From positions 186,001 to 224,867 of the forward strand of contig BAAIJX010000038.1 of NCBI GenBank assembly GCA_054600435.1: 38,867 nt of DNA. The letters run 5' to 3'. Under the pieces are notes generated by a model. The model was not told where the DNA came from. It worked only from the letters and a program-made list of their open reading frames with translations, and made no database searches. Both the position numbers and the translations under genes were made by a program. This document shows, piece after piece, positions 1 through 38,867 of this stretch (its first letter is position 1; the number at the start of each line of letters is the position of its first letter). This stretch comes from Neophaeotheca triangularis (lineage: Eukaryota).

Positions 1-66
1 CAGCAATCTTAAGGGCGACATCATCATCATCAGCATCGTCACCAGGAATCCAACCCACCTGCAACC

Positions 67-120
67 CAATCCAATCCAATCCAATCCAATCCAAATCCAC
101 TCCACTCCAATCCAATCCAC
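67..120. repeat. (CCAAT/CCACT)n pentanucleotide microsatellite upstream of the PKA start
   Basis: Directly visible tandem ccaat/ccact units. Confidence 0.8.
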
Positions 121-279
121 AGCTTGTTCCCCACGGCTACCAACTCCATCCCTTCCCGCAGCCCGCCGCTCCCTCCCTTCTCCAATTGAAAGCTTCCGCT
201 GCTTCACCTACCTACCTACCTACCTACCAACAAAGAAACCTCACCGACCTCACTCCCACCTCCCACCTCATCGCTTCTC

Positions 280-2086
280 ATGCCATCCCTCGGCTTCCTC
301 AAGAAGAAGCGGACAAAGGATTCGCAAGGCAACATTGACCACCATCCAGGCTCACCAACTTCCCCGACTGGTGACAAGCACAACAACAACGTCGGTTCTC
401 CCATCAGCCCCCAGCTTAGCAAGCAGACGACCAACAACAGTGGGCGGGGAGCTTCCGATCATCACCAACAACAGCAGGCGTCGCAACAAATTCAGCAACA
501 GCAGGAACAACAGCAGCAGCAGCAGCTACAGCAGCTACAAGCTAAATCGCAGCAGGAAGAAGGCAAGCGATCTCAAGAGCATCCCGGCCCTGGGCCAACC
601 ATTCCAACCAGCCAAAACGCACCTTCAACAACGGTGCCAGCGCCCGAAGAATCGCAGATGAACTCCGGCGGCCAGCAACAGCAGCCGCAGCAGCAGCAGC
701 AGCAACAATTCCAAAACCAGACAAATCAAAATGTCCCTTCTATCCAAAACATGATGAACGGGCCCGGCTATGGCGGAAACGGCTCCCAGCACGACAGCGC
801 CTACAGCAGTACCAGCCATCAAGCCAACAACAATGCCACCCCTACCATCAACGCGCCGCAAGCACGCCCATCTTCAAACCCCTACCGCGAGACCAAAGGC
901 AAGTACACGCTACACGACTTTACGCTATCGCGCACTCTGGGCACGGGTTCCTTTGGTCGCGTCCACCTCGTCCAATCCAAGCACAACCAGCGATTCTACG
1001 CCATCAAAGTGTTGAAAAAGGCGCAAGTGGTGAAGATGAAGCAGGTCGAACATACAAACGACGAGCGAAGAATGCTGCAGAGGTGTAAACACCCCTTCCT
1101 CATCACACTCTGGGGTACCTTTCAGGATGCCAAGAACGTGTACATGGTGATGGATTTTGTCGAAGGCGGTGAGCTGTTCAGTCTGCTGCGGAAATCGCAG
1201 GTGTGTAGATGCGAAACGACCGACCTTGTCCAGCCGTTCAAAAAGCTAATCACAATCGCTTCTCCCAGCGCTTCCCCAACCCCGTTGCCAAGTTCTACGC
1301 AGCCGAAGTCACCCTCGCGCTCGACTACCTTCACAGTCTGCAAATCATCTACCGTGACCTAAAGCCGGAGAATCTGCTCCTCGACCGACATGGACATCTC
1401 AAGATTACTGACTTTGGATTCGCCAAGGAAGTCCCAGACATCACCTGGACGCTCTGCGGAACGCCCGACTACCTAGCACCAGAAGTGGTAAGCTCAAAAG
1501 GCTACAACAAAAGCGTAGACTGGTAAGGAAACCTCGATCCTCCCACCACCCTCTCTCCCACGCTAACCAAACCCCCTTCCCACCCAAAACAGGTGGTCCC
1601 TGGGCATCCTCATCTTCGAAATGCTCTGCGGCTTCACGCCCTTTTGGGACAGCGGCAGCCCTCTCAAAATCTACGAAAACATCCTCAAAGGCCGCGTCAA
1701 ATACCCGCCCTACATCCACCCGGACGCGCAAGACTTGCTCAACAAACTCATCACGCACGACTTGACCAAACGCCTCGGGAACTTGCACGGCGGTAGCAGG
1801 GACGTGATGACGCACCCGTGGTTCGCCGAGGTTACGTGGGAGCGGCTGGCCAAGAAGGATATCGATGCGCCGTATGTGCCGCCAGTGAGGGGGGGTGTGG
1901 GTGATGCCAGTTTGTTTGACAAGTATCCCGAGGAGACGGAGGCTTATGGTAATGAGGGGGTTGATGAGTATGTTTGTCCCCTTTTTTTTTTGTCTCCCCC
2001 CTCTTATTGGGGCGAGTCTGGGATGTTTTTTTTGATGCTGACTCTAGTTCTTGCGCAGGCACGGCCGTCTCTTCCCGGATTTTTAG
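280..2086 (+). CDS. pkaA: cAMP-dependent protein kinase catalytic subunit (PKA-C, CpkA/PkaA type); exons 280-1200, 1269-1522, 1593-1967, 2059-2086
   Basis: Motifs [57 protein letters not shown]-terminus EHGRLFPDF* (FxxF). Introns 1201-1268, 1523-1592 and 1968-2058 have GT..AG ends with GCTAAT/GCTAAC/GCTGAC branch points and restore the frame. Q-rich N-terminal extension typical of fungal PKA-C. Confidence 0.96.
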
Positions 2087-3161
2087 GCTCGGGGGAATTT
2101 GGGGTGACGAGCGTTTTCTTGGGCTTTTCTTTTTTTCTTCTCTCCCCCCCGGGTCTTCTTCAGTTCCCGTGTGCCGAATGTTGGGACCGATTGGGGTCTC
2201 ACCAATCAACGCTTTTTCATTCATCACGGGACGCGATGGCAGCGACGACGACGACTGGACAGACGGGGGGTTTGGTACGTACGGCTGGCAGGGTTCTCCG
2301 CGCCCGGGTGTCTTGCGTTCTTCTCAAGGGGTTAGGGGGTCGAGGGTACGGGGTGGGACATTGTGTGAACGAGGGGAACGTGGGGAGTCACGGGAATCAC
2401 GCTCGCCAGTCAGCGCTCACGGATGAAGAATAGGAAGGAAGGAAGCAAGGAGGGGTTGGCTGGATGGTTGGATGGTTGGATGGTTGGATTGGACGGACAG
2501 ACGGTTGAAAAGCTAACCTTGGCTAGGCATGTATGTGTGCGGCCTCTTTGCCAAACCGTCCCCGTCCCTCCGCCCGCCTGCCCGCTTCTATACCGCTGTA
2601 CCTGTGCCCTTACCTGCGCATCTCTTGGTCTCGTTATCAAAACTAAACCGTGATTCTTTTTTCATTTTTCTCCTTGGAAGCTCGGCGGACGAGTTGGTTT
2701 GAGTGATGTTGGGTGAAGCCAGAGTGTGGCTTCGAGGTCCTTTTTATTTATTTTTTCTCCTCAGTTTTCTTTCGCTTTTCAAAGAAGTACTCACCGTAGT
2801 AGTTGCGAAAAGAAAGGCATATGGATCTGGAGTCGCCTTTGTACGTTTAGCTAGATAGCTGAGGTGGATGGCTGTTGATACTGATGAACTGGATCGCCCT
2901 CCTTTTTTAAAAAAAAACCCTATCCCCCCCCCCCCTCTTCTGCTCTTTTTTTTTTTTTCGTGTGTATGGATCGAGTGCCCTTGTCTTGGTTTTGTCTCTT
3001 TCTGTCTTTATTTCTTCTCTTTTTGCCCTATCCTGCTATTGCTGCTTTTCCTCCCTTTCTCTTCCTCGCGCTCTCTTCTTTCCCTCTCTCTTTCTTCCTC
3101 TTATTCTTACTCTTTCTCTCTCTCTCTCTCTTTTTTCTTCCTCTTACCCTCGGATCTATAC

Positions 3162-3239
3162 CCTCTCTTTCCTCTCTTTCCTCTCTTTCCTCTCTTTCCT
3201 CTCTTTCCTCTCTTTCCTCTCTTTCCTCTCTTTCCTCTC
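3162..3239. repeat. (CCTCTCTTT)x8 plus a partial unit, 9-bp minisatellite in a polypyrimidine tract
   Basis: 8 perfect copies counted at 3162-3233 plus partial cctctc. Confidence 0.95.
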
Positions 3240-3314
3240 CCCTCTCGGATCCTTAGCTCTCCGCCTCTACCGCGAAGATTAGTAGTTAACGCCGCGCTAA
3301 TATCACGAAAAAAA

Positions 3315-3353
3315 AAAGGAAAGGAAAGGAAAGGAAAGGAAAGGAAAGGAAAG
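3315..3353. repeat. (AAAGG)x7 microsatellite
   Basis: Directly visible. Confidence 0.9.
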
Positions 3354-5158
3354 AGCAACAAAGTAAGTAATCCACCAAAAATACTAGCAGCTCCAACGTC
3401 ACACCCATCTAGCATACCCAAAAGCTACCAAAACCCCCAATCGAGCAAGACTGACAGAGGCTCCAGTTACGAGAACTCTCTCGGTTTCCTGGATCCAACG
3501 CGACAACAACAACGACAAACCTTGGAATTAGGTAGATAGGGTAGTCACACCTTTTTTTTTTTTTTTTGGCCATCGTCGCTTCCACGCCTCCGTGGGGCAT
3601 TTTCTTCCTTGAAGGGCAAAGCCAGTCTAACCGGGTCCCCTTGTCCTGAGGCTAAGGTAGTGTTCCGGTGCGAGGGATTTGCAATCCATGGTAGTATGGG
3701 GGACGGCTCGAAAGGACAGGCAGGCAAGACAAGGCAGGGCAGGAAACTTCGACTCGCGGCCGCCAGCTACGTAGGTACGGGGGCGAGAAGTCTTGTTGTG
3801 GTAGAGCTGGGTCGAGCTGGACGCGAGTTGGGCGGATGAAAAAGCCCTGATACTGGCTTCGAGCCTCTCCTCGGTGAATCGGCGGTGGCGGTGATGGCTG
3901 CGGACCTGGAGAGAGAGGCGAGCTTCAGATCTCATTCGAATAAGGGTGGCGACGTCGGCGGATCTGTAATGGCTTGTCTCGTCTCGTCTCGTCGTCGAAG
4001 GCTGTGGAGGGAAGGTCTCGCCACCTGGTTTTCTTTTTCTTTACTATTTTTTTCCCATGGCGGGATTGGCACTGTAAGCTGCGTGATGTTCGGCTTGAGA
4101 CTAGTACTTGCTACTTACAGCTGCCTTATACCAGCTGGCGATGGGTTTACAGGACAGTGTAGTTCTCGAGCAAGGACGGGTGAAGCCTATGCCAGTCAGA
4201 TAGCCCGGGGTTAGACGACTGGGACGACAAGCCAGTTCGTAGAAGAAGGGTGGCAAGCGACTGCCAAGAGCGGGTCGGTTGGGCGATTGGAGTGTCTCGA
4301 AGGGAGGGTGGAAGAGGTACTGTCGTGGTGAGTACATGCAGTACCTCTTATTGGGCAAGGGGTTCGGCTTGGTCTAGGTCTCGACTTTGCGGTGTCGTCG
4401 TCTGGTTGGAGATGCTAGAGCGTAGATCTGAACTTCTGAGTGAGATTGGGGTAGGGTATGGAAGAACGAAGTGGAATAAAAGAAGATGTACAGAGACTGG
4501 GAACTGAAAAAGCGGACAAGGGCAAAATCAGCAAAATCAGCAAAACGAAAACATCCAAACCCTCCTCATCCCTCTGAAACCTAGACCACCGCATACTATC
4601 ATCAAAACAGTAATTCCAAAGATCCCACAACACTGTTCCCACGCCCTCGACGACTACTTACTTACTCCACAAATCTGGCAGCCCCAATTCACCAGCACGA
4701 GAACCCGACAGCTCCAAGAGAAGTCATAAATCCCGGCAAAGCGCTCAGCGCGAGCGAGAAAAGCGTCTTGAAACCAGTCAAAACACACAATGCTGACAAT
4801 GTGGACTTGGAAGGAAATAAAACAGTGTAAACCCCCCCCCTAACCATCTAGTTCCAGACTGTCTGTCTGTCGATTCGTGGCGTCCATCGTGTTTGGCCAG
4901 CGCCGCGTACATAGCCAAAATACAGCTTGGCAAATCTCAAAACTCCGTCGATGCAGACACCCGTGACCGACGCAAAAGTACGAGAAAGCAGGGGTTCAGC
5001 CGTGCAGACAAACCGCCCGTGTCTCAATCGACATATGAAAGACCAAAACCGCAAAAACCATCCGCACCCCAACCATCACCTCGCGAACCCAGACCTTAGT
5101 CTACCGCCTCCTGCTCCTTCCCTCCATCCCTATGCCCACAAGACTAGCCCCGCCCATC

Positions 5159-8100
5159 TCACTTCTTCTTCCCAGTAACGGTCCCATTAACTTTACTCCC
5201 AAACAACAGAGAACTGCGGCTCTCTTGCCAATGCACCGTCAAGGGACTCAAATGCAACAACATAAGCGTACGGCTGGATTTCCCATTCGCGCTAACGGGA
5301 GCGCCGCCGAGGGAAGATTGGAGGAGATAAGTCAACTGCACGCACACATTAGTACAAACACTCTTCATTGCCTGTCTTTAGGGGTTCTCACCTTGGAATT
5401 CCGATAGGGAACATGCTCGGCACCTTCCCGCTTACTACCCAAACTGGCCACGACGTCGCCCAAACTGCTCAGACTCTTGTTGATGGCTTGAGTTTCCTTC
5501 ATCCGGTCGCCAGCGGCTCCGCTCTGTTTCAGCCGCTCGCTGCCAGCCAGGTCGACCAGGTTAAGGATTCCCTCTGAGCTTTCATTGGTGGTTGCACAGT
5601 GGCCTTTGAGCGTGAGGATGAAGACGCTGTGGCTGCGGGACGAGCGTTCGTTGGCTTTGGTGGCCGCGACGCGGCGGTTGCGGGAGGCGGTGTCGAGGAG
5701 ATTGGCTACGGCGTGGGAGGTGTATATTTTGGCTTGCTCGGATGAGTGGTCAGAGGGGGGTGCAGATCGGGAAGAGGGGTCTTGAGATTGGGTCGCTAGG
5801 GTGTCTGGGTCGGGGGACGCGTCTGTTGTTGTGGGAGGTGGCCAGAGATTTACCGACGAGAGGTTCGTGACGGTGGTTTTGCCCGTAATGGCATCGTGGT
5901 GGATTTCATGGCGGTCTTGCTTCTTGCCCCGGTTGCTGGTGTCGCTTTCGGTATCCCAGGTCTTGGCGTCGCCGAGGAGGTCATTGAGGGTTTCGTTGTA
6001 GACTTCGACAAAATTGGCTTCGACTTTGTATTCCCAGCCTTTACTCTTGAGTCGGAGCATTTCGGATAGGAGTAAGGAGATTGAGGATGGGATGATGCCG
6101 TTCTCTCCGCTCATACCAAACGTCTTGCCACTGCCTGTTTGGCCGTAGGAGAGAATTGATACGTTGTAGCCGTCAACGACGCTCTGAACCAAATCACGGC
6201 ACTCTTCAAAGACTTGATGGTTTGTCGAGTCGGGGCCGAACACACGGTCGAAGGCGTAAGGGTGCTTTTCATTCCGTTCCTTCCCGGTGGCTGAGAAGGT
6301 TGTGGGTGCGTGGACGACCATTTCCTTGCCCCCATCCAGAGTATCACGGTCCGGGTACTCTACGCGTGCTGGATCGGCTTCTCCATCTACAGACTGCAGA
6401 CGAGGGCGGATCCGAGCAAAGACACGGATATTGCCACGAAGCTCGAGAATTGTCGCATTGAGTTTCCGGCGGAGCATCTCTTCTTGTCGCAAAGTCACAA
6501 GAGTGTGCTCACGTTCGTCGATCGCCTCCTGAAGCTGCTTGCTCAAGTTGGTAAACTCGAGGCTTTGAGCTTCCTGATTACCTTCTAGGAAATGCGCTTT
6601 CGAAACGAGAGCAGTCTTCTCTTGATCCAACAGAGCTGCTCGGTTCTCGACGGAAGTGATTTGAGACCGCAGGCTTGATATCGTGGCGTTGGCAGCTTCA
6701 AGCTGCGATTCCAGACTTGCAATACTGTCACGCAGTCCTTGAACCTGGCTTGCCGACTCCTCTGCTCTGCCTTCTCCCGATCTTTTCAATTCGTCCAATT
6801 GACACTGCAAGCCCGCGACCTTGCTATCGTGCTCTGCCTGTGTCTCTTCTAGCTCTTCTCGATGCTTGTCTCGTAACTCGTCCAACTCTTTCTGTTTTGC
6901 TTCCTTCCAATCGTCCTTGGCGTCTTCGAGCTTCGTCTCCCAATTGAAGCTCTCCTTTTCATTTTCACGCAATAAACGCTCTACTTCCTTTTCTTGTTTT
7001 GCAAGAAGATCACTGACATGTTTTTCATGGCGTCGCTCAACATCCTCTACATCTCGCTCATGGTCTCGTCGAGCAGACCGTAGATCGGTCTCTTTCGTGT
7101 GGAGGTCACTGCGTGCCCGTTCGAGGTCGGAATTGTAGTCGCGGTTCGCGGTCGTGAGCTCTTGATTGGCTGTCTTGAGCTCTTTGTTGAGGTCTTTTAA
7201 TTCCTGGACTAATACATACATTAACATTGCTTTATCTCTCTTGATTCGCTTGAGTTTGACATACCTTGAGATTTGTAAAAAGCCAGAGATTCCTCAATTG
7301 CTTGCTTGGAGTCGGCGGCTGAGGAGAATTGATTCTTAAGATGGTAATACATGTGTTCCTGCTCGCAGTTAGACCCCGAAGCTACACTCTCGAATCCCCC
7401 TCCGCAACTCACCATGTCTTCGAGTCGGCCTTTGGTGTCCCAAGCTGGCAAAGGTGTAAGCTTCTCTTTCGTAAGAAACACGGGCAACTCATCCTTGCGC
7501 CTCGTGATAGCGGTGGGGGTCCGCAGTGGCGCAGCCATGGAGCCTTTGTGTTTGAGGGGCGAAAGGGTAGGGATGTGTGGAACAACTTGCAGAGACTGCG
7601 TGTGACGGAGCGAGGGGGTGCAAGAAAATTTGGGAATCTTTGAAGGGGAGACCTCCTCTCTGATGCGCTCGAGCGATGGGCGATGTTTTGGCACCGTCGC
7701 TTGTCCCGAGTGCTTGCGTGTTTCTTGTGGCGTGATATGGAGATTTGAAAAGGCCGTGTTTAAAGAAACATTGCGCACGTCCGATTGGGATGATGCAGTC
7801 TTCTCTGGTGAAGAGGTGAGGGCGTGAGGGGGAGGTTCCTCCTCAGCCGGCCCTGCAATCACCAGAGTGCGCTCTTGCGATGGGATATTTTGAGCATGGT
7901 GTTGAGACCTAGTGCTCTTGACTTGCGATTGTTGATGAAGATCCCCTTGAGTGCGTGTTTTGCGAAGGGTGATGAAGTGGTTGAAGGACAGGAGAGGTGT
8001 AGTACCTTTTCGTTTTCCCGAGACCCCAACATCAGGCTGCTCTTCCTCCGCGATAGCCCTGTTACTTGCTGCGCTCGGCGGTCTTGATCCGACGTGACGT

Positions 8101-8684
8101 GCTGATTGTTGACGACTGGGCTGGCGGGTGCTGGAGACGCTGTTGGTGCTGGCCGTGGAAACGTTTGACGTATTGCGATAACTGCTGAAGTTGCCGTGGC
8201 CGCGCGAGCCAATAGTTGCAGAGCTGCTGTCGGTGCGAGATACGCCTGACCTGGATGGTTGCGCCAGATGCGAACGTGGGGGGTTTATAGGCTCAGCGGC
8301 GCGCTCAGCAAGCGTCTTGCGCTTAGTCGGAGGCTCTGGCACTGCGAAGCGCGTGTTAGTGGCACTTCCGTAGTCATCGCTGAGCTCAGCACGCGCTTGG
8401 TAATCCACCTCGGGCTGCTGTTGATGTTGCGGCTGCTGGTCAGACGTACGGCCGGTAATTTTATGTTTGAACGCTGGCGGCGCCATTGATCGACCTCCGC
8501 CACCACCGCCGCCTCCTCCTCCTCCTCCTCCTCCTCCTCCATCGTCTCTTGCCGTGCGGGAGTTTAGATGGCTTTCTGTAGTTTCCAGCAGGCTGCGGTT
8601 CGTGGACGAGGCGGGGAGGCGCGAGGGGGGTTTAGGAAGGGCGGAGGGACGCATGTTCTCGAGCTGTGACGGCGTGCGGTCCAT
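5159..8684 (-). CDS. KAR3: Kinesin-14, C-terminal motor (Kar3/KlpA); exons 8684-8450, 8341-8006, 7444-7413, 7358-7265, 7208-5392, 5335-5159 (segment 8005-7445 may be retained)
   Basis: Basic tail, long coiled coil, neck ELRGNIRVFARIRP, P-loop YGQTGSGKT, switch I NERSSRSH, switch II LVDLAGSE, INKSLSSLGDV, HVPYRNSK/LTYLLQ. Introns: 8449-8342 (GTACGT..ACTAAC..CAG), 8005-7445 (GTACTA..CAG), 7412-7359 (GTGAGT..TCTAAC..CAG), 7264-7209 (GTATGT..TAG), 5391-5336 (GTGAGA..ACTAAT..CAG). Confidence 0.93.
8497..8541 (-). repeat. (GGA/GGC/GGT)n trinucleotide repeat encoding a poly-Gly tract in the kinesin tail
   Basis: Run of cct/ccg/cca triplets on + strand; about 15 Gly in the translation. Confidence 0.9.
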
Positions 8685-9002
8685 TTTTGCGTGCTGGACG
8701 AAGGCGTGGACGCGTTTAGATGGCGGAGATTACATGGATTGACGAGGGTTAGAGGAATACGATACAAGTAGCTGCTGCTGCTGTTGCTGCTGTTGCTGCC
8801 ATCAGCAATCCAAGTGTGAAGATGCGGACGGTTAAGCTAGCAAGGCCATGTTTGGTTTGGTGTAAACAGACAGACGGGCAATGCCATGCCCCGAATTCCG
8901 GGGTAATTAGCCGGTCGAAGATCCATATCAGGTAAGCCCGCTTGATTGCTTGCCGAAGCCGGAATGCCGACAGGACGGGAAGGAACGACCGGACGTCACT
9001 CT

Positions 9003-9031
9003 TGCAGTGCAGTGCAGTGCAGTGCAGTGCA
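9003..9031. repeat. (TGCAG)x5 microsatellite in the KAR3/LOA1 divergent promoter
   Basis: Directly visible. Confidence 0.85.
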
Positions 9032-9534
9032 CGTGTCCGCCTTTCACATGCGAAATTGTCAATTCCATTAGAATCCTCAGGTCCCGTTGGTGGTGACTTG
9101 TTATTGTTATTAACTTAGTATTACATAGTATCATTCTTATTATCATCATTTCGATTACCACCTATACTTATACCTATACCTATACCTACACCTACCTGCC
9201 GCCTGACCTCGACCACCTCATCCTACTCGATTTTGCCACACACCGAGCCGACCACCAACATCCACATCCACATCCACATCCACGCACATATCCGTCATAT
9301 CCGTCACAGCCCGACTCAACACTTTTCTTCCTCCCGTCTTCAGCTTGCCTCGACGAACCGACCGACCCCTTCAGCTGTACCTCCTACGACGTACCGGTTA
9401 CATTGGTTACACACGAGACAACTAATTGCCAGCGCCATCTGCCGTGTGTGCAGTAATTGCCAGCGCACCACCCGTCGATACTGCCAAAGTTGCCGCATGC
9501 TGGTGACCCTCGAGACCACTCTAACCGTTCAGTT

Positions 9535-10771
9535 ATGGAAAAGTACAGCCAGTTCAGGGATAAAGGCACCGGAATCGCCCCTTTCCTCCCAGTCTCCGCT
9601 GAGCCGACGAGCAAAGTTCTACTTCCATTTCATGTGGTACGTGTCAAGAAAGAAATTCAAAGCTGAATACGCCATCACCATCTAACACAACAACCCCACC
9701 AGTTCCTCTATGTTGTCCGCATGTGGGTATGGGCTTTTGCCTGGTTCATCTGGTTCGCCATAGTCCAGTGGACGCCAGTGAACGGCACTCTCCGCAAAGC
9801 CAACTTCTGGTGTCTGTTGGGTATCCCCGGGATCTGGTGGGTAGACATGAAAGTCGACGGAGTAAGGAGAGGGTACGTCCGAAAACTATCCCCCCCCCCT
9901 AAAAACCATAAGATCCTCCTCCTAATTTGCCCCTTCCAGCTCCCTTTCTCAATACTCCAAACGCGTCATGCCCAATTACGGCTCCGTCTTAGCAGCCTCC
10001 TACACCTCCCCCATCGACATCCTCTACCTGGCCTGCATCTACGACCCAATCTTCACCCAATCCTACCCCAACACGCGCAAAGTCCGCCACCTCTCCTTCG
10101 CCACCGCACTCCTTAGCGCCTTCAGCCTACCCCCCACAACCCCGCCCCCTAACCATGAACTCACCGACATCGCCGCCATCCTCCAAGCAAACCCCTCCCG
10201 CTTCATCGCCACTTTCCCCGAAACCACCACCTCCAACGGCCGCGCCATCCTCCGCCTCTCCCCAAGCCTTCTCTCCGCTCCAACGGAAACCAAAATCTAC
10301 CCCGTCAGCATCCGCTACACAACCCAAGACATTGTAACCCCACTCCCGGGCTGGCGCGAAGCGCTAAAATTCTCCTGGCGTCTAAACAGCAAGCCGACAA
10401 CGTGCTTGCGCGTGCGCGTGGGCATTCCGCTCTCGTCAGCCGATAGAGCTCCCAACATGCTCTCGGCCCTCAACGACGGCACAGGGTTGCGGAAGCAATC
10501 GCCGCAGGTCAAGGCAAGACAGCGGTCGAGTTACGAAAGTAACTTTTTCGATACTTTGGATTCGGGAAGCGCGGCTTCTTCTTCGGCTGGGGAGGGGGAG
10601 GATGGGGATGGCGAGGGGGCGTTGGAGGGGAAGGGTACGGTTGTGGATTTGGTTGCTGAGGCGCTGGCGAGGCTGGGGCGGGTCAGGAGGGTGGATTTGG
10701 GGGTTAAGGAGAAAGAGGGGTTTGTTGGCATTTGGTTAGGCAAGGGCAGGAGTGCGAGAAAGGGGAGGTAA
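9535..10771 (+). CDS. LOA1: Lysophosphatidic acid acyltransferase Loa1/Vps66; exons 9535-9636, 9703-9872, 9940-10771
   Basis: Family-typical N-terminus MEKYSQFRDKGTGIAPFLP, a hydrophobic segment, YTSPID and FPETTTSNGR acyltransferase blocks. Introns 9637-9702 (GTACGT..TCTAAC..CAG) and 9873-9939 (GTACGT..CCTAAT..CAG) restore the frame. Confidence 0.88.
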
Positions 10772-12128
10772 CCTTGGGGTTTTGAGTGGTGTTGTGGTGG
10801 CAAGGGGAAATTGTGGAGGATTGATTGAGGAAAGGAATTGTGGTGCCGATTTTTGAAGCGCGGAGTCTGCTGCTGGCTGTGTCTGGTATATGCATTTGTA
10901 AGAGTTTTCGAATCCTATCCAACCAACCCCTTTCTCCTTTCCGCTATTGTAGCTCGCCAATTTCCAATGCGAGCAAACACCGACATAACATCCACATACA
11001 CCAATCACCACCAGCCCACCACCGAGGTTCACAAAAGTCCCTCAAAGCTCTTACCCAACTACACCGACCCTGTCACCCTTCCAAACAGCAACCCAAACAA
11101 AAACCCTCGCCATCAGAAATCTCAACCCAGGCGTCCGCCGGGAAAAGCCGCCAAGTTCCCAACCTCCCACAGCCACTCACTTCCGCCTTCACTGAAACGC
11201 CCACCAGCGTCACAAAACAGCAAAAGAACACACGCTGAAACAGCCCAGAACCCTTCCTGCTCAGCAAGCTACGCGATTGTTTGTTCGCGTACCTGAGCAT
11301 CTATTGAAGAGCGAAAATGCACAATGTTGGAGCTTTTGCACGCGGCTTCGCTGGCTTGGGCAGACTTTGTTGGGCCGGAGGGGCGGGATTATGTATGGTA
11401 CAAAGTAGGCGAGCGGATAGTGTTTGTCCGGAGATCATAGCCGATTGACGGGCACTTTTAAAGAAAACTTACCAGCCGGAGGGCTACAGAGTTCCGCTTG
11501 GAGAAGCGACGAAGAGGAGTTTCTCATGGAGGCAGGGGCTCCTCGAGGGGTTCACCAGACTCTGCGAGCCGGCTTGTCGGGTGCTAGTGAGGCTAGAGAT
11601 GTGAGGGTTCTCGTTCGAGAGCTAAGCTTTCGGGGATGGACAGGGCGGCTGTCAGGAGGGCATTAGGGTTTAAGGCGAGAGGGGGACTTTGGCTTAAGAA
11701 AGAGCGACGGGGAGAGTGCAGGTTGCGGCGACACTGATTGCGATTTGGTAGCCGTGGTGTGGATCTTGGCGGACGGGGAGGAAGGGAAGGATGGGGCCTG
11801 GTTGTGGTCTTTCGGCTCTTTTTCCTTGGGGACGACCGCGAGGAGTGGCGTGATCGACTAGTCGTGTGCGACTTTGAGGCTTTTCCGGGGGACAAAGGAA
11901 TTGCCACGCTGGGCTTGGTTTCGCTGGTCTGGTCTGGTCTGGTCTGGTCTGTTCCAGGCCGATCTAAGGGGGAAAGAGGCGGTCTCGAATAGCGAGGTAT
12001 TATTGGAAAGTCAAGCTGATCTGCTCAAGAAATAATGTAAGAATCTATGATGAAAAGCAATATATACACCCAGACCGCAGCCACTCCAGCCAAAACCCCT
12101 GGCCCACACATCAGCCAAAAGCCCCCCC

Positions 12129-12563
12129 TCACGCCCCACACCCACAACCCTCCCTAACACTTACAAGCCGCGAGATCTGCGCCTCCAACCCCGAGCACCG
12201 CCCACAACCCCCTTGCTGCTCCCCTCCACACCTGCAATTCCTGACAGCATCCCTCAGCCGCCTGCTCTCCACAACAGCCAACACGCAGTGCGGGCAGTGC
12301 GTCTCGCTGCCTCGGCGTAGTTCCCGCGAGCCGTGGGTGATGTGGTGCATGGGTTCCATATCATCGTTGGAGCCGGTTGTGGAGATGAGGCTTGCGCTGC
12401 TGGAGGAGCGGGAGGTTTTGGGGGAGGCGCGGTAGGCGGGGATTTTGAAAGTGGGACCGGTGGTGGTGGTTGTGTTTTGAGAGGAGCTGGGGGAGAGCCA
12501 GAAAGAGGAGTTGTTGATTTGGGTATGGGGCCCGGAGCGGGTTGAGGTACGGCCGCGGGGCAT
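12129..12563 (-). CDS. Hypothetical 144-aa protein, Ser/Thr-rich N-half and Cys-rich C-half
   Basis: ATG in good context (CCAACCATG), TATA-like TATAAG near 12830, same 5'-C/3'-G skew as real genes here; HCPHC, CRC, CGRC and CGC motifs. No family recognised. Confidence 0.55.
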   Translation of the reverse strand: MPRGRTSTRSGPHTQINNSSFWLSPSSSQNTTTTTGPTFKIPAYRASPKTSRSSSSASLISTTGSNDDMEPMHHITHGSRELRRGSETHCPHCVLAVVESRRLRDAVRNCRCGGEQQGGCGRCSGLEAQISRLVSVREGCGCGA

Positions 12564-13123
12564 GGTTGGGGTTTCGTGGGTTGATTCGGAGTTATTTGCG
12601 TGACGAGCTGGAGTGTTTTATTTGTTTTGAGGTGTCGTTCACTGGTGTTGGATTCGTTGCTCGTTGGAGTAGGTGGTTAAGGTTTAGCTCGAAAAGTCTG
12701 GTAGATGGTAGACTTGGTATCAAATCGATCCGTTCGAGTCGATGCTAGAGAAACGATTTGGGAGCTGATAGGTTTGCTGTCGTCAATGAGGAAGGAAGAA
12801 CATAAACATCGGCCGCATGGCTCCCTTATATCGCCACCGCGCTCGGCTATCTCAACCACACACCTGGCCACGCGAGCAAGCCACTCAGAACTCCCATTCC
12901 AGACCACTGCATCGCCACTCGCGTGGTGAACTCATGTCATAATTGTCATTTGCTGTCTCAGAGGTACCGCAGTCTCAGAACGCCAAACTACCGCTTCGAG
13001 GAGAAAAGGTCCATCTCCGAGATACCAATCGCCCCTGAACAGGCTTGCGGAAGCGAGAAAAGACTACATATGGCCTTCGTGGCGCTCTTGTGCGGCCTAA
13101 AACGATGGCTGCCACGTTATTGT

Positions 13124-13380
13124 GGCGAATTTTGATCGTCGATGGCAGGCGAGGAGGCTTGAAAGTGGACGAGGGTCTCATGATTGCTTCGACAATCACT
13201 CCATTTGACGCAGAGGATCTATCTTCGAGGCTTTCTCGCTGCGGCTCCTACGTTCTCACGGCGAGTTTTGATCGTCGATGGCAAGCGAATAGGCTTGAAA
13301 GTGACATCCAACAGGTCTCGTTGTTGCTTTGAAAATCACTCGCTTCCATGGATGAGATCTTCCCGCAAGGCTTTCTCGGC
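13124..13380. repeat. Degenerate tandem duplication, unit about 136 bp (13124-13259 and 13260-~13380)
   Basis: Both copies share ggcga-ttttgatcgtcgatggca-gcga--aggcttgaaagtg, ggtctc, ttgctt-ga-aatcactc, gatct and aggctttctcg in the same order. Confidence 0.85.
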
Positions 13381-13984
13381 ATGAATGTCTTACTTGATCC
13401 GTTGGCGAGAGCGCGTGGCGAGCGTTGTCTTCACTCGAGTCTGAGCGGCAGGCTACCTCAGCGGGCAACTGACAACGACACGAGCCGGTGGCTTGAAGAG
13501 CCCCTGCCTGGACGCTCGTTGCGGCTGCCATGCTCCTTCGGCGCTTCTAGCGCTGTAGATGAAGGGAAGGTGGTGGCGAGCCGTCCCCTCATCTGGCGCT
13601 TTCGGTCTTTTTGACGGACGGAGGGATGACTGATTTCCGGCGTGTTGAGACTGTGGCTTTGTCACGTTGACGCCTCGACTCATCGACGGCTCGTCTTGCA
13701 GAAATTTGTACCTGCATGGCACTTCCCTGGATGCCAAACGCCTGTGCTCTGGTAAAATCGCTAGGCGGACACGGGTAAAACTAAGTTCGGGAGTAGTGCG
13801 ACAGGAACTGATCCAGTGCTTGGCCAAACCGGGCAGAAGGGAACGGATTGTCCAGCTCCGTCTAGACTTGCTGCAAGGGTCAGGAGTAAGAGAAGACAAA
13901 GGATCGGCCTATTCGGCTTCAAGCCTGACTGCAGGATTAAGATGTCTAACAACCTGTCCGTGGACTCGAGCGGTCGGTGTATTC

Positions 13985-14731
13985 TCACGGCTTGCGTGCC
14001 GTCAAGAGCAAAATATGAGGTCTTTCATCGTAAATATCCCAATACCCATTCTCTTTCCGCTCGTCATCAGGCAACACATGCCTGTGCCACTCCAGGTCTA
14101 CAAACCCAGCCTCCTTGGCACAGCTCTCGTACACTTCCCTCGAAAGGTGACAATTCTCAAACTGAACAACCTCAGGTTTGGTGAAAGCGGTGAGTCTCGT
14201 CCTCCAGCCATCTTGGATCTTGCCAATACCTTCGACTGTCACACCGTAGCGAGGGTCCAGCGGCTCGTCCATGTTCAGATTGACGTTGGGAGTGAGGGCG
14301 ACGAACCTGTTCCCAGGCTTGAGGTTGTGGTATATGTTTTGCCACATTGCGAGCTGTTCTTTCCGGTCTGAGGCATAGTTGAGGAGCCAGGCAGCAAATA
14401 CCAGATCGAATGGGCCATTCTCTACACTTGACACTTGGCTGCAATCGCCAACGCTGAAGGCGAACTTGTTCTGATCTGTGGCGGGCAAATCTTTTGTCGC
14501 GGTTTTGGCGGCATCGACCATTGCTTGAGAGATGTCTATTCCTACCGCTTGACTCGCGCCTTGCTCTACTAGCAAGCGGGTGTATCGTCCTAGACCGCAG
14601 GCCAGGTCGAGACAGTTGAGACCGTCCAGCTTTCCCAGGACGGCGATGACGCTGGGTCTTTCCGGCTCTGCTGCTGGAAGATGCGTCATGGACTTGTATC
14701 GCTCGCCTATATTGTCGTATTGGGTAGACAT
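13985..14731 (-). CDS. Class I SAM-dependent methyltransferase (resembles ToxA-like small-molecule MTases), intronless, 248 aa
   Basis: Motif I CLDLACGLG, acidic GIDIS, VGDC, FDLVFAAWLLNY, NLKPGNRF. ATG at 14731 (MSTQYDNIG). Confidence 0.88.
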   Translation of the reverse strand: MSTQYDNIGERYKSMTHLPAAEPERPSVIAVLGKLDGLNCLDLACGLGRYTRLLVEQGASQAVGIDISQAMVDAAKTATKDLPATDQNKFAFSVGDCSQVSSVENGPFDLVFAAWLLNYASDRKEQLAMWQNIYHNLKPGNRFVALTPNVNLNMDEPLDPRYGVTVEGIGKIQDGWRTRLTAFTKPEVVQFENCHLSREVYESCAKEAGFVDLEWHRHVLPDDERKENGYWDIYDERPHILLLTARKP

Positions 14732-14832
14732 GTTGTTGTGTTCCAATTACATCAATGATTTGGTGCTTTTTGCGTTGTACTACGGTAGGGTCCTTAACTA
14801 TCCATCGTCGCCTGTGAAGCGGTGAGGTTTGA

Positions 14833-14867
14833 ATATAAGCCTTCCATTGCTTATATAAGGTATATAG
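14833..14867. promoter_or_regulatory. TATA-like cluster including palindrome CTTATATAAG (14850-14859) in the methyltransferase/acetate kinase divergent promoter
   Basis: Three TATA-like words about 100-135 bp upstream of the MTase ATG. Confidence 0.4.
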
Positions 14868-15060
14868 TCCGTGCTTCAGCTTCAGCAAAACGACGTCAGA
14901 CCTGGACGTTGCCCTACCAGGTACCTCCTAGGTAGAGGTATTGGAACCTGGAGGTACATTAACCTTCCATACTACTATCAACGTCAACCCTGTCACTCCA
15001 CCACCTGCAGCTCCCGGAGTTCCGTTCGTGGATACCAGTCAAACCTTGAGCGAATGGTCA

Positions 15061-15061
<1 letters not shown>

Positions 15062-15105
<44 letters not shown>
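15062..15105. repeat. (ACT)x14 microsatellite upstream of acetate kinase
   Basis: Directly visible. Confidence 0.95.
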
Positions 15106-15201
15106 GGACATATAATAACAGGAGTCACCACCAGTAGGTTGCTTGCTTACCCTTGTCGTCTCTCACATTCTCTACATCCCTCTTCACCCACCTTACCCAA
15201 C

Positions 15202-16461
15202 ATGGCCAAATTAATCCTAGCAATCAATGCCGGCTCATCGAGCGTCAAAGTGTCTGTATACAGCTACCAAGACACTTCCTCGAACCCAACAGAACTCGCG
15301 ACAATTCAAATAGCAGGCCTCACTGCGCCCCCGGCGACGCTTAAATATGATCGAGGCGACGAACACATCAAAGACAAAGAACTCCCCAACATCAAATCCC
15401 AAGACGATGCCTTCTCCCATCTCCTCAATCACCTAACCTCGGACCCAAACCTAACCGCGCTGACCCAACCCTCCGACATCGAATTCGCCTGCCACCGCAT
15501 CGTTCACGGCGGCTCCTACGCCGAACCCACCCGCATCGACAGCGACACCTACCACCACCTCGAAGCCCTCTCGGACCTCGCACCCCTGCACAACACCCCA
15601 GCGCTCCAAATCGTCAAAACGGTCCACAACCTCATCCCCACCGCCACCAACATCGCCTTCTTCGACAGCGCCTTCCACGCTACCCTCCCCGCTCCCACCC
15701 GCACCTACGCCATTGACCCCTCGACCGCTTCCAAAAACCTCCTCCGCCGCTACGGCTTCCACGGCATCTCCTACGCCTACATAACCCGCACCCTCGCCGC
15801 CCATCTCTCAAAACCCGCCCCGAACCTCATAGCCCTCCACCTCGGCAGCGGCTGCAGCGCAGCTTGCATCCAAAGCGGGAAAAGCATCGACACGACAATG
15901 GGCCTGACACCGCTGTCCGGACTCCCCGGCGCGACCCGCAGCGGCGACGTCGATCCCAGCTTGATTTTCCACTTCACGCATGATGCTGGTCGCCCGAGCC
16001 CCGGCGCGAGTAAGGAGTTGCATATTACCCAGGCGGAGATGATACTGAATAAGCAGAGTGGGTGGAAGGCGATGACCGGGACGACGGATTTCGGGGCCAT
16101 TAGCGCGAAAGCTGGACAAGGGGATGAGGCTTGTGGTTTAGCTTTCGAGTTGGTGGTGGAGAGGTTGGTGAAGGAGGTTGGGGCGTATTTTGTCAAGTTG
16201 GGGGGGAGAGTTGATGGTTTGGTTTTTGCCGGCGGGATTGGGGAGAAGGGGGTTGAGCTGCGCAGGAGGGCTGTCGAGGGGGTTGGGTGTCTTGGTTTTG
16301 AGCTTGACGGGGGTAGGAATGAGGGGGCTGGGGAGGGGAAGGTGCGGGAGATTGGGAGGGAGGGGGCTAGGTTCAGGACTTTCGTTGTTGAGACGGACGA
16401 GCAGGCTGAGATGGCGAGGCAGTGTGTTGGTGATGTTGATAGGTTGAGGAGGCCGGCGTGA
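15202..16461 (+). CDS. ackA: Acetate kinase, intronless, 419 aa
   Basis: INAGSSSVK, HRIVHGG, LAPLHN, FDSAFH, RRYGFHGISY, HLGSG, MGLTPLSG..TRSGD, FAGGIGE and ETDE: acetokinase catalytic motifs present. ATG at 15202 (CAACATGG). Confidence 0.96.
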   Translation: MAKLILAINAGSSSVKVSVYSYQDTSSNPTELATIQIAGLTAPPATLKYDRGDEHIKDKELPNIKSQDDAFSHLLNHLTSDPNLTALTQPSDIEFACHRIVHGGSYAEPTRIDSDTYHHLEALSDLAPLHNTPALQIVKTVHNLIPTATNIAFFDSAFHATLPAPTRTYAIDPSTASKNLLRRYGFHGISYAYITRTLAAHLSKPAPNLIALHLGSGCSAACIQSGKSIDTTMGLTPLSGLPGATRSGDVDPSLIFHFTHDAGRPSPGASKELHITQAEMILNKQSGWKAMTGTTDFGAISAKAGQGDEACGLAFELVVERLVKEVGAYFVKLGGRVDGLVFAGGIGEKGVELRRRAVEGVGCLGFELDGGRNEGAGEGKVREIGREGARFRTFVVETDEQAEMARQCVGDVDRLRRPA

Positions 16462-16866
16462 TTTCAACAATGAGCTGGAAGGCATTTTGTGATCAGCCTA
16501 CCAAACTCTTGTCACTCTTACTTCGAAACGCGGCTCAGGGCACCCTTACGCCTTCGAGAGGAAAAAGGAAAAACAGCGCTACCGCATGTCACCTAGAGAA
16601 AACAGAATCGGCGGACCTAGGCTGACGCCTGCAGACTACCTACCTTTTCGTCTTGCAAACCCCAGTGAGAAGACGGAAACCACCGGGTCAGTTGTGTTTG
16701 AGTAAGTTACTCATAAATTTGAAAAAGCAAGACGGTTGAAGAACATCACGCCGTGGGTAACGGAAGGGGTGGGAAGGGTATTAGTACATTGAATCGGCCA
16801 GAACATTTTTAAAGTTGCAAAGAATCAAGGCTATCATTATCGTTACCATGACCGTGAACGTGGCCA

Positions 16867-18651
16867 TTACCGCCGTCGCCGACGCAAGTACTCTTTCGAC
16901 CCATCCTCCTCCTCCTCCTCCTCCCCCTCCTTAATATCAGCAGATACCTCCCCAACGCTCTCACCCGCGCCACCCGGTCCCTTCTCCGCCTTCCCTTCCA
17001 CCACTGCCTGATTTCCTATCTCATCCTCACTAGCGGCTCCAGCCTCACCCACAACTCTCCCAGCCAAAAATAAGACCGCCTCAAACATTTCCTTCCCAGT
17101 GGGCACGATATGCTCCCTCGGCAGCAAAAACCCATAACTCCCCTTATCCCTCAACTTGACCTGATACGCAAACCGCACCTTCAGCTCCTGGTAAAAGTAA
17201 TCCAGCGCCGAACCACCATTAGATTCCATACGGGGGAGTAGAGGTTTAGTAACATCGGGCGACGAAGCGGTGGCGACGGTGTTGCCTTCGCAAGCCGGTA
17301 GGACGGAGTAGCTGTGGCCTTTGCCCGCGGTGCGGATGCTTTTGGCGAGGCCCATGGCGAGTTCTTCGAGGTTTTCGAGGTTAGGCGGGTAGGATTGGCA
17401 GCTGTAGCTGTAGGGGTAGAGGATTTGTTGGGAGTAGGAGTGGAAGTCGAGGAAGGCTGCGAGAGTTGTGTTGGGGGAGGAAGTGAGGTTTTGCGCCCAG
17501 GTGGCTAGGGCGAGGGACTCGGTGGCTTGGAAGGGGGCGGCGCCCGCATAGGATTCCGAGCACGGATTGTTGGCCGAGGGGTGCGCGGTGTTGCTGGACC
17601 AATGCGTGCTGTAGGAGCGGTCGAGATCGAGGCCCGGGCAGAAGCGGATCGGGGTTTGTTGGCGGTTTTTGCGCCATAATCGGTCGGTCTGCCAGGTGTA
17701 GGTGTAGCCGTCGGGGTTGAGAGTGGGGATTAGCACGATGTCGATGGTTTGAAGGAGGTGGGTGATGGTGGGATTTTTGCCGTAGCCTGTTATGAGGCTG
17801 TAGGCAATGTAGTTTACGGTGCTGGTGCTGATCCATTCGCGCGCGTGGGCGCCACCGGTGATGAGGATAGTTTTGCGGGGTGAGGGGTTGGGTTGCTCGT
17901 TGTTGGTTGGGTGGACGCCGAGGCGGAAGGCAGGGATTTCGAGGCCTTCGTGGGAATAGCCGATGTTGACTAGGCGGACGTGGGTGGTGAAGAGGGAAGC
18001 CAAGAGTTTCATCCAGGGGCCGATGACCGAGAGGGGTTGGTAGTCGTTGAAGAAGATGTTGGTTTCGTCGTTTTGGACGGGTTCGAGGGCCGGGCTGAAA
18101 GGGTGGACGTGTTGATCAAGGGCTTCGTTTTGTTGCTCTCCATGGCGAGACGTGGGATAAGTGTCCCAGACGGCCTGGGCGAGAGCCTGTTCGCGCATCA
18201 ACGGGGTGTGCGAATGCTGCAACGTCTTCGGCAGTAGTCCAAGCAGGGAAGGCACGACGTCTTTGGCAAGCCTAATGTCCACCCAGTTCGCACTGAATTC
18301 CCACACGTCCAGCATCAAGATATCCGCCGCATCTGCCAGGCTTTCAGCTTCCTCTGTCGTTGTGAGGTTGAAACGTAGCACAACATCTCCGCCATACTGT
18401 GCCAGTGTGTGTGGTGGTGGTTTCAGGTCTGCATTTGGGGGATGGCGCGCAGATTGGTCGCTCTTGCCACGATGCGGTTTCCAGATAGAGTCAATCACGG
18501 CGTCGGAGAACAGCCTCCATGGTGAGGACGGTGGGGGTTTGGCAGGACTGAGTGGTCGTTGGAAGTAAGCGGCGTGATTGGGGATTGCTAGAGCAGAAGA
18601 GGTCAAGAAAGCCGGGAGAGCAAGCCAGGCTGCTGCATTGGGGAGGCGCAT
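16867..18651 (-). CDS. ECM14: M14 metallocarboxypeptidase-like Ecm14 (signal peptide, propeptide, probably inactive), intronless, 594 aa
   Basis: Signal peptide MRLPNAAAWLALPAFLTSSALA; GDVVLRFN propeptide; zinc motif HAREW and FHSY; NPDGY, LWRKNR; QVKLRDKGSYGFLLP has Lys at the catalytic Glu position, as in Ecm14. Confidence 0.93.
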   Translation of the reverse strand: MRLPNAAAWLALPAFLTSSALAIPNHAAYFQRPLSPAKPPPSSPWRLFSDAVIDSIWKPHRGKSDQSARHPPNADLKPPPHTLAQYGGDVVLRFNLTTTEEAESLADAADILMLDVWEFSANWVDIRLAKDVVPSLLGLLPKTLQHSHTPLMREQALAQAVWDTYPTSRHGEQQNEALDQHVHPFSPALEPVQNDETNIFFNDYQPLSVIGPWMKLLASLFTTHVRLVNIGYSHEGLEIPAFRLGVHPTNNEQPNPSPRKTILITGGAHAREWISTSTVNYIAYSLITGYGKNPTITHLLQTIDIVLIPTLNPDGYTYTWQTDRLWRKNRQQTPIRFCPGLDLDRSYSTHWSSNTAHPSANNPCSESYAGAAPFQATESLALATWAQNLTSSPNTTLAAFLDFHSYSQQILYPYSYSCQSYPPNLENLEELAMGLAKSIRTAGKGHSYSVLPACEGNTVATASSPDVTKPLLPRMESNGGSALDYFYQELKVRFAYQVKLRDKGSYGFLLPREHIVPTGKEMFEAVLFLAGRVVGEAGAASEDEIGNQAVVEGKAEKGPGGAGESVGEVSADIKEGEEEEEEDGSKEYLRRRRR

Positions 18652-19421
18652 GGTGAAGGATTTGCTGCTCGGTGTAGTGTGGTGCAGTGCACGGCACCAC
18701 CTCTTGGTATGGACAACCACGGATTGCCGAAGAGTGATTGATTATCTCGGTGCCTGCTGGGAGGAAGAGGGGGAGGGGAGGAATCTAAAGGAGCTTCCAA
18801 GGCTGACTCTCTCTTGAGGTCTTGATACACGGTAGGCTACGGTTAGCTCCCGGTCTCCCGCAACCTTGATGCTGCTCGGATCATCTCTGATGCTGTGATT
18901 GGATGGAGCAAACTCCGTACTAAGAGATGGCCGATATGATGGCTGAAGGGTCAGGTCTCAGGACGCGCACGCCGCACGCAACGCCCAACAACATAAGGTA
19001 CTCGTACCTAGTTAGTAACCTTGGAACCTGCTTCTACGCCTTTTTCTCCTACCTACATATTACTTGCTTGCTCTGCTCTGTGTTGCTTACTGCCCTGCTA
19101 ACTACTGTCATTCTGCCTGACCTGACCCTCGTTAATTCAATTCCCTTGGACACCTGCTCCGCGTCGTTGTCTGGCCGCGCATCCCCGTGCCTCCGCCCTG
19201 TTCGGGCTTCAGCCCTATTAGGCAACCAGACAACCATTCGCATAGCACAAAGGCGACGCAGCCTGGCCCTGCAACACTTGACCCAGCTTTTCACCGAACC
19301 CATCCGATCTTTGCATCCCCTCTTCGTTATACCTCACTGGATTTTGCTGGCTGTCCATCTCGTCGCGACCAGTACTCCGCCCCTCCAATGACCTACTCCA
19401 ATACCGACCAAATCGCCGGCC

Positions 19422-22400
19422 ATGCCTCTGCTCTCCAAACGCAAGAGTCTAATGGAACTACTCCAGCCGGACGATCGCAAGGGTAAACAACAAGCCAGCC
19501 AACAGAGTCGGCAGCAAAGCAGCAACCCTTCCTCACTCACCCCTGCGCCGTCGTCGTCCTCCCGGCCCGTCAGCGATCATGGCGTTCGACAACCTTCCCG
19601 TCTGTCCCATGAGCTCCTCTCAGAGTCTCGCCCAATCTCCCAACCTCAGCAAGAGGCAAATGCCAAAACCAAACGCTTCAGTTTGTTGAAGATGCGCAAT
19701 TACTCCGAGCCCCAGTTGAGATACCGGGCGAAACAGCATGCCACTGCAGAGGAACCGCCGCCACTGCCAGAGTCCCGCCCCAACACTTCCGAAAACATGC
19801 TTCCCGGGACACCTTCGATCGTTAGGACAGCGCCAACGGGTCTGGAGCATGCAAATGTGGAAAAGGATGGCAACGTGGACAGGAAACCAAAGCGTATACA
19901 GTTCGGAAGGCAGTTGTCCAAATCTGGTAGAAGAGAAGCGCAGCCGGCAGACAACACGCAAGGAAAGCCTTCCGCAACTAGATGGCGCAAGCTGCAGAGT
20001 AAGAGCACCACGGGTCTTGCAGATCTGCACAGACATTCCGCGGCAATGACCAGTAGCTCTCAATCGAACGCACCTCCTCCGTATGGCGAGGATGATCAAT
20101 CTGCATTGGCAGTTCCTGCGACTCGGTTTTCGGACTCTTCTGATGCAGGGGATAGTCATCGCAGCTCTGGCGATCAGATATACGGCCATACGACAACGAC
20201 TCATACCGTTTCGACCCATACCACCTTCTTTAAACTGCCTAGACGCAACAAGAACCGCAACTCGCTGTTCCCACTGCCGGTGAAGCTTCAACCAACGAGT
20301 GAAAATCGACCGCCGCAAAGCCCTACAACCCCCCGAGCACCCAATGCTGCATTGTCAACGACATCCCAACAATCTCCCGATGCACAGAATCCTCCTTCTA
20401 CAGCGCTTAATCGGCGGCACACAGAAGCCAATCCGCCAACCGCCAGTGGTTCACTTTTCCCGATGCCTTCTCCGAGCGCGCTACTCGGTAGAGGATCCTT
20501 GTCCTTTGCAGAGCCAAGTAACAACATGTTTCGTAGCGATTCACAGCGCTCTCGCACTTCCAACACATCCTCACCATTGCAACCACCTCTGCGCCTAAAC
20601 ATGCGAGATAGAGCCTCCACGACCAGCTCATTCGGTAGACCTTCAGTGGAGACACCTCCACCACTTACCGGTAGTGGGCGCACCTCTACATCCACGACCG
20701 GCGGTAGATCTAGTCTTGGCGGCTTCCTGAATCTTGCGCGGTTCCGCCAGGGTTCAGATCCTCATTCACCCCGTCATGGTTCGCCAGCGCGCAACAGCAA
20801 GTCAAACTCGTTTGCAATGAGTCGAGAGGCACTCGTCATTCCTGAGCGAGAAGAAGGAGATACGCCCGGCAAGTATCTTGAACGACTCGAGGCTTCAGTA
20901 TCGCGCAGTCTGATTGCAGGCATTCTTTCCAAATCAGCGGACGCCTTTGCCCAGAACGTGTTGCGAAGCTACACACGACGCTTCCCATTCTTCGGCGAGC
21001 CGATCGACATGTCGCTTCGCAAGTTTCTCCTGGAAGCTGAGCTTCCCAAGGAGACTCAGCAAGTGGATCGAGTCATGGAAGCCTTTGCTTTCCGCTATCA
21101 TGAATGCAATCCCGGCATCTTTCCCTCGCCCGACCAGGCATACGTGATTGCCTTTTCCTTGATGATGCTACATACAGACGCCTTCAACAAGAACAACAAG
21201 CGCAAGATGCAAAAGCAAGACTACGTCAAAAACACGAGAGGCCAAGAAGTTGCAGAGGAGGTTCTTGCTTGCTTTTACGACAATATTTGCTACACGCCCT
21301 TTGTGCACTACGAAGAAGAAGTCGACATTAACGGAGAACGCATTTTGCCCTTTAAGCCAAAGAGAAGCAAGCTGAAGGGTGCAATGCAAGACGGCAGCAA
21401 GAAGCCAACGGGACCGGTCGATCCCTACAATCTGCTTGTTGAGCAGAAGCTGGACATGCTGCGTCCAGCTATCAAGGACACCATCACGATGGAAGACCCA
21501 TACAACTACCTCGCAAGCAACACAAAGCTGGACATGAAGTATCTCCAGCGGGCCTTTACGCACACAGGAGTCTTACAGATCATTTCGGCTCGTTCGAGGC
21601 CTGCGGCGTACGAAGCACAGGTCAACGATAACTTGCCAAGCCAAGCCGACACTCAAGCTGGAATCGTCGATCTCAAGGTGACCAAAGTCGGCGTATTGTG
21701 GCGGAAGTCGACGAAGCGAAAGAAGACGCGCTCGCCCTGGCAGGAATGGGGTGCGATACTTACTGGATCCCAGCTCTACCTCTTCAAGAACGCGAACTGG
21801 GTCAAAGGTCTCCAGAATCAATTCAAGATGCACCAGAAACCTGGTCAGCCACGAGTCCCGGTGGTCTTCAAGCCGCCGCTTCAAGAGTTCAAGCCTGACA
21901 ATCTTATCAAGACTGACAATGCAGTTGCACTTGTCGATCGTACCTACAACAGACACAAGTACGCCTTCACTTTTGTCAGACCAGGTAACGAGAATGAGGT
22001 CCTGTTGGCGGATGATGAGAATGAGCTGAACGATTGGCTTGCGTTAATCAATTACGCGGCGGCTTTCAGAGCCGCAGGCGTAAGGGTAAGAGGCATGGTT
22101 GGTGGCAACGAAGAAGAGCAACGTTCACAGGACGCCAGGCACTTGGATAATGCAAAGTCCCTACCTAGCGCCACTGGTCCGGTCACGGTCAAGAACCGGG
22201 GTTTAAGTCCACACCTTCAGCGGCAAGTCATGACGGCGCGTCGCCAAATTATGGCGCAGAAGATCAGTGAGTCCGAGTCCGATATTGACCAGAGCAATAA
22301 GAAGCTTGAAAGTATGCTACGGAATGCTCGTCATTTGCAAATACTCGCGCCAATAGCTCCGCGAACAAGGGAGCAAGTTTTGATGGCCGCCGCGCAAACA

Positions 22401-24422
22401 GATGCTATGATTCAGTGGACTCGCCGCGGTATCTGGCGCACCAAATGCCATAGGGACATCTTGAGTTTGGACGTCGAGCAGGATGGTGTATCAACCGCAG
22501 ATCTAATGGGCAGTAGTCCGCCCACACGCCCTGATCCACTGGAGGCTACCAATCACGCACGCGGTTTGCCTAGACTAAGCTCAAAATCTGGCACTGGACG
22601 CAGTCCGCCACAAAGCCCGAGTTCTGCTTCGCACACCAACAGAACGTCTACGAGTGGCTCGGACCACGCTTTCAGAGACGTCTTTCGCACGCCTCCAGAG
22701 TCAACTACATCTCCACGCCAGGACCAAAACTGGCACCTCCCACCGCTCCAGCTCGACGTCGCCAGCCCACCCGAGCACCGCCCCTCGGTAGCAAGCACCC
22801 TCCTCAGCGCCTCAACCCCGCGACGATCCAGCCTGTCTCAAGCCTCCTCTCGATCTAGCCTCCGCACACCCAACCAACGCAACTCCTCAGAGGTCTCTGA
22901 GACACCCTCCCGCCGTCCCAACAGCAGCGCCAACAACCTCAAACCCATCACCCCTAGCCCTAGCGCCTCTGACACTGAACTCCGCATACTCACCAATAAT
23001 GGCCTAAACCCCGACCAAGTTTCACCCAACATATCTCGCCCCTCAAACCTCGACGGCACCCCACCAACCACAACAGCAAACACAACCGGCCCCTCCCCCA
23101 GTACCCCCGAAACTAGCAAACGCAAATCCGGTGGTGCGCGCCGCTCGCTCCAAAGAACCCTCCGCGACGCCCACAGCAGCTCTCATCACCACTCCCACCA
23201 CCGCGGCCATCGCAAAGACAAAGACAGCCAGGGCACTGTGCGGTCGACCTCGACGACGAACGGCGAAGACGGCGCGGAAGGCACTCCTGGTCTCGAGCGT
23301 GCCACAGGCCGCTTCATCCTGCACGGCAAGCAAGCTTCCGTGGTGCAATTCGACGGAAGCGAGTGGCCGAGTGAACGTATGCGGTTGCGGCGTGAGAGAT
23401 GGAGAGAAGGCGGTAGTTCGCCCAAAAGCGGAGGTGGCGGTGGGAGGATGGCGAGCGAGGATTCCGTGCCGGGGTCTATCGGGAGCGGGAGGCTTGGAAG
23501 CAGTATTGGTAGGAGTTTCAGCGGCGAGAGCGGGAGTACCGCGCGTACTGGGGGAATGGCGGAGGTCGGTGCTAGTCCTAGGAGCGCTGGGAGCAAGGAG
23601 CAGGCGGCATGGGGGTACTTTGATCTACCGAACTGGCGGGCGCGGCAGGGTGCGGAGGGAAGCGAAGGCAGGGGTAAGCGGGAGACTGTGATCCGTGCTC
23701 CCCCTACCGCTGGCGGCAGGGGATCGGAACTGCCAGTTTCTCCTACGCCTAGGCCAACGAGTCGCGATAGCCAGGCCGCCTCTTCTGTTTCCGCCGTCAC
23801 TACGACGACTTCCACGACCACTGACGATGACAATGACAATGACGACCGTGATGACGAAGATGCCACGCCCCTGTCTCCCGGCTCTGGCTCGCCTAAGAGG
23901 CCCCGAGGGAACAGGCTCACTGTCCTCGGGCCGCAGCAGCAACAACGACGTCAACAGCAAGAGCAAACCACGACATCACCCTCATCAAATCCCCCTCGCC
24001 ACCAAACTCGCCCCTCTATCCAACTAAACGGCACAGCCACCAGTCCGCTCCCTTCTCCAACGCCCTCGGTCTCTGCCGCGACCACAGAGTCCGAGGATCC
24101 GGACTTCGTCGACGTGCAAACGCGGCGTCCGGAGACGGCTATGAAGATCTCGCATCCTGCGGGGCGTGGATCGGGCTCTCACGCTGCTACTGTTGATATC
24201 GGAAGGGGGGATGGGGTAGAGACGGCGACGGATGAGGGGAGTGAGAGTTTCGACGCGGATGAAATGAGTGATGAGGAGTTGAGACGATTGGCAGAAGGGG
24301 GTTTTGCGGTTGAAAATCGTAGGGGTAGTGAAGATGGGAGTGGGAGCGAGGAGGAGAGGGAGAGGGAGAGGGAGAGAGAGCATAGGCGTGGTAGCTCTGG
24401 GGTGGGGGTTTGGGTCGCTTAA
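19422..24422 (+). CDS. SYT1: Arf guanine-nucleotide exchange factor with Sec7 and PH domains (Syt1-like), single 1666-aa ORF
   Basis: Sec7 motifs PIDMSLRKFL, LPKETQQVDRVMEAFA (glutamic finger), FSLMMLHTDAFN, KMQKQDYVKN; PH-like KVGVLWRK..WQEWGAILTGSQLYLFK..ELNDWLALIN; long low-complexity flanks. Confidence 0.88.
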   Translation: MPLLSKRKSLMELLQPDDRKGKQQASQQSRQQSSNPSSLTPAPSSSSRPVSDHGVRQPSRLSHELLSESRPISQPQQEANAKTKRFSLLKMRNYSEPQLRYRAKQHATAEEPPPLPESRPNTSENMLPGTPSIVRTAPTGLEHANVEKDGNVDRKPKRIQFGRQLSKSGRREAQPADNTQGKPSATRWRKLQSKSTTGLADLHRHSAAMTSSSQSNAPPPYGEDDQSALAVPATRFSDSSDAGDSHRSSGDQIYGHTTTTHTVSTHTTFFKLPRRNKNRNSLFPLPVKLQPTSENRPPQSPTTPRAPNAALSTTSQQSPDAQNPPSTALNRRHTEANPPTASGSLFPMPSPSALLGRGSLSFAEPSNNMFRSDSQRSRTSNTSSPLQPPLRLNMRDRASTTSSFGRPSVETPPPLTGSGRTSTSTTGGRSSLGGFLNLARFRQGSDPHSPRHGSPARNSKSNSFAMSREALVIPEREEGDTPGKYLERLEASVSRSLIAGILSKSADAFAQNVLRSYTRRFPFFGEPIDMSLRKFLLEAELPKETQQVDRVMEAFAFRYHECNPGIFPSPDQAYVIAFSLMMLHTDAFNKNNKRKMQKQDYVKNTRGQEVAEEVLACFYDNICYTPFVHYEEEVDINGERILPFKPKRSKLKGAMQDGSKKPTGPVDPYNLLVEQKLDMLRPAIKDTITMEDPYNYLASNTKLDMKYLQRAFTHTGVLQIISARSRPAAYEAQVNDNLPSQADTQAGIVDLKVTKVGVLWRKSTKRKKTRSPWQEWGAILTGSQLYLFKNANWVKGLQNQFKMHQKPGQPRVPVVFKPPLQEFKPDNLIKTDNAVALVDRTYNRHKYAFTFVRPGNENEVLLADDENELNDWLALINYAAAFRAAGVRVRGMVGGNEEEQRSQDARHLDNAKSLPSATGPVTVKNRGLSPHLQRQVMTARRQIMAQKISESESDIDQSNKKLESMLRNARHLQILAPIAPRTREQVLMAAAQTDAMIQWTRRGIWRTKCHRDILSLDVEQDGVSTADLMGSSPPTRPDPLEATNHARGLPRLSSKSGTGRSPPQSPSSASHTNRTSTSGSDHAFRDVFRTPPESTTSPRQDQNWHLPPLQLDVASPPEHRPSVASTLLSASTPRRSSLSQASSRSSLRTPNQRNSSEVSETPSRRPNSSANNLKPITPSPSASDTELRILTNNGLNPDQVSPNISRPSNLDGTPPTTTANTTGPSPSTPETSKRKSGGARRSLQRTLRDAHSSSHHHSHHRGHRKDKDSQGTVRSTSTTNGEDGAEGTPGLERATGRFILHGKQASVVQFDGSEWPSERMRLRRERWREGGSSPKSGGGGGRMASEDSVPGSIGSGRLGSSIGRSFSGESGSTARTGGMAEVGASPRSAGSKEQAAWGYFDLPNWRARQGAEGSEGRGKRETVIRAPPTAGGRGSELPVSPTPRPTSRDSQAASSVSAVTTTTSTTTDDDNDNDDRDDEDATPLSPGSGSPKRPRGNRLTVLGPQQQQRRQQQEQTTTSPSSNPPRHQTRPSIQLNGTATSPLPSPTPSVSAATTESEDPDFVDVQTRRPETAMKISHPAGRGSGSHAATVDIGRGDGVETATDEGSESFDADEMSDEELRRLAEGGFAVENRRGSEDGSGSEEEREREREREHRRGSSGVGVWVA

Positions 24423-25797
24423 GCGAAGAAAACAAATTTGGGTCTTCGGGGCGTTTTGAAAAGTTGCAATGGCTTGGGTTTTTCTCATAGCATGCATGAT
24501 ACCAGTGTACTATTAACGTACGTACGTAAACCTCGTTTTGAATCGAAAAGGTTTGGGGCGTTTCTTCCAACACTCCCTCGAGTTTTTTACTTTCTTTTCT
24601 TGACCGTTTGGTTTCCGCGTCTCGCCTTCTCTCCCGACTTCTTTCGCGGATCCAGCGAGTGAGTCTCTTTCTTTTCTTTTTTCTTTTTTCTTTTCCCTTT
24701 TTTTTTTCTTTTTCTCGTGTGGTTTGAGTAAAGCGCGGTATGCCCACTGGCTGGTTGCGATTTTCTCGCCAACTGCGCTTGAAGAGCGTGTGCGGTCGTC
24801 GAGGTCATTGTTGTTGTAATTATTGCTGGTTGTGAGCTTGCGAGCAAGAATCTCGGGGATCTGGGGCTAAGGGAGAGGATAGATGATTGAGGTTGCCAGC
24901 CACCACCTCCTGCCTCGATGTAGTTTTAGAAAAAGCTGGGGAAGCTTGGGATAGAAGAGACGAGAAAGGAGGACGAGATAGAGAGAAGGGGGAGGACGAA
25001 AGAGGGGGGATTGGGTGGGGTGATGGAGGTGAGAGTAGCTTAACGAGCCAGACACTTCGGCAAGAAGAAGATAGGACAGCATAGGGGGATAGGGAAGAGA
25101 AGAGACAATGTCGTGTGCTGAACTTGCCCCTACCTTACCCGCTCACGGCGACAGAGTTCGGTCGCCTACCCTGACAAATCTTCTCCAACCCACGAGCACT
25201 GCATTGCGGCAATTTTCTCTCCCCCGTAGCGGAGATTCGCCACCCCGAAGCATTGGTCTGGCTCTCGACAATAGCATCACGGCCGAGCGGGTTCAGACTT
25301 TGGTGCCAAAAGCTTTTTCATTTTCCGCAATACAAGCAATCTGGCGAAACTAATAACCTGAACTCCACTCTCTCCGTTCCCATCAGGAGAGCCAACGCCA
25401 ATCGAACCAAAACCCTGCCCTGTCCTGCCCTGATTCCGTCCTGATTGAGGCCGGCAGAAGCTGCTGTGCACTACTCGAGTGCTGGGAGTGGAAGATTTCT
25501 CCCCCAAGCGCAAAGGTGTGCAGAGAAAATGGGGTCGCAAACGCCTGTCTGCCTGCCTGTCTGCCTGCCCTTCCGTCGTTCTGTCTGCCTGTCTTTTCCC
25601 CGACAAGCCGTTGTGATCCGTGAACGCCGTAGTGCAGCCCTTGCAGGCGTAAGTAGGGATTGCCCAAACCCAGGTCGCTGCTAAAACAACAGTAGAAGAG
25701 GAAAAGAAAGAAATTCATCAACCCGCCGCACCACTTTCTTCACCCCTCGAGGCTCAAAACCAGGTCCAAGGGGTCGAATAATTGCCATTCCTCGGCC

Positions 25798-28700
25798 CTA
25801 AAACATACCACCCTCAACCCCAGCAGCGGCGCGATTCGCACTCCCGTTCTGCTGCTGCTGCTGCTGCTGCTGCTGATGCTGCCGCTGTTGTCCGCTCCCT
25901 ATCTTCCTCTCCATGTCCTCCAATTTGCGCGTGAAATGTTCAATCATGGCGTTGACGCGGTGTTCCGAGTCCGAATTACCGCCGCCAACCTCACCACCAT
26001 TGTCGCCTTGCTGCTGCTCCTGCGGCGGAAAAAACAACCTCGGGACCACCTCTTGCCTAGGATGCTGCAGCTGCTGCGACCCATCGGGAGAAACAGATGG
26101 CGTGCTGGTAAAAGCGGGCGAGGAAGAGTCGGAGACCTCGACAGAGGCGGCTTGGGCTTGCTGTTGTTGCGGCTGTGGGTCGCGTAGACTGTCGTTGCGA
26201 GGGGGGTAGTAGGCTGAGTGTTCTATGTTTGCTTCGTCCTCGCTTCTTCCGTCACTCGAGTCGCTGGCCTCGCTGGCCTCGCTGTTCTCGCTCACTTGGC
26301 TCTTGTCGTCGGGCGAGCGCGTGTAGTATTCGGGCGCGACCGAGTGGCGCTGGTACAGCTCTCTAGGACTGACGTTGCCGCGCTCGCGCTGCGCACCCGC
26401 TCGTAGTAGAGCTTGGCGGACAGGGTGGGAGTCGTCTCTGAGCTCGCCGCCGGTGGTGTAAGAGGCAGCGGATAGGGAGCTGGTGCGAACGTTTGCGGTG
26501 TTCCAGCTCTCGATGGCGGCGGCGAAAGCTGTTTCCTCTTCTTGCTGCTCGAGACGCGTTCTATCGGCTTCGGCTTGTTTGCGCTCGACAATGTCCAGGC
26601 GGTCGCTGAGCTCGAGATGATTGGCGCGCATTTCTGTGCGCAGGTCGGCGATGTCTTTGTCGCGGGCGAGGATGTGGGTGTTGAGTTTGTGAAACATTGA
26701 GAGCAGCGTGTCAAGCTTGTCCGAGGTTTCGTCGATGGGAGTTGTGGGCGAGATCTTCTGCGGGTCGACGTTGAGGTTCTGAGTTGGCGGGACGATTCGG
26801 AGAGGGCTGGTAGGACGCGAGTGCGATAACTTGGGTGCGTTGGCGAGGACGTTGGCGCGAGGAGTCGGGAAGCTGAAGTCTTCCTTGTTCTCGTGGACGG
26901 CGCCGCCGATGTACTCAGTGTTGCGAGGAGAGGCCGGCCTTACGGGCGTCTCTGGCATATCGATTTTGCGTCTCCCATCAGGCACGGGTCCTGTCTTTGT
27001 CTTAGTCTTGTGGCTCTTTGTTTTGGTAGGAGTCTCCATCGTACCAAGCTTCACGATTGTGCGGGTGTTCTTGCTGCGCTTGGCTACTTTGACTTTAGCC
27101 TTTGGCGTGGCTTGGGGATCGAGGGTCTCTTCTCTACCCTTCTTCCTGCTAACACGATCTTGGTCTCCTGGCACGTAAGTGGTCGCAGGTAAAAACTCCA
27201 AAGGCGATGGCATGGCGCTGGGGTGGAAAGACTGTGGCGACATATTGTTCCCAGGACGCTCAATCGGGCGGGCAAAGATTCCAGTGTCCATCGAATGGTG
27301 TGGGCTCTTGCTGTGATCGCGAGAATGCGTAGCACCGTGCTGGGGCTTGATGGTATCGCTCGGCGTATCGTCGTGGACAACGCTGATGCGGTTGCTCCAA
27401 AAGGAATCGGTAGAGTGGTTGGGGTTCTGAGGGCGAAGTTGACGCAAATAGTTCGGATCGTTGGCGAGATCTGGATAACACACTTCAATTGTCTCCTTAC
27501 TGTCGTTGCTGCTGCTCTTTTGATGAGCATCATCGCGGTCAAGAACCTTAGGCTGCTGCTCGGGGCTGTTGCGGTTCTTTGACAAGAACCCTTCCAGCGG
27601 ATTCGGGTTCGGCGAAGAAGTCACAGACTCCGACTGCCAGTTGCTCTGGTAGATGCTGGGCGAGTAGATGTTATTTCCAGGATTGTCCATAGCAAAGTTG
27701 GCGTTGGTGATGCCCAGCCCGCCGACATCCGGCAACGTCGACTGATCAAACGTCTTGACACCCTTTGGGTCCGTCACGACCGCCGCTTCAAACGAGCGAA
27801 CGCTCGCTTGTTTCTGGATGGAAGCTTCGTGACGATGTCCATAGCTGCCATACTTGGTAGGGCTGAGGCGGTCACTTGCATTGATGAACTTGATATCGCC
27901 GGGGCTGTTGTCAAACTCGCTCGCAGCATTGACCGGACGCCTCGAGGGAGTCTGATCCTCATCACCAGCCTGCTGATACCCCTGCTTGCCTGGAGTACGA
28001 CCGCTCTGACTTTCAAACTCCTTCTTCGCCTTCTCTTCCGGGGGGGTGTTCTTGGCAGGTGGCGTAGGCGGGATCCTCCTATCAAAGTAGTTGAGACTCT
28101 GCGAGCGCGCCACCATACATGCATCCGCATGCTGCTGCTTATCAACACCACGCTCCGACAGAGTCTGCGAGATGATGCGCTTGTCCTGGGACTGGGTATT
28201 TGGAGAATCGGTAGAAGCGGTTTGAGGAGTCTTGGTCGAAGGGACGTTTGTAGATTTGGCTGTGACCGGCGACTCGTTGACGACAACGTTGGTGTTCTTG
28301 GTGTTGCGCAAGCCTGAAGCTTTCGCAATGTTAACATGCGTGTCTAGTCCGAGCACAGCCTTGCGAGAGAAAATACCCTTTTTCTTGTTTGACGGCGAGC
28401 GCGTGAGGCTCGCGTTTGATGGCGAAGTACCCAGAACCGCTTGCGCTTTGGGCGGGACATTCTCTTCTGGTTCTGTAGGTGGCGCGGTGTTGCCCCTGTT
28501 CGACATGCGGAAGCGCTCAAGCAGACCCTTCTTGGGGCTTTTGGGACGCTCGGTGGGACCGCCCTCGCTGTGGCGCGTCTTCTTCTTGGGAGTCGGTAGT
28601 TTGGAAAACTCATTGCTATTGTCCTTTGGGGTAGGGTGGAAGACTGGAGTGCGCTCGTCTTCAGCACCGGACGCCGCATGTTTCGCCTGCTCGTCGCGCT

Positions 28701-29124
28701 CCTCGATCCACCCGCGTCTGGTGGGCATGGCGTACTCACCCCCTTCAGGCACCAGCTTAAGCTCAGGTGACCCGGAAGTGGCTTGACCTTGCAGCGGCTG
28801 CCTGCCCGCGTTGATAAAGGGGGACATTGTAGTCATGGTAGAGTCGCGCACATCTCCTCCATCGCCCTCGGACTTCTTGGAAGGGGTTCTGTCAGACACT
28901 GCTCGATGGCGATAGGCTGGGTGGATTGCGCTCACCACTGAGTTGTTGCGCCTGTCTTGCTGCTGCTGGTAGAACGCGTTGCTGTTGTAGCGATGCTGGT
29001 CCATTCTGGTAGCCTGCTGCGCAAACGCGTTCGGTCCTGGGTTTGCTTCTGGAATGTCCTGAAGAGTCGGGTTGTGGCGCGTCGGCGAACCTGGACGAGA
29101 GTTTGGCTCACGCCGCGTCCCCAT
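25798..29124 (-). CDS. Uncharacterised 1108-aa mostly disordered protein with a C-terminal coiled coil and poly-Q
   Basis: 3.3-kb uninterrupted ORF from ATG; Pro-rich motifs (IPPTPPAKNTPP, PSAMPSPLEFLPATTYVP) and a heptad region (DKLDTLLSMFHKL...LEQQEEE). Confidence 0.8.
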   Translation of the reverse strand: MGTRREPNSRPGSPTRHNPTLQDIPEANPGPNAFAQQATRMDQHRYNSNAFYQQQQDRRNNSVVSAIHPAYRHRAVSDRTPSKKSEGDGGDVRDSTMTTMSPFINAGRQPLQGQATSGSPELKLVPEGGEYAMPTRRGWIEERDEQAKHAASGAEDERTPVFHPTPKDNSNEFSKLPTPKKKTRHSEGGPTERPKSPKKGLLERFRMSNRGNTAPPTEPEENVPPKAQAVLGTSPSNASLTRSPSNKKKGIFSRKAVLGLDTHVNIAKASGLRNTKNTNVVVNESPVTAKSTNVPSTKTPQTASTDSPNTQSQDKRIISQTLSERGVDKQQHADACMVARSQSLNYFDRRIPPTPPAKNTPPEEKAKKEFESQSGRTPGKQGYQQAGDEDQTPSRRPVNAASEFDNSPGDIKFINASDRLSPTKYGSYGHRHEASIQKQASVRSFEAAVVTDPKGVKTFDQSTLPDVGGLGITNANFAMDNPGNNIYSPSIYQSNWQSESVTSSPNPNPLEGFLSKNRNSPEQQPKVLDRDDAHQKSSSNDSKETIEVCYPDLANDPNYLRQLRPQNPNHSTDSFWSNRISVVHDDTPSDTIKPQHGATHSRDHSKSPHHSMDTGIFARPIERPGNNMSPQSFHPSAMPSPLEFLPATTYVPGDQDRVSRKKGREETLDPQATPKAKVKVAKRSKNTRTIVKLGTMETPTKTKSHKTKTKTGPVPDGRRKIDMPETPVRPASPRNTEYIGGAVHENKEDFSFPTPRANVLANAPKLSHSRPTSPLRIVPPTQNLNVDPQKISPTTPIDETSDKLDTLLSMFHKLNTHILARDKDIADLRTEMRANHLELSDRLDIVERKQAEADRTRLEQQEEETAFAAAIESWNTANVRTSSLSAASYTTGGELRDDSHPVRQALLRAGAQRERGNVSPRELYQRHSVAPEYYTRSPDDKSQVSENSEASEASDSSDGRSEDEANIEHSAYYPPRNDSLRDPQPQQQQAQAASVEVSDSSSPAFTSTPSVSPDGSQQLQHPRQEVVPRLFFPPQEQQQGDNGGEVGGGNSDSEHRVNAMIEHFTRKLEDMERKIGSGQQRQHQQQQQQQQQNGSANRAAAGVEGGMF

Positions 29125-29741
29125 TGTCGCAAAGTGGTATTGTTGTCGCGGTAAGGAGATGGTTGGTAGCTATGTGAAGTGAAGTATGAATCCGCAGCAA
29201 TAAGTAAGGGGAATCAATAGCGACTGCTAGCAATAGCGGAGATGGAGGCGAGGTGAAGGGGTAGGTGGAAGTGGAAGTGGAAATGGAGGCGGAGGTGTGC
29301 GTGTTGGCTTTGGCGATGAGGTCAAAGTCTGCTTTGAGCGTCAACAAGCCCGACTGAAAGGGAAGGCACGCCTACCTGCACCTGCCTCGCAGCACCCACC
29401 TTCATCTTGCCGGTAGTGCCGGCGTTGAGCCGCTGAACAAACAAAACACCAACTCCGTTTCTCAAACACCATACCACTACCACAAAGAAGACGCCATCGC
29501 TTACTGATACCCTTAGAACCAACACCATTTTGATCTCCTCTTAAAGGGCGTTCATAGAAAAGTATACCAGCAATTCTCGCTGTCGCTCTGCTTCCCTTTG
29601 AAAAGGGGCTATCGCCCCAACCCTCATCCAAAAGACAACCCTCCCTGCTAGTACTCCGAGCGCCGAACTCTTGCTGCCGATGCGTGGGGATCGTGCGGGT
29701 AGCTTGCTTGGTACTCCAAGCGCCTGCTCTGCAACCATAGA

Positions 29742-30820
<1,079 letters not shown>

Positions 30821-31689
30821 CTTGACAAGATCCTAGCTCGCAATTTTCTTTGCGTAAACAGACAGAAAGCGAGCCAATCTTCGGCAGGTATTCTCGAGGA
30901 GCGCGCCTATGTTCCGTGGGGTAAGGGATTCGGTTTCGTTCAAGTAAAGCACAATCGGCGGTGAGTAGAGCGTGAGAACGTGTGCGTGTTGCGGGTATCG
31001 GGCCGGAAGGGAGGTTTGTTGTGGTCGTGGTACGGTAGCGAGCGAATGTGAGTGCGACGAAGGAGTTCGAGGCCTCGTTGGAGAGGGCGGTTTGGAGTCG
31101 AATGGGAAGTCTGAAGATGTTTGTTCTTTTCTCGCTCGCAGCCCGACGTGAATGTACAGCCAGTAAGTTGCTAATTAGAGTGGAGGTTGCTCCGAAAGCT
31201 CTCGAGGTGAGGTTCAGGTTGGGCTCGGCTTCAAGGTACGTGTGTACGGTAGTAGCCGCTTTTGCTCTTCCCTTGCTGCAGTACAGTCGGTAGGAGTGGC
31301 AGATGCAACAACGCAGCAAAAGCTTACAAACACACGGTCATGGGCCTTGTGGCGTTTGGAGAGATGAGGGAGTGAAATGACTTTTGTTTTGGATACAGGC
31401 GACAAGCCATACGACTATGGACGGGTGGTAATGAAACGCGAATGCGCCAGGGTACCTAATAAAGCTCCAATCCTACAGCCTGTCCAGTCTGGACCCGCAG
31501 TCACGTGAGCGGCTAGGGATTGGAATGCTGCCGTTTCATGCATTTAACAATCACAAGGCCGTTTATCTTACAGCTAGATACACACCCACTAATACACACT
31601 GCGCTAGCTAACTTTCACAGAAAAGCAATCATCATCGCTGTTTTGGCTTGACCCGCTCTGGTAGACGCATCGACAGACTTTGTACGCAA

Positions 31690-33863
31690 TCATCGACTCG
31701 CCTTGAACCGCTGCATCAACTTGCCTCGGAGACCCTGGCTGCTGTGCATCTCCGCCGCGGGTGTGAAGCCCGCTGAGGATTGCTGACGGGCGACGGGCTC
31801 CCTTTCGTCGTCGTTGATACCGCCAATGACGTTACCCTTGACATGCTGGTGGACCTGATCGAGCTTGTAGTTCTTCATCATCAAGCTGAAAAAGATGCAC
31901 GGGACGGTCGCGCACACCGCCACGATCAAAAGGGTTGTCATTGCCTCCTGATACGCGCGGTTGACGGCGTCGCGCTCCGGAGTGCCCATCGGGTAGGCGG
32001 CTTTGGCGACGCTAATGTCTCCGTAAATGTCCATGGCGTTGCCTTGTTCTTCCGCTGGCAGGTACCTGAGGAGCAGAGTCGGAACGCGATCGGTCCAGAT
32101 AGCACCGGAAATGGCCGAGCCGATGGCACCACCAAGCTGAATGACGGTCAAGAAGACGGCAGTGACGGCGGAAACTTCCCCGTGTGTGTTGACAGCAGCC
32201 TGCACACCAACTTGCGCCGGCACGTTGAGCATACCGCCACCAATACCAACAGCAATCTGAACGCCAATCAAGGTGCCAGTCGAGGCCCCTGATGTGCGGT
32301 AGGCCAACATGAGACCCATGCCAAGGGTGTAGATGCAGCATCCGAGCGTCACCCACCACTTGTAGTGCTTGGTGTACTTGATGGCGAAGGCGATGACGAT
32401 CGAGGTCACCGTAGATGCGAATGTGAACGTCTGGGTGACGTATCCAGAGGCCGAGACAGACATATTGTGCACCACCTGCAGGTAGGTGGTGTAGTACGGG
32501 AAGACCGAAAGGTAGAAAGCCACTGATTTTTGTTAGCCGCCGACGGAGCAGAGCTAGGTATAGCACAGCCAACTTACTAAAGTAGAAGAGCCCGATGCCG
32601 AGGCCACCGAGGACGGTCCTGCTCTTGAACAAGTCCGGCGGGAAGAATGCATACGGCGCCAGTTTCCTGTTTGTCTCCCAGAAAGGTATAGCGATGAAGC
32701 AGATACCCCCGACTACAAGCATAGCAATGATGCTCGGGTTCTGCCAGCCGTTATCCGCTCCAGCCGCCAAAGTCAATGGAATTAGCAACAAGGAGAAGGC
32801 GGCGCAGACGAGAAGCAGCCCAAAAGTGTCCATCTCGAAGAAGATGGACTTCGCGACACGTCCCACGCTTTGACCTTTGTATGGCGACGGCGGCATCACC
32901 CCAAGCCTCGAGGCCTTGATCTGGTAGTAAAGGAGCGTGACACCGATCGGCACAAAGCACGCAACCAAGACGATTGCCCACAAGCCGTAGCCCCATCTCC
33001 AGTTGTTCTGCATGATCTCGCCAATCTCCGGTCCAGCAAAGGCGGTGAAGAGATATGGCACGTCGGGCAGCGACGACACCAAAGCACGGTTGAGTAGGTC
33101 ACTCGTGTCGGCGACGAAAATCTGAATGAGCAACGACAGACCGGTGCTACCGGCGGAGTAAAAGATTTGAGATGCAGCAAAGGTCCTGATGTTGTTCGAA
33201 CCAGCTTGCATAATGTATCCGATCACGTAGAGGAATACGGAGAAACAGAAGGCCTCCAGACGACCGAACACATTCGAAATCTTGGCCATTGGGGGCTTCA
33301 GGACAGCTGCAAATCATTTGGATCAGCAAGCTGCCACCAAACATCGTAAAGCTTGGTTGCACACGACGATACTTACCCAGCAGGATGTTCTGAATGGTGC
33401 TAATGGTGCTCATCAGCCCAAGGTTGTTGCCCAGAGCCGACGTCGCATTTAGCTGTAGCAGGTACGTGGTCTGGCCCTCCAGACTCGTGGCAGTCGCAAG
33501 AAGTGCGATGCTGTACAAGACCGTCAGCCATAGTGATCCAGCGCAACGCAACACAGAACCCCAGACGCGTCTCACTCGAGACGCAGGCCGGGGTTTGTAG
33601 CGTGAAAATGTATAAACTTACCCAAGGTACCCGAGATACAGGCCCTTCCTCGACCACGTCTGCGCAACGGCTTCCTGGCGACGCACACCATGCTGCGAAG
33701 AGTCGTAGGGGTCGACGTCTGAGGTGACGGAAGCCCTGCGGTTCTTCTCTTCGCCACTCTCGACGTCGCCGGGTTTCCCAAACGACGCCGGCGGACTATC
33801 GCTGCCGGAGCCAGAGCCATGGATTTCAGGCGCGCTCGACTTGTCGTGCTGTAGATCCGCCAT
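31690..33863 (-). CDS. Siderophore-iron transporter (MFS, SIT/ARN/MirB-Sit1 family); exons 33863-33622, 33510-33377, 33306-32578, 32522-31690
   Basis: GVRRQEAVAQTWS, KPPMAKISNVFGRLEAF, QIFVADTSDLLNRAL, WRWGYG, IGSAISGAIW, YPMGTPERDAVNRAY are SIT-family hallmarks. Introns 33621-33511, 33376-33307 and 32577-32523 all have GTAAGT donors and CAG acceptors. Confidence 0.93.
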
Positions 33864-34057
33864 GGCGCTTGAGGGTTTGAAAGCTCGACAATGACACAAG
33901 CAGGTTGCAAGACGACTACTACTTTAGCACAAAGCAGAGCTTGCAAATAGAAGTAGTGAGCGACGGTAGGGGTCCGCCGGCCTAATTTAGGTAGAATGAG
34001 GAGGCCAATGGGGGTGGTGGTCTGTAGATTGAACTCAAGATGGAGAGGAATCAGAAG

Positions 34058-35015
34058 ATCAGATAAGGAAAAGCGAAGGAAGATGATACACGAGCGCATG
34101 CGCGGGATTATTGAAATGTGGGACGTTGGTTTTACGTCCTTTTTTCGGTAGCCGAGGCTGGGCGTTGGGTTATGACGGAGCTAGGATCTGTCTGAGGTGC
34201 CCTAGAAGATAGTGGGCTGATTGTTGTCGGTGTTAATTTTGATGAGGGAAAGAATACTAGTAGTTAGGCACGTATAGGTACCGGAAGAAGTCTCTTTTTT
34301 CTTTTGCTCCCAGGGCTGGGAATAGAACCAGAACTAGATACCTTGACTACCTTACTCTATAGGGAAACATTATCAGTAGCTTACGATGAGCAACCCAAAA
34401 GCCCGTCATGGGGCCGCGTAGCCCTCAACCCATCAAGTCAAATGAACCCCCCCCCCCTCCCCCCGGCCGTCGCTTCACTCGTCTCTTGTCAAGAAGCCGA
34501 CCAGCGGTTGGCAAGAACAAGACGATTGGCCGCACAGCTACCAAACTCCAAAACTCCCAACTCTTTCCCTCGGCGAACTCTACATGCAGACCGTAGCTCC
34601 CTGTAAGGCACTTTATTACTACCTAAGTAGGTGTTAGGTTCAAGGGTCCCGAACCGCGAGAGAGTACGGGGCCTATCAGATCCGCCGACCCCCGTAGCCG
34701 GCATTGAGCCTTTTTCGAGCTCTGGGAGGTGCAATTAGGGCTGCCCGATATCGGGGTCGCCGCGTTGGCTCTAGCGCTGATCTGATAGGGTAGCTGGCAT
34801 TGCATTTGCGAGTCGCGATCATCGAGGGGCATGTCATTACATGTGAAGACGATCTCACGATCATCGCTGAAAGGGGGTGGTCAGCAGTTCTCACCCGATG
34901 GGAGTAGGAAGTACAGAACTTGGCTTCGGGAAAGTGCTCACCACGCCTACAAGTACCGAAGCGAGCGGGCGACACATGCCCGAGATCAAAGCGAAGAAAA
35001 ATTTCCATCTGATTA
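34058..35015. promoter_or_regulatory. Cluster of SreA/Sre1-type extended GATA elements (ATCWGATAA-like) upstream of the siderophore transporter
   Basis: ATCAGATAA at 34058-34066 (perfect), ACTGATAA (- strand) at 34370-34377, ATCTGATAG (- strand) at 34673-34681, ATCTGATAG at 34780-34788, ATCTGATTA at 35007-35015. Confidence 0.72.
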
Positions 35016-35576
35016 CAGTTTTCTGGAGCTCGTCTATTGCCCGCGCTAACGACTCCTTTTCTATCCGCGGGGTACTACCATGAATCGCTATTATGCTTGT
35101 TCCTGCTACTACCACAGTACTACTAAAGGCCTAGGTAGGTAGAACCGGGCCACGTTGGGCCAACGCTCGAAGAAAAAGACAGGCATGAAGAAACCCGGCA
35201 TCCCGTCCATGCTTGGAAGCCCCATCGGTGCCCATCCACCAACCGTGCATCGGTTTGATCGAAGCCCAGGTATTGCGCCGAAATTCCAACCTCCCAAGTC
35301 CCAACGCCCAAAACGCACGAGAATCGCGATTGGGTGCATGCATGCATGCGTTCCACGTGCGCTTCCTCTACTGCCGGCAAGCCCCTTTCGTCATCTGTTA
35401 CAACGTGCTGCTTCTCCTAGCTCGTCTGCTATGCTCGATTCAGACGGCGGTAGATGAGCTTCCCATAGCCTGTAGGAGATAGTGTGTGCTTGCGCTGTGC
35501 AGTTAAACCGTATCCGGACCTGTGCGTTCGAGTCTTCTTCAATGCTTCCCAGTCTGGCGGTGCTCTGCACAAGCCT

Positions 35577-36989
35577 TCACTCCACCAACATATCGCCGTC
35601 CTCTTCCGCCGGCTCCGTGGTGTTTGCTCCGCCGCCGCCTTGGTCGGTGCCGTTTGGAACGATGCCACCATAATAGAGACGCTCGACGACAGCACGAATA
35701 TCCCTGATCTTCATCTTCTTCGGGCCCACGAAGTTCTCCTTGGCCGGCGACGGACGTGGTTTGTGGCACTCTTCAGAGAGCAGCTTTGCGACGTACTGAG
35801 GCGGCGCTAGGGCGGAGAGCGTAACAAATTCTTTGACGAAGACGGGGTCCATGCCAGACTGCTTGATGACATTCCTGCCGTTCGTGTTGTTGGTGTCGTG
35901 GAAGTATGTGGCCAGCCAGTCCGTAGGCCAGCGTGTGGCGATGATGTCAAAATCGGCTTGTCTTCTCATCTTGCCCACGTACTTGTCGGCGCTCTTGGCC
36001 GCTTTGCTCTTCTTCTGCGCTGCCGGCTGTTGCTCTTGCTTCTCAACCTTCGCCTGCTTCCTCGCCTGTCTTTTGGCTTGAATCCGCGCGCTCCTGTCCA
36101 TGCTCTGGAGCATCCTGCCAAGCCGAGCGTGGACCGAGTTCTTATCCGTAGATTGATGGGTAGGTTGCTGCTCGCCAGCGACATTGGTAAGCGCCTCCTG
36201 AAACGACTCATCCCCCTTGGCTCCATCGAGCTGCATCTTCTCAAGCTCCGCACCAAGGTCTACCGGCTCCTTCGGTTCGTCCGAACCCAGCGCGAAACTG
36301 CTGAGCAAGTCTCCAAGAACTTCGTCGTCGCCGCCGGTGCGCTTCTTTACTCTCGGATGCTTTTTGGCCGGGCGAGCTTTAATTCGAAGTCTCCCAGCAC
36401 CGGCCTTCCACTTCTGAGCCTGGGAATCGCGAGTCATTTCCATCTGGCGAGTCTTTGGGGCTTTGCGGAACTCGTCGGCGAACTGCACGTCTCCACGAGC
36501 GGCGATCAGCGGTTCGATCCATGACAGTGAAGGCCGCTCGCCTCCATCCCCGTCCAACATGTCCCCCTCTGGCTCCTCGAAGCGCTCCGCGGAATTGGGA
36601 TCCCGGTAGCCCCTAAACGCCTTCGTGTCCGCCGTTTCCTCAAACCCTCCCTCTGGCACATAGATTGACTGCGTTACTTCCACCGGCGCATGAGTCTGCT
36701 GCTTTCTATCGATCGCGTTAGTTGCATCGATGCGAGCTGACGAACGCAGTTCCGACTTCATTTGGAACCAAACTGCATACCCGAATTTCGCAACGATCTG
36801 CATGTCGTGAGAGAGCTCGTCGTAAAAGGAGCCTGGTTCCGGGTGCGAGAGTTTTGGAAGAGGAGGAGGGTGAGTCTGCGTGGTTCCGTAGTTTTGGGCG
36901 GTGTGGCGAGTGAAGTCGGTGGATGGGCTGGGGTCGTTGCTGTTGGTGGAAAACGGACTTCCGGGTGGGGTCTTGTCGTTTGGTTCCAT
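35577..36989 (-). CDS. Hypothetical 470-aa protein with basic Lys/Arg-rich segments
   Basis: 1.4-kb ORF from ATG in strong context (CCACCATGG); charged helical segments; no family recognised. Confidence 0.75.
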   Translation of the reverse strand: MEPNDKTPPGSPFSTNSNDPSPSTDFTRHTAQNYGTTQTHPPPLPKLSHPEPGSFYDELSHDMQIVAKFGYAVWFQMKSELRSSARIDATNAIDRKQQTHAPVEVTQSIYVPEGGFEETADTKAFRGYRDPNSAERFEEPEGDMLDGDGGERPSLSWIEPLIAARGDVQFADEFRKAPKTRQMEMTRDSQAQKWKAGAGRLRIKARPAKKHPRVKKRTGGDDEVLGDLLSSFALGSDEPKEPVDLGAELEKMQLDGAKGDESFQEALTNVAGEQQPTHQSTDKNSVHARLGRMLQSMDRSARIQAKRQARKQAKVEKQEQQPAAQKKSKAAKSADKYVGKMRRQADFDIIATRWPTDWLATYFHDTNNTNGRNVIKQSGMDPVFVKEFVTLSALAPPQYVAKLLSEECHKPRPSPAKENFVGPKKMKIRDIRAVVERLYYGGIVPNGTDQGGGGANTTEPAEEDGDMLVE

Positions 36990-37232
36990 GGTGGAGGTCG
37001 TGTTGGAGTGTCGTTGGAACTTCAGCGACGGTGTTGGAGAGCAGGGTGGTATCGGAGCAAAAGTTTGGGTTGTCGTTTATTTGATAAAGCCAGTGAAGCC
37101 AGTGAGGTCTTTAAAGTCGCAAAGCGATTGCGATGCCAAGCCGCGCACGGACATTTCAGTGCAGCAGAAGGGATGCAAGTGAGCTACTCCCTACCCCCCA
37201 AGTGAACTTTTGGAAAAAAGGAAGACTTTAGA

Positions 37233-38356
37233 TCAACGCCGGGTTCCATTCACACCCTGCTTCCCTTGGCCAAGTTGGCTAGCTACCACAGTAGCCTCTC
37301 TGACGGCTCTTGAGACCGTTCCTCGCACGCTTCCCTCCTCCAGCACCAACAACCCCCCAATCGTACATCCCCCAGGCGTCGTGACCTTGTCCCTCACAAT
37401 CGCAGGGTGCTCTCCTCCCTCAAGCACCAGCCCAGTCGTCCCTCTCATAGTCTGCGCAGCCATCATGTAAGCATCGTCCCGCGGCACGCCCATCGCCACC
37501 GCGCCCGCCGCCATGGATTCCAGCATCAGCGCCGCAAAAGCAGGGCCAGAACCACAAAGCGCAGTACAAGCGTCCATCGTGTTCGGCGGGAGATACGTAA
37601 CGCGCCCGATGCGCGAGAAAATCCAAGTAATCAAACTGCTAGTCTCAGCGGGCAGCGGCGGCGTAGAAGTAGCAACAACAGTCATGCTCTCTCGAACAGC
37701 GGCAGCAGTATTCGGCATGGCCCTCACAATCGTCGCGCCGCCCTCGGGAACCGTGTCGCCGTACAGAACTCCCCGGATCTGCTCCCCCGGCACGCCGGCG
37801 CAAATGCTCAGCAGCAATTTCCCGGCCACGGCCTCCTTCATACCCTCCGCTTTCAGAATGCCCTCCACCATTTGCGGTTTGCAACCAATGAGTATCACAT
37901 CGGCCTCTTGCGTCGGCTTGAGGTTCTCGTTCTCGTAAACAGTCAAGTCGCCCTGGTATTTGCCAAGCTCATTGGAAATCCTCTTCGCCCTCTTGGAACT
38001 GCGCACGCAAGCGTTGAATTTGCCTGGTAGCCTCGACGGGGGGCTTTCGGTGGGGGCATCGGCACCGGGAGGCGTGGGCATCGAGCTCGCGGCCTCGGGC
38101 GACGAGGTCAGGGAGTCGAGGATGCCGCCGAGGATGGCTATGCCCATTGTGCCTTTCAGAGTCTCAGCGTTTCGATCGTGCCAGCGGGCTTGCCTTGCAT
38201 TTTGTGTGTGCTTCGCCTACCGCATCCTAGTACTGTCATTGTGAGACCTTTGCCCGCGTTCTTGCCGTTGGCCCAGTCTTGGAAGGCTTTCGTCTGGACG
38301 CCGAGGGTTTGCTGCAGGATCCAATCCGGGGCAAGTTCACGCTCGGTGGACGACAT
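37233..38356 (-). CDS. PRO3: Pyrroline-5-carboxylate reductase; exons 38356-38221 and 38152-37233
   Basis: Rossmann motif VLGCG|TMG joined across intron 38220-38153 (GTAGGC..GCTGAG..AAG); IGCKPQ, SICAGV, VRAMPNT, ALCGSGPAF, HPAIVRDKVTTPGGCTIGGL. Confidence 0.95.
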
Positions 38357-38671
38357 GGTTGCGATTCTGATGTAGCGAACGACGGGTGATTGATTGATTG
38401 ATTGATCGAGTGGTGGTTTGGTTGGACACGAGTTATTGGAATGCTGTACAGTGTTGCGATGGCGGGACGAAATGGAAGCTGTAGCAGGCGCATCGTGGGA
38501 TGTACGAACTACATGGCTCGTGCGTCGAGATAAAGGTAAAGCTACTCGAGCATTTAACGATGCTCTACTGTTACAGTATGCCACGTCGAACCAATAATCG
38601 ATGAAACCAATGTGATCATTTCACGGTTCACAAAATGCTACTGATGCTATGCTATCTCCCAGCACCAACAC

Positions 38672-38699
38672 GGGGGGGGGGGGGGGGGGGGGGGGGGGG

Positions 38700-38732
<33 letters not shown>

Positions 38733-38743
38733 GGGGGGGGGGG
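38672..38743 (+). repeat. Near-pure poly-G tract (G28-C-G31-T-G11)
   Basis: Directly visible. Confidence 0.9.
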
Positions 38744-38867
38744 CTGGGCCGGGGGGAGAGGGTGGCCATGGTGTTTGGTCCTGGGTTGGTGGGTTCGGGG
38801 TAGCAGCAGGTCGTGGGAGGGTGGTTTGGGTTTGGATATTTGGTCTGGATATGATAGATTGGAATGA

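Follow-up and report, generated by a model that had tools for sequence, protein, structure and literature searches.

The 38,867-nt stretch of Neophaeotheca triangularis DNA analysed here (the window, whose numbering is used throughout) carries on its minus strand a gene for a klpA/KAR3-like kinesin-14. The large exon of the gene matches the Pfam families Kinesin (PF00225, 5e-71) and Microtub_bd (PF16796, 2.6e-50), and 39 homologues are named klpA or kinesin-like nuclear fusion protein. The kinesin-14 layout is present, with an N-terminal non-motor tail, a coiled coil, a neck and a C-terminal motor. The neck sequence ELRGNIRVFARIRP is present; GNIRVF is the kinesin-14 neck motif. When the exons are joined at their coordinates, a single open frame results for each of two proteins, a long one of 1083 amino acids, in which a 561-nt segment of the tail is retained, and a short one of 896 amino acids, in which it is spliced out. 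The gene is organized as follows.

5159..8684, minus strand: kinesin-14 (klpA/KAR3-like) coding region, ATG at 8684-8682, stop at 5161-5159
8450..8684, minus strand: exon 1, from M1 to KHKITG plus the first base of a Leu codon
8342..8449, minus strand: ordinary intron 1, 108 nt, GTACGT...ACTAAC...CAG; length a multiple of three (3n), stop-free
8006..8341, minus strand: tail exon upstream of the segment, LPEPPTKRKTLAERA ... SGKRK plus the G of a Gly codon
7445..8005, minus strand: candidate exitron, 561 nt, 187 codons, stop-free; coding if retained, removable as GT-AG
7413..7444, minus strand: final part of the tail exon, (G)CT TGG GAC..., encoding AWDTKGRLEDM, where a conserved motif before the coiled coil begins
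7359..7412, minus strand: ordinary intron, 54 nt, GTGAGT...TCTAAC...CAG; 3n, stop-free
7265..7358, minus strand: small exon, EHMYYHLKNQF...FYKSQ plus one base
7209..7264, minus strand: ordinary intron, 56 nt, GTATGT...GTTAAT...TAG
5392..7208, minus strand: large exon, encoding the coiled coil, the neck (GNIRVF) and the greater part of the motor domain
5336..5391, minus strand: ordinary intron, 56 nt, GTGAGA...ACTAAT...CAG
5159..5335, minus strand: last exon, LTYLLQSSLGG...GKKK plus stop

Parts of this gene vary among relatives. A run of 16 Gly codons in exon 1 (8540-8493) is specific to the window and missing from relatives, which align up to KHK..G. The large exon includes a variable loop of about 45 amino acids (LWPPP...), and the 54-nt intron is found in the window and in metagenome loci L003-L006, and is missing in L001, L007 and L009. 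The 108-nt intron at 8449-8342, likewise 3n and stop-free, was missing from the initial annotation.

The open segment in the kinesin tail

The donor of the 561-nt segment is the GT (8005-8004) of a Gly codon GGT (8006-8004), in the minus-strand context AAAAG/GTACTA (slashes mark junctions). The acceptor AG lies at 7446-7445, preceded on the same strand by CTTACACCTTTGCCAG and followed by CTTGGGAC, and GCTTAC is found upstream of it at 7461-7456. The initial annotation had proposed the donor AAG/GTACTA at 8005, the acceptor TGCCAG/CT at 7445 and 187 stop-free codons between them; both coordinates and translation were confirmed, and exon joining returned the predicted spliced product, ...SGKRK/AWDTKGRLEDM. 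The segment is also several-fold longer than the other introns, as had been noted, exceeding them 5-10 times (561 versus 108, 54, 56 and 56 nt), and its GC content (0.54) equals that of the large exon.

A stop-to-stop frame of 502 codons (8729..7221) encloses the segment, which is free of stops when read in frame with the gene; the other two frames contain two and three stops. In 20000 mononucleotide shuffles an open frame of 187 codons came up just 23 times, and chance therefore does not explain the openness. The presence of a GT and an AG at a 3n distance means little by itself, because the tail exon (8341-7413) contains 30 GT and 62 AG, which can be paired in 325 ways at a 3n distance of 45 nt or more.

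We compared the tail with a set of 39 homologous proteins (E <= 1e-3, phmmer-scored, out of 8000 candidates). A MAFFT alignment of these homologues and the window tail shows conserved blocks along the whole segment, the exception being P0041. The blocks are GKRKGTP.LSFN, LRKTRT, RSQHSGS, SRN.SL.TAF..LSLTP, KHRPSLERIKEE.SPSKIPKFSCTP.LRH, TPSPLKHK, LRTP and MPVFLTKEKLTP..AWD. A 10-sequence alignment has 38 invariant columns. Distant retained forms, from Elsinoe, Aureobasidium and Candelina and in the fragments P0073 and P0080, keep KRKG, SLS.AF, [TS]PS.IP[KR] and FL[TN][KR]..AWD. A HMMER search with the 424-aa tail against 1.84 billion representatives returned 39 matches only, mostly ORF fragments, and the segment is thus not traceable by sequence search past these classes.

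At the DNA level, the segment is open in all nine metagenome loci, with 159, 180, 181, 185 or 238 codons and in-frame length differences only, in a comparison that covers about 6 independent lineages. In the unsaturated trio L004/L005/L006 the dN/dS of the segment is 0.26-0.33, and that of the upstream tail and the motor exon is 0.06-0.11 and about 0.045, respectively. We conclude from this pattern of conservation that the segment is coding and under purifying selection.

Two features of the retained sequence stand out in the alignments.

7629..7649, minus strand: SPSKIPK, in which an SxIP motif (SKIP, 7643-7632) and the S-P-x-K site SPSK overlap
7734..7763, minus strand: LNTAFSNLHI, a hydrophobic pattern L-x3-F-x2-L-x-[IL]; SL.TAF..LS[LI] is conserved in relatives

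The S, P, K, I, P and K of SPSKIPK are column-invariant in alignment A1, and the motif is present in 58 of 68 retained-type proteins while its codons differ freely between taxa. The putative EB1-binding context, VSPSKIPKFSCTPSLRH, fits [ST]-x-[IL]-P in a basic, Ser/Pro-rich disordered stretch of low pLDDT. The initial annotation had listed SKIP (in VSPSKIPKF) together with SPEK, SPSK and SPLK. All four are present in the retained sequence; near-invariance of SPSKIPK and the frequent SPLK-type sites of relatives bear out that list, whereas SPEK is not conserved.

AlphaFold2 (AF2) gives the segment a mean pLDDT of 52.8 and predicts a single helix in it, of 6 residues (100-105 of A1), at LNTAFSNLHI; no Pfam match was found in the segment. 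LNTAFSNLHI resembles the consensus of a nuclear export signal and may be one. We also considered KLTPTPSF as an LxxPTPh-type EB1 motif, and rejected it on account of the wrong spacing.

The short form and its splice signals

A protein lacking the segment is found in a relative. P0081 (791 aa; Logan, longest contig 2693 nt) reads GVMGKRK/AWDTRGRLEDME, and is also without any ordinary intron (KHKIAG/LPEP, YKSR/VQEL, RNSK/LTYLLQ). Its sequence matches residues 51-841 of P0122, an annotated protein of Acidomyces richmondensis, with 100% identity. Its 90% cluster includes P0125, a genomic ORF of 604 aa, 99.3% identical, that ends at intron positions. P0081 is therefore RNA-derived, and its junction is used in the mRNA of a relative. 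The same junction is present in 12 further fetched proteins, namely 10 annotated models and two transcript-like contigs, P0100 and P0101; in all, KRK/AWD is read in 15 fetched Pezizomycotina proteins, including those of Polychaeton citri, Zymoseptoria tritici 3D7 and Macrophomina as well as P0100 and P0101.

All three transcript-like contigs have the short form and none the long one. No retained-form transcript contig was found: every retained protein checked from Logan, ENA and JGI reads RNSK-V..., and is thus a genomic ORF in which the last intron is read through. Among the fetched proteins there was no genomic tail exon for the Acidomyces, Z. tritici or Botryosphaeriales models, and in Acidomyces, which provides the single clear case at transcript level, the segment might be a plain intron. 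For P. citri and Neodothiora the fetched proteins offered near relatives only (P0061 and P0073); the segment is open in P0061, which is close to P. citri (93% identity over the 42 aa that follow AWD). Many of the skipped gene models may stem from homology-guided predictors and not from RNA.

If the segment were an ordinary intron in N. triangularis as well, essentially always spliced, its open frame would be a relic and the long protein would never be made. This would suit the three short transcript-like contigs, and the JGI and Z. tritici 3D7 models, which come from RNA-informed projects, skip the segment. In size and tail length the short form also matches the studied Aspergillus KlpA (770 aa, tail 1-152; PMC5216134). 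Open frames of 159-238 codons with in-frame length changes only in about 6 lineages are, however, not expected of untranslated sequence; nor are a dN/dS near 0.3, a near-invariant SPSKIPK whose codons vary freely, or a frame so rarely matched in shuffled sequence. Furthermore, the true intron at 8449-8342, although open here, is unconserved or missing in relatives: it is not conserved as protein, most relatives being gapped there and reading KHKIPG/LPEP..KRKTLAERA, and the five models that read through it (P0005, P0013, P0017, P0022, P0029) have unrelated sequence. We consider a constantly removed intron very unlikely.

The signals that would remove the segment lie in two blocks.

7998..8009, minus strand: donor block, AAA G/GT ACT ACA; Lys AAA and Gly GGT invariant in all ten DNA sequences
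7445..7478, minus strand: branch and acceptor block, TTT CTT ACG AAA GAG AAG CTT ACA CCT TTG CCA G

The second block contains CTTAC at 7460-7456, with a candidate branch A at 7457, and another CTTAC at 7475-7471. No AG occurs from 7456 to the CAG at 7447-7445, and this AG-free stretch is kept in eight of eight sequences. AAA GGT, CTT AC and NCA/G are found in all ten DNA sequences, though the residue before Ala/Gly varies (Pro, Ala or Thr). Over 1164 aligned columns of eight sequences, the donor is the sole GT conserved in all, and the acceptor is one of five such AG.

Codon identity was scored in 288 eight-codon windows of the tail and motor exon. The top 14 windows all fall on the acceptor or the donor block, with peaks of 0.87 and 0.76, respectively, as compared with 0.60 for the best motor window and a background of 0.44. 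Codons are invariant in 21 of the 212 amino-acid-invariant columns, and six of these lie within the two blocks, where the codons are not the preferred ones (GGT 16%, CTT 13%, AAA 34%, ACA 25%). Three codon columns of the acceptor block, ACG, AAA and CTT, do not vary among 6 taxa. We conclude that synonymous positions of the splice signals are conserved in all DNA sequences examined, the window included. Base pairing of the donor with the acceptor (AAAGGT with ACCTTT), a separate candidate, is present in the window and was rejected, as it was not seen by eye in relatives.

The signals are weak. None of eight exitron donors has G at +5, in contrast to 11 of 12 donors of ordinary introns; the donor GTACTA is a poor match to the GTRWGT of the other introns of the gene, and the branch-like site is CTTAC where ordinary introns have CTAAC, CTAAT or CTGAC. 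Weak sites are what a plain constitutive exon would offer, with 187 codons always translated, GT and AG incidental, and the skipped forms elsewhere lineage-specific or artefacts of annotation. The 325 in-frame GT..AG pairs that the exon contains by chance are in line with this, as are the excess of retained over KRK/AWD proteins (68 versus 15 among 123 fetched) and the open, conserved segment in nine of nine loci. Such an exon leaves unexplained why the sole GT shared by all eight sequences, and the two top peaks of synonymous conservation in about 900 codons, fall on the junction of a relative's mRNA, and why the conserved codons are non-preferred ones. The retained models, for their part, are mostly ORF-type or ab initio calls, which take in any open frame. 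We regard a constitutive exon as unlikely, if less so than a constantly removed intron.

The blocks could, alternatively, serve a role other than splicing, for instance by binding a protein, by forming an RNA structure or by pausing translation, with GT and AG coincidental. The acceptor-side block is indeed purine-rich (ACGAAAGAGAAG) and reaches about 30 nt upstream of the AG, beyond a minimal branch and 3′ splice site. The two blocks, however, lie 480-710 nt apart at the exact junction of P0081, P0041 and P0084, they preserve the AG-free stretch from CTTAC to CAG, and they are not complementary in relatives (by eye). This role seems to us highly improbable.

We thus favour, with a probability of roughly 70%, the view that the N-terminal tail of this kinesin-14 contains a conserved exitron at 8005-7445. 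Both a long form with the tip-binding motif and a short form without it can probably be produced from the gene, and we infer that N. triangularis itself makes both. The initial annotation had proposed that the segment is coding and can also be spliced out, and that selection acts on both forms. Protein conservation, dN/dS below 1, the K/AWD junction of relatives and the synonymous-site conservation of donor, CTTAC and acceptor all support this. The alignment of relatives' loci that it had suggested agrees: splice sites in ten of ten sequences, in-frame length changes only, nine of nine loci open and dN/dS of 0.26-0.33.

Possible roles of the two forms

Retained, the exitron would supply a largely disordered linker of 187 residues, placed after the basic tail (...GKRK) and before AWDTKGRLEDM, the motif in front of the coiled coil. 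Such a linker would carry the SxIP motif (SPSKIPKF), S/T-P sites and the short hydrophobic helix LNTAFSNLHI. The spliceosome could remove it by way of a deliberately weak donor (AAG/GTAC..), the branch-like CTTAC and CAG/; removal would keep the frame and join the tail directly as GKRK/AWDTKGRL, giving a motor of 896 aa, about the size of Aspergillus KlpA. Judging from these motifs, the long form may bind EB1, be tunable by CDK phosphorylation and possibly be exported from the nucleus, and the short form would lack those modules.

More broadly, and tentatively, at what we judge to be less than even odds, the exitron may be ancient, present across the Dothideomycetes at least and out to the lichen-forming Candelina, and may switch the regulatory cassette of a single kinesin-14. 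The cassette would consist of the SxIP EB1 site with its overlapping CDK site, the S/T-P sites and the export-like helix; with it the long form would act on cytoplasmic or plus-end microtubules, and the short form, with its contiguous KRKAWD tail, on the nuclear spindle. If so, one gene would achieve the division of labour that yeasts obtain with paralogues (Pkl1/Klp2) or accessory subunits (Cik1/Vik1). This offers kinesin-14 regulation a testable idea of how, in fungi with one such gene, spindle roles are kept apart from those at plus ends or in the cytoplasm.

In Schizosaccharomyces pombe these roles are split between two genes, with Pkl1 taking its part beside Klp2; here, in contrast, one gene could act through two splice forms. 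Passages on Klp2 in PMC3510020 report that SxIP motifs of its unstructured tail load it onto plus ends via EB1/Mal3, and that phosphorylation adjoining SxIP turns the binding off. The N. triangularis tail in its retained form has an SxIP likewise, and SPSK here overlaps SKIP.

A. nidulans KlpA is portrayed in PMC5216134 as having an N-terminal microtubule-binding tail, coiled coils, a C-terminal motor and a tail-dependent directionality switch. The N. triangularis kinesin belongs to the orthologous family, and its short form, with about 190 aa before AWD, resembles KlpA. The passages of PMC5216134 matching the searched terms do not mention a long form or alternative splicing. Through its place between the first coiled coil and the tail that binds microtubules, the cassette could also retune a directionality switch of the KlpA type.

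In budding yeast, the choice is made by the partner or by the Cik1 isoform. The motifs there are on accessory subunits, whereas here they are in the motor's own tail, within a removable segment. For Kar3-Cik1/Vik1 and Bim1 of Saccharomyces cerevisiae, passages of PMC7545359 describe EB1-family motifs (SxIP and KLTF), localisation signals and degron signals in N-terminal non-motor parts that set where the kinesin-14 acts; an EB1-type motif in an N-terminal non-motor part is thus common to both systems.

Exitrons of Arabidopsis and human, as characterized in passages of Marquez et al. 2015 (PMC4484396), have weaker splice sites, 3n length, disordered regions, short linear motifs (SLiMs) and sites of post-translational modification. 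The segment resembles those exitrons in lying inside a coding exon, with GT-AG ends, 3n length and no stop (the EIx3 class), in its weak sites, exon-like GC and disorder with short linear motifs and phosphorylation-type sites, and in that splicing it out would leave an internally deleted protein. It differs from those described there in being fungal, in its conservation over several orders with signals kept at synonymous sites, and in that its spliced mRNA is known from a relative only.

At title and abstract level, the open-access literature searched contained no description of a fungal exitron, nor of a fungal kinesin-14 that has one or is alternatively spliced. To our knowledge, there are few examples of fungal alternative splicing that yields two functional proteins, and an exitron conserved over several orders, with splice signals visibly under selection, would stand out as an unusually clean fungal case.

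The locus is annotated incompatibly across public genomes: 68 of the 123 fetched relatives keep the segment, 15 read KRK/AWD and several begin inside it, which distorts comparisons of orthology and domains. The initial annotation had pointed to KRPAWDLKG of human KIFC1/HSET as an instance of a kinesin-14 tail motif; Pneumocystis models read KRPAWDTRGRLEDME.

Gene model and the candidate exitron

The kinesin-14 gene is encoded on the minus strand at window positions 8684-5159. Its large exon matches the Pfam families Kinesin (5e-71) and Microtub_bd (2.6e-50), and the tail, used as a query, retrieved 39 proteins of 860-1130 aa named klpA or 'kinesin-like nuclear fusion' from Mycosphaerellales- and Capnodiales-type Dothideomycetes. 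The remaining gene structure was derived from homology and then verified by coordinates:

8684-8450 (-), exon 1
8341-7413 (-), tail exon
8005-7445 (-), candidate exitron within the tail exon
7358-7265 (-), exon 3
7208-5392 (-), large exon
5335-5159 (-), last exon

The four ordinary introns measure 108, 54, 56 and 56 nt. The initial annotation had proposed that the tail-exon segment can be either retained or spliced out, and its description proved exact: the donor GT occupies 8005-8004 within the Gly codon GGT at 8006-8004 (AAAAG|GTACTA), the acceptor AG occupies 7446-7445 (CTTACACCTTTGCCAG|CT), the 561 nt form 187 codons with zero stops in the gene frame, removal creates SGKRK|AWDTKGRLEDM, and the retained peptide carries SPEK, SPSKIPKF and SPLK. 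The predicted protein is 1083 aa long with the segment (long form) versus 896 aa without it (short form).

A run of 16 Gly codons in the N-terminal tail ((GGA)n/(GGC)n; 8540-8493, minus strand) is missing from every aligned relative and is probably a recent microsatellite expansion within coding sequence. Simple repeats also lie 5′ of the start codon (about 9200-9160, 9030-9000 and 8800-8770, minus strand), with (GGTATA/GGTAGG)-like and (GCACT)n units, and (CAG/CAA)n just ahead of the 5′ end of the gene. The motor domain contains a length-variable loop of ~45 residues (NLWPPPTTTDASPD...SEQAKIY; about 5850-5720, minus strand), of which relatives keep LWPP and not the remainder.

Coding constraint on the segment

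The tail exon has 325 GT..AG pairs that are 3n apart and span 45 nt or more, so one such pair by itself carries no weight. Shuffling gave a stop-free frame of this length in 23 of 20000 cases, which marks the segment as something other than ordinary non-coding DNA; the ordinary introns 8449-8342 and 7412-7359 are likewise 3n and stop-free. The first of these (minus strand, 108 nt, GTACGT...ACTAAC...CAG) is a control for the appearance of a real non-coding intron in the tail alignment: relatives are gapped there (KHKIPG|LPEP..KRKTLAERA), and five of their public models (P0005, P0013, P0017, P0022 and P0029) translate its equivalent as unrelated peptide, likely through annotation errors. The 54-nt intron 7412-7359, after ...RLEDM, is found in the window and in metagenome loci L003-L006 and is absent from L001, L007 and L009 (EDME.MY contiguous); intron presence therefore varies among close lineages.

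In the tail alignment (the window and 39 matches, inspected in 34 rows with six near-identical Hortaea rows omitted) the segment aligns along its whole length, with strongly conserved blocks, and 38 columns are invariant across an alignment of 10 sequences, S-P-.-K-I-P-K among them. One metagenome contig scan gave 73 pattern matches, nine of them confirmed as loci of relatives (L001-L009). The segment is open in all nine, with 159, 180, 181, 185 or 238 codons from KRK-G to AWD. Tail translations are identical in L001 and L002, and those of L007 and L008 differ at two residues only, so the loci represent about six lineages besides the window. Conserved peptides are written in freely varying codons (SPSKIPK, for example, in several ways). 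Beyond the order, retained forms (Elsinoe, Aureobasidium, Candelina and the fragments P0073 and P0080) keep the series KRKG.., SLS.AF..L, [TS]PS.IP[KR] and FL[TN][KR]....AWD.

Two expectations of the initial annotation for relatives were borne out: splice sites, 3n length and open frame are all kept in the nine loci, and dN/dS inside the segment is below 1 (0.26-0.33). This ratio was computed for the unsaturated trio L004/L005/L006, pairs farther apart being saturated.

Substitution rates in the trio L004/L005/L006
Region; dN/dS; dS
Segment; 0.26-0.33; 0.23-0.27
Upstream tail; 0.06-0.11; 0.24-0.54
Motor exon; about 0.045; 0.48-0.59

For the same pairs, dS in the segment is about half that in the motor exon, which hints that synonymous constraint may span the exitron as a whole and not its ends alone. 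Given the conserved open frame and the constraint on the peptide, we consider it very improbable that the segment is a plain intron.

AF2 modelling on a 10-row alignment gave a mean pLDDT of 52.8 and a pTM of 0.13, with one helix only (residues 100-105, LNTAFS), and a Pfam search of the tail returned zero matches. We read the predicted peptide as a disordered linker carrying short motifs. Among these, SPSKIPKF combines an SxIP motif with an overlapping S-P-x-K site (SPSK), and SPLK-type and T-P sites follow. The segment also contains L-x3-F-x2-L-x-[IL], which matches the consensus for leucine-rich export signals and may act as such a signal.

Splice signals and removal in relatives

The window and all nine loci share AAA GGT for the donor Lys-Gly codons, CTT AC for the Leu-Thr pair 11-20 nt upstream of the acceptor, and a CA ending in the codon preceding Ala/Gly; CAG| is retained through changes of the encoded residue between Pro, Ala and Thr. 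Statistics were taken on the window and seven loci (L002 and L008 dropped as duplicates; L005 and L006 also dropped for a six-taxon set), which comprise only about six independent DNA lineages. Over 1164 aligned columns the donor is the sole GT kept in 8/8 sequences, and the acceptor is among five AGs kept. Codon identity in same-residue pairs is 0.44 overall (3057/6905), and the top 14 of 288 eight-codon windows across the tail and large motor exon all fall on the acceptor block (~7478-7445; peak 0.87) or donor block (~8009-7998; 0.76), the best window elsewhere reaching 0.60. Among 212 residue-invariant degenerate columns 21 are codon-invariant, six of them in these blocks (AAA, GGT and ACA at the donor; ACG, AAA and CTT at the acceptor). 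The block codons are non-preferred (GGT 16%, CTT 13%, AAA 34%, ACA 25%); the remaining 15 columns mostly use the preferred codon.

The interval from CTTAC to CAG| is AG-free in every sequence, as expected if splicing takes the first AG after a branch point at CTTAC. Another in-frame AG is conserved (AAA|GAG), on the upstream side of the CTTAC. Position +5 of the exitron donor is A or T in 8/8 taxa, though the Thr codon could give G, and G occupies +5 in 11/12 ordinary intron donors of the gene family; the exitron donor is weak. We conclude from the DNA comparison that selection maintains the splice signals in each of these sequences, the window included. Another RNA-level function of the conserved blocks could also hold codons fixed; with the blocks sitting on donor, branch site and acceptor, we give it very little credence.

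Regex classification placed 17 of the 123 fetched proteins as skip forms; 68 retain the segment and have an SxIP-type motif, and 38 are fragments or unsorted. KRK|AWD occurs in 15 of the 17: Polychaeton citri, Z. tritici 3D7, A. richmondensis (annotated protein P0122 and transcript contig protein P0081), Taxawa, Sarcosagium, Neodothiora, Macrophomina (2), Viridothelium, Neofusicoccum, Lasiodiplodia (2) and the transcript-like P0100 and P0101. The other two are Pneumocystis models with contiguous KRPAWD.

The idea that the P. citri model P0041 (...GVMGKRK|AWDTNGRL) is an annotation slip was dropped after a junction search found P0081. This 791-aa protein is known only from Logan contigs, the longest of 2693 nt; all its ordinary introns are gone (KHKIAG|LPEP, YKSR|VQEL, RNSK|LTYLLQ), and its junction reads GVMGKRK|AWDTRGRLEDME. 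It is 100% identical to residues 51-841 of Acidomyces richmondensis P0122, in the same 90% cluster. Genomic ORF pieces of that cluster, such as P0125 (99.3% identical), end at intron positions, which shows that proteins from Logan are simple ORF calls. Since, in addition, 2693 nt is too short for 2373 nt of coding sequence, four introns and a ~500-nt segment, P0081 derives from RNA. All the retained proteins from Logan, ENA and JGI that were checked read RNSK-V..., with the last intron translated; they are thus genomic ORFs and no evidence for retained mRNA. In the ORF P0061, 93% identical to P. citri over 42 residues after AWD, the segment is open, so the P. citri model very probably skips an open, conserved segment. 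The firm transcript case of removal is one, from another genus (Acidomyces).

These comparisons show a segment both coding and excisable in the gene family, its splice signals kept in the window. That it is a plain exon in N. triangularis would accord with its open frame and less well with those signals, and seems to us unlikely; that it is a conserved exitron we hold at a probability of roughly 0.7.

One Hortaea werneckii homeologue (P0034-P0040 versus P0027) is modelled without the 32 residues immediately preceding (A/S)WD, including the FLTKEKLTP block, and reads ...SLNGL|SWDTKGRL. A genuine deletion of 96 nt would explain this, as would a predicted intron whose acceptor lies near that of the exitron. 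P0085, P0086, P0087 and P0098, which are public or ORF-called proteins and include the 699-aa Baudoinia panamericana model, begin at a Met within the segment end (MPVFLTKE.., MPRYLTKD..), a third, truncated annotation style of the locus.

Proposed isoforms and known systems

In N. triangularis, a donor this weak, together with a branch site that departs from the consensus, would lead to partial or conditional removal. Judging from its motifs, the long form would bind EB1 via SKIP unless SPSK is phosphorylated, and the hydrophobic helix might serve for its export. Splicing would leave the short form without SKIP, SPSK and this helix and with the contiguous KRKAWDTKGRL tail common to skipped models of other orders (KRPAWD in Pneumocystis).

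The segment's features agree with those of plant and human exitrons (PMC4484396). Among the open-access titles and abstracts listed by the literature searches, none reports a fungal kinesin-14 with an exitron or with alternative splicing. In S. pombe, two SxIP motifs in the Klp2 tail recruit the motor to plus ends by binding Mal3, which phosphorylation nearby blocks (PMC3510020); in budding yeast, Cik1 and Kar3 carry Bim1-binding motifs and localisation signals in their N-terminal regions (PMC7545359); and Aspergillus KlpA has 770 aa, its tail 1-152 being a directionality switch (PMC5216134). The short form here shares the KlpA architecture. The long form places 187 further residues precisely where the tail meets the first coiled coil.
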